DNA of 64,000 nucleotides from Histomonas meleagridis 2922-C6/04-290x (Eukaryota > Protista > Parabasalia). The notes below the pieces were generated by a model that was given only the letters and a program-made list of their open reading frames with translations, was not told the DNA's origin and ran no database searches. Positions 1-64,000 of the stretch are shown here, in pieces (the first letter of the stretch is position 1; each line of letters opens with the position of its first letter). The DNA lies in the NCBI GenBank assembly GCA_020184695.1, contig JAANOX010000231.1:248001-312000 (forward strand), given 5' to 3'. The translations under genes and the position numbers were made by a program.

Positions 1-480
1 TATCAGCTACCTTGATTAGTGCTGCATCTCAAGGTATGCGTAAAGTGAAGAATTTTACTTTGAAAATGATTACAGATATTTCAATTCCAGTCCTTTGGGC
101 CTTGGTATATGTACCTGATGGTACTGTAATAAAAAACATTAGTTTGGGTACCCATGCTGCCCCTGTTTCATTATATGAACCCAATCAAAATGTTATCTTG
201 TCAGGGTACGTTACCCCTAATGCTGCACAAACTCAAGTATTTCGTACTAGGTTAGCACGTAATTTGAATTCTGGTCATAGTATTGCTTTGGTTCTTCGAT
301 TGGCAATACAAGGTACTGTTATTAATCAGAAGTTCTTAGGTGTTCAATTAAATTATGCAGTTACTTATTAATAATAAATTATGTCCCACTTTTATTTTTA
401 TGTTTGATCCACATCGTATTGGACCTGTTAGTGAATCTTATTATTCACGCAATAAGGGAAGAGTCTTACAACGTAAGTTA
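1..480 (+). mobile_element. Endogenous viral element, CRESS ssDNA virus (Kirkoviridae / Po-circo-like) fragment, continuing beyond the left edge
   Basis: Contains a capsid-like ORF. The sequence after its stop runs to about 480-487, where it switches abruptly into a host ankyrin fragment (GIVSLLLEREKIDIN). The right boundary is approximate. Confidence 0.7.
3..371 (+). CDS. Capsid protein, C-terminal part, kirkovirus/Po-circo-like CRESS virus type (5' truncated by the window)
   Basis: The frame is open from position 3. Motifs QGMRKVKNFTL, WALVYVPDG, SLYEPNQNVILSG, RLARNLNSG and terminal NYAVTY match the capsid motifs I recall for this group. Confidence 0.8.
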   Translation, partial: SATLISAASQGMRKVKNFTLKMITDISIPVLWALVYVPDGTVIKNISLGTHAAPVSLYEPNQNVILSGYVTPNAAQTQVFRTRLARNLNSGHSIALVLRLAIQGTVINQKFLGVQLNYAVTY

Positions 481-483
481 GTA

Positions 484-670
484 GGAATAGTTAGCTTACT
501 TCTTGAACGCGAAAAAATCGATATTAATATTAGAAATATTACTTTGTTTTATTTAGAGAATTTATAAAAAATTTGATATTTCACATAAACATTTGGAATT
601 ATATCTGAACATGTAAAACAGTGCATATGGTAGCATTAAAAAATATGTACACATATATAATTCAAATAAC
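484..670 (+). pseudogene. Ankyrin repeat gene remnant carrying an 80-nt interrupting element (538-617)
   Basis: GIVSLLLEREKIDINIRN, then the insert with AACATTTGG, then the degenerate TVHMVALKNMYTYII. Confidence 0.6.
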
Positions 671-1324
671 GTAATACAGTTTTTTTTTCGAAATCCTTTG
701 ATCAAATAATTTTTTACACATTCATAAAGTATTCAATAAATTATTGTGACATACATCACTTTTTTAATATTTTTTAATCGGACTGTATTCTGCCAAACCG
801 TTGTTCGTTTTATATTTTCATTCAAAATATATGTCATTTATATTTTTATTGAAAATCAAATTGAAAGAATGATAATTTTTTAAAAAAAGTGGGATCGTTT
901 TCTATTGTTCTAAATTTACTATTTAAAAATTGATTGAAAGGATTTGGAGGTTTGGTCTTACATCACGCCGATATTACAATCAATAATTCATAATGACACT
1001 AAAACCAATATGAAAATCGATAAAATATTAGGAATTATTAAATGGATTAATAATGAAAATGAATTAAATTTTTTTTTAATTCAAGTATATGAAAATAATT
1101 TATATAAATGTAAAATTGATATGATACATAATACAATAAATGTTTCGGAATAAAAAATATATATTCAATTTAAATTAATATTTTCATAAATAAAAAAAAA
1201 ATCAAAACAAAACAAAACAATTTTTTTTAATAATTTGATTTTTCATATTTTAACTATGTTTGTTATGTCAAATTATAATTCATTTGCCACTTTTATGTAA
1301 ACAATAAAAAATTAAAATCCAAAA

Positions 1325-3162
1325 ATGAACAAAATGGAAATGATTAAATTAATCCAACAAATAATATTTAATTTAAATAAAGAAAATGTTTCTCAATCTG
1401 CACAATCAATTCTATCCATTTTTGATTATAAATAACCATTTTCATTTAATCAAGTTATTATTCAATTTAAATATTTCTTTCTTTTTGATCCAATGAAAGA
1501 TTTTGATATTTATTTAAGTTTTCTTAATGAAATTGAACTATTTGAAGAAACTAAACAAATTCAATCCAAAATATTTGATGTTTTTTCACATCAACTTTTA
1601 TTTTCAAAATGTCAAGAAAATAATTATCCACTTTCAAAGATGTTTGAACGAAACTTTCTTAAACCTAACGCATTAATATATAAAGTAAATCCATATTTTG
1701 TTCATTATATGAGTCAAGAAGAAATTAACAAGCAAAAGAACAATTATTCATTAAAACAAATCATGGAAAATTATTCAGAATTATCAAAAAATAAATGGGA
1801 ACTTCATAAGGAATTAATTACTGAAGGAATTAATCCAAACAAAATACCGAAGATAATTCGAAAAGATGAAATAGAAAAACTTCAAGAAATATCATCAAAA
1901 GAAGGATTTGATTATAATCAAAGAATTCCAAAATCACTTTATGAACGAAATTCATTCATTAATCATAAGAAAGTTACATTAATTGATTATGCAGCATTCT
2001 TTGGATCAATTCAATGTTTTAAATAATTACTTATGAATGGATCTGATCTCGAATGCACAGGTAAATATGCAGTTGCAGGTGGAAATCTTGAAATCATTCA
2101 TTTATGTGAACAATATCATTCATCATTTGAAGGTTCATATGAAGCAGCGATTAAATTACATAAAAATGAGATTTTTGAATATATTTATGAAAATAACTTA
2201 GAAGAAAACAGCTGTAATATTAATTATTTGGGATGTTTATGTGTTAAGAATATGAATTATGACATCTTTACATATTTACAAGGGAAAGGAATGAAAATTG
2301 ATGAAAAATATTATTAATGAAGCAGCAAGAAATGGTAATTTATATCTTGTTCAACATTTTCAGAAAGAAAATTCACTTCCATTCGATATTTTGGTATCAT
2401 CAACAGAATCAGGGAACATTGAACTTGTGAAATATATTCTTGAACAAGAAGGAATTGATATCAATGCACAAAATGAAAATTATATTAATAAATTGATGAT
2501 TCAAAATTATAATTGGGAAATATTTGTTTTATTTAATACAGCACTTATAATTTCATCAACACAAAATTACATAGAAATTGTTCAATTACTCCTTGAACAA
2601 AAAGGAATTGATATCAATACTCAAAGGAACAAATTTTTCAATCATTTGATATTTCAACGTAATATTTGGAAATTATTTTAAACATATTATACAGCACTTA
2701 TAATTGCATCTCAAGGAGGTCACTTAGGAATAGTTAAATTACTTCTTTCAAAAAATGGAATTGATATTAATCTTAAAGATTTTTATTTGTTGTTTTTAAT
2801 AATTGTTTTAATATATTAGTATCTCAAAATAATATTTGGAACTTATACAAATTATTTCGAACAGCACTTATATGGGCATCTATCAAAGGTTGCAAAGAAA
2901 TCGTTAAATTACTACTTGAACAAGAAGGGATTGAGATTAATGTTAAAGATGTTTATTTGTTTTATATTATTTTTACTTATATAAAAAGTATTTATTTTAT
3001 TTATTTAATCTTTATAATAATAATTTAGCAATTCAAAGTAATATTTGGCGTTTATTTAAATTATTTGAAACAGCACTCTCAATTGCAACCAATAAGAAAT
3101 ATACTGACATAATTAATTTAATTACATTTACCTCCTTATTAAAAAAAAATGCTAAGCTATAA
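1325..3162 (+). pseudogene. DUF3447/ankyrin-repeat family gene, disrupted
   Basis: One frame runs from ATG 1325 through ORFs 1493 and 2033 with in-frame TAA at 1433 and 2024 (CFK*LLMNG where the paralog has CFKYLLMNG). A +1 shift lies in an A-run near 2305. It has the typical TLIDYAAFFGSIQCF motif and C-terminal ankyrin repeats, each interrupted by an insert. Confidence 0.8.
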
Positions 3163-3734
3163 TTTATCAAAATTTATATACTTTTTGCACTAAAAAATAC
3201 ATTTTTCAAAGTTGAATGTTTTTTTTTAATTCCTTTAAGATTTAAATACAAAGATAGATCGCAAAACAAGTATCCCAGGAGTACAATAGTACTTAAATTA
3301 ATTCTTAAAATTTAATATTTGGAAATTTTCATAATAAGCAATGACAGAACGAAAATATTCATATCATTTATTTTCTTATTAAATTAGTAAATAAATTAAT
3401 TTCAAGAAAATCAAGATTTCATATAATTATTTGAAATAATAACAAATCACGCTTTAATGTAAATTTCAGCGATTTTATTTCTTAACAAATCAATGATCAT
3501 TCGATTTGTCTGCCATCATCGCACAGATATTACAATCAATAATTCAGAACAAAAATTCTATTTTGAAATCAAACCGTCATATAATTATGAAAAATTCTCT
3601 ATCGTTCACTGAAATTTTTTTGCCAAAATTCCTCTACACAAATCACATAAACAAAATATCTGGAATCAAATACAACAAGATATTATTTTCGAACAAAAGA
3701 AGAGATTCATGATATTTAATAATATTATCGTACA

Positions 3735-4130
3735 TTAATTTGTAATATCCTTTGCAATCTGTTCAAGTGCCACACGTGCTTCTGGTATTGGATATACTGG
3801 ATAAACATGATTTAGTCCATTTCCAGTGATTAACGTCGAGTCAACATTGTTTTTGAGTTTCTCATGAAACAAAGCGCAAATCCTATGGCAAGACCACCCA
3901 CCAGATGAATCACCCATGATAATGAGGTCTGATGGATTTTGAAATATTTTATATAATTCAAATAACTTATCACTAGCAATAAGAATATGTACCAAATGGA
4001 GCAAGAGGATAAATTGGCATAATTACATTACTGTCCGTTCGCTGTGTAAGTTTGTTAATGAAAAATTAGAGGATTATGAACATAGCCACCACCGTGAAGA
4101 TAGATCACAGTGGAGCAAATAATGTCTATT
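3735..4130 (-). pseudogene. Bacterial-type alpha/beta hydrolase (HSL-family esterase) pseudogene with frameshifts and an internal deletion
   Basis: Read across frames: IYLHGGGYVH (HGGG at about 4085-4096), MPIYPLAP, IIMGDSSGG(GLAIGFA) and C-terminal GLNHVYPVYPIPEA. The region between the nucleophile motif and the catalytic His segment is missing. Confidence 0.8.
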
Positions 4131-4254
4131 TTCAATACCATGAAATAGCTTTTGGATGATTGGATGATCGATGGCTCGAAAGTCACATTGGATTAAAAAA
4201 ACAATAACATAATCAATATTAATATTTAATAAAACAGAAGTGTTGTGAACATCA

Positions 4255-4938
4255 TCAGTTATTGATGAGTCTATTTGCTCTCAAAATTAAATCTTCGCGA
4301 TATAGTCGGAGGAGATGAATAATTTCATCATATGGAGATGTATCAGAAACAGTTTCTTGCTTTGATTGGAATACAACTGGAGGTTGAGGGATAGATGACA
4401 TAGGCATATTGGAAATGTTTTGATTATGAATGTTTGTTGCACCAGGAAATTGAATGTGAGAAGCTGGAGGTGCAGATTGAATGAAATCTTGAAACCTTAA
4501 GTTGGGTTGGTTGGCGTTATAATTTGGATATTGCATATTTGTGGGAAATGTTGGAACAGCTTGACCATAATCTTGCTTTGGAAACGAACCTTGCACCTGC
4601 ATTTCGTGTGGTGGTGGCATTGGCTGCTGATAATTTTGATTATTTATACCTGGAGCTGGTGGTTGTTGAAAAGTACCTAATGAAACAACATAAACATTAA
4701 TTGGCATATTATTGACTTGGCACCCATCAAATTGTTTCACGGCTTCTTGTGCACTACTTTCTGTTGTAAAAGATACTATGCCAATCAAAGTTGATTCTGG
4801 ATCATTATCATTTGCTTTTTGTAATTTAACTGATTGAACTTCACCAACTTTCTTAAATATGTTTGTAACCACATTTTCATTTATTGTGTTTGGAAGTCCG
4901 CATACAAAAATCGTATTTTTCATTAAATGATTATTCAC
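4255..4938 (-). CDS. RRM-domain RNA-binding protein with a Pro/Gln-rich tail
   Basis: RNP2-like IFVCGLP and RNP1-like IGIVSF in an approximately 80-aa N-terminal domain, followed by a low-complexity P/Q region. Confidence 0.8.
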   Translation of the reverse strand: MNNHLMKNTIFVCGLPNTINENVVTNIFKKVGEVQSVKLQKANDNDPESTLIGIVSFTTESSAQEAVKQFDGCQVNNMPINVYVVSLGTFQQPPAPGINNQNYQQPMPPPHEMQVQGSFPKQDYGQAVPTFPTNMQYPNYNANQPNLRFQDFIQSAPPASHIQFPGATNIHNQNISNMPMSSIPQPPVVFQSKQETVSDTSPYDEIIHLLRLYREDLILRANRLINN

Positions 4939-5198
4939 TTAACATTTCTTTTTAACGTGCTCTTATAAAACCCAAAAATGCAAAAAATTTCTTTTTTTGA
5001 ACCAAACGTTTGGTTGCCATTCACGTAAATTTATGATGCAGCTTCAAAGCTAAAATAATAATTCAACTTATCATTACAAATATCTTAGTGAATTAAAATT
5101 AATTTTTTGAAATTAATATTTTGCAACCAATGACCATTATATGATTTGTTCTCAGATTTGAAAATCCAAAACAGTGTTAACTTAACTCTTTTTTATTT

Positions 5199-6290
5199 CT
5201 AGTCATCGTAAGTAATTTCAACTACTGGCTTAATTAATTCGGCCGGTTTGTTCTTCATAAGCATCAAAGCGTCTTCGACCTTTTCGAGTCCTTTGAAGCG
5301 GTGAGTGATAAGTTTTGTTGGGTCGAGTTTTCCGTACTTAATTAAAGATGCCAACTTCTCCATTCTCACTCTACCACCAGGAGTCAAACCACCATGGATG
5401 TGCTTGTGGCTCATTCCGACGCCCCATTCAATACGTGGAATCTTAACATTGTCACCTTCACCAAGGTAATTTACAGATCCAATTACTCCTCCAGCTTTAA
5501 CCATTTTCACAGCGTCAGCGAATTGATCGCAGTCACCGCCAGCAATGATAACCTTATCAACTCCTTTACCATTTGTAAGCTTAAGAACTTGTTCAACGAT
5601 TGGACCATTCTTATAGTTAATGATATCAGTTGCGCCATATTGAAGTGCGACGTCGCAGCAGTGCTTACGTGATCCGACAGCAAAAATCCTTGATGCGCCC
5701 ATCATGTTAGCGCCTGCAACCGACATTAAGCCAACAGGGCCAATGCCAATAACACATACAATATCACCGAATTTGATGTCTGCGAGTTCCGCGCCATGGA
5801 ATCCGGTTGTAACCATATCGCAAAGCATGACTGCTTGCACTGGTGTGATTCCTTCTGGGATTAATGCGAGATTGCTGTCCGCTTCGTTAACATGGAAATA
5901 TTCGGCGAATACTCCGTCTTTGAAGTTCGAGAACTTCCATCCGCCAAGCATACAGCCTGAGTGCATTGGAAATCCTTCTTGCGCGGCCTTGCTGCCCCAA
6001 TCTGGTGTGATTGCTGGAACAATAACTTTGTCGCCTGGTTTGAAATCTTTAACAAGTTCACCAACTTTAACGACTTGGCCGACGGCTTCGTGACCAAGAA
6101 TCATATCATGACGGTCGCCAAGTGCGCCAGCCCAAACTGTGTGAACATCTGATGAACATGGGGCTAATGCAAGTGGACGAACGATTGCATCTAATGGTCC
6201 GCATTTGGGTACTTCTTTAGTGATCCAACCTGTCTTACCGATGCTGAGCATGGCGAAGCCTTTCATTGTCTTTGGAAGTTCTTTGTTCAT
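5199..6290 (-). CDS. adh1: NADP-dependent Zn secondary alcohol dehydrogenase (Clostridium/Thermoanaerobacter/Entamoeba ADH1 type)
   Basis: MKGFAML...GW, Zn ligands in APCSSD, GHE and CDM, the GIGPVG Rossmann motif, the NADP-specific GSR...Y motif and terminal IKPVV. Confidence 0.95.
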   Translation of the reverse strand: MNKELPKTMKGFAMLSIGKTGWITKEVPKCGPLDAIVRPLALAPCSSDVHTVWAGALGDRHDMILGHEAVGQVVKVGELVKDFKPGDKVIVPAITPDWGSKAAQEGFPMHSGCMLGGWKFSNFKDGVFAEYFHVNEADSNLALIPEGITPVQAVMLCDMVTTGFHGAELADIKFGDIVCVIGIGPVGLMSVAGANMMGASRIFAVGSRKHCCDVALQYGATDIINYKNGPIVEQVLKLTNGKGVDKVIIAGGDCDQFADAVKMVKAGGVIGSVNYLGEGDNVKIPRIEWGVGMSHKHIHGGLTPGGRVRMEKLASLIKYGKLDPTKLITHRFKGLEKVEDALMLMKNKPAELIKPVVEITYDD

Positions 6291-6295
6291 TATAA

Positions 6296-6300
6296 AGTGA
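6296..6300 (-). promoter_or_regulatory. Trichomonad initiator (Inr) TCACT upstream of ADH
   Basis: Minus strand reads TTCACTTTATAATG; the TCA(Y)(T/A) motif lies 5 nt before the ATG. Confidence 0.6.
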
Positions 6301-6560
6301 AGTAAATGGAGAAGAGGTTTTGTTATAATTATGTTTTGAATGGGCGGTTATTTTTTTCAGTTGGACCCAATATATCGGTTTTTTGATTTTGAATAGTTGA
6401 GATACGGTTTGATTGAAATTCCATTTAAAAATTGAGTGGGGTGATAATTGTCGATATAAATTGTTACCGTCTTCTCGTGTTATCATCACTTATGCATTAT
6501 AAAACATAAAATATTTGTAGAAATTTTATTTTCTTATAAAAATTACAATGAATTTTATCT

Positions 6561-9044
6561 TTATCTATGTGCCATTCGTGGGTTCCTCTTAAAGAACTCC
6601 TTCTTCCTGAGTGTTCGCTTGTGCATCTTCTCTGCCTCTTCTGCTTCTGCTTGTTTCTTCAACAATTGCTCTTCTTCTTGTTTGGCTTTTTCTCTTTGGG
6701 CTTTCTTCGCTTCATATAGCTTTGTTGTCTTGCTAATCATCGCTAATAGGTCCGCTTCGTCCTCGTTCATAACCGACGCTTTCTTAGTTTCTTTCTTTTC
6801 ATTCTGTTTTTTGATCTTATATGGAAGTTGCTCATTAATACTCTTCGGTATCCGCATACTCGGCTTCTTTATCTCTGGTCGGTCAACATCTCTGTATACT
6901 GAATCTTCGTTATATTCTGGACGAAGATTAAGATATGATCGAAGTTCCGCTGTAGTTCGAACTAAACCCCAACTATCACTAAGAAGTGAATTAACAGGTT
7001 GGAAGAACTCTGTCGGATGTACTTTGACCCACGTATTTAAAAAGACTATATCACTCTTTTTGATCTTGTCTTCAAATGTACATCGAACAACTCCATTCTT
7101 TTCAACTTTCTTAATAACACCTCTAATACCAGAAACTGTCCTAATCAATGCACCAACAAACGGCGTAGCTTCTACATCACTTGTGAACATGTTCTCAATC
7201 ATCGCCGTACGTTTAAAAATCTCTTTGGGGTGCCCCTTGACACGCAACTTTTTGACCACGTAACCGTCGCCCATTTCCTTTATTGTTACTCCAGTGGCTG
7301 ATATCCTAAATGAATCAAGTTTCTCCTTAATGTGTTGAAATGCAGTGACACCAACATTAATTGCTGAATTAGGTCCAAAAAATGTTGCATAACATGTAAG
7401 GAAATCTGGCATGTATTTAAGGAACTTAAGTTTTCCATCTCTTTCCTCGTTGAAATAGATTGGAATTGCTTGGTATCTACGCCAACCAATAGAAACAATC
7501 ATAGGATCTGATGATTTAGGTTTGCGTGCATAAAAACGATGACGCTTAATTTTAACCCATTGTTGTACAGACTCTTTTTCATATTCCTCTGGGAAAAGAC
7601 CACCAATAACGACTGGGTTCTTTGGATCAAATCTTTCTACAAATGCTGGTGGAATATCTACGAAAGAAACTCTAATATATTTTCCTGGTGGAACTTCCCC
7701 TTGTGGTTGTACTCTCTCTTCTCCATCTTCATAAATCGGATCTTCCCCATCATTTTCGTTAACGTCTTCTTCTGCCTCGTTAACGTTCTCTTCTTCATCG
7801 TACTCGTTAACGTCCTCCTCGAGCACTTTTTCTTTTGGCTCTGGTGGTTGTTCGTTAGCTTCTTCTTCATCTTCATTATCTGATACATAAACACCATCAA
7901 ATAATGCGATTTTCTGTCTTTCGTTTGGAACAACAGTTGGCTTTTCTTGTAACTCACGTACCATTTTGACACCACGCGTTTCTACAGCTTCACTTTCAAG
8001 AGCTTTAATTTCTTCTTCTGTAAGATTTACGCTTGGTGATGTGAGCTTTGTGAAATCGAGCTGATTTCGTGGGATATCAACATAGATTGCATCATCATCA
8101 ATTTTGAGACCACCAATATCAGACATCGGAGCATGAATTCGTTGTGTCTTTTGTTGGATTTGTCGTTGTGATGTTTCTTTTGGATTAGAAAGTGGACATG
8201 GATCATCAAGTATTTGTATATTATCAATTGTGTAGTCCCCTGCGCCAGGAATATGTATCCGTTGTTTGTTATTAAGTCCATCACCTCTACAATAACCAAA
8301 TAGAAGTGTTTCACCATTTTTCCCAGATTCAACTCGATCAGCTATAAGATATCCACGACCTTTACGGAAGCTTAAAACACGGATTTTGGATTGGTTAAGA
8401 AGACGTGAGAGGCCCATAATACTTTTCTTTTCATATTTTCCATGAATAAGTTTTTCAAGTTTGTATACTTTGACTGTAGTACTTAACTCCTTGCGGAAAC
8501 GCGCTTTAATGGCACTGGCAGCACTTTTATCGCAAAGATCAAGATGTGATATTACGCTGATGATTTTTGGAAAGCCATGTGATGAGAGAAGATTAAGAAA
8601 CTCGAACGTTTCCATTTCAAAGTTATGACTGGCATTAACCATAAGTAACACTATATCGGCAATTTTGGCGGCATCTGTCATTGCATTAATATCATTAGGA
8701 ACTTCAATAAACGTAATGCGTTGAGCTCTGTTGGCTATTACAGTGATGGGTCCTCGAACTGTCATAACATTTTGCCCAGTATACCGTTTGACAAGACATC
8801 GAATTAAAAGTGACTTGCCACAACCTGGTGGACCTTGTACTGCTATAACTATTGGTGGATCTTCCACTTTATATTGTTTAGTTTCAGGCTGAAATAAACG
8901 AATTTGTTCAATATTAAGTTGATGAGCAATGGCTTTGCGAGCTCTTTCTCCTTTGGTATAACCAAATGCACGAATGTTATGAAGGTCTATTGTCTTTTGT
9001 CTTTTGTGTGGAGCTTGATGGGGTTTATTTGTTTGCTCTTCCAT
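6561..9044 (-). CDS. BMS1: Ribosome biogenesis GTPase BMS1
   Basis: P-loop GPPGCGKS, RITFIEVPNDINAMTDAAKIAD, FEMETFEFL, SIGWRRYQ and IRTVSGIRG. First ATG is at 9044 (MEEQ). Confidence 0.95.
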   Translation of the reverse strand: MEEQTNKPHQAPHKRQKTIDLHNIRAFGYTKGERARKAIAHQLNIEQIRLFQPETKQYKVEDPPIVIAVQGPPGCGKSLLIRCLVKRYTGQNVMTVRGPITVIANRAQRITFIEVPNDINAMTDAAKIADIVLLMVNASHNFEMETFEFLNLLSSHGFPKIISVISHLDLCDKSAASAIKARFRKELSTTVKVYKLEKLIHGKYEKKSIMGLSRLLNQSKIRVLSFRKGRGYLIADRVESGKNGETLLFGYCRGDGLNNKQRIHIPGAGDYTIDNIQILDDPCPLSNPKETSQRQIQQKTQRIHAPMSDIGGLKIDDDAIYVDIPRNQLDFTKLTSPSVNLTEEEIKALESEAVETRGVKMVRELQEKPTVVPNERQKIALFDGVYVSDNEDEEEANEQPPEPKEKVLEEDVNEYDEEENVNEAEEDVNENDGEDPIYEDGEERVQPQGEVPPGKYIRVSFVDIPPAFVERFDPKNPVVIGGLFPEEYEKESVQQWVKIKRHRFYARKPKSSDPMIVSIGWRRYQAIPIYFNEERDGKLKFLKYMPDFLTCYATFFGPNSAINVGVTAFQHIKEKLDSFRISATGVTIKEMGDGYVVKKLRVKGHPKEIFKRTAMIENMFTSDVEATPFVGALIRTVSGIRGVIKKVEKNGVVRCTFEDKIKKSDIVFLNTWVKVHPTEFFQPVNSLLSDSWGLVRTTAELRSYLNLRPEYNEDSVYRDVDRPEIKKPSMRIPKSINEQLPYKIKKQNEKKETKKASVMNEDEADLLAMISKTTKLYEAKKAQREKAKQEEEQLLKKQAEAEEAEKMHKRTLRKKEFFKRNPRMAHR

Positions 9045-9806
9045 TTTCTTGTGGTCGAGTGCACCCAATCAATGAAAATCTGTTTCACGTCACATGTCAG
9101 ACTTGAGAAGAATTTTGAATTTCTCCAAAACCTTTTGTATAATTGATAATTAATAAATAAAATATCATTATCTGTTGAAGTATGAAAGTACATTATTTAA
9201 ATTCTTAGAAAATATTTTAATATGAATACAAAATATATAAATTACAAAATTTATAAATTTACGATGTATTACAATAGCATAAACATATTTAATAAAAGTG
9301 ATATTTAAAATAATTTTATTCGTTTACTTTGTGCATTAGTTGCGAGATTATTGAATATTGGTTATCTTCACTTATATTTTTCAGAACAAAAGTTGTTACA
9401 TATTTTCCAATTTTTGTACCTAAGACATGAGAAATAATTATCTCATTTCCTTGAGATAATGGCTGAGCATAAAAATTTTGGTGATCTTGGCGAGTTTGAA
9501 GTGTTATAGACTCAAACGTTTTAATTTTTGCGATGATATTTTGTGTGCCTTTGATGATTTCTGAATCAATTTTTAAAATAGATTCTTCAGACTATGAATT
9601 AGAAAAAAAAGATACATAAAATGGTGCAACTAACTCTGGGTCTTTTAGCAGAAGTTCAAAATAATGCTGATTGAATGAATTAGCAACATCTTGGAAAAAG
9701 ACAGCCATTAGTATGTGAGTAATTGACAATTTATAAATTGAAAGAAAATATTTTGGCAATGACGATGGAGTTAATTATTATCAATATAAATTGAACGTTT
9801 ACTTGG

Positions 9807-10286
9807 ATGGAAGCAAAGCAAAGATTAACCAAAAAAGACATTGATGAATTAATTAAGATGCAACTTTTATATGACAAAAACATGGAAATTCGACCAATTA
9901 AAGAAGTTGCTAAAGATTTTCCCATACGTGCAATTAAATCAATTGGATTAACAACAGCAATAGGTAGTTCATTAACATGGGCTTCTTCACTATTTGTGTT
10001 TCGTAAGCCATCAATTGCTAATAATGATGTTAAGATAGCTCTTCCAATTTTAACAACTTTTGGCGGAATTGACTTTGGTGTTAATTACACGTTGACAAAA
10101 TTTACAGGAAAAGTTAATCCGACACGTTTGATATCTATCACTTCATCTTCAATTGCAGGAGCATCATGTGGATATATATTTGGAAATCATAAAATTAAAC
10201 CTACTTTGTTTGGTGGTGTTGCTGGAGCTCTGTATGGAGCAGTACGTAACTATCCAATGGAAATATTAGGATTTCAGCCTTATTAA
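9807..10286 (+). CDS. Small multi-TM protein, probable Tim17/Tim22/Tim23 family (hydrogenosomal inner-membrane translocase)
   Basis: 159 aa with several Gly-rich hydrophobic segments (FGGIDFGV, SIAGASCGYIFG, FGGVAGALYG) and an LTKFTGK loop, as in the Tim17 fold. Confidence 0.55.
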   Translation: MEAKQRLTKKDIDELIKMQLLYDKNMEIRPIKEVAKDFPIRAIKSIGLTTAIGSSLTWASSLFVFRKPSIANNDVKIALPILTTFGGIDFGVNYTLTKFTGKVNPTRLISITSSSIAGASCGYIFGNHKIKPTLFGGVAGALYGAVRNYPMEILGFQPY

Positions 10287-10361
10287 AATTATATTAAAAA
10301 TGCTTTTATATTTGATTTCATTTTCTTATTTCTAAAACAAAAACAATATTAAGCTTAAAAT

Positions 10362-11720
10362 TTATTGTGATTTTCTTGAACTGCTCTCTAGTTCCCAATC
10401 ACTTTGTGATGGTTTTTTATATATGGATATATATGTCATTATTGCAATACAATCATCATATTCTGAACCTCTGAACACATTAAGATTTCCAAATTTATTA
10501 CTTTGATATTCGTTTTTTACAATCACTAAAATATTAACTCCAACAAATGCATTATAATTCACAAATGGCTCATTATCTCCAAAATAATAAACACATTTGA
10601 GAGAAATACATTCAGAAAAAGCATGTTCACGAATTTCTTCAACTCCGCTTCCAATGAATAATAAGTTCATGCTTGTGCACCCTTGGAAAGCACCGACGTC
10701 AACTAAAATTACAGATTTAGGAAGAGTGAATCCTTTTATACCTTTACATCCATGAAATGCATATGCTTTAATTCTTTCAACTTTTAAACTCATTTGAATG
10801 TAATTGAGATGAACGCAATTTTTAAATGCATTTCTCTCAACAGATATTACATTCCGATGGAATATAAATATTTCTCTTCTTTTTCCTTCTGGAAACCTAA
10901 TTATTTTTGATGTTTTTTTGTTATATAAAATGCCATCATCATTGTAATTTGAGTAATAAATGTTTTTTTCATTAACGAATATTATTTCTAACGAATAACA
11001 ATTAATGAAAGCAAGTGGATCAATATTTTTTACAGATTTCCCAATAGATATCCTACTTAAATTTCTACATTTAAAAAATGAATGATATCCAATTGATATA
11101 GCACGATGAGGGATTTCTATTTCTAACAAATTGATACATCCACTAAATGTATTATTTTCGACTGATGATACTTTTGTTCCAAAAACAAAAAATTTCAAAT
11201 TTCTACATTTTTTAAATGCTGATATTCCAATTGTTCTTACTGAATTTGGAATGATAATTTGTTCAATTAATTCACAATAACAGAATGCCATATCCGCAAT
11301 TTTAAATAATGATGGCCCATCTCCAAAAATAATTGCTTTTAATTGTCTACATGAACCAAAAGCAAATTTTCCTATCTCAATTAATGAATTTGGAAAATGA
11401 AGATTCTCCAAAGATATACAATTAGCGAATGCAAGATCTCCAATTTTGGCAATTTTTTCTCCAAATGTTACTACTTTTAAATTTGCACAATTTCTAAAAG
11501 CTCCATCGTCTATTGCCATTGTATGTTTCCAAATAAAAACTTCTTTTAACCCTTTCATTGAATCGAATGAATTTGCCCCAATTATAATTACATCATTCCA
11601 AAAAATTAGTTTGTCTGCAAGTAAATAACGTTGAGTAATATGCGAAGTGATGATTTCTATTTTAGAAAAATTCACTTCAAATGATTGAACTTGTTTTAAT
11701 ATCAAAATAAAAAGAAGCAT
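10362..11720 (-). CDS. BspA-like (TpLRR/LRR_5) leucine-rich repeat surface or secreted protein
   Basis: Repeated IG..AF..C..L..I.IP.SV units and an N-terminal hydrophobic signal (MLLFILIL). In-frame ATG is at 11720. Confidence 0.9.
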   Translation of the reverse strand: MLLFILILKQVQSFEVNFSKIEIITSHITQRYLLADKLIFWNDVIIIGANSFDSMKGLKEVFIWKHTMAIDDGAFRNCANLKVVTFGEKIAKIGDLAFANCISLENLHFPNSLIEIGKFAFGSCRQLKAIIFGDGPSLFKIADMAFCYCELIEQIIIPNSVRTIGISAFKKCRNLKFFVFGTKVSSVENNTFSGCINLLEIEIPHRAISIGYHSFFKCRNLSRISIGKSVKNIDPLAFINCYSLEIIFVNEKNIYYSNYNDDGILYNKKTSKIIRFPEGKRREIFIFHRNVISVERNAFKNCVHLNYIQMSLKVERIKAYAFHGCKGIKGFTLPKSVILVDVGAFQGCTSMNLLFIGSGVEEIREHAFSECISLKCVYYFGDNEPFVNYNAFVGVNILVIVKNEYQSNKFGNLNVFRGSEYDDCIAIMTYISIYKKPSQSDWELESSSRKSQ

Positions 11721-12581
11721 AATTAATAATAACAAACATAAAAAACAAATAAATGGTCATTCAATAAAAAACTTTTATAACTCAATCATCCTTTATGTCG
11801 AAAAATATACAATTATTAAAGAATTGTATCTTCCATCTTTTATTATTAAATTCACCAATGTATAATTTATCAGATTTTAATTAATTCAATTAATTGTGAC
11901 AACTGAAAAAAATTTACTTAAAAACAAAAAAACTATGAAATCGAAAATGTTTTCATTTATAGTGTCTTTATAATGACACAAATTTTAATAATAACTTACT
12001 CATGAAAAAATACACTTATGATTACTACTCCTTGGTGTTAACACCGCTGTTGCTAATGTTGGTTTCCATTTTGGATGTGTGTTCATAAACATCAATATAT
12101 TTAAGTGATGATACTTCATAGAAAATTACTTTGCTCAATTCAGCTCTTTCATCAATTGATGAAACTACTCGTTTGGCACCAAGATCACATTTGATCTAAT
12201 AAGTATAATAATAATTTCATCATCTAGTCTAATAATAATGATCATCATTATGAAAGTTCTTCAAATAGAGCGCTCTATTTGTAATATAGTAGAGGAAAAT
12301 TATTCTTTTTGAATCATGCATCCACAAGCATTGTATCAACATATTTACCTTAGATTTCAAATTTTTTTTCAGAAAAGATGTGCTAGCATTATATCCTTCT
12401 TTGTTTTACCAACATAGCCACTGTCTGCCCAAGAAATTTTCGAATAAATCTTTTTTTTCTTCTGTCATCTAAAAATTTCTTTACAAAAAAAGTGATATTT
12501 TGTCACTTTTAATATTAAGTGCCTGTTATTTGTGATACAACTTTTTGAATAATATACGGTTTTCGGCTAACGTTCAAACAA

Positions 12582-13991
12582 ATGAAAAAGCAAAAATTAG
12601 CTTTTTCCACTCTTTTCAGGAATGGCACTGCTTTCAAGCCTACATTGGATGACCAAATTCTTAGTGGCCGTTTCAATACCATTAAAATTCATTCTGCTGT
12701 TTGGAAATTCTATCTTCTTATTTTTCCATCTTCTAATTCAGTTTCTATACATCCAGGTGAGTGGATGAATATCCTTCAAAAAAAGCGTGAAGAGTACATC
12801 AAAATCAAAGAAAAATTTTCAATTCAACCTGATAATGAAAAAGATGAAGATGGTCCTTTAGGCGCAACAGTTGGTTCAGGTTGGAATCAATATTTTGAAG
12901 ACAACAATCTTCGTGCATTAATTATGAAAGATATTAATCGTTTATTCCAAGAAATCCCTTTTTTTTGCGAAAAAGAAAATCAAGATATTATACTTGACAT
13001 CATATTTTTCCATCTTCGTAACAATCCCACCCTTGAATATTATCAAGGTTATCATGAGTTATGTGGTATGATTTATTATGTATTCAAAAATGAAATGCGA
13101 GTCACAGAAAATACCAAAGATCCATGTGACAAATTCTTCAACTTTATGTTTGATTCTAATTATGTTGAAGCAGATACCTTTTGGGTTTATTCAAGTCTTA
13201 TCCAAAATCTCGAAATTTTATATCGTCCTCCATCGATTAGTTCTGATGACTCCTACTCGATGCGCAAATGCCTTGAGATCCAAAACGTCATGCTTTCGCG
13301 TTATTCACAGGAGGAGTCTCGAATTCTTCAATCAGTCAATCCATCAGCATCAATGCTATCATGGATTCGCTTATTATTTGTCCGAATGTTTGGCATACAA
13401 GATTGCATCCCTATTTGGAGCATAATTTTTGCACATTTTCCTGATTTAAATTTGATATATTATATTGCATTAAGTGTTTTGCTCAGCATAAAATCCGATA
13501 TTTTGGCCGCAGAGTCCGAAACGGACATATTAAACATAGTGTATCATCTTAAAACGCCGAATCCGAATGCGATAATTTATGATGCATTAAGAAAAATGGC
13601 GCCTTCGAATGAACCTGAAATACGAAAACATGCACTATACGATCCGATTTCGAATGAAACAGAGCAGCTAATTAAGGAAATTAACACAATTTCGAAAGAT
13701 GATTTAATTGATAAATTAGAAAAAATCAGAGATATGTTTAACTTGATACAAAAACCCGATAATTCAATCATCGAGGAATTAATGGTCGAAAGTACTGTAA
13801 TTCAACAGGATGATGATTTGCTAATGAAAGAACAGAACAAAACAGAAAACAATGTGAGCAAATTACCAAAAGCTTCGAAAAAATCTATAAAAAATGACTT
13901 CTCTATCTTGACAGAAGAAGATAACATATCAGAAAAAAAGAAGAAAGGCGATAGCTTCTTCATGAAGAGAGGAAGTGCTGTTTTCAAATGA
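12582..13991 (+). CDS. TBC-domain Rab GTPase-activating protein
   Basis: IMKDINRLF (IxxDxxR) and YYQGYHEL (YxQG) catalytic fingers, EADTFW, and WIRLLFVR...IWS. Confidence 0.9.
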   Translation: MKKQKLAFSTLFRNGTAFKPTLDDQILSGRFNTIKIHSAVWKFYLLIFPSSNSVSIHPGEWMNILQKKREEYIKIKEKFSIQPDNEKDEDGPLGATVGSGWNQYFEDNNLRALIMKDINRLFQEIPFFCEKENQDIILDIIFFHLRNNPTLEYYQGYHELCGMIYYVFKNEMRVTENTKDPCDKFFNFMFDSNYVEADTFWVYSSLIQNLEILYRPPSISSDDSYSMRKCLEIQNVMLSRYSQEESRILQSVNPSASMLSWIRLLFVRMFGIQDCIPIWSIIFAHFPDLNLIYYIALSVLLSIKSDILAAESETDILNIVYHLKTPNPNAIIYDALRKMAPSNEPEIRKHALYDPISNETEQLIKEINTISKDDLIDKLEKIRDMFNLIQKPDNSIIEELMVESTVIQQDDDLLMKEQNKTENNVSKLPKASKKSIKNDFSILTEEDNISEKKKKGDSFFMKRGSAVFK

Positions 13992-14358
13992 TCAAATGAT
14001 GTTACCATGAAATGTGTAGTGAAAAATTATGTAAAAAGTGTCAACTTAACGTGTTTTTTCTTATGTTAAATTTTTAATGTTATTTCCAGCAGAAACATTG
14101 GAACTTTTGCGTTTTCTATTGTTGAATGAAAATATTAAGGAAAAAACAGAACTTACCAACTTCGAAGAAAATTATATTGCATATTTTAATTTGACTTATT
14201 GAACTTTTTACAATATAATGAGAGCACAAGGTACTTAATAATTTTTATAAACAGATGTTTATGAGAAAAATGATTAAATGAAGGTTTATAACTTTCTTGA
14301 AACACCCAATGTGGCATTTTTGATTTTATTCAATATAAAATGGCAGAAAAAGTATTGG

Positions 14359-16053
14359 ATGAAAACGAATGAATTGTTTTGGAGAATTGCTTTCTCTGAT
14401 AAAACAACAGGTATAGCTGCTATACCTCAATGTTTAACTGCTGGCAATGTTTTTGGTGATGGTGATAACAGAATTTTAATTGCTACACTCGATCAAAAAA
14501 TATTATGTTTTGAAGGTCCACGAATTACTCATGAAAAAACGCTTCCAGAATTACCTAGTAGTATATGTGTTCATCATAGTGGTAAATCAACGAACACATT
14601 AATTCCATTAGTTGCGGTTGGATGTGGTAATAGTGTTTTATTCTTTTTAAATATGCGTGAATATTCAAAATTTACACTTCCGCCTCCATTTAAAAGTGAT
14701 GAAGAAATGCAAATTTATCAAAAATTTATTGATGGAAATCTTACAATAGGTGAGATGAGACAAGAAATTCTTACAGCCAAAGAAAAAGGTTCTAAATTAT
14801 GTCGAGCTTCTATTTCTCTTCTTCAAGCAGATTTATCAACACCTTCTTCAATAGAACATCAACTAAATTCTCTTAAAGAAGTTACAACAAGTGACTGTGT
14901 AACTGCATTATCTACAATCAAATGTAATGCTATCAATGATGATAATTCTACACGTCTTTTAGTTGGAACTGAATCACGTTCTATTTTGATGTTGGATTCC
15001 ACCGATAGAAAAGTTGAAAGACGATGGGATCTTGGGGCACCCCCTTCGGTTATCAGAACCAGTGGTTATTTAACGGGCACCTCTCTTGTTGCTGTAATTT
15101 CTCGAGACAGAATTCTAAGACTTATCACAAATTTATCTGAACATCCTACATCTATTAGTTGTGAATCATTTCCTATTGACATAGCCATCTGCTCAGGTTA
15201 TATTTATGTCGCACTTATGTCCAAACTAGTAAAAATTTTTGATTCAATCGGCAAACATATTGGAACAGTAGCATTTGATGAACATATAGTATCACTTTCA
15301 TCAATAGACATCGAAACATATCAATTTCCATGTTGTTGTGTTTCAACATCTTCAGGCGAAATCACATTTTTAAACAAAGAAGAACGTATTTCGACGCAAA
15401 GGTTTGAAGAAGGCATCTCAGCAATGTATTTTGGGAAAGTTGGGCGTGAGCCATATAATTTATTAACAATGTCAAAACATGGCGGCCTTTACTTACGCAC
15501 ATTTTCACGTATGCAAACTCCAAGCTCTGCCAAAGCCAATGAACCAGAACAAATTCAGCCAATACCTATTCCTAAGAAATCGAAATTATTTTTAAGCAAT
15601 TGCGAAAATGAACGCAACAACTCGGCTGAAGAATACAATGAGTGGTGCAACTCCATTCGTTATTTAAGGTTACTTGCAGCAAAGACATATGCTAAAATTT
15701 GTGAAGATTCAGTTGCATCTCCTATTGAAGATGTTTCATTCAACACAAAAATCTTCGGAATGGGCCCCGAATACATAATGAACGTGAGCTGCGTCAACAG
15801 TGGCAAAGAGGCACTGACTATGATGAAAATTATTCCTATGTTTAATAAAGAAATATTTTCCATTGAACCCGACTGCGTAACTTTGCCGCTGTTGGTCGGT
15901 GGATATAAATATACCGCAAAATTTGTGGTCAAGGCAAAGTCGAAAAGTGGTAAATCTGATTTCGTAAAAGTGATTGCAATATCACCAGACTCAGTGACAC
16001 CGCTTTGTTCCGCATTGGTAAATGTTCCAGTGTCACAATTTCCTGTTTTATGA
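14359..16053 (+). CDS. BBS1: Bardet-Biedl syndrome 1 protein (BBSome subunit)
   Basis: GDGDNRILIA, LPELPSSI, VAVGCGNSVLFFLNMREYSKFTLPP, LLVGTES and a C-terminal GAE-like segment (PLLVGGYKY). The likely start is the second ATG (MKTNELFW). Confidence 0.85.
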   Translation: MKTNELFWRIAFSDKTTGIAAIPQCLTAGNVFGDGDNRILIATLDQKILCFEGPRITHEKTLPELPSSICVHHSGKSTNTLIPLVAVGCGNSVLFFLNMREYSKFTLPPPFKSDEEMQIYQKFIDGNLTIGEMRQEILTAKEKGSKLCRASISLLQADLSTPSSIEHQLNSLKEVTTSDCVTALSTIKCNAINDDNSTRLLVGTESRSILMLDSTDRKVERRWDLGAPPSVIRTSGYLTGTSLVAVISRDRILRLITNLSEHPTSISCESFPIDIAICSGYIYVALMSKLVKIFDSIGKHIGTVAFDEHIVSLSSIDIETYQFPCCCVSTSSGEITFLNKEERISTQRFEEGISAMYFGKVGREPYNLLTMSKHGGLYLRTFSRMQTPSSAKANEPEQIQPIPIPKKSKLFLSNCENERNNSAEEYNEWCNSIRYLRLLAAKTYAKICEDSVASPIEDVSFNTKIFGMGPEYIMNVSCVNSGKEALTMMKIIPMFNKEIFSIEPDCVTLPLLVGGYKYTAKFVVKAKSKSGKSDFVKVIAISPDSVTPLCSALVNVPVSQFPVL

Positions 16054-16236
16054 ATTTGGTGCGCACATTTTTGTTATTTAGTAAATATTATCTTGAATCA
16101 ATTTTAATTACTTATTATAATTTAATGATTTAAAAAATTGATTTGTTGTAACATGAAAAAATTATATTAAAATTAAAAGATTTTTTTTCTGCAAAACTTA
16201 AATTATGAAATTTATATTTATTAAACAACAAAACAT

Positions 16237-19200
16237 TTACAATTCATTATTTTCGTTTTCTCTATATTCATCGATATATTTATATGATTCTTCCGAACAC
16301 AATAATACCGAAAGTGCATTTTTCACTTTATTTTTGTCTGTATACAGATCACAAAATGCAGTTTCAGGCGGTAATGTTAATGTTTGTATTCCCAACTGCG
16401 CTATGTTCATAATTTCGTTATCTATTTCATTAAATATTTCGTTTACGTTTTTCCTTTGATATAAATCTCTTATATATTCACCACAATTTTCTTTAAACCA
16501 TTTCTTCAAATCAACAAAAAACAAAACAGTGTTATGGAATGGTCTTTTTTGTCTTTTTTCGAGCATTTCCAATGACATAAAATAACAATTTTTTTTATTA
16601 ATATTCGATATTTCCGGAATTGCGATAATTGAGTTCTTCATATTTAATGAAAATAAATTTGTTACATTTCGAATCCAAATAATTTTTGGATCACAAAATA
16701 ATAACTTTCGAATTGTCGGCGGAAAATATATATCAAGATTTAATAGTTTTATTAATCGAAGTTTATCATTATAATTATTTGGGATATCAATGTTCGGCGA
16801 AAATAGAATTGGAAGTTGTTCAACATTAAAATTAGGTTTAAAATGTTGAAATGTTCCAATAACCCAAAATTTTATGTTTTTATTTTTATTATTTTTTTGG
16901 AATGATTTCATCATATTAATTGTTTGTAATTCGGTTGTTGAATTTTCGATATAAGTTAAAACATTTAATGAATTATCTTTTTTGAAATGAATTTTTTCTT
17001 TTTTCGGTAAAAGCCTAAGAAAAATTGGTGAAAGTTTATCAACATTTACTAATTTATCATAAATTCCTTTTGTCTTATGTTTTCCTATTGGTAATTTCAT
17101 CATAAAAAATCCTTCATCTTTTGTTGGGGCTTTTATTTGATTCCCAATTTCGATGGTGTAAACATCTGAAATAATTCCTGTTATAACAACTTTTTGAATG
17201 TAGAAATCGTTTTTAATTTTTATCACTTCAAAATTCGAAGGAAATTTTAATTCATAAGTTTCATCTGTTTCAATAAAGTCATTATCGAAAGCATAGAAAT
17301 GATATTTTTTAAGGTGATCAGGTAAATTCATAATTTTATTATAGTTTATTGAATGTAATATGTTTATCGAAAAATTATGTTTGTATAAATGATATATAAT
17401 TGACATTAAATCAGGAAATGATTCATCAAATGGATCAACAACAAATTCACATTTTAATGAATTATTGTTGTTAAGACTTACTAAAAAGTTATTATCATAT
17501 TTTAAATGTTTAATTCTTTTTATTCCATTTGCATATTGTGAAGTCCTCCATAAGTAAATATATATCATTTGCATGTGATTGAAATCTTTTAAATCTTTTC
17601 CATAACATTTATATAAATATTGAAGTAAAAAGGTAAAATCTTCAATAGAAGGAACGTCTTCAATGATATGACATCCAATTAACATTTTCGTTTGATTATA
17701 ATTAAAATTAAAACCGAATTTTAATAATTCATTAAAATTTTCGGGTGAAATATATATAAACGAAACATTAAACTTTATGTTATCATTAAATAAATTTTTA
17801 TATTTTTCTATAATTTTTTTTGTTGTAACAAAAACCGGAATTTGATTCTCATTTCCATTTGTTAATATAATTGGAAGTTTACTTAAAATTTTTGTGATTT
17901 CAATTTGTGATTTATAATTAAGTTCGAGAAAATGTGTAAATTTATTCGGTATTTCAACGTAAATTCGATTCATTACAACAAAGTTTTTACGAAATATTTC
18001 ATCAAGATTTGAATCAATTGATATATTATACTTCGGTATAATTTTATGATATATTTTGGCCCAAATTTCACCAATCCTTTGAAATAATATTTTGGGATTA
18101 ATACCTTTAAATGGAGTAATTTGGCCATTAACAAGTAACGTCGTTTCAGTTATGTAATTTTTTGTTGCATATTTGGAAACATATTCTGAAAATTGAAATT
18201 CTGATGTTGATGGATTCATTAACATTTCAAGAAGTTCCCACTTTAAATACATTTTGGAGCTTTGATATGCTTTTTCATACCCTTGATAAAGACCTTCAAT
18301 CAGAAAATTTAATGCTTCCCGATCTGTTCCTTTTAATAAAATGTGATAAAAAGCAAATGCAATCTTTCGTTCGGTTTCATTACCGCTATTAAAAATTGGA
18401 TAAATAGCTGCAGAAATATAATGTGGAACTGAAATGTCTTCATAAAAGGCTTTCAATAGGGGAAGAGAACGTTTATCATTGAATTTTACAAAAAAATCAA
18501 AGCGAATTAATCGTTTCCGAACGTTTAATGTGGGGTCTTTAGGATCAATGGTTGTTTGAAGAAAAAGCTGGGAATTGGCTTCAATGTCCATAATATTCAA
18601 CCCAAAATGATAATCTGGAACCGGTATATATACGTGTGGATCTGAAAATATTTTGGAATGATGAAGATGATCAATTTGTGAATTTGTAAAATTCAGAAAT
18701 TCAGCAATTTGTATATTATTGTACTCTTGAATTAAAGTTTCTATAACAGAATGTATAAGAGGAGGTACAATTCTTCCATTAATTACTGCCATACATTTTT
18801 GATATTGTTTATTATGATTAATAAAAGATTGAATTAGTGAAACGTTAACTTCAATGTTGTTGATGTAATCGCAGATGGAAGAAAAGTTTAGCGCCATTTC
18901 TTTCATAAAATTTAATTTATCTAAATTTGAGAGATTTTCTTGATACAAATATGTAATATATTTCCACTGTATGTTTGGCGTAAGTTGCGGTTCAGGATTG
19001 ATAGTTTTTGTTGCTGAAAATCCTCGTATTTTTGGAAATGAAATTTTTGATGATACATTTTTTAAAATAGATGCCTTTGGGTTAAATACCTTAAACGCAA
19101 GAGATAGATTTAAAAGTTGGGTTAAAATATTTTTAGAATTGGAATCAAACATAAATAAGGAATCAGTGAATTGTTGTTTTTCATCATCAAAATTTGTATC

Positions 19201-19269
19201 AGGCCAGTTCCCAAGTAGATGTGTTTGAACTTTAATGATATTAATTATGAAAAGAAAAAAGAAAATCAT
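16237..19269 (-). CDS. UDP-glucose:glycoprotein glucosyltransferase (UGGT)-like protein with a degenerate GT24 domain
   Basis: Signal peptide. The C-terminus aligns with GT24 (KLLNLDIYFPPTIRKLLFCD, FHNTVLFFVDLKKW, LPPETAFCD). It ends in an ER-retention-like NNEL. Confidence 0.7.
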   Translation of the reverse strand: MIFFFLFIINIIKVQTHLLGNWPDTNFDDEKQQFTDSLFMFDSNSKNILTQLLNLSLAFKVFNPKASILKNVSSKISFPKIRGFSATKTINPEPQLTPNIQWKYITYLYQENLSNLDKLNFMKEMALNFSSICDYINNIEVNVSLIQSFINHNKQYQKCMAVINGRIVPPLIHSVIETLIQEYNNIQIAEFLNFTNSQIDHLHHSKIFSDPHVYIPVPDYHFGLNIMDIEANSQLFLQTTIDPKDPTLNVRKRLIRFDFFVKFNDKRSLPLLKAFYEDISVPHYISAAIYPIFNSGNETERKIAFAFYHILLKGTDREALNFLIEGLYQGYEKAYQSSKMYLKWELLEMLMNPSTSEFQFSEYVSKYATKNYITETTLLVNGQITPFKGINPKILFQRIGEIWAKIYHKIIPKYNISIDSNLDEIFRKNFVVMNRIYVEIPNKFTHFLELNYKSQIEITKILSKLPIILTNGNENQIPVFVTTKKIIEKYKNLFNDNIKFNVSFIYISPENFNELLKFGFNFNYNQTKMLIGCHIIEDVPSIEDFTFLLQYLYKCYGKDLKDFNHMQMIYIYLWRTSQYANGIKRIKHLKYDNNFLVSLNNNNSLKCEFVVDPFDESFPDLMSIIYHLYKHNFSINILHSINYNKIMNLPDHLKKYHFYAFDNDFIETDETYELKFPSNFEVIKIKNDFYIQKVVITGIISDVYTIEIGNQIKAPTKDEGFFMMKLPIGKHKTKGIYDKLVNVDKLSPIFLRLLPKKEKIHFKKDNSLNVLTYIENSTTELQTINMMKSFQKNNKNKNIKFWVIGTFQHFKPNFNVEQLPILFSPNIDIPNNYNDKLRLIKLLNLDIYFPPTIRKLLFCDPKIIWIRNVTNLFSLNMKNSIIAIPEISNINKKNCYFMSLEMLEKRQKRPFHNTVLFFVDLKKWFKENCGEYIRDLYQRKNVNEIFNEIDNEIMNIAQLGIQTLTLPPETAFCDLYTDKNKVKNALSVLLCSEESYKYIDEYRENENNEL

Positions 19270-19579
19270 TTTTAGGAGGATTTTTGAGGACGTTAAAAAA
19301 AAATCTGTTTGTTTTTAAATCTCAAATTTTTTCTTTTTTCTCCCAAATCCATAAATTTGTGATGCACAAAATGTAGTATAAAAAACAATATTTTGGCAAA
19401 TAGGATCAATAATATAGAGGGAATAATCTAATTTTCTTCGAAGACCGCATGATTTGACTAAGTCTGTTTTATAAAAAAATCACCATAAATAAAAATCAAA
19501 ATATTATTTTGTCTATATTTTATAATAAGTTCTAAAATAAATAATTTTTCAGATCATAAATAATTTAAATATATAAAAA

Positions 19580-20201
19580 ACAAGAAACAAACCGAAACAT
19601 TACAGTCTATTGAACAAATTATTTTTGGTCTAAATGAAGAAAATATTAATGAATCTATAGATTCTTTGATGAATATTTTTTCACAAGAATTTTTTTATTC
19701 ATTTAAATTATCTGTTTGCAGATTTTTATATTCATATTTTGTATCAAAAGATAATTATAAATTATGTTTTGTATTTTTAAAAATAGTTCAACAAAAATAG
19801 AAATTATCATTGATCCAAACAATAAATCAGATATTGATATTTTTATAGATCTTCTTCTCATTTACAAAATAACTCAAGAATCAAGTTATCTTCTTGAGAA
19901 AATAGTTGAAAATGATTTGTACAGACAAACTCAGATTCAAATATTTACCATATTTTGTATATGTAAATGATGAAAATGATTTATGGTATTAAGGTTTTAA
20001 GGATTTCATATCAGAACATTATGATGAAGTATCAAATAATAATTGGGAACTTCATAAAAAATTAATTAAAGAAGGGCTAATCCAAATGAAATTGCGAAAA
20101 GAATACGAAATGATGATATCAAAAGACTTCAAGAATTATCATCACAAGAAAACTTTGATATAAATCAAGCAATTGAACCATCACTTTATGAAAGATGTTC
20201 A
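19580..20201 (+). pseudogene. Truncated DUF3447/ankyrin-family paralog (N-terminal part only)
   Basis: Across frameshifts it reads QIIFGLNEENINESI ... YDEVSNNNWELHKKLIKEG ... IRNDDIKRLQELSSQENFDINQAIEPSLYERCS, homologous to 1325-2026, then breaks off. Confidence 0.75.
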
Positions 20202-20493
20202 TCATTTTCGTCGTCATCATTTTTCATTTTTTGATGTTTTTTCGGCACTTCTTTCAATACGCATTAAGTAATACAGTTGCAACTCACAATTAGTCAGCCT
20301 AAACTGGTTAGTTTATCAAATAACATGTTATTGTGGAAACCTTATTCAGTTCTGAATCTCCTTATTCTCTATTATTAAATGACACTGAGTTTTAACGTTT
20401 TTTTATTCGGTTTTTCTTTTGCAGCAATTTTTTGTCAATTTTGAATATGGTATAACGTACTCTTATTGGAATAAGAAAAAAAAAAAACAACAA

Positions 20494-22062
20494 ATGTATT
20501 GGGGAAAAGCACAACCATCATATACCGAACTTCTGAACTTAGTACAAACTAATCCACCAGATTATGAAGCTATTCTCGAAGATTCAGATTTGATTCCATT
20601 ATTTAGTTCAGGAAATAAAATTTTTACTTCATTCTTGCAAAACGAAACCAATGCTCGGTATATCCTTCAGCAGCTATTTTCAAATGAAAACGTCAAGATA
20701 TCACAAAAAATCATGCAAATGTCAACTTCTTATTCATCACCTTTGTTAAACTACCTAATTACACACCATTCATTCTCAGAGTCATTTATCCAAAATATTG
20801 AATGTGGTGATGATGTTCGTATTGGATATTTATCTCGAATATATTCATATGCGTTTGATCTTCGTCTTGATGGAATAATAAGCTTATTCTCAAACTCTGT
20901 TCCAATTATTGTAAGTCTCCTCAAATGCATTCATACATCTTCAATTTTTAGTCTCATTGAATCTTACAATAATTCCATAAAACCTAATATGAAATGGCTC
21001 CCATTTGTTTGTCTTAAACTTATTTCCCCACCAGGCTCAAATATTCCTATACCATCTTATCTTAGCAGTTATTCCAATAAAATCGATTCAGTTTTCGATC
21101 AACTTTCCGAATACAATTTCACAAATTCACATTATTCTAAAATGGCGCTTCTTATTCTTCATACACTTAACACAGGTAAAGAACCAAATTTCCTCAATTC
21201 TCTCAACGATGTTTTAAATGGAATTTATACACAACATAACGGCATAAAAGTTCGAAATATAATAATTGAACTCGCAACACTTATTCCAAGTGCACCTGGA
21301 ATGAAAGAAATTGCTATTGATCTTGTCAAAAAACCTGTTCCTTATGATGAAGATTCTGTACTTTCTTTAAAGCTTTTGAGTAAAATAGCTGATAAGTCAT
21401 TAGAGAACATCGTTCCAGATATAATTGATAGATTCATAAATGATAAAAATAATACATTCCATGCAAAAGCTTTTTGTGACTTCGTTAGATCTGCTGTTGA
21501 TGTACCAGAGTTATTGGATATTTTGGAGGAAAAATTTTTGCCAATTGCAATGGAAGTTGGAAGAAAAGAAAAATGGCGAGAAAATGCTGCATGTGTAGCA
21601 TATTTCCTTGAAACATCATCGTTAATCGGTCAACATTTAGCTAACCCAAGTGATGAATGGAATGAGTTCAACGAAACATCGCTGAAGGAATGGGGCACCC
21701 GAAACGAGGGACTTTTACGGGGCAACCTGAAGTTTGAAAGCAATTATCTCGAATATGAAGAAGAAGAGGAAGATGATTATGAGTATGATGACATATTCTT
21801 TGAAAATGATGATGATTGTTTTGTTGTTGTTGGAAATAATACTGAGGAAATTAATGAAGATTCAGAAGAACAAGAAAACAATGAAACAACAACAAACATT
21901 CAAAACACATCTTGCGATGAAACAGAGCCATACGTAAAATACCTTAAACAACTAATTAACACAGGAAAATTTCAAAGCGCTCCTTTGGAATGCATCAAAA
22001 AATTCAAACAACCGTTTTGTCTATCGGCGGAGGACGTTATCCTTTTCAGTAAATCGAAATAA
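20494..22062 (+). CDS. SAPS/SIT4-associated (PP6 regulatory subunit)-like protein
   Basis: N-terminal YEAILEDSDLIPLF...NKIFTSFL pattern, a helical body, W..F...L..W and an acidic C-terminal tract. The likely start is MYWGK. Confidence 0.6.
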   Translation: MYWGKAQPSYTELLNLVQTNPPDYEAILEDSDLIPLFSSGNKIFTSFLQNETNARYILQQLFSNENVKISQKIMQMSTSYSSPLLNYLITHHSFSESFIQNIECGDDVRIGYLSRIYSYAFDLRLDGIISLFSNSVPIIVSLLKCIHTSSIFSLIESYNNSIKPNMKWLPFVCLKLISPPGSNIPIPSYLSSYSNKIDSVFDQLSEYNFTNSHYSKMALLILHTLNTGKEPNFLNSLNDVLNGIYTQHNGIKVRNIIIELATLIPSAPGMKEIAIDLVKKPVPYDEDSVLSLKLLSKIADKSLENIVPDIIDRFINDKNNTFHAKAFCDFVRSAVDVPELLDILEEKFLPIAMEVGRKEKWRENAACVAYFLETSSLIGQHLANPSDEWNEFNETSLKEWGTRNEGLLRGNLKFESNYLEYEEEEEDDYEYDDIFFENDDDCFVVVGNNTEEINEDSEEQENNETTTNIQNTSCDETEPYVKYLKQLINTGKFQSAPLECIKKFKQPFCLSAEDVILFSKSK

Positions 22063-22102
22063 ACAAAAGAAAATATGTCATTTTGATAAAAGTTTTTCGG
22101 GT

Positions 22103-22906
22103 TTACTCCAAGTTGATGTTAACCTTTGTAACTTTGAATTCATTATCCTTTGCAAGGATATCGCTATATTGCACAAATGGATGTGCTTCAGGTTCCTTCT
22201 GTTCCCATTGATCTGGGGTTAAGAAGGAATAGGTGGCTTCGATGGCTTTGTATGTGGCAACAAGGAAGTTAGCTGATGTCTTAGTATTACCAATTGATGA
22301 TGTGAAAAGATCTTCGAAGCCAGCCATGGCTAAAAGTTTCTTGGCAACTGAACCTGCAACAATGCCTGATCCACGTGGTGCTGGAATAAGTCTAACGCGA
22401 ACTGATCCGCATTTTCCTGTTACTGTATTTGGAACAGTATGTGGTTGGCCAATCTTGTTACCCCAGTAACCACGACGAACTGGAAGAATTGAAAGCTTTG
22501 CATAGATCAAAGCACCTTTAATGGCATTTGCAACTTCAGCAGAAGTCTTAATACCAAGACCAACATGTCCGTCATAGTCACCAACAGCAACAACAGCCTT
22601 AAAACGAGTACGTTGACCTGCACGTGTTTGTTTCTGAACTGGCATAATCTTCATGACTTCATCCTTTAAGTTATCACCTAAGAGTGCATCAATAATTTCT
22701 GGTTCTTTAATTGGCATAGCATGAAGATAGATTTGTTCGATAGATGTGATACGGCCAGAAGCAACTAAACGACCTAACTTGGTCTTTGGTTGCCATTTAT
22801 CTTTTCCACCTCTGTTTTGAGCATTGCGTTGCGGGCGCTCGCGCTGTTGGCGGCCACGCATTCCGCCACGGCGTTGTTCGCCTTGCTGCTTTGGAGCTTC
22901 AGACAT
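22103..22906 (-). CDS. RPS2: 40S ribosomal protein S2 (uS5)
   Basis: [33 protein letters not shown] and [11 protein letters not shown], with an RGG-like N-terminus. Confidence 0.98.
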
Positions 22907-22912
22907 TGAACA

Positions 22913-22917
22913 AAAGG
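22913..22917 (-). promoter_or_regulatory. M5 core-promoter motif (CCTTT) before rpS2
   Basis: Minus strand reads CTTCCTTTTGTTCAATG. M5 is the Inr alternative known from trichomonad ribosomal-protein genes. Confidence 0.65.
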
Positions 22918-22925
22918 AAGACCAT

Positions 22926-22941
22926 AACCGTTATAACGGTT
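22926..22941. promoter_or_regulatory. Perfect 16-bp palindrome AACCGTTATAACGGTT, two opposed M3 (Myb-type) motifs in the rpS2/pdxK divergent promoter
   Basis: The palindrome was read directly from the sequence. Each half matches the M3 consensus [AGT][AG]C[GC]GTT. Confidence 0.6.
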
Positions 22942-23092
22942 TTATCCTATCGTTCATAACGGCCGACCTTAGCTCATTTTTTAAACGTGCTTTTGTACAA
23001 TTTTGGGGTGCCTCGTTTCAGGGGGCCCTTAGTCCAGACGATAAAAATTCACCTCACGGGGCCGCTTATGAACATTGGTCAAGTAAAATTTT

Positions 23093-23995
23093 ATGAATAA
23101 AAACATTCCTTGCGTGCTTTCAATTCAAAGCCATATGGTACACGGTCGAAGTGGAAATCGAGCTGCTGTATTCCCACTTGAAGTTAATGGAATTTTTGTC
23201 GATCCATTAAATACATGTCATTTTTCAGCACATTCAGCATATCCACGTTTCAATGGACAAGTCCTTTCAACAAGGCAATTAGATGACACAATAGATGGAC
23301 TTATAGCTAATAACATTTTTCAAAATTATACTCATCTTTTAACAGGCTATTTAGCAGATGCTTCTATTGCTCATCAAGTTTATACAATTCACAAAATGAT
23401 GAATAATGTTACATATATTTGTGATCCTGTTCTTGGTGATAATGGTCATTTCTATAGTGGCCGTAATTTTCAAACACAATTAGATGTTATGAAAAAAGAA
23501 CTTATACCAGTGGCAGATACTGTCACACCTAATTCATATGAAGCTATGTGGCTTACCGGATATGAGTCAATGAATAATCCACACGAATTAGTTGAAGTTG
23601 TTTCATCCCTTCACAACTTAGGCCCTCGTAATATTATTATAACAAGCACAGAATGGAGCCGTAGATTCACATATTTCTCATGGAATAAGGGTGAATATCA
23701 AATTGCTGTTGAAACCCCTTCATTTTCACGTAGCTTTGATGGGCCTGGCGATGTTTTCACAGCTTTGCTTCTTGCAAATATGATCAATTTTAATGATCAA
23801 TATGAAACAATTTCTATTCGGACTGTTAATTCAATATACTCAGTTCTTGAGAAAACCGAAGAATTACATGAAAGAGAACTTGCTATTTATGGATCAGTGA
23901 ACGTGATGCGTGATCCTGTTCTGAGGTTTGGTTGTATTTCTTATGAAGAATTTGTGAATCTCCAAGCCGAAGCAAATGATTCATCACAAGTATAG
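23093..23995 (+). CDS. pdxK: Pyridoxal kinase (ribokinase/PfkB family)
   Basis: VLSIQSHMVHGRSGNRAAVFPL, LLTGYL, CDPVLGDNG, VTPNSYEA and GPGDVF. Confidence 0.92.
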   Translation: MNKNIPCVLSIQSHMVHGRSGNRAAVFPLEVNGIFVDPLNTCHFSAHSAYPRFNGQVLSTRQLDDTIDGLIANNIFQNYTHLLTGYLADASIAHQVYTIHKMMNNVTYICDPVLGDNGHFYSGRNFQTQLDVMKKELIPVADTVTPNSYEAMWLTGYESMNNPHELVEVVSSLHNLGPRNIIITSTEWSRRFTYFSWNKGEYQIAVETPSFSRSFDGPGDVFTALLLANMINFNDQYETISIRTVNSIYSVLEKTEELHERELAIYGSVNVMRDPVLRFGCISYEEFVNLQAEANDSSQV

Positions 23996-24202
23996 TCATT
24001 TTGTCTATTTAATTGTTATATAAACCTAGAATTAAATCATTGTTGGGTAATTTTTTTTAAACGGTCTGTGTATTGTTTTAAATGGTTTACTTGACAAATG
24101 AAATCGATACCCTTTTGATTTTTTCAATTGACTGATTATTCCAAACCTTTGAAAATTAACTTTTTGAATTCAAATATTCTGGTGACCGTTTAAGTTAATG
24201 GA

Positions 24203-25516
24203 ATGTACATTCCACCATCCCATGTAAACCTAAGCTCAGAATTCGTAGACTTAATTCCACCTGACTCGAAAGAAGGGGGATCTGTTATTGGTTCAATGGG
24301 AAGAAATATTAACATACTACAAAAATACTTTGATCAAATTTGTTACCATGTTGACACGAAAAAAAAATTAACATATAAACTTCCAATAAAAGACCCAAAT
24401 GGAAATGTTGAAAATGCAAAATTATATTTAAAGCATCTTCAGAATAAATTTCAGAAATTTAAAGGAAGCTTTTTTTCATATTACTCTGTTATAGTCTCTC
24501 AAATAGTTACATTTATGATGCAATGCCAAGAAAGTAATCTTCCAGCCAAGTGTCATATAAAAAGTCTTAAAAGATATGTTCAAAAAGAATATACCAAAAA
24601 TAAAACACAAATTAAACTCCGTTCCAAGATCGCAAAGATCGAAGACTATATTAAACAAAACGAAACCATCTATCCTGAATATGATTTTCAATTATTACAA
24701 ATTCAACTAGCCAAAAGTATTCATTTCATTGATCAAAAGACGCTTTACTCTCCTGAATCGGAAGTTGATGTTCTTATTAACCAATATATATATCCACGTA
24801 TTGAAGATATTGATGAGATACTTCATGATATTCTTAAATCACAAAAACCCAAACTATTAAACTTCACGAAACTTGAAATCTTCATTAAAGAAGTCATTAA
24901 TGAGTTACAACCAAAGAATGAAGAAGAATATTATATCATACGTAATTCCTTATTACGAATTTGTTTTTCACAACTTCATATTATATCGCCGAATTTACTT
25001 TTTGATCTTGACCCTATCTCGTTTTCTAACAGTTGTAACACTGTCATCAAATCAACTCCAAAAGATTTGTGTCTGAATGAACGATTATTTTCGATTGAAA
25101 TGCTTGACAAAACGATCATCGAACTAACCGAAACTAATTCACACCTGAAGGAAGCGACTGAAAACTTAAAATTGTTAAATTTTTATGTTAATCCCCCGGA
25201 TATCCTTAATTGTGTTTTTAGTAGTTTAAAATGTTGTGAGATGTTTGTTCATGATAATACATATGATGAGAAAAAGAAGAAATCGAAAGTTCAATCGGAA
25301 ATGTCGTTTGACGATTTCTTCCCTTTGTTCTTGGCAATCTTCGCGGTGAACCCGCCGCCAAACTCACTAAGAATCGGATGGTTCTTCACGGCGATGTACG
25401 GAATCGACATGGCAATACCGTTCTCATTCGCAAAGCTGATTCTGACATCGGCTATCAACACATTAAAAGATTTCTCACTTGAAAGGTTTAGAATGGTATC
25501 AAGTGATTCGTTTTAA
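24203..25516 (+). CDS. VPS9-like domain protein (putative Rab5-family GEF, divergent)
   Basis: C-terminal VNPPDILNCV...MSFDDFFPLFLAIFAVNPP resembles VPS9 P.DKL.CI...ADDLLP...NP. Confidence 0.55.
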   Translation: MYIPPSHVNLSSEFVDLIPPDSKEGGSVIGSMGRNINILQKYFDQICYHVDTKKKLTYKLPIKDPNGNVENAKLYLKHLQNKFQKFKGSFFSYYSVIVSQIVTFMMQCQESNLPAKCHIKSLKRYVQKEYTKNKTQIKLRSKIAKIEDYIKQNETIYPEYDFQLLQIQLAKSIHFIDQKTLYSPESEVDVLINQYIYPRIEDIDEILHDILKSQKPKLLNFTKLEIFIKEVINELQPKNEEEYYIIRNSLLRICFSQLHIISPNLLFDLDPISFSNSCNTVIKSTPKDLCLNERLFSIEMLDKTIIELTETNSHLKEATENLKLLNFYVNPPDILNCVFSSLKCCEMFVHDNTYDEKKKKSKVQSEMSFDDFFPLFLAIFAVNPPPNSLRIGWFFTAMYGIDMAIPFSFAKLILTSAINTLKDFSLERFRMVSSDSF

Positions 25517-26141
25517 ATAAAAGAAATATTATTATGGATTTTTGACTTGTTTATTTTTGGTTTTATGAAATAGTAATTTTAATAGAAAATAAAATGAAAA
25601 TGGTTTCAATTGTTATATAAGTTTTTATTGTTGTGTATTATTTGAACTTATGTTAAACTTTCAATTTTACCTCATGTAATGGAGTTTACTCTTTTAATAC
25701 ATTTAATTATCTAATATTGTCATTTCAAAATGTTCCATAGATAAACTTTGAAACATATAAAGTGGTTTCCCAAACACTTCAGTTTTTGAATATAAATCCG
25801 ATGATTTTTCATTCATTCGATTCTATCGTTGGGAAACCTTTCTGCAACCACTTTACAATGCTTCGATCATTGATATTTTATTACTATTCTTGCAAGACGT
25901 AAGCGAATATTTTAAAAAATTATAACATATTTGTGATATACAATTACATTTTAATGAATTTTACTATTTTATATTTCATTAATTATCAAAAAGTATTAAA
26001 ATTCTTGGAAATAATATAAAATACACAATAACTCATACAATTACGCAAACTCAACAAAAAATAAGAAAATGAAAAATATTATGAACCTAATACCCAAAGA
26101 AAATATAAAATAAAATAATCTCGAATTTAAGTGAACATTCA

Positions 26142-28070
26142 TTAGTTATCTTCGAAATCATCATCAAAAGGATCATCTTTTGTTGCATTATAAAGTGGGT
26201 TCTCGTAAATTATAGTGGCATCCTTTTCAATGCTACCATTCAGTGCTTCTCCTATAGCTGAAGCGCCAGCAGAAGAACCGAATTTCTTGAAAATAGCAAC
26301 AGCAGCAGCCACAATTGCAGCAACCCCAGCAGCAGAACCGGCAATTATATAATATTTAAGATTGCTATTTTCTTCGCCATTACCTCTTCCTTGTCCTTCA
26401 TCCTGAGGTGGAATTCCATTAATAAATGAAGCAGAAGGTGATTGTGAAGCAGAAATTGATTTTGACGGAGATGCTGATGCTGATATTGAACGTGACGCAG
26501 AAATACTTTCGGAAGGTGAACGAGAAGGCGAAGGAGATTGAGAAGGTGTTGGATCAGGAATTGGAATTAATACTTTTTGCATCGTGCCAACATTACCAGC
26601 ACCATCAACAGCTGCAACATATACACGCATACCATTTGTTATTTGTTCTGATGTAAGTGGAATGAAATTATCTTTTGTGGTATTAACTAATTCACTTAAT
26701 CGTACTTCAGGTTTTGAAGTAATTATATATTTATAATGATCAATTCCAGTAGTAACTTCTGTTTCAACTACTGGAGATTCAGCATAGAGTTTATCATTTG
26801 ATCTTTCATGTGCTTCGACTTTAAATTTGTATGATGATCCATGATCCTCACCAAGAATATCAACTCCATAAGCATCAGGTAAATAATTAAGTCTAACTTT
26901 AGGTGCTTCATAATCTTGTGATGAATGGTCTTCAGTAAATGTTTCATAGGTTCTTTGATTTAAATAATAAATTGTATTTGCAATGACTTTCCTTTCATCA
27001 ACTGTTGAATCACAATTACTATGACCTGTTTGAATTACAGCCGTGTTGTTCTTTGTTGATAAGTAAAAGTTATGTTGGAGTCCATTTGTATCCTTCTTTG
27101 TAGGATTAAAATCATTATTTGTATCACCTAATGTCATCCATACATCACCAAGTGTTGCATGAGAATTTGTATGTGTAGTTGGAATGGATAAAACTGTACC
27201 AACATCTCCAATTTCATATGGATAATTAGTTAATAAACCTTTACGAACAATCGTAACTTTGTCTTTTTGGATAAAGTTATAAGTCATTGATTTGCCTTCA
27301 TATGTTTGATCTGTGTATAAAGATTTAATGCCGAATGAATCTCGAATTTTAAGTAAGCTTGTTGCTTGATTACCAACATAAAAATCATGCGCAATTGAAT
27401 CATGTCCAGCCAAGAAACCGTAACCTTTATCAATGTATGGTTTTATATGTTTTTCAGCAGTGGTTGTCTTAATTCCATAATGAGAACTAGCATCCCAAGT
27501 TCCGAAAACAATTACTTGATAATCATAAATGAATGAACTATTTGCTGTTATGTTAGATTCAAAATCATTAATTGAGATTGGTGTAACAAAAATTAATTGT
27601 TTTCCAATTTGGTCGATACCAAAAGCTGTGAAATTGGTTACTTTGGTTCCTTCTCGAATTTTTCCACCTTCCATCCAAACTTTTAAGGCTGCTGACTTAG
27701 ATAACCGATGCCAAGGTTTATTATCATCTTCACCTGCAAATTTAAATTCGACTACTTTAGTTTGATAATTAAGATTATTATATTTAGATCTTTGACCATT
27801 GTTTCCATCTATTTGACTTGGATATATATTTAAAACATCAACACGTGTGCCAGCTTTATATGTACTTATTTGTTTCCAAGATGCATCCCATTCCCCATTA
27901 GTATTTTTAGTTTTTTGGAAAACCTTATAATAAATGTCTTGACCAGTAATTGATGACCAACTTAAATATGTACCACCTTTTCCTGATGCATATGAAGCAT
28001 TTACAGTGACTTCCAAGTCTATCTTTACTGCATTATTAGCAATGCCTTGTACAAGTAAAAGAGAAAGCAT
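26142..28070 (-). CDS. Type I membrane surface protein: signal peptide, bacterial-like extracellular domain, S/P/A stalk, TM helix and NPLY/acidic tail
   Basis: MLSLLLVQG signal, VDVLNIYP, VIVFGTWD, FLAGHDSI, LLTNYPYEIG and TGHSNC motifs, PSPSRSPS stalk, TM IIAGSAAGVAAIVAAAVAIF, and tail YENPLY...DDPFDDDFED. Confidence 0.8.
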   Translation of the reverse strand: MLSLLLVQGIANNAVKIDLEVTVNASYASGKGGTYLSWSSITGQDIYYKVFQKTKNTNGEWDASWKQISTYKAGTRVDVLNIYPSQIDGNNGQRSKYNNLNYQTKVVEFKFAGEDDNKPWHRLSKSAALKVWMEGGKIREGTKVTNFTAFGIDQIGKQLIFVTPISINDFESNITANSSFIYDYQVIVFGTWDASSHYGIKTTTAEKHIKPYIDKGYGFLAGHDSIAHDFYVGNQATSLLKIRDSFGIKSLYTDQTYEGKSMTYNFIQKDKVTIVRKGLLTNYPYEIGDVGTVLSIPTTHTNSHATLGDVWMTLGDTNNDFNPTKKDTNGLQHNFYLSTKNNTAVIQTGHSNCDSTVDERKVIANTIYYLNQRTYETFTEDHSSQDYEAPKVRLNYLPDAYGVDILGEDHGSSYKFKVEAHERSNDKLYAESPVVETEVTTGIDHYKYIITSKPEVRLSELVNTTKDNFIPLTSEQITNGMRVYVAAVDGAGNVGTMQKVLIPIPDPTPSQSPSPSRSPSESISASRSISASASPSKSISASQSPSASFINGIPPQDEGQGRGNGEENSNLKYYIIAGSAAGVAAIVAAAVAIFKKFGSSAGASAIGEALNGSIEKDATIIYENPLYNATKDDPFDDDFEDN

Positions 28071-29167
28071 AAAATATTAATGAAGCTATCAGTTGACTTA
28101 CCAGCGACTTTTCATAATTGCAGAAAAAGCCGTATCGGTTATTCAATTTTTGAAAGATCCAAAAACCTGTTGTAAAACATGCCAACACAAATAATCAAAT
28201 ATGATTTGTATAACATATGATGAATTTTTTAAACTATAAACCATATAATATTAATCACTTATATATATTTCAAGTAAATATAAATCACAATGATTAAATA
28301 ATCTGAATATAGCAATATAAATCTATTTTGGAACAAAAAACTGGACGTTCAGAACGTCATAGCTACTTTTTCAAAAGAATATTTTTTTTTGAATGTTGGA
28401 CAGACGATATGATGTTTGTAAACTAATCAATCAAAATTGACAACAAACTTAGTCAAAAACAAACGATAGAATCTAACTTAGTTTTTTCACTGTTGTTGTG
28501 TTTTCGAAACAAATTAAATTAAATTTATTAATATCTCAACATTGGTGTTAAAACAATTCCTGCCTGTTGAAAGTGTTTAGCAAAAAGCCTTTAACATTGG
28601 GATTAAAGGAATTCGTTACATGAGATGAAAATTTTATTTACTAACATAGATAAGATATTCACATCATAAAGCAAAAAACATGCATGTTTCAAACGTGAAT
28701 ATGCACTTTACTGCAAGTAATAGAATAAATCACACAAATCATTTTCTGATGTACATGTTACAATTTAATAAACAACACTCAAACATACTACTTCATCAAA
28801 AATGACTTTTTATCAAATGATTATCATGCATCATTTCGAATGTTATTTGATCAAACATAAATCTATGTTTCTATTCATCAATAAATTTCAAAAAATAATT
28901 TTCCAATTAAAATAATTTGCAAATTATATATTCTTTTCCGGCAAAAAATCACCACAAATACTTAATATAATTAACAAATTAGATTTCTTTCCCAAACGAT
29001 ATGTAACACTTTCAAAAATATTATTTTGATGTGCATAAGTTAAGGCCATTTATCCATTCATATTTGAATTTGTACACTTATCGTTTTATTTGAGATTCTG
29101 GGGAAAATGGGGGTGCCCCGAACTCAAATTAACCTACCGTTTTCGTCACTTTTTTCAAGGACAAGAA

Positions 29168-29893
29168 ATGAACAGGAAAGACAATTCAAATAATAACTAT
29201 AAAAAAGAGTACCAAGACAACCAGTTCCCCGACTTTGACTCTAGCCGCGGCAGAGGTTCTTATGATGAAGGACTAATAAATGAATACGATAAATTTAAAC
29301 AAAATAGAAGACAACGCTCAACTAGCCCTAGGGTAGGGAACATACCAAAGTCACATTCTGTGGGTCATATGCCTTCCAAAAGAAATCCTTTCTATTATGA
29401 GCCAGCGAAGGATGATCGATCACAAACTTCAATGCCATCACCAATCCAACCTAAACATGATCCTACTCCTGAGTTCGAATTTAAACCAGAACTCCTTGAA
29501 GATCACACAGACAATCAATCAAATAAACAAACCCAAAGCACAACGCCAAAGTCATTACCTTCAGAACGTTCACAACAAATGAATACTTCATCACAATCAG
29601 GACAGCGTGGACGAAATAATCAATACAATCAAATGAACAGAAACAGACAGGGCCAAAAGTCCCAACATGAACAACCATCACACTCTCCATCCCATCAGCA
29701 AGCAGAACCTCCAAAAGAAAACTCAAATTCGGAGAAACAAACTCCCAATAAACCATTTAATGCCTTTAACATGTCTCCACAAAAAGGTAGCCAAAGTAAC
29801 ATGCGCAACCACGATAATTACCACAAAGGATACCGCGGGGGAAACAAAAAGAATTTCTATGATTACAAGAGCAACTCCAAAGGCACCCCATAA
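29168..29893 (+). CDS. Low-complexity Q/N/S/P-rich hypothetical protein
   Basis: Open frame from ATG 29168 (MNRKD), hydrophilic and disordered, with RGRG/RGG motifs. Confidence 0.6.
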   Translation: MNRKDNSNNNYKKEYQDNQFPDFDSSRGRGSYDEGLINEYDKFKQNRRQRSTSPRVGNIPKSHSVGHMPSKRNPFYYEPAKDDRSQTSMPSPIQPKHDPTPEFEFKPELLEDHTDNQSNKQTQSTTPKSLPSERSQQMNTSSQSGQRGRNNQYNQMNRNRQGQKSQHEQPSHSPSHQQAEPPKENSNSEKQTPNKPFNAFNMSPQKGSQSNMRNHDNYHKGYRGGNKKNFYDYKSNSKGTP

Positions 29894-29938
29894 ACAGAGC
29901 ACCCCGTAAACGGAGTACCCCGAAACTAGGGTGCCCCG
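29883..29938. repeat. GC-rich 16-bp tandem repeat, 3.5 copies (GYRCCCC..AAAC)
   Basis: Units start at 29883, 29899, 29915 and 29931: GCACCCCATAAACAGA / GCACCCCGTAAACGGA / GTACCCCGAAACTAGG / GTGCCCCG. Confidence 0.8.
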
Positions 29939-30000
29939 TTGCTGAAAGCAACCAAATTGATTAAAAGATTTATACATTGTATTCTTTAATTTTTTCGCGA

Positions 30001-31074
30001 CTAAAAATCTTCGAGCATGAAGTTCTGATAGCGGTCTATTGATTGTTGTTGACTTGTTCCTTCACCAAAAGATGCAATGTGCATAAACATTGAGCTTCCA
30101 GGATGATCCTCATCAACACTTTCGAGCATGTATTTCCATGAGCTACCATCTCCGACAGTTGGTTTGTCTGCCGTTTCGATTTGTATCTCTTGTTGATCAT
30201 CTTCAGATACCTGAGGCTCAGTAACAGAGTATCTTCCGAGAATCGTCGCAATCGATGCGGTCTTCTTTAGTGTCTGCGATATTATGGAAAGGAGAATATC
30301 TTTGAGTGGCTGCGATAATCCACGAGTTGTATCAGTTTGTGGAAAACGAGCAATAACATTTCCTTTCTCTTTTGGCCATTCCGTAGACATGTTCTTGTAA
30401 CGAAGAATGTTGTTTTTGGCTTCGTTAAGTTGCATATCAAATGAACGGATTTTGTTAATAAGGCTTATGGTGTTAAGACCTTGATCAATAGCTTCACGTG
30501 CTTGCTTTTGAAGATCTTCAATGTCTAAATTCGCAGGATCTAAGTCCCCATATGTCCTTAATAAATAAAGTATCTTTTCCCTAGAAAGAACATTCGATTC
30601 TTCTTTTGTCAAACAACCAGACCTCAAACGCCACCATGACCAAACGCTTCCGATGGCTTGAGAAATGTTCATACGCTTTGGTTGTCCATTAACATATAAT
30701 CTGACATCACCAGAGCCTGCTGTTTTTGAATGAATTTGATAAAAGAAATCAGCCTGACTACTTATAGAAGCAGCACGGACTTGGAAGCCTGGCTGATGAG
30801 TGAGGTATTTTTCTATGTAAACATTAATACCATTACTACAAAGGGTTGTAATAAATTGGTCAGTTAGTGCTTTCACTTTTGCGTTCCCAAAGTCGCATAC
30901 AAAAACATGAACGAGTGGTTGACGTGGAGTAATTAAATTTGATGGACTTTGAGGATTTGTTATTGAATAATTTTTAGGTTGCTCTTGTGGACTCCTTGGG
31001 TTTGTGTTTGGAGGTCCGAAATGAAGTCCTCGAACAGGCCTTTGAACAGTGATATTAATTTGGTTTTGCTTCAT
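30001..31074 (-). CDS. Hypothetical protein (alpha/beta N-terminal domain plus helical region)
   Basis: 357-aa ATG-started ORF with coding-like composition; no family recognised. Confidence 0.7.
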   Translation of the reverse strand: MKQNQINITVQRPVRGLHFGPPNTNPRSPQEQPKNYSITNPQSPSNLITPRQPLVHVFVCDFGNAKVKALTDQFITTLCSNGINVYIEKYLTHQPGFQVRAASISSQADFFYQIHSKTAGSGDVRLYVNGQPKRMNISQAIGSVWSWWRLRSGCLTKEESNVLSREKILYLLRTYGDLDPANLDIEDLQKQAREAIDQGLNTISLINKIRSFDMQLNEAKNNILRYKNMSTEWPKEKGNVIARFPQTDTTRGLSQPLKDILLSIISQTLKKTASIATILGRYSVTEPQVSEDDQQEIQIETADKPTVGDGSSWKYMLESVDEDHPGSSMFMHIASFGEGTSQQQSIDRYQNFMLEDF

Positions 31075-31257
31075 TAAATTTTGGAATGCGACCGTTTATC
31101 TAAAATCACTTTTGTTTATATTTTTGAAGGAAAAGTTGGACAAAATGAATAAAATCTTGGCTTAACTAATGTTAGAAGGTATTTAAGCTCGAATTTTTTT
31201 TAGTAGTTTGATGATTTAATTGTTAAGTAACTCTTTGATAATTATTAAATTTTTCTT

Positions 31258-31719
31258 TTATTCATGAATCTTAGTTTCCTCAGGTTGTGTTACTTGTTGT
31301 TGTGTATCTACAAATGATAGCATAATATCGTTCTGTTTCACGAAATTTTTGATTGAATAATTTTTACTTTCTATTGAAAGCCATTTCTTTTTTAAATCTC
31401 TTCCTGTTCTTCCAGTAGGACCAAAAACTGTATGAAAACTTCCAAGAATTTGAGCCCATTTTCCTTTTCCATATTTTTCGACACCTGCTTTTAGTGCTTC
31501 GATTTCAACAGATGACCAACGAATTGGAACCCTTTTACCGTCAACTATTTGTCTGTTTTTTTGTTCTATCACGTGTATTACCGGTTCATTCTTATTTAAT
31601 TGATATTCATTTTTCATATAAATTGAATAGCACTTACATAAATCTTGATGTGTGAAATTTAACCTTGGTAATCTTTGTATAAGCTCATTTAAACTTTCAT
31701 TTTCTGCTGTTTCCCCCAT
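31258..31719 (-). CDS. Single Myb/SANT domain protein, TRF/telobox-like
   Basis: RWSSVEIEALKAGVEKYGKGKWAQIL...RTGRDLKKKW. Confidence 0.8.
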   Translation of the reverse strand: MGETAENESLNELIQRLPRLNFTHQDLCKCYSIYMKNEYQLNKNEPVIHVIEQKNRQIVDGKRVPIRWSSVEIEALKAGVEKYGKGKWAQILGSFHTVFGPTGRTGRDLKKKWLSIESKNYSIKNFVKQNDIMLSFVDTQQQVTQPEETKIHE

Positions 31720-31992
31720 GGAGTTTTGGCGGGTTTATTAAAAAAAAGCTAAAATTGACTATGTCTGTTTGATTTTACGAAAAACTTTTACTCGAGTTAT
31801 ATTTTATTTATACAAGTAAAAATAGATATTTCCTTCATATTTTATGTTTACGCATTCCAATCATTCATAAAAACATCCATTTTGAATATATATCAATACT
31901 TTAATTTTACAATTAAATCATCAAAAAAAAAATATTTTAATATAGTAAAAAGATTATTTTTTATTCAAATGAAATATAATATTTGAACAATT

Positions 31993-33321
31993 TCAATTTG
32001 CTGTTGGCTCTCTCGACAATATCAGTGCCAATATTCCAACCACCATTGATACTGCGGATAGCCCCCACATTCCCACCTGATAAGCCTCGAATGGGTAATG
32101 TTTGTAGCTTCCGTAAGTTCCGATTATTCCGGAGCTTATCATTTGGTAGACAGCGCCGCCAACGAAAGGGCCGCAGTTACCACATCCGACGAATGTTCCG
32201 GACAAACTCAAATCACAATATTCCTTAAAGATAGCCAAAATAACTCCTTGTGAAGCGGTCGCTCCGACTCCAAAGAAGAAGAATAAGATAATAATAAGGA
32301 CAACGTGTAATTTCTTTGCAAATGTGAGAACAAGAGTACACACTAATGACAAGATGGCAGCAATTGTGATCACACGTTTGCGGCCAAATTTCTCGCCTAA
32401 CATGGGAAGGGTCGGAGATCCGACAATGATTGACGCGGAAAGTGTCATAGCGATGAACGATGCAGCATCTGCGCTAATGCCGTGAACATCTTGAAGATAT
32501 GGAATGCCCCACATGGCTGATGCATCTGTGAAGACGCCTGGTCCAAGGAACATAAAGATTTGGAGAATCCAGAAATCAATATTGATAACAACTTCTTTGA
32601 GATTACGGAAAAGTTGGATAACTGTGGTCTTAAATGGAGTCTTCTCTTGGAGTGGAATAGGTGAATAATAACCAAGCTTACGTGGATGTCCTCGGACAAA
32701 AATAAATGATAACGTCCCAACAACAACACTGATGATCGCAACGCCATTAAGACACCAACGCCATCCTATGGCATGACCAAGCATTGAAAGTGGGGCTTGA
32801 GAGAGAATAGAACCACATCCACCAATTGCAATTAATGAACCTGAAAATATACGGAAGGCTTTGGCTGAAAACCAGTTGGAGGCAATTTTAGTAGTGGGCA
32901 CAAAGATACCGGAACACCCAAAACCTACAATAAAACGTCCAACACAGGCAAGACCAAGATTTGATGAAAGACCGCAAAGAAGTGAGCCACCAGCAGATAA
33001 TATATTTGATAGCCCAATCATCATACCAGGCTCTAGAATATCAGAAAATGATCCGATAAATGGTTGCATTAAACCATAAGGCCAAAAATACATTGATGAA
33101 AGAATACCAAGTGATGTCTTTGGAACACCAAGATCTTTTGCCATGTCGTCTGCAAGAACGGCTGTTGTAAAACGATGAAAATAAACAAAAACATATGAAA
33201 TTGCAGCAATAACAACTGCAAGCCATTTCCTGAAATTATACATAAAACCTTCAGCTGGTTTAAGGTCTTTTTCAACAGAGATTAATGACATGTTCATATC
33301 CTGGGTTTCGAGAGAGTTCAT
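31993..33321 (-). CDS. Major facilitator superfamily transporter (12 TM)
   Basis: YFHRFTTAVL, YGLMQPFIGSFSD, GRFIVGFG and LGEKFGRKR loop motifs, with about 12 hydrophobic segments. Confidence 0.9.
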   Translation of the reverse strand: MNSLETQDMNMSLISVEKDLKPAEGFMYNFRKWLAVVIAAISYVFVYFHRFTTAVLADDMAKDLGVPKTSLGILSSMYFWPYGLMQPFIGSFSDILEPGMMIGLSNILSAGGSLLCGLSSNLGLACVGRFIVGFGCSGIFVPTTKIASNWFSAKAFRIFSGSLIAIGGCGSILSQAPLSMLGHAIGWRWCLNGVAIISVVVGTLSFIFVRGHPRKLGYYSPIPLQEKTPFKTTVIQLFRNLKEVVINIDFWILQIFMFLGPGVFTDASAMWGIPYLQDVHGISADAASFIAMTLSASIIVGSPTLPMLGEKFGRKRVITIAAILSLVCTLVLTFAKKLHVVLIIILFFFFGVGATASQGVILAIFKEYCDLSLSGTFVGCGNCGPFVGGAVYQMISSGIIGTYGSYKHYPFEAYQVGMWGLSAVSMVVGILALILSREPTAN

Positions 33322-33929
33322 TTTGTTGCTCTAGGACGATGAAAGATTAAACTATTCAAAAATAGTTTTGACATCACAATATAACTTTTTCAGAATCGTG
33401 ATGCATCGTTTTTTATCTAATTGTGTAAGAATTGAAATTTGTATTGAGCGTGACTTTTTTGATAAAATTACAACCACCCGCCCTAAACAGAATGAACGAA
33501 TTATCGTGCAATACATAAATTACGACTTTTTTTGTATTTTGTTGATATACATTCAATGGCTTCAAGCAACTTAACAATTTTATATGAATATTACTAATAT
33601 TTTGGGTGGGTTGTTCTAAAAATCAATAATATTTAAAGATTTATGTGATCTTTGAGTTGATAATGAGTGTGTTTCCTAGTACAGTTGAGGACTCCTTCAT
33701 AAAGAATTAAAAACAGAATTTTAGCTTATTGAACCTCAATGCTATATCCTTAATCAGATGCATAAGTGCTGTTAATCAAACAAAACAAACAACACACAGA
33801 ACAAGTAAATGATTTTTTTACATGAATATATAAATAATTAATAGCATATTAAATGCAACACAAATTCGATAAGATAAATTAAAAATTCTTATTAAGTTGA
33901 GTCAACTTTTAATCATGATTACGTTTAAT

Positions 33930-34852
33930 TTAGAAGCACTTGCGGTGGACAATTCCTGGACCGGCTTCGTTGTATTCGTCACGTGTGATAACCATTTGTG
34001 GGAATGTGGCAAGGGAGGGTTTGGTCGATACCTTCGAATTCGAAGCCATTGAAGTGTGGTTTGAAAAGAAGTTCTGGGCACCTGAAGCGCTCGTTGGCGA
34101 TGGTGATGACGTTGCCATCTGGAAGTGTGTATGAGATGTCGCATTCGGATGTTGTGGCGGCCTTGTTCATTTCTTCGTCGAAATCAAGTGCAACATATGC
34201 GTGCTTCTCCTTGATATCACGAACAATTTCCTTTTCGGCGGATGTTGTGAAGGTGTAACCACGTTCGTTAAGGATCTTTTGGAGGTAGGCTGTGAGATCA
34301 CGACCGGCGAGGTTGATACGCATGATGGCGTGTGGAAGGGAGTAGCCTTCGTAGGTGGAACTGTGTGGGAAACACCATCACCTGCATCGAAAACGATACC
34401 GGTTGTACGACCTGATGAGTAAAAGGGAAAGAACGGCTTGGATACCAACATAGAATGCTGGAACGTTGAATGTTTCAGATTGGAGTTGGATCATCTTTTT
34501 CACGGTTGGCCTTTGGGTTCATTGGGGCTTCTGTAAGAAGAACTGGGAGTTCAGATGACTCAACACGTAATTCGTTGTAGCATGTGTGGTGCCAGATCTT
34601 TTCCATATCGTCCCAGTTGGTAACGATACCGTGTTCAATTGGGTACTTAAGGATAAGGATACCTGCCTTAGCGCATGCTTCATCACCAACATATGTATCC
34701 TTGTTTTGACCACCTGCGATTGTTTGGACATACTTTGGACGACCAACAATGGATGGGAAAACTGAGCGTGGTGCTTCATCACCAGCGAACCCAGCCTTGC
34801 ACATACCGGAACCATTATCGATAACTAATGTTTGAACTTCGTCTTCAGCCAT
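33930..34852 (-). pseudogene. Actin pseudogene with three single-base frameshifts and an internal deletion of about 70 codons
   Basis: [16 protein letters not shown] start and IVHRKCF* end. Indels lie near 34498, 34422 and 34355. GIDQTL is joined directly to (S)LATFPQMV at about 34015. Confidence 0.93.
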
Positions 34853-35669
34853 TAGGATAAATATGAAGTGATGGCTAAGGTGACGTGACTCATACAAAAA
34901 ATTGCGGACAAACCGGGCATGCTTGTGCGGCTTTTTTACAACAGTTGGCCGTTAAATTATTGAAAAGCCATCTTTTTTTCTATGCACAACGATGGAATTA
35001 CAACACTTTTTGTGGAATGATTCATTTTTAGATAATATTAATCTGATTTTCATCATGAATATCAAACCGCTTGACCAAGTATCGCACTTTTTCAATTTGT
35101 ATGTATGCATACATTGAGCTCAATTTGCTTAACTTTGTACACTCAGTTCAAAACCCCGTTTGCTTTTTCAAATTGAACTCAAAAGCATTCAAAAGTGTTC
35201 CAACCGCCTGAATGAAGCTTTAATGAGGGGTGAACGCTCGAAGTGCCTTCAAGTATTCCTGTCATTTTACAAAATAATATTATATACATACAATATGTAA
35301 TGTATAATATATTTATCATGAGGAGAATTAAAATATAATACTTAGTAAGGCGCTGAATTAAGCACAGAAAGAAAACGATATTAAGTTCTAAATATAGAAA
35401 AAATAAATCCATTAAGGCATTATGTAGATTATAATTAAAATTATTCTAGTTTTTTTGCTGTATGTTTTTATAAGGAATTAAGGTAGAATTTACTTAAATT
35501 ATAATTCCATCTAAGAAGTAATTTTTTACTTGATTAAAATATATGATCTCTTGAAACAATTTGTTATTTGTTATCTATATGTTGTTTCCTCCTTGATGTA
35601 ATATTATTTGTAATTTTGATGAAAACCAATAAACAAAGACGAATGCCTTTCTTTACTGAATGGGTGTTA

Positions 35670-35864
35670 TAGTCTCTATTAAAACAAAAAAATTTTGCAC
35701 CCAAAATATTTGCACTTTATATAAATATTAATAATTTTATATTTCAAAATAATATTTGGAAATCATTGAAAATATTTTATACAGCATATAGGATTGCAGT
35801 TTCATGGAATCAGATAGAAATCGTTAACGATTTTTTATGGAGATCAAATGATAGAAGATATTGA
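35670..35864 (+). pseudogene. Isolated ankyrin repeat remnant with the same interrupting element
   Basis: TTTCAAAATAATATTTGG + 21 nt + ACAGCA, followed by TAYRIAVSWNQIEIV. Confidence 0.55.
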
Positions 35865-36124
35865 TTTTAAATTGATTTTTTGCTATTTTTATAATCGGAT
35901 TTTGATAAAAATATTTTTGACATTGCAAAATGCTGTGTTACAGGTGTTATTTTATCAGCAAAAATCATATGATGGTGCTTTAACAGAGTTTATTTTTCTG
36001 GTGTTAATTAAGTGATTATTTAAAATGAAATGAAAAATGAATGATTTGTCCAATGAATATTCATTCATTTTCACAAACTCACTTTTCAAGTAAATTTTTT
36101 GAGTTTTTTTCTTTATTTAAAATA

Positions 36125-36137
36125 AACGGTTTTCATT
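36125..36137 (+). promoter_or_regulatory. M3 (AACGGTTT) plus Inr (TCATT) upstream of the Kelch gene
   Basis: The two motifs are adjacent, about 30 nt before ATG 36166. Confidence 0.55.
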
Positions 36138-36165
36138 GAAAACTCATCTAAGAAATCCAAGAAAA

Positions 36166-37377
36166 ATGGGGACAAACCAAAGCAGGGGCACAACAAACGT
36201 AGCCCCTCGTCCTCAAATTTTAGGGTTGCGTTCCTCTGAAGACAACCCATACCAAATTCAAGATGATGCAGAACATAATAATCTATTTGTTGGTGGTAAG
36301 TTATTAATTAAATCTGCTTTTGCTGGAATATGGTCGATGAAGGATTCTCCATCCAAGCTTTGTCCCCTTCCACGCATTGGTCATTTCACTGCTGTTGATG
36401 AAGATAATAATTTTGTTTATATTGGTTATGGAGTTTCATCAAAAAGCGAATTACTTAATGATGTATGGAAATTCAATTTATCCACTTTCGAATGGACGCA
36501 ACTCAATCTCACTGGAAACATTGCAACACCTCGTTGTGGGTCACGAGCCGTATATTCAGATGGGAAAATTTATATTTTTGGAGGGTTTAAAGATCCTGAA
36601 TACTATGGTGATCTTCATGTCATTGATACAAATACAAATGAAGTTTTATTCCCAGTTTGTCGAGGCTTCATTCCACCCCCACGCTCGACCCCAATTATGG
36701 GGATCTACAACAACAAGCTTTACGTTTTGAGTGGTTTCTATCATACATGCGATAGGAACATCAACATACTGGATCTTTTGTCTTTCACATGGACAACAAT
36801 TGATTCCGGCATTTCAGCACGTACAGCGGCTCCTTCTGTTATTTATCAAAGTCAGTTATTCTCATATGGAGGATCACAGATTGGAGGAGTTTTTTCTCTT
36901 GACCTAGAGACGAACAAATGCGACATGCTTGAAACTCGTGGTCCATGTCCGCCCATCACTACAATGAATGCGGCCATGGTTCTTGTTGAAAATTACGTTT
37001 TTTTCATCGGCGGGAAACGGGGTGCCCAATACACTTTTGTTTACACCTATGACATCAAGAAGCAATGGTGGTTTGTATTTCATATAGAACCAGATGGAAT
37101 AACACTTTCGTTCCAAGATGGATATTTAAATAGTCATGGGCTATTTATGGTGCCATGTTATCATTCGTTTTCTGCTTGTTACATTAAGCAGAAAAGAGAA
37201 ATTTTGATGTTCTTGGGTTCGCAAATGATCGATCCGCCACCGCTGTTCTCTATTGATATTGGCGATGCTATGTCATTCATACATTTAAGAGATGACATGT
37301 ATGATGCACTGATGGCATTCGTAACACCTAAAAAGTCTCCGGAACTTAATGATTGTGATCAATATAACGATGCGTAA
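36166..37377 (+). CDS. Kelch-repeat beta-propeller protein, probably N-myristoylated
   Basis: PRIGHF...YIGYG, PRCG...YIFGG, PRS...YVLSG, FSYGG and FFIGG kelch blades; starts MGTNQS. Confidence 0.85.
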   Translation: MGTNQSRGTTNVAPRPQILGLRSSEDNPYQIQDDAEHNNLFVGGKLLIKSAFAGIWSMKDSPSKLCPLPRIGHFTAVDEDNNFVYIGYGVSSKSELLNDVWKFNLSTFEWTQLNLTGNIATPRCGSRAVYSDGKIYIFGGFKDPEYYGDLHVIDTNTNEVLFPVCRGFIPPPRSTPIMGIYNNKLYVLSGFYHTCDRNINILDLLSFTWTTIDSGISARTAAPSVIYQSQLFSYGGSQIGGVFSLDLETNKCDMLETRGPCPPITTMNAAMVLVENYVFFIGGKRGAQYTFVYTYDIKKQWWFVFHIEPDGITLSFQDGYLNSHGLFMVPCYHSFSACYIKQKREILMFLGSQMIDPPPLFSIDIGDAMSFIHLRDDMYDALMAFVTPKKSPELNDCDQYNDA

Positions 37378-38018
37378 AATGTATACGTTGAACTTAATTA
37401 AAATGTGAATTTATAACTAAAAATAAAGTTATGTTTCTTACAAAGAATTCTTGACTAGGGATTTAAAAATGGGGAAGCTTCTGACCCCAAAAATTATGAA
37501 TTAAAGCACCAGCAAAGCCTTTGAACAGAATATTTTTACACTTTTTTAAAAGATTTAATGCTGTGTTTTGAAAGAAATTTAATCGTTTTGGACGATTAAT
37601 ACCAATTTAAATTTATTTTTTCAATTGAAAATCGTTTTTTAAATAGGGGAAAAAGAAAAACATGAATATTTTCGTTAAATATCAAGACTTAATGAGTCTT
37701 TCATTTAATGAAAGTATACATTTGGTTCAACCAACAACAATAATAATAAGACCAAGATCCATATATTCAAATCAATTTTATTCATGAATGTTGTGTAACC
37801 ATTTGCATGTTTCTATAAAAATTTAATAAAACAAATGTTTATTCATAACGTTAAATTGGGATTCGATTTCCATATGTTTCTATAAAATAAATTTGTAATA
37901 AATTAGCAAGTAAGAAACAGAAGATAAATAATATAATTTTGAAATTTTGTTTATTTAATGATCTATTTAGCTTCTATTTTAAATAATAAAAGTTTATTCA
38001 AAAGTTAATTTGAAATAT

Positions 38019-38987
38019 CTAATTATTTTGGTAAACTTTAGCTTTGCTTGCTATTAATTCTTCTCGTTCACGAATCAATTCAACTATTTCAGTATGACCA
38101 TTTTCAGATGCACTCATAAATGCTGTTTGAAATAATTTAAATAATTTCCAAATATTATTTTGAAACATAAAATTATTAAGATAAATTTTATATAAAACAA
38201 TCAAATACCTTTAGCACTAATATCAATTCCTTCTTTTCCTATTATGTATTTAACAAGTACAATGTTTCACGATTCTGATGAGAAAACTAAAATACTTTTT
38301 GGGATTTTATAATTTATAAGAAAATGTTTTCCAAGAAATATATTTCCAACTGCATATTTACCTGTGTTTTCTACTTTTGCACCATTCATAAGTAAATATT
38401 TAAAGCATTTAACTGATCCAAAAAATGCTGTATAATCAATTAATGTAACTTTTTCTTGATTAATAAATTCACATCTTTCATAAAGTGATGGTTCAATTGT
38501 TTGATTAAAATCAAAATCATTTTGTGATGATATTTTTTGAAGTTTTTCTATTTCATCATTTAGGATTAACTCCTTCTTCAATTTATTGCTTATGAAGTTC
38601 CCAATCGTTTGATGAAAGTTCTTCATAGTTCTCTTCTGGTATGATCATATATCCATCTGCAATTAATTTTTTGATTTTTTCTTCAGGTAAATAATGCACA
38701 AAATATAAATTATGACGTATTTTAAGTTTTTTTGATTCTAGCATTTTGTGTTTAATCATATTTTCAAGAAGATAATTTGATTCTTGTGTTTTCATGTCAA
38801 GAAGAAGACGAGAAAATACATCAAAAAAATTTATTTTACTTTTATTTTTATCATCAAATGTATCGAATTCCTTTAAAAAATGAAAAAACGTATCAAAATC
38901 ATTAATTTTTGTAACAAATAATGTGTGCGCCATTTGGCTGATAATTGTATTAAAAGATAATGGATAAATTTTCGAATTTTTTTTCAA
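38019..38987 (-). pseudogene. DUF3447/ankyrin-family pseudogene with a frameshift, an in-frame deletion and an 80-nt insert (38127-38206)
   Basis: TLIDYTAFFGSVKCFKYLLMNG, then KYAV joined directly to GNIFLGKH (about 85 codons absent versus the 1325 copy), SES*NIVLVKYII and FQTAFMSASENGHTEIV. Confidence 0.8.
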
Positions 38988-39384
38988 TATAATACTTGAT
39001 TTAGTAAAATTTTCTTTACCGAAGCTAAAAACTATGTGCTTAATGGATACAAGTAGTTCCCATTCACTTAGTATAAATTTTCTTCATCAAGATTTTCCTG
39101 AAAAGGAAATAGCCGTCATTTCCATTCAATCCAGTTCCGGTTAGAAGGGGCACCCTGTACCACTTGGAATAATGTTAGATTTGATACAATAAAGAAAATA
39201 AAATTGTACATAAACCCTATGTGAAATATGTGATTAAGATGATATGATTTTTTTTTAAATGCATTTCCCATAAAAAACATGTTGCAATTAGATCCTATCG
39301 TCTTTTTGATTGTGTTGAATTCGAAAAAGTGCCAGATTCATCTAACGGTCTCTCTAACTGAAATTCATGGTGTGAAAACAAATC

Positions 39385-40332
39385 ATGGAAAACGACATTA
39401 TACCACCAGACAATCATGAACCTTCTGAAACAAGTACACAAGAAAACTCACAACATTCAATTGAATCAGATAATTCTTACCAAGAGCCAACAACCGAAAA
39501 TAATTCTCAGCTGAGCAATGCTAGTGCACGAAATAATGACTTACAATTTGTTGATCCAATTACAGGAATTCCGATTTCAGAAGAAGATCTTTCAAATCGA
39601 GAAGCGGAACTTGCAAGGCGAGAACAAGAAATTGAAAAATTAGAACAGCAACTCCGAGATGGTACCATAAGCAGCCGACCTAAAAATATTCCACCTTTTT
39701 TCCCATTATGGTCATATTATCCAGATGATGATCTTCCATCCAGTAAGGTAAAAATTGCCAAACAAATATTTATTATCTACTGCATCTGTGGCGTTGTTTA
39801 TCTTATCAACTTAATTGGTGCAATTTCATGTTTTGATTCAGATACTTCAAAACACACAACATCTCCTGCCACCAAATTGGTTCTTTCCATTATTTACCTC
39901 TTTGTCTTTGTTCCTTTGTCATTCGAGTGTTCCTACTTTGTCTTATATGATTCTCTCATATCTGGTAAAGGGCTTCGATTCTTCTGGTTCATGGTTACAT
40001 ACTTCATATGGTTTGCTGTTTTGGTGATAAATTTAATTGGATTAGATGGTGGAGGTTCTGTCGGATTTATTCAAATGGTCAATTTGTTCGGAAGTAAAAC
40101 GAAAGCTGCTGCAATTTTTGGGCTATTTTTTTGTTTGCTTGGGATAGCGGAAGCAGCAGGAATGGTGTATACGTTTATAAAACTTATAAAGATATACAAG
40201 TCAGAAGGATTAATGGGAAAAGCACTAGATGATGCTTCTACGTTAGCAATGCAAATGAAAATTGATAGTGGAAGTCCGGTTTCGCAAGAAGAATATGTTG
40301 TTGGATCTCAAACTTATGAACCAATGAACTAA
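39385..40332 (+). CDS. SCAMP family secretory carrier membrane protein
   Basis: Coiled coil ELARREQEI, KNIPPFFPL motif, four TM helices with the FVPLSF..Y..LY E-peptide region, and GSVGFIQMV. Confidence 0.88.
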   Translation: MENDIIPPDNHEPSETSTQENSQHSIESDNSYQEPTTENNSQLSNASARNNDLQFVDPITGIPISEEDLSNREAELARREQEIEKLEQQLRDGTISSRPKNIPPFFPLWSYYPDDDLPSSKVKIAKQIFIIYCICGVVYLINLIGAISCFDSDTSKHTTSPATKLVLSIIYLFVFVPLSFECSYFVLYDSLISGKGLRFFWFMVTYFIWFAVLVINLIGLDGGGSVGFIQMVNLFGSKTKAAAIFGLFFCLLGIAEAAGMVYTFIKLIKIYKSEGLMGKALDDASTLAMQMKIDSGSPVSQEEYVVGSQTYEPMN

Positions 40333-40609
40333 ATAAATTATACTATGTGCCAATGAATATTTTTAATTTCTCATCAAAGTGCTGGCTTATTTAGTGTTAG
40401 AAGGATTACAGTATTTTTGAAGCTAAAATTTTAGCATCACAACGGTTATTTATTGAAAACACAAAAAACCGACAGTTGTAAACGATTGTCATAATGAATG
40501 TTTCGATGGAAAATAATCGTAAACGATAATTTAAATTCAATTTTTTTAAAGGTTTATATGTGGCGAAATACCCTTTGAATTTTTCTGGTATGAAATTTCA
40601 TTATTTATT

Positions 40610-42103
40610 ATGTCGAAGCATCCTAAGGTTGATCCTAGTTTGATTCGCATGGTTGAGCCATGCGTCTATGAAATACCAATTGGTTTTGTTCCAAACATGC
40701 GCGTACCAGGAAAATTCTATGCAACACCTGATATGGCAGAATTAGCATTTAGCGAGCTCCAAAATTGGATTGATAACCCTAATACTGGCCTTCCATCTAT
40801 TATTCAAATTGCTTATGTTGCTACACTTCCAGGCATTTCCCAAGCCTCCATTGGTATGCCTGATATGCATTCAGGATATGGCTTTTCAATTGGAGGTGTT
40901 GCTGCCTTTGATACCAGTGATCCCAATAGCATTATCTCACCTGGTGGTGTTGGTTATGATATCAATTGTGGTGTTCGTTGTCTTACAACCAATCTTACTC
41001 TTCCTGAGATTGAGCCTGTCCGAAAGCAACTTATTGATTCCATTAATCGTAACATTCCTACTGGTGTTGGAGGAAAGCGCAAGAAGTTTATTACCAAATC
41101 AGACATTCCAGATATTCTTACAAATGGTGCCAAATGGGCTGTTGATCATGGTTATGGTGTTCCCGAAGATTTAGCCAATTGCGAAGAAGGGGGATGTGTT
41201 TCATATGCAGATGCAAGTTTAATATCCGAACGAGCCATTCTCCGTGGCATGGACCAAGTTGGTACATTAGGTTCTGGAAATCACTATGTTGAAGTCCAAG
41301 TTGTCGACGAAATCTTCAACGAAGAAGCCGCAAATGTCATGGGCTTATTCAAAGGGCAAGTTGTTGTAATGATTCACACTGGTTCTCGCGGCTTGGGTTA
41401 CCAAGTTGCCGATGAGTTCATCAAGGAAATGGAAAAGAACTATAAAGACGATTTACCCGATCGCCAATTATGTAGTGCGCCACTTAACAGTGAGCTTGGG
41501 CAACGTTATTTGCACTCTATGGGCGCTGCAGCTAACTTTGCGTGGTGTAATCGCCAAGTCATTATGCATTTTGTTCGCGATTCATTTAAGCGCGTCATGA
41601 AACGGGATGACTTAGAAATGCATTTGATTTATGACGTTGCACATAACATCGCAAAAATCGAGAAACATGTCGTCGATGGAGTCGAAAAGGAATTTGTTGT
41701 GCACCGAAAAGGCGCAACAAGAGCATTCGGCCCGGGCCGAGAAGAAATCCCCGAAAAGTACCGCGCGATTGGACAGCCAGTTCTAGTTGGCGGGTCACTC
41801 GGCACAGCTTCTTACATATTGTTGGGTACCGACGCTGACAAGAATAAGTCATTCGGGTCGACTTGCCATGGCGCTGGAAGGACGATGTCAAGGTCGAAGG
41901 CATTGCGAGAGATTACTTCCCAAAAGATAAAGGGAGAGCTCAAGGAAAAGGGAATAGAGGTCAGAGCAGCAAACAATAAGACAGTGATCGAAGAGGCGCC
42001 GGAAAATTATAAAGATATAGAGCAGGTGGTCGAGGCATGCCAAATAGTAGGCGTGTCTTCAAAGGTCGCAAGGTTAGTGCCGATTGGAGTCATTAAGGGA
42101 TGA
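40610..42103 (+). CDS. RTCB: RNA-splicing ligase RtcB (eukaryotic/archaeal type)
   Basis: MPDMHSGYGFSIGG, GYDINCGVR, GSGNHY, HTGSRG, YDVAHN, STCHGAGR and terminal PIGVIKG; the catalytic residues are intact. Confidence 0.97.
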   Translation: MSKHPKVDPSLIRMVEPCVYEIPIGFVPNMRVPGKFYATPDMAELAFSELQNWIDNPNTGLPSIIQIAYVATLPGISQASIGMPDMHSGYGFSIGGVAAFDTSDPNSIISPGGVGYDINCGVRCLTTNLTLPEIEPVRKQLIDSINRNIPTGVGGKRKKFITKSDIPDILTNGAKWAVDHGYGVPEDLANCEEGGCVSYADASLISERAILRGMDQVGTLGSGNHYVEVQVVDEIFNEEAANVMGLFKGQVVVMIHTGSRGLGYQVADEFIKEMEKNYKDDLPDRQLCSAPLNSELGQRYLHSMGAAANFAWCNRQVIMHFVRDSFKRVMKRDDLEMHLIYDVAHNIAKIEKHVVDGVEKEFVVHRKGATRAFGPGREEIPEKYRAIGQPVLVGGSLGTASYILLGTDADKNKSFGSTCHGAGRTMSRSKALREITSQKIKGELKEKGIEVRAANNKTVIEEAPENYKDIEQVVEACQIVGVSSKVARLVPIGVIKG

Positions 42104-43499
42104 TAATGATTTTGATCTTATTGTTTATTGAATCAATATAAATATTTAACTCGAAATAAACAATAAATAATTTTATGTTTTTATTTACATTTTAAGTTTT
42201 GCTTTCGTGATTTATGAAGTACGCGGTGCCGAAGTTCCGGCCCACCAAAAAAATATTTATTCTCAATGATTATTAAGCACCTAATGAAGTTTTTGATAAA
42301 TGCGTCGAAAATAATTTAAAGCTTTTCAAATATGAAATCGTCAAATATACATATAATTTTATTTGTTTATCATACCATATGAATTTATCTCGTAATTAGT
42401 TTGGAATATTCAACCATTTTCCACTTTCGTACGCCGATCAACCTTCTCCGTTATTTTTTAAATTCGATGTCATTAAGAGAAGTGTTTTAGGATGGCATTT
42501 AGGAGACTACTTTTTTTTTATGGAAAATATTCTGTAGAGAAAAGGTTGTTATTACAGTATTACCCTAATTTTATCAAATTTATTAAAAATATACATTCCG
42601 CTTAATAATAAATCATTACAACTTAGGTTAATAAAATTATATGCTATTATTGAAGGCCTCAAAAAAGAGACGAAATTCAAAAATCGCAGTATTTATTTTT
42701 TGATAAATTAATTGATACGAAATTTCTTGCACACAATAATATCAAAAGAACAATTTTTGAGCACTTTTCTGACCATAAAAATATAAATATCTCAATAAAG
42801 AATTAAAATTATAAAAAATAATATGTTTTTTTTAAAAATTTAGTTTATTTTTATATTATAGCTAGAAAAAATGGCCACTGCCCCTTCATAAAACTTTTTA
42901 ATATAGAATTCAAAAAAAAGTGAGAAAAAAATGAAAAAAATTATCCTTTAAATTTCAAGAATTACCATTTTAAAAATAAAATATACATCAAAAATAATTA
43001 AGATTGGTCTCAAATAATACTTATTTTGAAAAAATTGATTTAAAAATTTTCATTTTGATCTGATTATTTTCCCCTCAATTTGAAAGCATACTTTTATTCA
43101 TGTGATGATAAAGATCTAATAAAAATCAAAAAATTCACCAGAATATGTTTGTTTTCAGTTTGATTACTCTAAAGATTCAAAAAAAGCAAGCTATTGGCTT
43201 TAATATGTCATTCTCACCAACCTTGGAAAATCACAAAATTCCTTAGGGCTTATCAAATATATGTATAAAAAAAATTAAATTCATATTATTTTTTTTAATA
43301 CTTGGTTTCTAAACATAAGCATCTAATATATGTAAACAAAATCTTTATATTAAATTTAAGAAGAAAGTATTTGATTTTATTTCAAAAAAAATTGTCATTT
43401 ATTATTTCATGAAGTATAGTAAATGATTGGTTAAAGTATGGTTCTATTATTAATTGAAATAACATGTAAAAATGAAATTATTTTATTTAAATATTTTAC

Positions 43500-43790
43500 T
43501 TATATAATGGGCTTTTCATTGTTTAAAGTTAAATCGGATCAGATGAAAAACATCTTTGCTTTATTTGGCAAATTCTCCATCTTTGAACTTTTTTTTTTTC
43601 AAAGTTTAAGTTATCATATAACCAATCCATGCATCCTTCGTAGTCTTTGTGGTACATTTTTGCATCTGATGGAAATGTATTATCTAGATGAAGTACTAAT
43701 CCCAATAAACCGGGAGTGTGGCCAGGCAAAGTGGCCACTTCGACCAGGGAATAATTCTTTGTTCACATAATTAATTTCTTTTCGAACTTG
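43500..43790 (-). pseudogene. Metallo-beta-lactamase-fold (AHL-lactonase-like) C-terminal remnant
   Basis: With one frameshift it reads ELFPG.EVATLPGHTPGLLGLVLHLDNTFPSDA...YDNL, the GHTPG metal-ligand motif. The N-terminal HxHxDH region was not seen. Confidence 0.65.
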
Positions 43791-43855
43791 GAAAATTTGA
43801 TCTCTAATATACCAACCATGCATGGTTGTATAATGTTTGTACAAACATTGTTTAT

Positions 43856-45181
43856 TTAATACGTAACATACACAGGGTTCTCGGGGTATATTTGATTCAG
43901 CAAGCTTTCGCCTGCCTCTCTCAGCTCTCCATCGTCACTCGCGCGAAGCATCTCGAGCCATTCGATGAATTCGCTGTTTTCGCTGAGGAACAGTCTCAAT
44001 TTATCGATTATGTCCGGCTTTCCGTTTGCGAATCCCTTTCTTATGATTCGGAGTGCCCATCTAATGTCTATTTCATCAATGATGTTGACACTGTCAACAA
44101 TGATTGTGTAACATCCTTGCTGATAAAGACACCAATATAACATTGGCGATGCTAAAGCCATCGATATGATACAAAAATGAACAACTGACTTAAGTAATCC
44201 TGCATTAGAATTATTATAAAAAATGTCAATGATGTCAATGGTAAGTTGTGCATCATATATCATGCCAATGGCCTCTGGAATGTAAAATGAAAGGTCAGAA
44301 AGTAAATCTATCGCTTTAGAAATCAGAAGATCTTGATATTCATCATTGAGGAAAAAATGAACAAACTCAATGACCTGATTATCAAGTAAGTATCGAGCTG
44401 ATTCTTCGTTGAAGTTGCATATAAAAATTAACATATCAAATAATGATAATAAATAATCTTCATTGTTCGTTTGTAACTCAATAAATGGTTTTAGCATATC
44501 AAAGTGTAAAAAAGCTAAAACAAAATTGTCATTAGAGCCTAATAAGTGTAGAAAAGAACGAATAATATTGAAGCAACTTTGATCGTCACTCAGATAATTG
44601 AGAAGCTGTTGAAAAAGTGTAAATATTTTTTGACCGTTAACTTGTTCATATTCGATTTTTTTGTTAACCAAGGAAAAGCAAAGACGTGCAAGAACATATG
44701 GAGGTGTTTCTGTCTCGAACATACTTTGAATATGTTCAATGTACCCATTCTCAATCAAAATTGAGCGATATTTTCCATTTGAAGATGATAATAAGTAAAA
44801 CAAGGAAAGAAGTTCTGGTGAATAATTTTGAAACATAAAATCAAGAAAACCATTTTCTACAAGTGTATCTTGCATTACTGACTCGAATTTAATAATATTT
44901 TTTAATACATTTATTGTTTTTTGTTTAATTGGATCATCATAGTTTTGTAATAAATTCATTAAGCGAATCAAGATTTTATCTTCAAACATATATTCGATGG
45001 TTTTAAATGTTTCGATAAACCAATCAAGTGACTCTTCGATTATTTGAAGATCTTCTGAAAAGAGCATTTCAGTATATTCTCCAAGATTATCAACTATGTA
45101 CTCGAATAGTTCTGTTTGTTCATCGTCTGTTGGAAGTTTTCTGTTTTTATCGACAGGATTTTTTTTGTAAGCAGCATCCAT
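43856..45181 (-). CDS. ARM/HEAT-repeat helical protein
   Basis: 441-aa ORF of amphipathic helical repeats (LIRLMNLL...KQKTINVLKNI, KAIDLLSDL). Confidence 0.7.
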   Translation of the reverse strand: MDAAYKKNPVDKNRKLPTDDEQTELFEYIVDNLGEYTEMLFSEDLQIIEESLDWFIETFKTIEYMFEDKILIRLMNLLQNYDDPIKQKTINVLKNIIKFESVMQDTLVENGFLDFMFQNYSPELLSLFYLLSSSNGKYRSILIENGYIEHIQSMFETETPPYVLARLCFSLVNKKIEYEQVNGQKIFTLFQQLLNYLSDDQSCFNIIRSFLHLLGSNDNFVLAFLHFDMLKPFIELQTNNEDYLLSLFDMLIFICNFNEESARYLLDNQVIEFVHFFLNDEYQDLLISKAIDLLSDLSFYIPEAIGMIYDAQLTIDIIDIFYNNSNAGLLKSVVHFCIISMALASPMLYWCLYQQGCYTIIVDSVNIIDEIDIRWALRIIRKGFANGKPDIIDKLRLFLSENSEFIEWLEMLRASDDGELREAGESLLNQIYPENPVYVTY

Positions 45182-45191
45182 TCCAACCTAA

Positions 45192-45722
45192 TTGAATAAC
45201 TTTGTTTGCTTTAGGTTTTCCAAAAGTGGCATTGTTCATAAACCCAGATTTCTTAGAAACCAACATTCAAAAATTCAATGCATTTGTCCGGCCATTGCAT
45301 TGAAATATACGGTTTTGTTTGGTCTTTCCCAACAAGGCTTCCAGACGAATTTTGACCCTAACGATCCGTCTTTCGTCCGGATTCTTGAGCTTCGCACTGA
45401 AGAAAGGCGGCTTGAGAACCAAAGGGAAACATATGAATTAATAAAAGAAGAAGATACTTATAATGTTGCTCTTCATTATCCAACACACTATTTCATCGAA
45501 GCAGGAGAAGAGTTAAACCACGATTCTATATCACGTGTTTTCGATCCTGAAAAAATTGCTCCAAATCAATTATCTTATGCAACCTCAGATGTTATCAAGT
45601 TAACACAAGTCCATGATATTTTAAAAGCAACCAAGGAAGAGTATACAGAAAGCATAAAGAAAAATGAAGAATTATCAGAACAATATTCAACATTTTTTAA
45701 AACAGTATTTTCTGAAAAATAA
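45192..45722 (+). CDS. Hypothetical coiled-coil protein; the frame has no in-frame ATG
   Basis: The 3' two-thirds looks strongly coding (ELRTEERRLENQRETY) and ends in TAA. The start is unresolved. Confidence 0.4.
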   Translation: MNNFVCFRFSKSGIVHKPRFLRNQHSKIQCICPAIALKYTVLFGLSQQGFQTNFDPNDPSFVRILELRTEERRLENQRETYELIKEEDTYNVALHYPTHYFIEAGEELNHDSISRVFDPEKIAPNQLSYATSDVIKLTQVHDILKATKEEYTESIKKNEELSEQYSTFFKTVFSEK

Positions 45723-46105
45723 ACTCAAAAGCATTGAAGGAAAAAATCTTATTCGTATGTTTTTCACATAGTGCAGTAATAATTTTGTACTTACCAACAC
45801 TATATCAAAAAATATATTCCAACATGTGAATGCCTTCGATATTCACTCTTTCTTTTCGCTCAAAGGCAGTGGCTTTACAAAACTTATCACAGCTGATCAT
45901 CCCTTTCAAAACCCCGGCCACGCCATTGACACAGTTTTACTCACAATTCACCCATGCCCTCATTCAAAATTGTCCATTCAAAATTCAGACGAAGCCAACC
46001 ATGCATCGACTTTTTGATAGAGTGGGTAAAAAATTGAATGGCGACGGTTTTTTGCGTTTTGGCCGTGTGTTTTATGGGTTTTCATATCATTTATCCTAAA
46101 GACAG

Positions 46106-46735
46106 ATGGGAAAAACATACATTATTGGAGTCGCTGGAGGAACAGCATCCGGCAAAACAACAATTGTCGAGAAGATCAAAAAGGTATTCCAAAATGACAT
46201 CGAAGTTCTTAACCATGATTGTTATTATCTTGCGCATAATGACATGCCTCTTGAAGAGAGAAAGAAACTTAACTATGATCATCCGAATTCATTTGATACC
46301 GAAAGATTCATAAAAGATATCAAAGAATTGAAAAGTGGTAAAATTATCCAAAGGCCTGTATATGACTATTGCATTCATAATCGCTCGTCCGAAACTGTAA
46401 CAGTTTGTCCGAAGCGAGTGATAATCGTCGAAGGAATTCTTGTTCTTGAAAATCCGAAACTTCGCGATCTAATGGACATAAAGATATTCGTCGACACCGA
46501 CGCTGACATCAGACTGATGAGGAGAATCAGTCGTGACATGAAAGAGCGAAATCGTAGTCTCGATTCGATCATCTCACAATACTCGGAAACTGTGAAGCCA
46601 ATGCACGAACAGTTTGTGGAGCCAACAAAGAAGTACGCAGACATTATCATCCCAAGAGGAGGACACAACAAGCCTGCAATCAGCTTGATGATTCAGCATA
46701 TCAAAAATGTAATAGAAAATGATACAAATCAATAA
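46106..46735 (+). CDS. udk: Uridine kinase, bacterial type
   Basis: IIGVAGGTASGKTT P-loop, HDCYY, NYDHPNSFD, VIIVEGIL, KIFVDTDAD and PTKKYADIIIP. Confidence 0.95.
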   Translation: MGKTYIIGVAGGTASGKTTIVEKIKKVFQNDIEVLNHDCYYLAHNDMPLEERKKLNYDHPNSFDTERFIKDIKELKSGKIIQRPVYDYCIHNRSSETVTVCPKRVIIVEGILVLENPKLRDLMDIKIFVDTDADIRLMRRISRDMKERNRSLDSIISQYSETVKPMHEQFVEPTKKYADIIIPRGGHNKPAISLMIQHIKNVIENDTNQ

Positions 46736-47223
46736 ATGATATCACAAACTATATTCACAAAGCAGTTCGTTTTTGCATATGAATAAATGCATCGCTGTCA
46801 CTGCTTTCGTTTGTGATACTTTTGGTAAACTTATTAAACGTTTGTAAGTAAACGGATTTCGAATAAACGTTTCTCTTGAGGAATGACAAAGGATTATTCC
46901 GATGGATGAACTTCTCTGAAAATGCTAATTAGCATCTTATAATTTATTTATTATTTTGATATGTGTACAAATTAAAATTTCATGAAATTTGTTACAGAGT
47001 TTGATACTAACTAATTAATAATTACAAAATTTGTATAAATAATTATTGACGTGAATTTATTTAACGATACGTGATTCGAAAGATTATACATGCTAAAATA
47101 TTACAGCTTGAAATGGCATCTCACCAAATGACGAAAAAAAGAGCATTTCAAAATGCCATTCAAAAATTGTGCTGAAATAAATTTGTCATGATAATTGTGA
47201 GAAAAAAGTGTAATAGAAATAAC

Positions 47224-50200
47224 ATGGGAGAAGATTCCGTTTTATCACAGAAAGAAATCAAAGGAATTCAATTTGCAGCGCCTCCTGTTATGTCAGTTAG
47301 CTCAGATGATTATTTTCTTTTCCTTTATTCAGATGGTTCAATTCATACATTTGATTCAAATTCTCTTAAAACTTCAACCTTACCACCTCATTCAAAGTCT
47401 GTTTCTGCTAGTTCAGTTACAACAATTGCGGTAAATCCACCACATACACTTGCTGCTATCGGTCTTGATGATGGAACTTTACTATTTTATGATCTTGTAG
47501 ATTCAAAGATGCTCAAAAAGATGGCAAAAGCTGCAAAAGGTGCTGTTATGTACTCATTATTTTTAGGTGATTTTACATATTTATGTTATGATATATCAGG
47601 AAATGTTACTGTATATAAGATTTCCATATCCAAACTTGGTGCTTCAATTTCATTTTTAGGCTCTGCTATTACTATTAAAGAATCTATATCAATTACAATT
47701 GATCAACACATTTATCAAATATCAGCGCCAATGATATTCCATTCCATATGTATACCACAAAAGATTACGCAAAACTCAAAATGTGATTCGGAAGCGTTTT
47801 CGAATATTGTTGGTATTTCTACAGAAAATTCATTTCTTCTCACGAATTTTTCAACCGAGTTTAAAGTCATTACAGAGCAACAAATATCTAACTCATTAAT
47901 AGCCTTTTCTCCAGTAGTCGAAGATGTCATTTATTATGCGTTAGCCAATGAATCTCAATTGATAATTTATTCTCTTGATTCAACTAATTTCCAATCAACT
48001 GAGTTATATAGCCAAGACAGCTCAAAGCGGCCAGTCTTTTTAACCTTTATTTCACCTTTTATTTTGTCAATAATTTATGAAGATAATTCATGTTTGTTAC
48101 TTTGGTTCAAAGAATTCTACAAAGTTGAAACCACCATACCATTCCAAGGTACGTTTTTACATGGCGTTTCTAATTTCAGGATCATCACAAATGATAAAAT
48201 TTGGAAATTCTCATTATTTTCATTTGCGGAGAAAATTGAGATCTTCCAAGAAACTCATAACCATCATGGTGCCATTGAGTTTTGCAAGAAAGCTAAGAAC
48301 AATGAGCTTCATGGAATTGTTGGCCTTCCTCAAAACCCATCACAGAAGTCACTTTTCATTGAGCGTCAAATTTCGGTTATTCTCGAGCAAATGTTAAATG
48401 AAGAAATCAAGACATCTGATAAGAACAAAATCTCAGAATCAATTGATTTCTTAATCCAACTTTCTAAAGACTTATCAATGAGTGATTGGATTACATCTAA
48501 TGCAATTCGATATTTCAAATCGAGCGAATATTTAAAAATTTTCTTCGAACATATAATTAAAGGTGATCCAGATGCACAATTCTTTCATTACACAAAGAAC
48601 TTTGTTGATTTATTAATAGAGACATATCCTGACCCATCGATACGTGACTTCTTATTAAAGTTACCATCGAAAGCTGCTCCAACGACATCATTACTCAAGT
48701 ACTGTCTATCGTCCAAAGATTTGAACCTACTGAAGAACGTTTACATCGAACGTTTAAACGATCCCTTAACGTGCGTCAAGATCTTTGCCAACTCAAAGGA
48801 TTACGAAACCGTCAGCGATATTATACTTGATGTAATCTCGAATGATTTTAATACAAACAACAAAGCTAATAGTTTAATTGAATGGTTATTTTCATTTTCA
48901 GATGAATTCCGATTTACACATTTCCGTAATTTAATGGAATTAAATCATAATCAAACAATTCAAGTTGTCTTTAATTATGTTGAACGTAATCAACAACCGA
49001 TGACTTCCAAACAATTTATCAATGATTATATTTATATCTTAAATCTTAAACAAACGCCAACAAATGATCGATTATATAAATTGATGGAAAACTTTATATT
49101 AGAATCACAACCAATACTTATTGATTTATCACTTAAATATGTTTTACCTAAAATCTTTTCGAATGAATATACTGAACCTGATCAACGTGATGAAGTATTA
49201 TTAGTGATACTTAAGACAAGTTTAACACCAACACTTCAATCTAAACTTATACCATTTTGTGAAGAATATAACTTTAGTAAATCACGAAATTATTTATATG
49301 AGAACTCGAATAATTATGAACGTATTACACGGAGTTATTTATTATATGGTAACGATGATCCATTTTCATATATTATAAATGTATTACAACAAAATAATGA
49401 ACAATCTAAAGAAGGAATTAAGAAAGCGTTATTAACAAACGCAGTATTACTTATCACTAAAGATATTCATCAATATTTGAACATTATATTAAAGTATTTT
49501 CCAAATGATTTCCATAATGATTTAATCAAAACATTAAAAGATGAAACTATTTTAAATTATTATATTAAATCATTATTCGAAACATGTCCAAACCCATCAA
49601 TTAATTATAATGATTTAGATCTCAAAAATTATTTGGAATATCTTTGTAAATATTTCCCAGATGAAGTATATTCGTTTTTAATATCATTACGTGATATTGA
49701 CGTCGAATATTTAAAGTTATGTAAGAAGTATTGTATATTCGATGCATGTACTTACTTAAGTTATCGAGTTGGTGATGTCGATGAAAGTTATCATTATTTA
49801 TATGAATATTTCGAAACTAAATTAATGGATTTTGTTGAAGATAAAATTAATGACATTAATCCATTAATTCTATTTATTAATGATTTCTTAACAAAGTTTA
49901 AGATATTGGATTATGAAACTATAACATTATCAATCATTAAGTCATTCATATTACCATTATACGATTGTAAAAACAAAGAAAAGGTTTCAATATTATCGGA
50001 AACATTAAGAAAGATTTGTAGCATAGCTATAGATTATGTACCATTTAATTTAATACTTAAAACAATTATAATCGAATTCGCTCCTTTTAACGTCGATACA
50101 ATTCGTAGTTCGTTATGCGGTATCATTAATGACTTTAATTATGATATCGATACAACGAAATCACTTGCAAACTTGTTTAGAAACGACGAAAGAAAATCTC

Positions 50201-50547
50201 AAGAAAAATATATATTGCAATCAATTTCGGGTACAAAGTTCTACGACGGAAAATGCGGTACATGCCATAGATCGTTGACAAGTGGTTCGTCATTAGTAAA
50301 CATATTCTCATGCGGACACGCGTTCCATGCCAACAAAGATTGCCTGCCGAAGCAAATGTGCCCGATCTGTAACCCAGAAATTAAGTTGGACCACGAAGTT
50401 ACACCGCCGTCTGCAACAATCGGGCAAATGGAAGTGATGAGGAAGTTGAGGAAATTCGAGTTCTGCTTGAATAGCAAAAATATTGTCAATAATACGATGC
50501 AAAAGAAAGGAAATATTGCAATATCTGGAAATATGTCTTTGATTTAG
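47224..50547 (+). CDS. Vps8-like (CORVET/HOPS) protein: WD40 propeller, alpha-solenoid and C-terminal RING
   Basis: VTTIAVNP...AAIGLDDG propeller, a long solenoid, and CGTCH...CGHAFH...C...CPIC RING-H2. The likely start is MGEDS. Confidence 0.7.
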   Translation: MGEDSVLSQKEIKGIQFAAPPVMSVSSDDYFLFLYSDGSIHTFDSNSLKTSTLPPHSKSVSASSVTTIAVNPPHTLAAIGLDDGTLLFYDLVDSKMLKKMAKAAKGAVMYSLFLGDFTYLCYDISGNVTVYKISISKLGASISFLGSAITIKESISITIDQHIYQISAPMIFHSICIPQKITQNSKCDSEAFSNIVGISTENSFLLTNFSTEFKVITEQQISNSLIAFSPVVEDVIYYALANESQLIIYSLDSTNFQSTELYSQDSSKRPVFLTFISPFILSIIYEDNSCLLLWFKEFYKVETTIPFQGTFLHGVSNFRIITNDKIWKFSLFSFAEKIEIFQETHNHHGAIEFCKKAKNNELHGIVGLPQNPSQKSLFIERQISVILEQMLNEEIKTSDKNKISESIDFLIQLSKDLSMSDWITSNAIRYFKSSEYLKIFFEHIIKGDPDAQFFHYTKNFVDLLIETYPDPSIRDFLLKLPSKAAPTTSLLKYCLSSKDLNLLKNVYIERLNDPLTCVKIFANSKDYETVSDIILDVISNDFNTNNKANSLIEWLFSFSDEFRFTHFRNLMELNHNQTIQVVFNYVERNQQPMTSKQFINDYIYILNLKQTPTNDRLYKLMENFILESQPILIDLSLKYVLPKIFSNEYTEPDQRDEVLLVILKTSLTPTLQSKLIPFCEEYNFSKSRNYLYENSNNYERITRSYLLYGNDDPFSYIINVLQQNNEQSKEGIKKALLTNAVLLITKDIHQYLNIILKYFPNDFHNDLIKTLKDETILNYYIKSLFETCPNPSINYNDLDLKNYLEYLCKYFPDEVYSFLISLRDIDVEYLKLCKKYCIFDACTYLSYRVGDVDESYHYLYEYFETKLMDFVEDKINDINPLILFINDFLTKFKILDYETITLSIIKSFILPLYDCKNKEKVSILSETLRKICSIAIDYVPFNLILKTIIIEFAPFNVDTIRSSLCGIINDFNYDIDTTKSLANLFRNDERKSQEKYILQSISGTKFYDGKCGTCHRSLTSGSSLVNIFSCGHAFHANKDCLPKQMCPICNPEIKLDHEVTPPSATIGQMEVMRKLRKFEFCLNSKNIVNNTMQKKGNIAISGNMSLI

Positions 50548-51401
50548 TTTAATTAAAAATGAATAAATTTGGAAATTTATTTGTTTTGAATGTTTTAGAT
50601 CTTCAAAAATATATAAATTTGTGGATGTAATTTAAGTTGATGGAAAAAAGCCATTTTTTGAGTGATACTTAGTAAATAAGGAAATAATTTCCAAGAAATA
50701 TAATTACATTGCCGCCATAATATAATTGAAGGAAGTATGTATTATAAAGCGTTATTTACAGATTTTGGATGAAAACTGAATTTCATAAATTTTGATTTTT
50801 TTTATCATCTTACAAAACGATTTTCCCAATCAAGTTTACAATATACATCATTTTTAACATTTTTTTCAAAAAATATCTCTTACGAAAATTTTATAATAAT
50901 TATGTAATTATGCAATTAATATCCTAACTATAACTAAAATCATATGTTTGATAAAAAAATGATAAAATATTATCATAATTAACATGATATATATGTCATA
51001 CTCATTTGAATGATAAGGATCAAAAACAACTGAATGAAACTTTTTCGCTGTATTCAAAAATTGTATTCAGTTCTGGGGTTAACTGTAGGCCATTCTTTGA
51101 CAAATGTTTGTCGTTAACGGTCGGATGTAGATCAAATTTTTCTGTATAAACAAAACAAAATTATAATTGTTGGGGTGGGACCGAAAAAAATCATCTTTAA
51201 TTTTCTTGTTATTTAGCCAATATTTTATATTATAGTTATGATATGATATTAACTGACAAGAGTATTTATTAAGTTTCCAAAATTAATGATTAATGATTAA
51301 TATTTTTGATAATATTCATAGATTAAATTTCTTATTCTGGTTCTCAAATTTTCAATACTTTGAACGTATAAAATTCAATTAACTTCGTATCGGCTTCCAA
51401 A

Positions 51402-54192
51402 ATGTTTTTACTCTTCGCTGCTTTCTGCTTATCAGAATATTACACGATAGATGCCGCAGAGGATGCCTATGACAATGGAATCGATGGATATGTCTACGAT
51501 GGAAATTATATACCAGATGATAATCTTGAAAATGAATACAATAAAGAATATGTAGATACATATGAAGAAAATGATTATGCATATGATGGGAGATACATCC
51601 CAGATATTGTTAATGAGTATTCAGTTAATGAACCAGAAGAAAATGGATATGCATACGACGGTACATATATTCCAGAAGATGTCAACGATTATGTAATTTT
51701 AGATGAATCAGAAGAGAATGGTTATGAATATGATGGCACATACATTCCAGAAGAAAACCTGGAAAACGAAGGAATCTTCTATGAAGACTTCAAAGAGTAT
51801 GTTGACACATATGAACCAGAAGAGAACGGATACGCATACGATGGCACATATGTTCCACAATATACCAAAGAGTATGTTGATGCATATGAAGCAGAAGAAA
51901 ACGGCTATGCATACGATGGCACATACATACCAGAGCAAAACAACGAATATGAAATTTTGGATGAACCAGAAGAAAACGGCTATGCATATGATGGCACATA
52001 CATTCCAGAGGAAAACCTTGAAAACGAAGGAATCTTCTATGAAGATGGCAAAGAATATGTAAACGCATATGAAGCAGAAGAGAACGGCTATGCATATGAT
52101 GGCACATATGTTCCACAATATACCAAAGAGTATGTTGATGCATATGAACCAGAAGAGAACGGCTATGCATACGATGGAACATACATACCAGAGCAAAAAC
52201 AACGAATATGAAATTTTTGGATGAACCAGAAGAAAACGGCTATGCATATGATGGCACATACATTCCAGAGGAAAACCTTGAAAACGAAGGAATCTTCTAT
52301 GAAGATGGCAAAGAATATGTAAACGCATATGAAGCAGAAGAGAACGGCTATGCATACGATGGCACATATGTTCCAGAAGAAAACGGATACGCATATGATG
52401 GCACATACATTCCAGAAGAAAACGGCTATGCATATGATGGCACATACATTCCAGAAGAAAACGGATACGCATATGATGGCACATATGTTCCAGAAGAAAA
52501 CGGCTATGCATATGATGGCACATATGTTCCAGAAGAAAACGGATACGCATATGATGGCACATATGTTCCAGAAGAAAACGGATACGCATATGATGGCACA
52601 TACATTCCAGAAGAAAACGGCTATGCATATGATGGCACATATGTTCCAGAAGAAAACGGATACGCATATGATGGCACATACATTCCAGAAGAAAACGGCT
52701 ATGCATATGATGGCACATACATTCCAGAAGAAAACGGATATGCATATGATGGCACATATGTTCCAGAAGAAAACGGATACGCATATGATGGCACATACAT
52801 TCCAGAAGAAAACGGCTATGCATATGATGGCACATATGTTCCAGAAGAAAACGGATATGCATATGATGGCACATACATTCCAGAAGAAAACGGCTATGCA
52901 TATGATGGCACATATGTTCCAGAAGAAAACGGATACGCATATGATGGCACATATGTTCCAGAAGAAAACGGCTATGCATATGATGGCACATACATTCCAG
53001 AAGAAAACGGATACGCATATGATGGCACATATGTTCCAGAAGAAAACGGATACGCATATGATGGCACATACATTCCAGAGGAAAACCTTGAAAACGAAGG
53101 AATCTTCTATGAAGATGGCAAAGAATATGTAAACGCATATGAAGCAGAAGAGAACGGCTATGCATACGATGGCACATACATTCCAGAGGAAAACCTTGAA
53201 AACGAAGGAATCTTCTATGAAGATGGCAAAGAATATGTAAACGCATATGAAGCAGAAGAGAACGGCTATGCATATGATGGCACATACATTCCAGAGGAAA
53301 ACCTTGAAAACGAAGGAATCTTCTATGAAGATGGCAAAGAATATGTAAACGCATATGAAGCAGAAGAGAACGGCTATGCATATGATGGCACATACATTCA
53401 GAGGAAAACCTTGAAAACGAAGGAATCTTCTATGAAGATGGCAAAGAATATGTAAACGCATATGAAGCAGAAGAGAACGGCTATGCATATGATGGCACAT
53501 ACATTCCAGAGGAAAACCTTGAAAACGAAGGAATCTTCTATGAAGATGGCAAAGAATATGTAAACGCATATGAAGCAGAAGAGAATGGCTATGCATATGA
53601 TGGCACATATGTTCCACAATATACCAAAGAGTATGTTGATGCATATGAACCAGAAGAGAACGGCTATGCATACGATGGAACATACATACCAGAGCAAAAC
53701 AACGAATATGAAATTTTGGATGAACCAGAAGAAAACGGCTATGCATATGATGGCACATACATTCCAGAGGAAAACCTTGAAAACGAAGGAATCTTCTATG
53801 AAGATGGCAAAGAATATGTAAACGCATATGAAGCAGAAGAGAACGGCTATGCATACGATGGCACATACATTCCAGAGGAAAACCTTGAAAACGAAGGAAT
53901 CTTCTATGAAGACTTCAAAGAGTATGTTGACACATATGAAGCAGAAGAGAACGGATACGCATATGACGGCACGTACATTCCAGAAGAGAACGGATACGCA
54001 TATGACGGCACGTACATTCCAGATGATAACAGCGCTGAAGCTGAATACGACGACAACGGCACATATAACATTGGCGATGCGCCTTCTTATGAACAAAACT
54101 CTGATAACGAAGTTACAGACAACAGCAATGAGCAATTTGAGTACGAAGACAATGGGATCTACGACATAGGCAATGCGCCTTCATATGAGTAA
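51402..54192 (+). CDS. Secreted Tyr/Glu/Asp-rich tandem-repeat protein of about 929 aa after correcting three homopolymer indels
   Basis: Signal MFLLFAAFCLS. ORFs 51402, 52208 and 53716 join if +1 (A-run near 52197), +1 (T-run near 52216) and -1 (near 53397) are corrected against the neighbouring repeat copies. Confidence 0.8.
51640..54020 (+). repeat. Nested coding tandem repeats: 39-bp core (PEENGYAYDGTY[I/V]), 108-bp units and higher-order blocks
   Basis: Nineteen consecutive 39-bp units at about 52337-53078, flanked by 36-aa units EENLENEGIFYEDGKEYVNAYEAEENGYAYDGTYIP. Confidence 0.95.
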
Positions 54193-54391
54193 ACTCTAAA
54201 ACGAGGTGACGTACTGAAATGTTTGACGTATTTTTTTAGTTTTTGACTTTTTTCAAAATCGAAATTTGGTTTCACCGATGTTAATTTTATCGGAAATTGT
54301 TACTTTAACTATTTGTCCAAGGCTAAAACAAATGATAAAACAGAAATTTAATTTTTAATTGTTCCTTTTCAATGAAAAGTGGCAGCTAATA

Positions 54392-55051
54392 ATGATTAAA
54401 AGTAACCCTTTAGCTCCTGGCTTCAAAGGAAATAACCAAACGTTTCGCAACCCCGGTCTACGAAATCACGCACACCAGACACATGGATCTACAACAAGAA
54501 ATATTCAATTCGAAACACTGGACAAAAATCTTGAGGCAATTATTAGCTTACCTGAAGGAGAAGATAAAATAGAATGGTTTGCTTACAACGTTTTTGACTT
54601 TCACAGACAAGTAACAATGCTTTTTTCTGCAGTAACTGAGTATTGTACAGTCGAAAATTGTCCTGTAATGACAGCAGGAAGTGGTTACAAATATTTATGG
54701 AGTGAACAAGGATCAAAGCCTTGTGAAGTATCTGCTCCTGAATACATAGCAAGACTTCTTAAATGGATTCAAAATCTTTTAGACGATGAAAACATTTTCC
54801 CATCAACACCAGGGGTTCCATTTAAAAACAACATTGAAAGCGTTATAAGAACCATAATGAAAAGACTTTTTCGTGTTTATGCTCATTTTTATTATCATCA
54901 CTTAAAACATTTCAAGATTTTGCAAATTGAAATTTACCTTAATACTTCATTCAAACACTTTATTTTGTTTAACAAACGATATCAACTTATTGAGCCGGCA
55001 TCTTTGGATCCTCTCAGAGACCTAGTCAACTTCATCACCAGAGAAAGTTGA
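54392..55051 (+). CDS. MOB1: MOB1/phocein family kinase activator
   Basis: ISLPEGEDKIEWFAYNVFDF, CTVENCPVMTAG, SAPEYI...LDDENIFPS and RLFRVYAHFYYHH. Confidence 0.93.
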   Translation: MIKSNPLAPGFKGNNQTFRNPGLRNHAHQTHGSTTRNIQFETLDKNLEAIISLPEGEDKIEWFAYNVFDFHRQVTMLFSAVTEYCTVENCPVMTAGSGYKYLWSEQGSKPCEVSAPEYIARLLKWIQNLLDDENIFPSTPGVPFKNNIESVIRTIMKRLFRVYAHFYYHHLKHFKILQIEIYLNTSFKHFILFNKRYQLIEPASLDPLRDLVNFITRES

Positions 55052-55624
55052 TGCATTAGTGTATTCCTAGTTGTAACTTTAAATAACATTTTTTGTTCGA
55101 AATGGAAAATGCAACAAATAAACGGTCGTTTGAGGAAAGATATCCTTTTTCTGGGAATACAGATAAGAAATCAAATAATTATGAAAAATATTAAATATAC
55201 ATAACAGATATTTTTTAATTTTTTATTAAAAAGAAAATTTTCTGATGTTTAATTTAATCAATTTGATTAAAAAAAATTCAAAATTTCCCTTTGGAATTGA
55301 CTTTTAAAAATAATACACAATGCTGAATATATTTTATGATGTTGTTTTAATAAATAAAGAAATATGAAATATCAATAAAATCGTATAGCAAAAAGTTATT
55401 AAATTTTTTGTTATTCATATGAAATATATTTTGTGTCTTCAAATACATCCTATGGAGATTTTTCATTATTTCTTTCTTTATTTTTTTGAATCACAAGATC
55501 ATTTAAGCGAAAAAACTTATTCTCGAACGATAGTAAAATGTTTAGCAGCGGTTTTTCGACACATCAGAGCCCTATTTAAAAACAAGACACTTTTGAATAA
55601 AACAAAGAATGTTCCAGAAAATTT

Positions 55625-56110
55625 TTACCAAGTTTCACGGAATGGTGTGAAGCAAACAGCCTTAATGACTTCTGGCTTTACAACGTGTGCTTCTTTAGGT
55701 TGAGCTGGGAGACGCTTAAGAGCTGACTTTTCAAGTTTGATTCCCTTTTCCTTAGCTTCTTTCTTAAGTTTTTGTGTTTGTGCAACACGGTTCTTGAAGT
55801 CATCTCTGCACTTTGAATGTTGGATGTGCTCTGTGCGAACATAAATGCGCTTTGGAGCAATATGGTTATTAACACGACGATAAATCAAAAGACCGACTGC
55901 GTGTGGAGAAACGTTCCAAACTGTACCAGTGCGACCATTGTAAAGGCGATGTGGCATACCCTTCATGACTGCTGAGTTCACATGAACATCGACGATGTCT
56001 CCGATTCTGAAAGTACGAAGTTGTTGTGATGGAGCTGGCATTCCATGCTTCCTGAACTTACGTGCGAAAAGGTATCTTGTTCCCCAACGAAGACCTGCTG
56101 TGTGACCCAT
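55625..56110 (-). CDS. RPL21: 60S ribosomal protein L21 (eL21)
   Basis: MGHTAGLRWGTRYLF, KGMPHRLYNGRTG and RTEHIQHSKCR. Confidence 0.97.
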   Translation of the reverse strand: MGHTAGLRWGTRYLFARKFRKHGMPAPSQQLRTFRIGDIVDVHVNSAVMKGMPHRLYNGRTGTVWNVSPHAVGLLIYRRVNNHIAPKRIYVRTEHIQHSKCRDDFKNRVAQTQKLKKEAKEKGIKLEKSALKRLPAQPKEAHVVKPEVIKAVCFTPFRETW

Positions 56111-56116
56111 TCTGAT

Positions 56117-56121
56117 AAAGG
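56117..56121 (-). promoter_or_regulatory. M5 motif (CCTTT) before rpL21
   Basis: Minus strand reads GACCTTTATCAGAATG, the same spacing to the ATG as at rpS2. Confidence 0.65.
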
Positions 56122-56205
56122 TCGACCAAACCGCAAAAAACGTTTAGTAATGCACAGAGACCGTTAACACGAGGAACGATAACACAAATAAATAGTTTAC
56201 ATAGT

Positions 56206-57645
56206 TCATGGAAAAATTGCTAAAATTTCGTCAACAAATCTTGTGAGCAAATTAGGACCAAACCTTAATGATTCTAAAGTCCCTCTAATTATGTTCTGTA
56301 ACTCATTCTTATCAATTCCAAAATCTACTCTTATCAATGGCATTGGTAATCTGCACCATGGATAATGATTTGGAATGGTGAAAACAAGTGCAAAACGAAC
56401 GTTTCTAACTTTCGATGAAACTACAAAAGAAACGTTTTGGTGATCAAGAAACAAATATGGAACTTTTGACAAGAGCGAAATCATTTCTTGATGATATTTT
56501 TTGTCGCGTGAATGTATTGCGATATGACTAAACAACGGAACTGTGTTTGTTGAAGTCAATTTTGCATTTGAAATTTGTTTATATTTAGAAATAATCGAAA
56601 CTTTGAATGTTGTATTTGTCATGAGACAAGTAACTTTAAATGGTAAACATTTACAAAGGAGAGTATACATCGCTTTAGAATTTTCTTTTGGCGAGTTTGT
56701 TCTGTTTTGAAGAGTACTGATTGCTTCATTAAGTTGCCTAGTTTTGTCGACCGTTTGGGTCATGGGTAAAGTATTGATTTTGGCTGCGGGTAAAGCATTG
56801 ATTTGGGTTGTAGGTAAAGTATTGATTTGGGACGTGGGTAAAGTATTGATTTGGGTTGTGGGTAAAGTATTGATTTGATCGTTTTTGGGGTACTCCGATT
56901 TATTGATCGTTAAATCTTCTTCTTTCTCTTTGGGTTTAGGTTGTTTTTGTTGGAGTTTAGATTGTACTGGTCGTAGTGGAATTGTGTCATCATCTAAATC
57001 TAAGTTCAATTGTCGATTCTTTGAGAGGATTTGATTAAAAGCTGCTGTATTGAGATCATCAATTGGTTGTTTCTTTAAAATTGATTTCTTTGGAAGGAGG
57101 AAAATTTCGTCTGTTGTATCATTAGGATTGGATGTGAATTTTGATTGAACAGGTTCTCCAAATGAAATGTGATCATTGTTTTGTGTTTTAGGTTTCATAT
57201 CAAACACAGCTTCACCGCCTCTCTTTAACAAATTGAAGTCATGATTTGTAACTAATGGTGATGGACGAAAACTTACTTTAGATTTGAAAATGCTTGATTC
57301 AGGTGATTCTTGGAGACCTGCGACTGTTGGTGTTCCAGGAGTCATTACCTGGCTTTGTTGAAAATTATTGAAATCTTTTAATAAATCTGATAAAGTTGGA
57401 ATTGAAATATTTAAATGACTTAAATTGTTTTCTTGCGGTTCTTGTTGTGGCTGTTGTTGAAAAGGATCAAATGCTAATGTTATTGTATCAGGATCGTCAA
57501 ATTTAAGTTGCTTTTTAATATTTGATGGTTTAGAGACAAACATCTTTCCTCCTGCATTAAGGTTTCTGTTTTCGATGCCTCTTCGAAAAGAATTTCCGGG
57601 TTTTCGTGGTGGTAGATCAACTTGAAAAGGCGGGTCTTCAAACAT
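56206..57645 (-). CDS. Disordered protein with PP1-docking-like motifs, 8-aa repeats and a C-terminal RWD-like domain (candidate KNL1/Spc105)
   Basis: KVSF and SILK motifs, five INTLP repeats, and C-terminal FTIPNHYPW...FGPNLLTRFV. First ATG is at 57645. Confidence 0.6.
   Translation of the reverse strand: MFEDPPFQVDLPPRKPGNSFRRGIENRNLNAGGKMFVSKPSNIKKQLKFDDPDTITLAFDPFQQQPQQEPQENNLSHLNISIPTLSDLLKDFNNFQQSQVMTPGTPTVAGLQESPESSIFKSKVSFRPSPLVTNHDFNLLKRGGEAVFDMKPKTQNNDHISFGEPVQSKFTSNPNDTTDEIFLLPKKSILKKQPIDDLNTAAFNQILSKNRQLNLDLDDDTIPLRPVQSKLQQKQPKPKEKEEDLTINKSEYPKNDQINTLPTTQINTLPTSQINTLPTTQINALPAAKINTLPMTQTVDKTRQLNEAISTLQNRTNSPKENSKAMYTLLCKCLPFKVTCLMTNTTFKVSIISKYKQISNAKLTSTNTVPLFSHIAIHSRDKKYHQEMISLLSKVPYLFLDHQNVSFVVSSKVRNVRFALVFTIPNHYPWCRLPMPLIRVDFGIDKNELQNIIRGTLESLRFGPNLLTRFVDEILAIFP
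56765..56878 (-). repeat. Five 24-bp coding repeats (QINTLPTT-like)
   Basis: GGTAAAG(T/C)ATTGATTT recurs at 56765, 56789, 56813, 56837 and 56861. Confidence 0.9.
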
Positions 57646-58498
57646 CTGATTATTGTAAACGGTATACAAAAATAAACGGTCTTAACACTTTTCCTGACTT
57701 TTTGTGTGAATTCACACATCAAAAAATAAACATGATGAGTTTAAATGACATGTTTGCATAACGAAATAGTAAAAATTCTATTAAATTTACAATAAATATA
57801 CAAACATACATATAATCCAATCAATCGCTAATTTATTATCGGGAAGTTTTAATTATCATTATCCGTTAATATATAATTATTCTAAGGTGGCGGATAATAT
57901 GCTTTTTATATGTTGCAAATATAATGTTTGAAGAAAAGATTTTTGTTATCCAGATATTTATTTAAAGCATCCATCGGATCTAAATTCATATGTTTCAATA
58001 TATTGTTTTTTCATCATATGATCCTATAAGAAGACATTTGTTTGCTATTTTAATCCTGAATCAGATTCTGATTAATTTGATAAACAAAATTGAAAATACA
58101 TTTGTTTCAAATCTTTCAAGTTATTAAGAAATAGTATTTGATAACATTCAAATGAAAAATTTTGTTGTTTGATGAGAATTTTCTTTTTGACAAATTTCTA
58201 ACAAGATTTAACGATCTCCATAACGTCTTTCGACAGAGGACAAACAAAAAGATCTACATAAACCAGTCAAATTCGGTTCACAAACGATTATTGTTGTAAG
58301 CGTTGTATTTGTTGTAAAAACGCTTTTTCTGTAACGAAAGTAAAAATCGTGTACAATTTGTGTCAAATATTTTCAATTGAAATTGTTATTTCAAAAACAA
58401 TTGAAAAGCTTTTCAATGTGTTAACAATTTTTTTTATTAATTTAGCTTTATCATGACAATTAACTTCAAACGAAGTTTGAACATTAATATTTTCTATT

Positions 58499-59740
58499 TT
58501 ATGCTTTAACGCTTTTTGGGATTGATCTTGGTAAAACAGGTGGTCTTGGAATTGCAGGATTACTTCTCGGGAATGTTAATTTCACTTCTTTTTCTTCGCG
58601 AATCTGATCATCTAGCGAGTGTGTTTCTGATGAGCAGCTCATTTCATCTTCTTTCTTAAAAAAATTCATTAATTCATTTCCACCAGAAGAGGAATCCATA
58701 TCAGAAGTCTGATATTGGACTTTCATTGAGTTGCGATTGCTTTGGGTTGAGCAGCAATTACGGCTGATAGTATTAACACGTGTTTGTGCGAAAAAGGTCT
58801 TGGGAGAACTCCGAAGTGGTGCTTGTGCGGAAGAAATAATGGTCTCCTTTTGGAATGTGTTCGATATTGTCCAGTCATATTTATAATCGTATTGATAGCC
58901 ATTGCTTATGAAAAGGTCGCGGAACATTTTGCGATATCGAGAATACTCAGGTTCATCTGTGAACTCCAGTTGCCTAACAAGACGGAGGTATTCAGCAAAT
59001 TCTGGTGGGAGGCCTTCGCAAACTCGAGATAATGGAATGATTTCTTTATAATCGCAGATCATTTGGAATTTAGACTTATTCCTACTACCAGATAAGCCAA
59101 TCCATGGAAGTGATCCCTTAAGAAGATAGACCAATACATATCCAAGAGATTCCATATCATCACGTCTAGACTGCTCAAACCCTTTGAGGGCATTAACAGA
59201 TGCATATCTAGCAGTTCCCGTGAGATTCTTTCCTTCAATTAGTGGAATATGTTTTAACTTTGAATCCCTATATTTCTTGGAAAGTCCAAAATCAATAATG
59301 TATAACTGGTTGCCCTTGCTCCCAAGACCCATAACAAAGTTCTCGGGCTTTATATCTCTATGAATGAAGGATTTTTTGTGGAGATACTCAACACTTGATA
59401 TCATTTGATCAGCTAACATCAGTACTGTCTTCAAAGATAGTTTCTGACGAGTGTTGAATAAGGATTCGATTGATTTACCGAATAAATCCATCACCATTAT
59501 ATCATCTGTTGCTTGACTTCCAAACCAATAAATTTTCCCTGTGTTAACAGACCCTGCAAATACATTGTAAAGTTTTGCTTCATATTTAAGTTGTGGGCAC
59601 TTAGTACGATTATCCTCAATTTTGGCTGCATAAAGACGGCCGCTTTTGTCTTGACATACAAAGATTTCTCCGAAACTTCCTGAGCCAATCTTGTTGAGCA
59701 AGTTATACTTGTTCTTGATTTTAAGTGGTTTGCACTTCAT
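58499..59740 (-). CDS. Casein kinase I family protein
   Basis: IGSGSFGEIF, HRDIKPENF, IIDFGLSKKY, LTGTARYAS, SRRDDMESLG and GSLPW. Confidence 0.96.
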   Translation of the reverse strand: MKCKPLKIKNKYNLLNKIGSGSFGEIFVCQDKSGRLYAAKIEDNRTKCPQLKYEAKLYNVFAGSVNTGKIYWFGSQATDDIMVMDLFGKSIESLFNTRQKLSLKTVLMLADQMISSVEYLHKKSFIHRDIKPENFVMGLGSKGNQLYIIDFGLSKKYRDSKLKHIPLIEGKNLTGTARYASVNALKGFEQSRRDDMESLGYVLVYLLKGSLPWIGLSGSRNKSKFQMICDYKEIIPLSRVCEGLPPEFAEYLRLVRQLEFTDEPEYSRYRKMFRDLFISNGYQYDYKYDWTISNTFQKETIISSAQAPLRSSPKTFFAQTRVNTISRNCCSTQSNRNSMKVQYQTSDMDSSSGGNELMNFFKKEDEMSCSSETHSLDDQIREEKEVKLTFPRSNPAIPRPPVLPRSIPKSVKA

Positions 59741-60536
59741 TCTGATTTTTATTGTGAATCAAAAAATTTTACAACAAAACCGTATTTTTCTATACATTAT
59801 ATCATACTTGAATTCCGTTTGTCACAAATACAATAAAAAACCTCCAAAATAAAATCAAAATTCTCTCTTTAGTTCTCTGAAATTGTGCTTATTAACTGGA
59901 AACTATAGCATATAAAATAAAACCAAAACAATGAATTAAATTGTATTTTATAAATATGGATATAATACATATTTGTCTCATTTATATTTTTTTTTTTATT
60001 ACTTTATGTATTGATAACTGTTCTCTTCAAAATTGTTCGATATGTATTTCTTCATATTTTCATCTGTACAGGATTCTGCAGCGGCGATATTCGTAACGAC
60101 CTAATCACTTTTTGAAAGCGTAAAAAACGAGCAAATTAATTCAATAATTCCGGAACTGATCAGTTGGAAATTGAAAGGAGCATTGAAACTCAGCTGTCAA
60201 AAGTCACCAGCGTCATCAAATTTTGAATATTGATAACTTTACAATTTACGTGGCCATTGAAAATGCCATGACAAAACGTTACGGTAAAGAAAACAAATTT
60301 TGCCTACCGTCAAACCGTACCGCAGAAAACGGTTATTATTGGAGAAAACAACAAAACCAAAGTCAATCAGTGAAAAATCGGTTCCATTGTTGTCTAAAAT
60401 ATGCGATCCCACTTTTTTCCAATGGAGGGCAAAGGCATCTCAATCAAAACATAAAAAATTCTTTTTTTAAAGAAAAAATATCAAAATGATTTTTGGGCAA
60501 ATATTGATTTATTTTTGAAACACACCAAATCATTAC

Positions 60537-61514
60537 TCATAAAAATTTATTAATAACAAATATCATAACAGCAATTATAATTAAAACACAGAACGCCACT
60601 TTTTGGGCTCTACGTTTTTTCAAATGTTCATTAGTAATTTGTATAACCTTTATAACATCCCAATCATTTTTTGCTTGTATTGTTTCAAGTACTGTAGTTG
60701 GGTCATTAAAACTAATTAGTTCAATATGGGCAGTACACAATTCAATCATAAAATCTGTGTGATTTGATTTGTGTAAAATTATTTGATCCCATAGCAGCAA
60801 CAAATCTTTATAATTATATTGATCAGCAAATGAAACCAATTCCCATTTTAAAGCGTAAAACATTGAAGTCGTGTTCATGCTAATGAGATATTGATATTCT
60901 TTTGGATGAGACTCCATAACCTTTTTGTCAATAAGTGAAAAATGTTTATTGGCAAAGTTATAATCTTTTGTAAATTTTCCAATATCGACAATTCGAAGAA
61001 TCTTTTGACATAAAAAGAATGCAATCGCTTCTGCAAAATCAATGGACTCTCCAATGTGGGTAGCAAATTCTAAGCTGATTGTCATGCAAACGCAAGCATA
61101 TCTATCAAATCCTTGAAGATATTCATAAAAATCATCTGTAAGTCGAATTGCAACTAAAATTCTTTGGACATTTAAATCGTCTGTTGGAGCCTTAGATTGG
61201 TTAATGTTACTCTCTTTTATAAGTTCTTGATACCAAAAATGTGATCTTTGTGTATCAATTTCTATTAAATATCTTTCTTCTTCGCTTGATAAACTATCTA
61301 CTGGTTTTTGAATATCTTGAATATGTTTTAGTATGTTATCATGATAATTATCATATAAAAAGAAAATTGATTTTGATAAACAATTTAAATCAATTAAATC
61401 AAAATAATGTAACCAAGCGATGACCCTCAAATAATTATCTTTATTTGAAAGCTTCTTCAGAAAGTCAATTGTTTGTGCTTTATTTCTGAATGAAGGTTGA
61501 GGAATCGCTTTCAT
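60537..61514 (-). CDS. TBC-like Rab-GAP with a C-terminal TM anchor
   Basis: IEIDTQRS, YLQGFDR and WELVSF...LLWD, with a terminal hydrophobic helix VAFCVLIIIAVMIFVI. Confidence 0.8.
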   Translation of the reverse strand: MKAIPQPSFRNKAQTIDFLKKLSNKDNYLRVIAWLHYFDLIDLNCLSKSIFFLYDNYHDNILKHIQDIQKPVDSLSSEEERYLIEIDTQRSHFWYQELIKESNINQSKAPTDDLNVQRILVAIRLTDDFYEYLQGFDRYACVCMTISLEFATHIGESIDFAEAIAFFLCQKILRIVDIGKFTKDYNFANKHFSLIDKKVMESHPKEYQYLISMNTTSMFYALKWELVSFADQYNYKDLLLLWDQIILHKSNHTDFMIELCTAHIELISFNDPTTVLETIQAKNDWDVIKVIQITNEHLKKRRAQKVAFCVLIIIAVMIFVINKFL

Positions 61515-61568
61515 TTCTTACCGTTTACACTTTTATGTAAAACTCAGAATTTAAATTACAAATAATTT

Positions 61569-63998
61569 TTATTTATTAATTAAACACTTAACAATTGATT
61601 CGCGTATTTTTTCATTTAATTCTTCATAAATTTCATGAAGAATCTCATTGTTAGTATTTTGGTAATGTTTAAATATGTTAACACATATTTCCTTTGATTC
61701 ATATTTTAATGATGGAAATATTTTCATTAATTCTTTTAATGCGATTTTTATGCATTGATTATTATAACAATTTTTCATACAAAGAATTAATAAATCGAAA
61801 TAAATTTTCGAATTATTGAAATTATTTTGAATATTTTCGATTAGCTTTAAAATAATTTCGTTATAATCGAAATCGAATTTAATTTCTTTATTACAAATTA
61901 TTCTTCCGATTAATAAAGCTCCATTTTTAAGGTTATTTAAAGAGAATTTTATTATTTCCAAAAAATCGATTTTTTGAATATTTTGTTGAATGATTATTAG
62001 ATATAATAATTCGAATTCAATTTGTAAATTTTGCTTATCATTAACAATAAATTTAATGATTTCATGTGATATATTTTCGATGTTTTTCTTAATTAAAAGA
62101 ATAAACAAAGAAATAATAAGTTTTTCATTTTCTTCATTATGTTTATGTAATAATGAACTTAAAATTCCATTTATATTTTCTTTTATTAATTCGTTATCGA
62201 TGTTTTCTATAATATATGCAAAAGTTTCGAATTTAAAATCAATATTTATAATAACATTTAAAATTAATTTTAATATTTCAGAAGATTTTATTTTCATTTT
62301 TGTAACTATAAAACAAAAATCAGAAATTGTTTCTTTAATATCAAATGTTTTCGATTTAATAATTGAAATATTAATTAAATCTTTTATCAAATCTATTTCA
62401 ATTTCATTTTTATGTTTATTAAGTAATAACATCGAACTTTTAATAAGTTCATTAATTTCAGTTTCAGAATTTGTTTTTGATAATTTATTTATGAAATATT
62501 TAAATGTTTCATTCGGTGTAATCTCATTTTGTAATTCTAAAAATATTAATAAAAATTGATTTTTTTCTATATTAAAATCATTATTATTAATATCATTAAA
62601 AATTTCATTCATTAAATTAATTATTTTATTATAATTAATATCAATGAATTGTTTTATGGAATTTTTATTAATTTCATAAATTTTTATTAAAATTGGAATT
62701 ACATTTAAATCGAATTTATTTAAATTCGAAATTTTTTTAGAACAATTTTCTAAATTATTTACATTAATTAAAGAAGTTATAAAACTTCCGGAAATCGAAA
62801 AATCGAAATTTAATGCGGTTTCAAATAATATTTCGAAATGTTTCGAAAATGAACTTAATGTATATAACTCATTAATTTTACCTAAAATCGGAAAACTAAT
62901 TTCTTGTAATTGAAATATATTACTTGAAATTGTTATACAAAGAGAAACAACAATTTTATAAACATGTTGAACTTCAATATTTGTTAAAATTTTATCCAAA
63001 ACTTTTAATAAAATGATTTTCGTTAATAAATTCGGTTCAATGCCAACTTCAGGAATTAAATTATCTTTAAAGACATTATAAATAAAATCAATTACTAAAT
63101 CGATTTTACATTTCGATATTAAATTAACAACAAATTCGATCATATTACCATTATTAATCTTTTTAATTAAGACCATAATTTTAGGTAAAAATTTTATATA
63201 ATTTTTCGTATTTGATATATAAGAAAATGCTTTAATCGATGATAAAAGTATAGAATGAGAAACATTTTGTGATTTAATAGGTTTTATACTTAATCCATTT
63301 ATAAAATTTATATTCTTTTTCTTCAGTTCAACAAATGTTTCATATGTAATTCCTTTAGATAAAGTAAAAGGCGTTGAAGAAAATGAAACTAAAATAGATA
63401 ACGCAGTAATATTTACAGTTTCATCCAAATCGAAATTATTAATCAAATCAATGACAGAATTATATATTAAATATAAAACTAATGGATGTAATGAATTAGA
63501 ATTATGTAATAATTGAAGTAATATATTTAATTGATTTAAACAAAATGGTTTTATTTCTTTTCCTTGTGTGATAAACATTGTAGATAATGCATGCAAAGCA
63601 AATGGTGTCGAATTACTTGAAAAGATTTTTTCATTTATAAATAGCATAATTCGTGAAAGAAAATTCTCTTCAAGTTGCGTTTGACACATTACTGATGATA
63701 TCAATAAACAAGAAGCAGAAATTTTATTCATTTCGATGAATTTTATTATTCCATTTATATATTCTTCTTTGTTTAAAATGGAATATGATATTGATTCACA
63801 TGTAATTTGTATCCGTAAATAATCATTACCTTTTAATGTCTTTAATAATGAACCTATAAAATTATGTGTAATTAATTCTTTAAATGATCCGTCTTTAATA
63901 ATTTGAAGAATAATCGAATGTGATAAACATGTATTTTGTTGAATTAAGGTTTGTAATATTGTTTCTTTTGTTTTTATATTACATTTTTTAAATATTTG
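61569..63998 (-). CDS. Large HEAT/ARM-like solenoid protein, 5' end outside the window
   Basis: The frame stays open upstream of 63731 to the window edge (QIFKKCNIKTKETIL...); Ile/Leu/Asn/Lys-rich helical repeats. Confidence 0.7.
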   Translation of the reverse strand, partial: QIFKKCNIKTKETILQTLIQQNTCLSHSIILQIIKDGSFKELITHNFIGSLLKTLKGNDYLRIQITCESISYSILNKEEYINGIIKFIEMNKISASCLLISSVMCQTQLEENFLSRIMLFINEKIFSSNSTPFALHALSTMFITQGKEIKPFCLNQLNILLQLLHNSNSLHPLVLYLIYNSVIDLINNFDLDETVNITALSILVSFSSTPFTLSKGITYETFVELKKKNINFINGLSIKPIKSQNVSHSILLSSIKAFSYISNTKNYIKFLPKIMVLIKKINNGNMIEFVVNLISKCKIDLVIDFIYNVFKDNLIPEVGIEPNLLTKIILLKVLDKILTNIEVQHVYKIVVSLCITISSNIFQLQEISFPILGKINELYTLSSFSKHFEILFETALNFDFSISGSFITSLINVNNLENCSKKISNLNKFDLNVIPILIKIYEINKNSIKQFIDINYNKIINLMNEIFNDINNNDFNIEKNQFLLIFLELQNEITPNETFKYFINKLSKTNSETEINELIKSSMLLLNKHKNEIEIDLIKDLINISIIKSKTFDIKETISDFCFIVTKMKIKSSEILKLILNVIINIDFKFETFAYIIENIDNELIKENINGILSSLLHKHNEENEKLIISLFILLIKKNIENISHEIIKFIVNDKQNLQIEFELLYLIIIQQNIQKIDFLEIIKFSLNNLKNGALLIGRIICNKEIKFDFDYNEIILKLIENIQNNFNNSKIYFDLLILCMKNCYNNQCIKIALKELMKIFPSLKYESKEICVNIFKHYQNTNNEILHEIYEELNEKIRESIVKCLINK

Positions 63999-64000
63999 CG

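What the first reader, a model, noticed from the sequence alone, without database searches (positions are those of the whole stretch)
1..480. Endogenous CRESS-virus (kirkovirus-like) capsid gene fused next to a host ankyrin remnant
Seen: an uninterrupted frame from position 3 to TAA 371 with capsid-like motifs (QGMRKVKNFTL, WALVYVPDG, SLYEPNQ, RLARNLNSG), about 110 nt of further non-host-like sequence, then a direct junction into a headless ankyrin repeat. Established (recalled): these motifs typify Po-circo-like/Kirkoviridae capsids, a group linked to parabasalid hosts. Inference: an integration into or beside an ankyrin gene, giving direct virus-host evidence. The stop-free frame suggests recent integration or retention.
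Basis: partly seen in the sequence, partly recalled or inferred. Interest (0 to 1): 0.8.

Follow-up and report, generated by a model that had tools for sequence, protein, structure and literature searches.

The report
Viral capsid gene fossil in Histomonas
The start of the window is the tail of an intact capsid gene from a small circular DNA virus. It sits inside the nuclear genome of the poultry parasite Histomonas meleagridis next to a decayed scrap of a host ankyrin gene, and this kind of viral fossil was already published for this genome in 2022.

Summary
Window 3-371 is an open frame, and it is the last 122 codons of an intact 169-codon gene that the window edge cuts. The gene matches more than 400 family representatives of about 160-180 aa. 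They carry Arg-rich N-termini and lie on 3.3-4.1 kb circular metagenome contigs beside a CRESS Rep. Its AlphaFold model is a single jelly roll that matches CRESS, nanovirus and satellite-virus capsids.

The source is Histomonas meleagridis (GCA_020184695.1, a 331 kb contig). The virus-derived stretch is only about 763 nt. It holds the tail of an upstream viral ORF, the whole Cap, and the first 28 codons of a downstream viral ORF (window 400-483). At window 482/483 it joins a decayed ankyrin-repeat remnant of about 140 nt. There is no Rep and no origin stem-loop within 10 kb upstream or anywhere in the window.

Other copies in the same genome are fuller: one has an intact Rep plus Cap, and one is a head-to-tail duplicate. 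Of five Cap copies, two are intact and three have one break each. The open frame therefore does not show retention.

Kinsella et al. 2022 reported 41 Cap-like and 104 Rep-like elements in these two assemblies and placed the Rep-like ones in Kirkoviridae. The finding is real, correctly read, and already known.

The parts
1..371 (+). C-terminal 122 codons plus the stop of an intact 169-codon capsid (Cap) gene. The whole gene is L001 10001-10510, which is window -138..371. Window 1-2 are the end of a codon cut by the window edge.
   Evidence: P0151, 100% identity, 169 aa. (427 relatives). (jelly-roll model matching CRESS, nanovirus and satellite-virus capsids). (no frameshift and no premature stop).
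372..399 (+). Short virus-derived spacer between Cap and the next viral ORF.
   Evidence: Conserved in all five Histomonas copies.
400..483 (+). First 28 codons of the downstream viral ORF (189-220 aa in free relatives, function unknown). The gene is cut off here by the junction, so it counts as one 3' truncation.
   Evidence: tblastn of the free-contig ORF and the sister-copy ORF against the window. Protein alignment A4. DNA alignment A1.
481..485 (.). Virus/host junction. Viral homology ends at 482-485 and ankyrin homology begins at 482, so the breakpoint is at about 482/483 with at most a few bases of shared sequence.
482..625 (+). Decayed remnant of a host ankyrin-repeat gene: the second helix, the 'IDIN' loop and the linker. 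It reads in two different frames and has stops. No matching first half lies upstream of the insert.
   Evidence: blastn to window 2725-2847 and 2896-2965. Alignment A3. tblastn with the Pfam-confirmed ankyrin ORF 2298-2678.
400..567 (+). Chance chimeric ORF of 55 codons: the viral ORF head runs in frame into the ankyrin remnant and ends at TAA 565-567.
   Evidence: it lies inside the listed ORF 355-567..
1493..3000 (+). Neighbouring host ankyrin / DUF3447 gene array, split into several ORFs. It is the local family that the remnant resembles. It is context and not part of the element.
   Evidence: Pfam DUF3447 and Ank hits. Repeat homology.

Best explanation
This is a fragmentary endogenous viral element in the nuclear genome of Histomonas meleagridis.

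A piece of about 763 nt from a roughly 3.3-4 kb circular ssDNA (CRESS, kirkovirus-like) genome was joined into the chromosome, probably by non-homologous end joining. The piece holds the last 46 codons of an upstream ORF, the complete 169-codon jelly-roll capsid gene, and the first 28 codons of a downstream ORF. Rep and the rest of the genome are absent.

On the right the piece abuts a short, already headless ankyrin-repeat fragment. On the left it ends about 20 nt from the start codon of a divergently oriented host repeat-protein ORF.

Shown here: homology, fold, boundaries, host context, and presence in both assemblies. Inferred: the joining mechanism, and that the Cap ORF is a young, unselected fossil whose frame is still open because too little neutral change has accumulated. 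It most likely has no function in the host. Its value is as a record that this virus lineage replicated in Histomonas nuclei.
For: Capsid identity:
- 427 relatives were found, the best free one at E=1.8e-33.
- Named hits include 'Cap protein [Histomonas meleagridis]' and 'Cap [CRESS DNA virus]'.
- The AlphaFold model has pLDDT 87 and pTM 0.79 and is all-beta.
- The top BFVD hits are CRESS capsids, best E=2e-15. The top PDB hits are the nanovirus FBNSV, SPMV, STNV, geminivirus and PCV2 capsids.

Viral origin of the family:
- Free contigs L007-L011 share the gene order Rep(-) | ORF-up | Cap | ORF-down.
- Three of them have terminal direct repeats, implying circles of about 3.3-4.1 kb.

Integration:
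- The gene is internal to a 331 kb contig, between a peroxiredoxin gene and RRM, ADH and Tsr1 genes.
- The window is identical to that record over their overlap.
- The same protein is on a second, 538 kb contig with the same neighbours.

Fragment boundaries:
- Homology to four other copies starts at L001 9862 and stops at L001 10621-10624, while those copies stay homologous to one another beyond both points.
- No Rep or other viral remnant lies in the window or in the 10 kb upstream.

Sister loci:
- L002/L003 carry an intact Rep (Viral_Rep + RNA_helicase) beside an intact Cap.
- L006 is a head-to-tail duplicate with a period of about 3380 nt.

Decay pattern:
- Of five Cap copies, two have no breaks, one has one premature stop, and two have one frameshift each.
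- The upstream-ORF remnant in this locus carries one in-frame stop besides its truncation.

Published precedent.
Against: The Cap frame is fully open, although both neighbouring viral ORFs are truncated. It departs from the family at only 2 of 29 highly conserved positions. dN/dS against the other copies is 0.19-0.27. All three points could also fit a retained gene.

No expression data were available. No empty site or second strain could be examined, because both assemblies derive from one cloned cell.
Confidence: 0.85

Rival explanations
1. The Cap gene is a domesticated (co-opted) host gene. After integration it was kept by selection, for example as a capsid-derived factor that interferes with related viruses. 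That would explain why it alone is intact.
For: The 169-codon frame is open and flanked by truncated viral ORFs. Only 2 of 29 conserved positions deviate. dN/dS is below 0.3. On the branch leading to this copy there are 6 synonymous and 6 nonsynonymous changes, where neutrality predicts about three nonsynonymous per synonymous.
Against: - The low dN/dS is expected if the copies diverged as replicating viruses before separate integrations. The broken copy L004 shows the same 1:1 ratio (9:9).
- An open frame survives 5% neutral divergence with P of about 0.31, and 10% with P of about 0.10.
- 2 of 5 copies are intact and the others have only one break each, so the whole set looks young.
- The fragment lacks the upstream region of the viral transcription unit.
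- No orthologue in another species is known. T. foetus elements were all Rep-like.
Confidence: 0.08
2. The junction is an assembly artefact. Reads from a free or episomal virus in the culture were wrongly joined to host sequence.
For: The two assemblies are not independent isolates. I could not inspect reads.
Against: - The viral stretch is a 763-nt internal fragment cut at both ends, not a genome-length unit.
- It lies more than 80 kb from either contig end.
- The same locus with the same neighbours is found in a second assembly, on a 538 kb contig.
- The upstream-ORF remnant already carries a stop.
- Kinsella et al. found the element-bearing scaffolds of the two ONT+Illumina assemblies to be homologous.
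Confidence: 0.03
3. The viral fragment and the ankyrin scrap arrived together, either as a virus-host recombinant or as a segment copied from another locus where the virus had landed inside an ankyrin gene. On this reading the virus did not insert next to a resident ankyrin gene.
For: No ankyrin sequence lies upstream of the insert. The remnant is only about 140 nt long. The viral ORF head and the ankyrin tail are in frame.
Against: An ankyrin/DUF3447 array lies 1 kb downstream, so a local origin is simple. No other Cap locus examined has ankyrin sequence at this point: L002, L004 and L006 all continue with viral sequence. An in-frame join has a one-in-three chance.
Confidence: 0.04

Closest known systems
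Cap-like endogenous viral elements of Histomonas meleagridis (Kinsella et al. 2022, Virus Evol 8:veac087, PMC9615429)
   Same: Same organism, same two assemblies (GCA_020184695.1 and GCA_020186115.1) and same kind of element. The paper counts 41 Cap-like and 104 Rep-like elements, with 102 of the Rep-like ones placed in Kirkoviridae, and uses them as evidence for the virus's host. NCBI already names sister copies 'Cap protein [Histomonas meleagridis]'.
   Different: Nothing in kind. The paper's text gives no per-locus anatomy and its supplementary tables were not held, so I could not confirm that this scaffold is listed. The boundaries, the downstream-ORF head and the ankyrin junction are described here.
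Kirkoviridae (Po-circo-like, Bo-circo-like and equine kirkoviruses; order Rohanvirales)
   Same: Both have a circular genome of about 3.9 kb (BCL AH20-1 is 3,912 nt; the free relative L007 is about 3,916 nt). Both have a Rep with Viral_Rep + helicase and several extra ORFs of unknown function. A parabasalid host is predicted.
   Different: No named kirkovirus protein came back in any of my searches. The 14-nt stem-loop string quoted for BCL virus is absent from all loci, allowing up to 2 mismatches. The nearest named free relative, Human fecal virus Jorvi2, is filed by NCBI under unclassified Circoviridae. Some veterinary papers say these viruses lack a typical Cap.
Small single-jelly-roll capsids of Nanoviridae, Naryaviridae and Nenyaviridae
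   Same: The size is about 170 aa, the N-terminus is Arg-rich, and the fold is an eight-stranded jelly roll. The best PDB match is the FBNSV capsid 6s44, and BFVD hit 4 is the Entamoeba-associated CRESS DNA virus 1 capsid.
   Different: Sequence identity is only 13-18%. The genome organisation differs: here there is a three-ORF block on the virion-sense side.
CRESS-virus elements in other gut protists (Giardia, Entamoeba, Blastocystis)
   Same: These are also Rep-like or Cap-like fragments fixed in protist nuclear genomes and used to assign hosts.
   Different: They come from different virus lineages (Vilya-, Narya- and Nenyaviridae, and CRESSV1). Most are Rep-like, whereas this one is a solo Cap.

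Membership tests
CRESS DNA virus capsid (single jelly-roll Cap) | Eight-stranded jelly-roll fold matching known ssDNA-virus capsids | tested here: met
   The model has pLDDT 87 and pTM 0.79. BFVD returns CRESS capsids, best E=2e-15. PDB returns FBNSV, SPMV, STNV, geminivirus and PCV2 capsids.
CRESS DNA virus capsid (single jelly-roll Cap) | Arg/Lys-rich N-terminal arm | tested here: met
   It is present in the full ORF P0151 upstream of the window and in its relatives.
CRESS DNA virus capsid (single jelly-roll Cap) | Encoded on small circular genomes together with a Rep (HUH endonuclease + SF3 helicase) | tested here: met
   This holds for the free relatives L007-L011 and the sister locus L002. 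It does not hold at this locus, which has no Rep.
CRESS DNA virus capsid (single jelly-roll Cap) | Match to a curated capsid profile (Pfam) or to a solved capsid by sequence | tested here: not met
   There was no Pfam hit, no meaningful PHROG hit, and no PDB sequence hit with either the single sequence or the profile. The family has no curated profile, so this feature carries little weight.
Endogenous viral element | Viral sequence contiguous with host sequence on both sides within a large host contig | tested here: met
   The boundaries are L001 9862 and 10624, inside a 331 kb contig with host genes on both sides.
Endogenous viral element | Same junctions in independent assemblies or reads | tested here: inconclusive
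   A second contig of 538 kb carries the same protein with the same neighbours. However, both assemblies come from one cloned cell, and reads could not be examined.
Kirkoviridae | Rep groups with Kirkoviridae in a phylogeny | not testable with these tools
   No Rep lies at this locus. The sister-locus Rep found no named kirkovirus. The placement rests on Kinsella et al. 2022, where 102 of 104 Histomonas Rep-like elements fall in the family.
Kirkoviridae | Circular genome of about 3.8-3.9 kb with Rep plus several further ORFs | tested here: met
   This holds for the free relatives: circles of about 3.3-4.1 kb with four to five ORFs. The published size is 3,912 nt.
Kirkoviridae | Characteristic 14-nt stem-loop reported for PCL/BCL viruses | tested here: not met
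   The string quoted is absent from L001-L011, allowing up to 2 mismatches. No convincing origin hairpin was found in the Rep-Cap intergenic regions. The feature was quoted for only a few strains, so it is a weak criterion.
Host ankyrin-repeat gene (remnant) | Homology to Pfam-confirmed ankyrin repeats of the same genome | tested here: met
   blastn gives E=2.7e-10 to the repeat region at window 2725-2847, just 3' of the ORF that Pfam calls Ank. At the protein level E is only 0.012 over 21 aa.

The most novel reading that the evidence does not exclude
This solo Cap gene, which stays intact while both neighbouring viral ORFs are truncated, is retained and expressed by Histomonas as a capsid-derived host gene, for example one that interferes with superinfecting kirkovirus-like viruses. 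That would be the first co-opted CRESS capsid in a protist.
Probability: 0.06. Interest if true: 0.55.

Novelty: already known. Interest (0 to 1): 0.15.

Why it matters
Elements like this are the direct evidence that kirkovirus-like CRESS viruses, first reported from diseased horses, pigs and cattle, actually replicate in parabasalid gut protists and not in the animals. That conclusion was drawn in 2022 from these same assemblies.

This locus adds only detail:
- a clean example of a two-sided truncated insert;
- a confident jelly-roll model for the roughly 170-aa protein, relevant because some veterinary papers say these viruses lack a capsid gene;
- the observation that the virion-sense side carries a conserved three-ORF block.

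Tried and rejected
**Searches that gave nothing useful**
- Pfam, PHROGs and PDB sequence searches with the fragment and with the family profile gave no meaningful hit.
- Searching the downstream viral ORF in the 5.8-billion protein set returned only one fragment. Its function stays unknown and no structure was attempted.
- Inverted-repeat scans found no origin-like hairpin in or near the insert, or in the Rep-Cap intergenic regions of L002, L007 and L011.

**Attempts to link the Cap to a named kirkovirus**
- Cluster members gave only 'Human fecal virus Jorvi2', which NCBI files as unclassified Circoviridae.
- The papers that mention Jorvi2 do not place it.
- The stem-loop string quoted for BCL virus is absent from all loci.

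**Other checks**
- The supplementary tables of Kinsella et al. are not held, so I could not confirm this scaffold in their list.
- Literature searches for expression of a Cap in Histomonas found nothing.
- I rejected 'non-host-like composition' as evidence: GC and GC3 are inside the host range.
- I rejected 'integration into an ankyrin gene' as shown: no ankyrin sequence lies upstream.

While reasoning, I read the short upstream-ORF remnant codon by codon against the other copies and saw where its in-frame stop lies. Neither the place nor the difference is given in the notes or in this report.

Full report
**1. The observation**

Window 3-371 reads as one open frame of 122 codons ending in TAA. 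All four quoted motifs are there, and they coincide with the invariant or nearly invariant blocks of the family alignment.

The frame runs off the window's left edge. An exhaustive HMMER search found 427 cluster representatives at E<=1e-3 (192 at E<=1e-10). Almost all are 160-180 aa long, and the fragment aligns to their C-terminal two thirds. The word-indexed search returned a 169-aa protein, P0151, that is 100% identical. It also returned three proteins that NCBI names 'Cap protein [Histomonas meleagridis]' at 75-86% identity, and free relatives at no more than 58%.

**2. Source and full gene**

P0151 is encoded on contig JAANOX010000231.1 (331 kb) of GCA_020184695.1 and on a second contig of 538 kb with the same neighbours. 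Kinsella et al. identify GCA_020184695.1 and GCA_020186115.1 as the two H. meleagridis assemblies.

The fetched locus L001 is identical to the window over their overlap, and window position 1 is L001 10140. The gene is L001 10001-10510. It is intact and has an Arg-rich N-terminus. Host genes lie on both sides: a peroxiredoxin gene upstream, and RRM, zinc-ADH and Tsr1-like genes downstream.

**3. Is it a capsid?**

There is no Pfam, PHROG or PDB sequence match.

An AlphaFold model built on a 97-sequence alignment is confident (pLDDT 87, pTM 0.79) and all-beta. Against BFVD, its best matches are annotated CRESS capsids: E=2e-15 at 40% identity for the top hit, and the Entamoeba-associated CRESS DNA virus 1 capsid at rank 4. 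Against the PDB, the best matches are the nanovirus FBNSV capsid, satellite-virus capsids, geminivirus capsids and PCV2 capsids.

The size fits the smallest known CRESS capsids of about 171-172 aa. The protein is a single-jelly-roll capsid.

**4. The virus family behind it**

Free metagenome contigs carrying relatives (L007-L011, 3.2-4.1 kb) share one gene order:
- Rep on the minus strand;
- an ORF of about 115-127 aa on the plus strand;
- Cap, 162-173 aa;
- an ORF of 189-220 aa.

Three of these contigs have terminal direct repeats, implying circles of about 3,276, 3,916 and 4,083 nt. One Cap cluster includes 'hypothetical protein [Human fecal virus Jorvi2]'.

**5. Boundaries in this locus**

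Compared with four other Histomonas copies, homology starts at L001 9862 and ends at L001 10621-10624 (window 482-485). Nucleotide identity is 80-87%. The other copies stay homologous to one another beyond both points.

The insert is therefore about 763 nt and holds three pieces:
- the last 46 codons of the upstream ORF, which carry one in-frame stop besides the truncation;
- the whole Cap, with no breaks;
- a 28-nt spacer and the first 28 codons of the downstream ORF, window 400-483.

No Rep and no other viral remnant is present in the window or in the 10 kb upstream. No origin-like hairpin is present either.

**6. The ankyrin remnant**

From window 482 the sequence matches the ankyrin-repeat region at window 2725-2847 (73% identity, E=2.7e-10) and 2896-2965. 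Those regions lie just 3' of the ORF at window 2298-2681. Pfam identifies that ORF and the one at 2033-2317 as Ank and DUF3447.

The remnant spans roughly 482-625. It reads in two frames and contains stops. The head of the viral ORF runs in frame into it, giving a 55-codon chimeric ORF that ends at 565-567. I take this as chance.

No ankyrin-like sequence lies upstream of the insert. Instead, about 20 nt to the left, a minus-strand ORF with 18-nt (hexapeptide) tandem repeats begins. So the virus piece sits beside an ankyrin scrap, but insertion into an ankyrin gene is not shown.

**7. Sister loci**

- L002/L003 are the same site in both assemblies (99.4% identical). They carry an intact 319-aa Rep (Viral_Rep + RNA_helicase) facing away from an intact 170-aa Cap.
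- L004/L005 carry a Cap with one premature stop.
- L006 is a head-to-tail duplicate with a period of about 3,380 nt at 97% identity. Each of its Cap copies has one frameshift, and its Rep copies are broken.

**8. Fossil or retained gene?**

- Pairwise dN/dS among the five Cap copies is 0.05-0.27. The nearest copy to this one is L004, with dS 0.31.
- Such values are expected if the copies diverged as viruses and integrated separately.
- Polarised changes on this copy's branch are 6 synonymous and 6 nonsynonymous. The broken L004 branch shows 9 and 9.
- The copy deviates at 2 of 29 highly conserved positions, as do about a quarter of free relatives.
- Only 4.5% of single substitutions create a stop. 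An unselected frame would therefore stay open with P of about 0.31 at 5% divergence and about 0.10 at 10%.
- With 2 of 5 copies intact and the rest broken once, the set looks uniformly young.

I conclude that this is a young, probably unselected fossil. Retention is possible but unsupported.

**9. Composition**

The GC of the Cap (37.7%; GC3 22.5%) lies within the range of host ORFs in the window. Intergenic DNA is about 20% GC. Composition does not mark the piece as foreign.

**10. What is known**

Kinsella et al. 2022 (PMC9615429) reported 145 such elements in these two assemblies, 104 Rep-like and 41 Cap-like. They placed 102 of the Rep-like ones in Kirkoviridae. They showed that the element-bearing scaffolds are homologous between the assemblies, and used this to confirm parabasalids as kirkovirus hosts. 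Their supplementary tables were not available to me.

My own searches returned no named kirkovirus protein. NCBI files Jorvi2 under unclassified Circoviridae. The stem-loop string quoted for a bovine kirkovirus is absent from all loci.

**11. Verdict**

Interest is low.

A slip in my reasoning is declared under 'tried and rejected'.

Noticed in passing
L006:4607-10611: In another Histomonas locus the viral element is a head-to-tail duplicate with a period of about 3,380 nt at 97% identity. This is close to one genome length and looks like an integrated concatemer. Each Cap copy has one frameshift, and the Rep copies are broken.
   Followed up: partly
L002:4434-6752 (same site in L003): This is the most complete copy seen. 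An intact 319-aa Rep (Viral_Rep + RNA_helicase) faces away from an intact 170-aa Cap, and the site is present in both assemblies. Transposase-like (HTH_Tnp_Tc3_2) and weak integrase-like (rve) ORFs lie in the flanks.
   Followed up: partly
L007:2160-3728, L009:1533-3105, L011:1402-2940: Free relatives carry a conserved three-ORF block on the Cap strand: about 115-127 aa, then Cap, then 189-220 aa. The two flanking ORFs have no Pfam hit. The downstream ORF has a conserved head of about 28 aa and a fast-evolving body, and a database search with it found almost nothing.
   Followed up: partly
L001:9222-9843 (minus strand; window -917..-296): This is a host ORF with 18-nt tandem repeats (8 copies, a hexapeptide unit), split between two frames and with no Pfam hit. 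Its start codon lies about 20 nt from the left end of the viral insert. Similar repeats occur about 2 kb from the viral element in L006.
   Followed up: no
window:51400-54100: A large coding tandem-repeat array is built on a 39-nt (13-aa) unit with higher-order periods of 78-234 nt. It gives long overlapping ORFs on both strands and a strong AT skew. There is no meaningful Pfam match.
   Followed up: partly
window:1493-3000: The ankyrin/DUF3447 gene next to the insert is split into at least three ORFs, followed by repeat units with stops. It is probably itself a decaying pseudogene.
   Followed up: no
L001:1412-1636 (minus strand): A fragment of a DDE_3 (Tc1/mariner-type) transposase lies about 8 kb upstream of the insert.
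   Followed up: no
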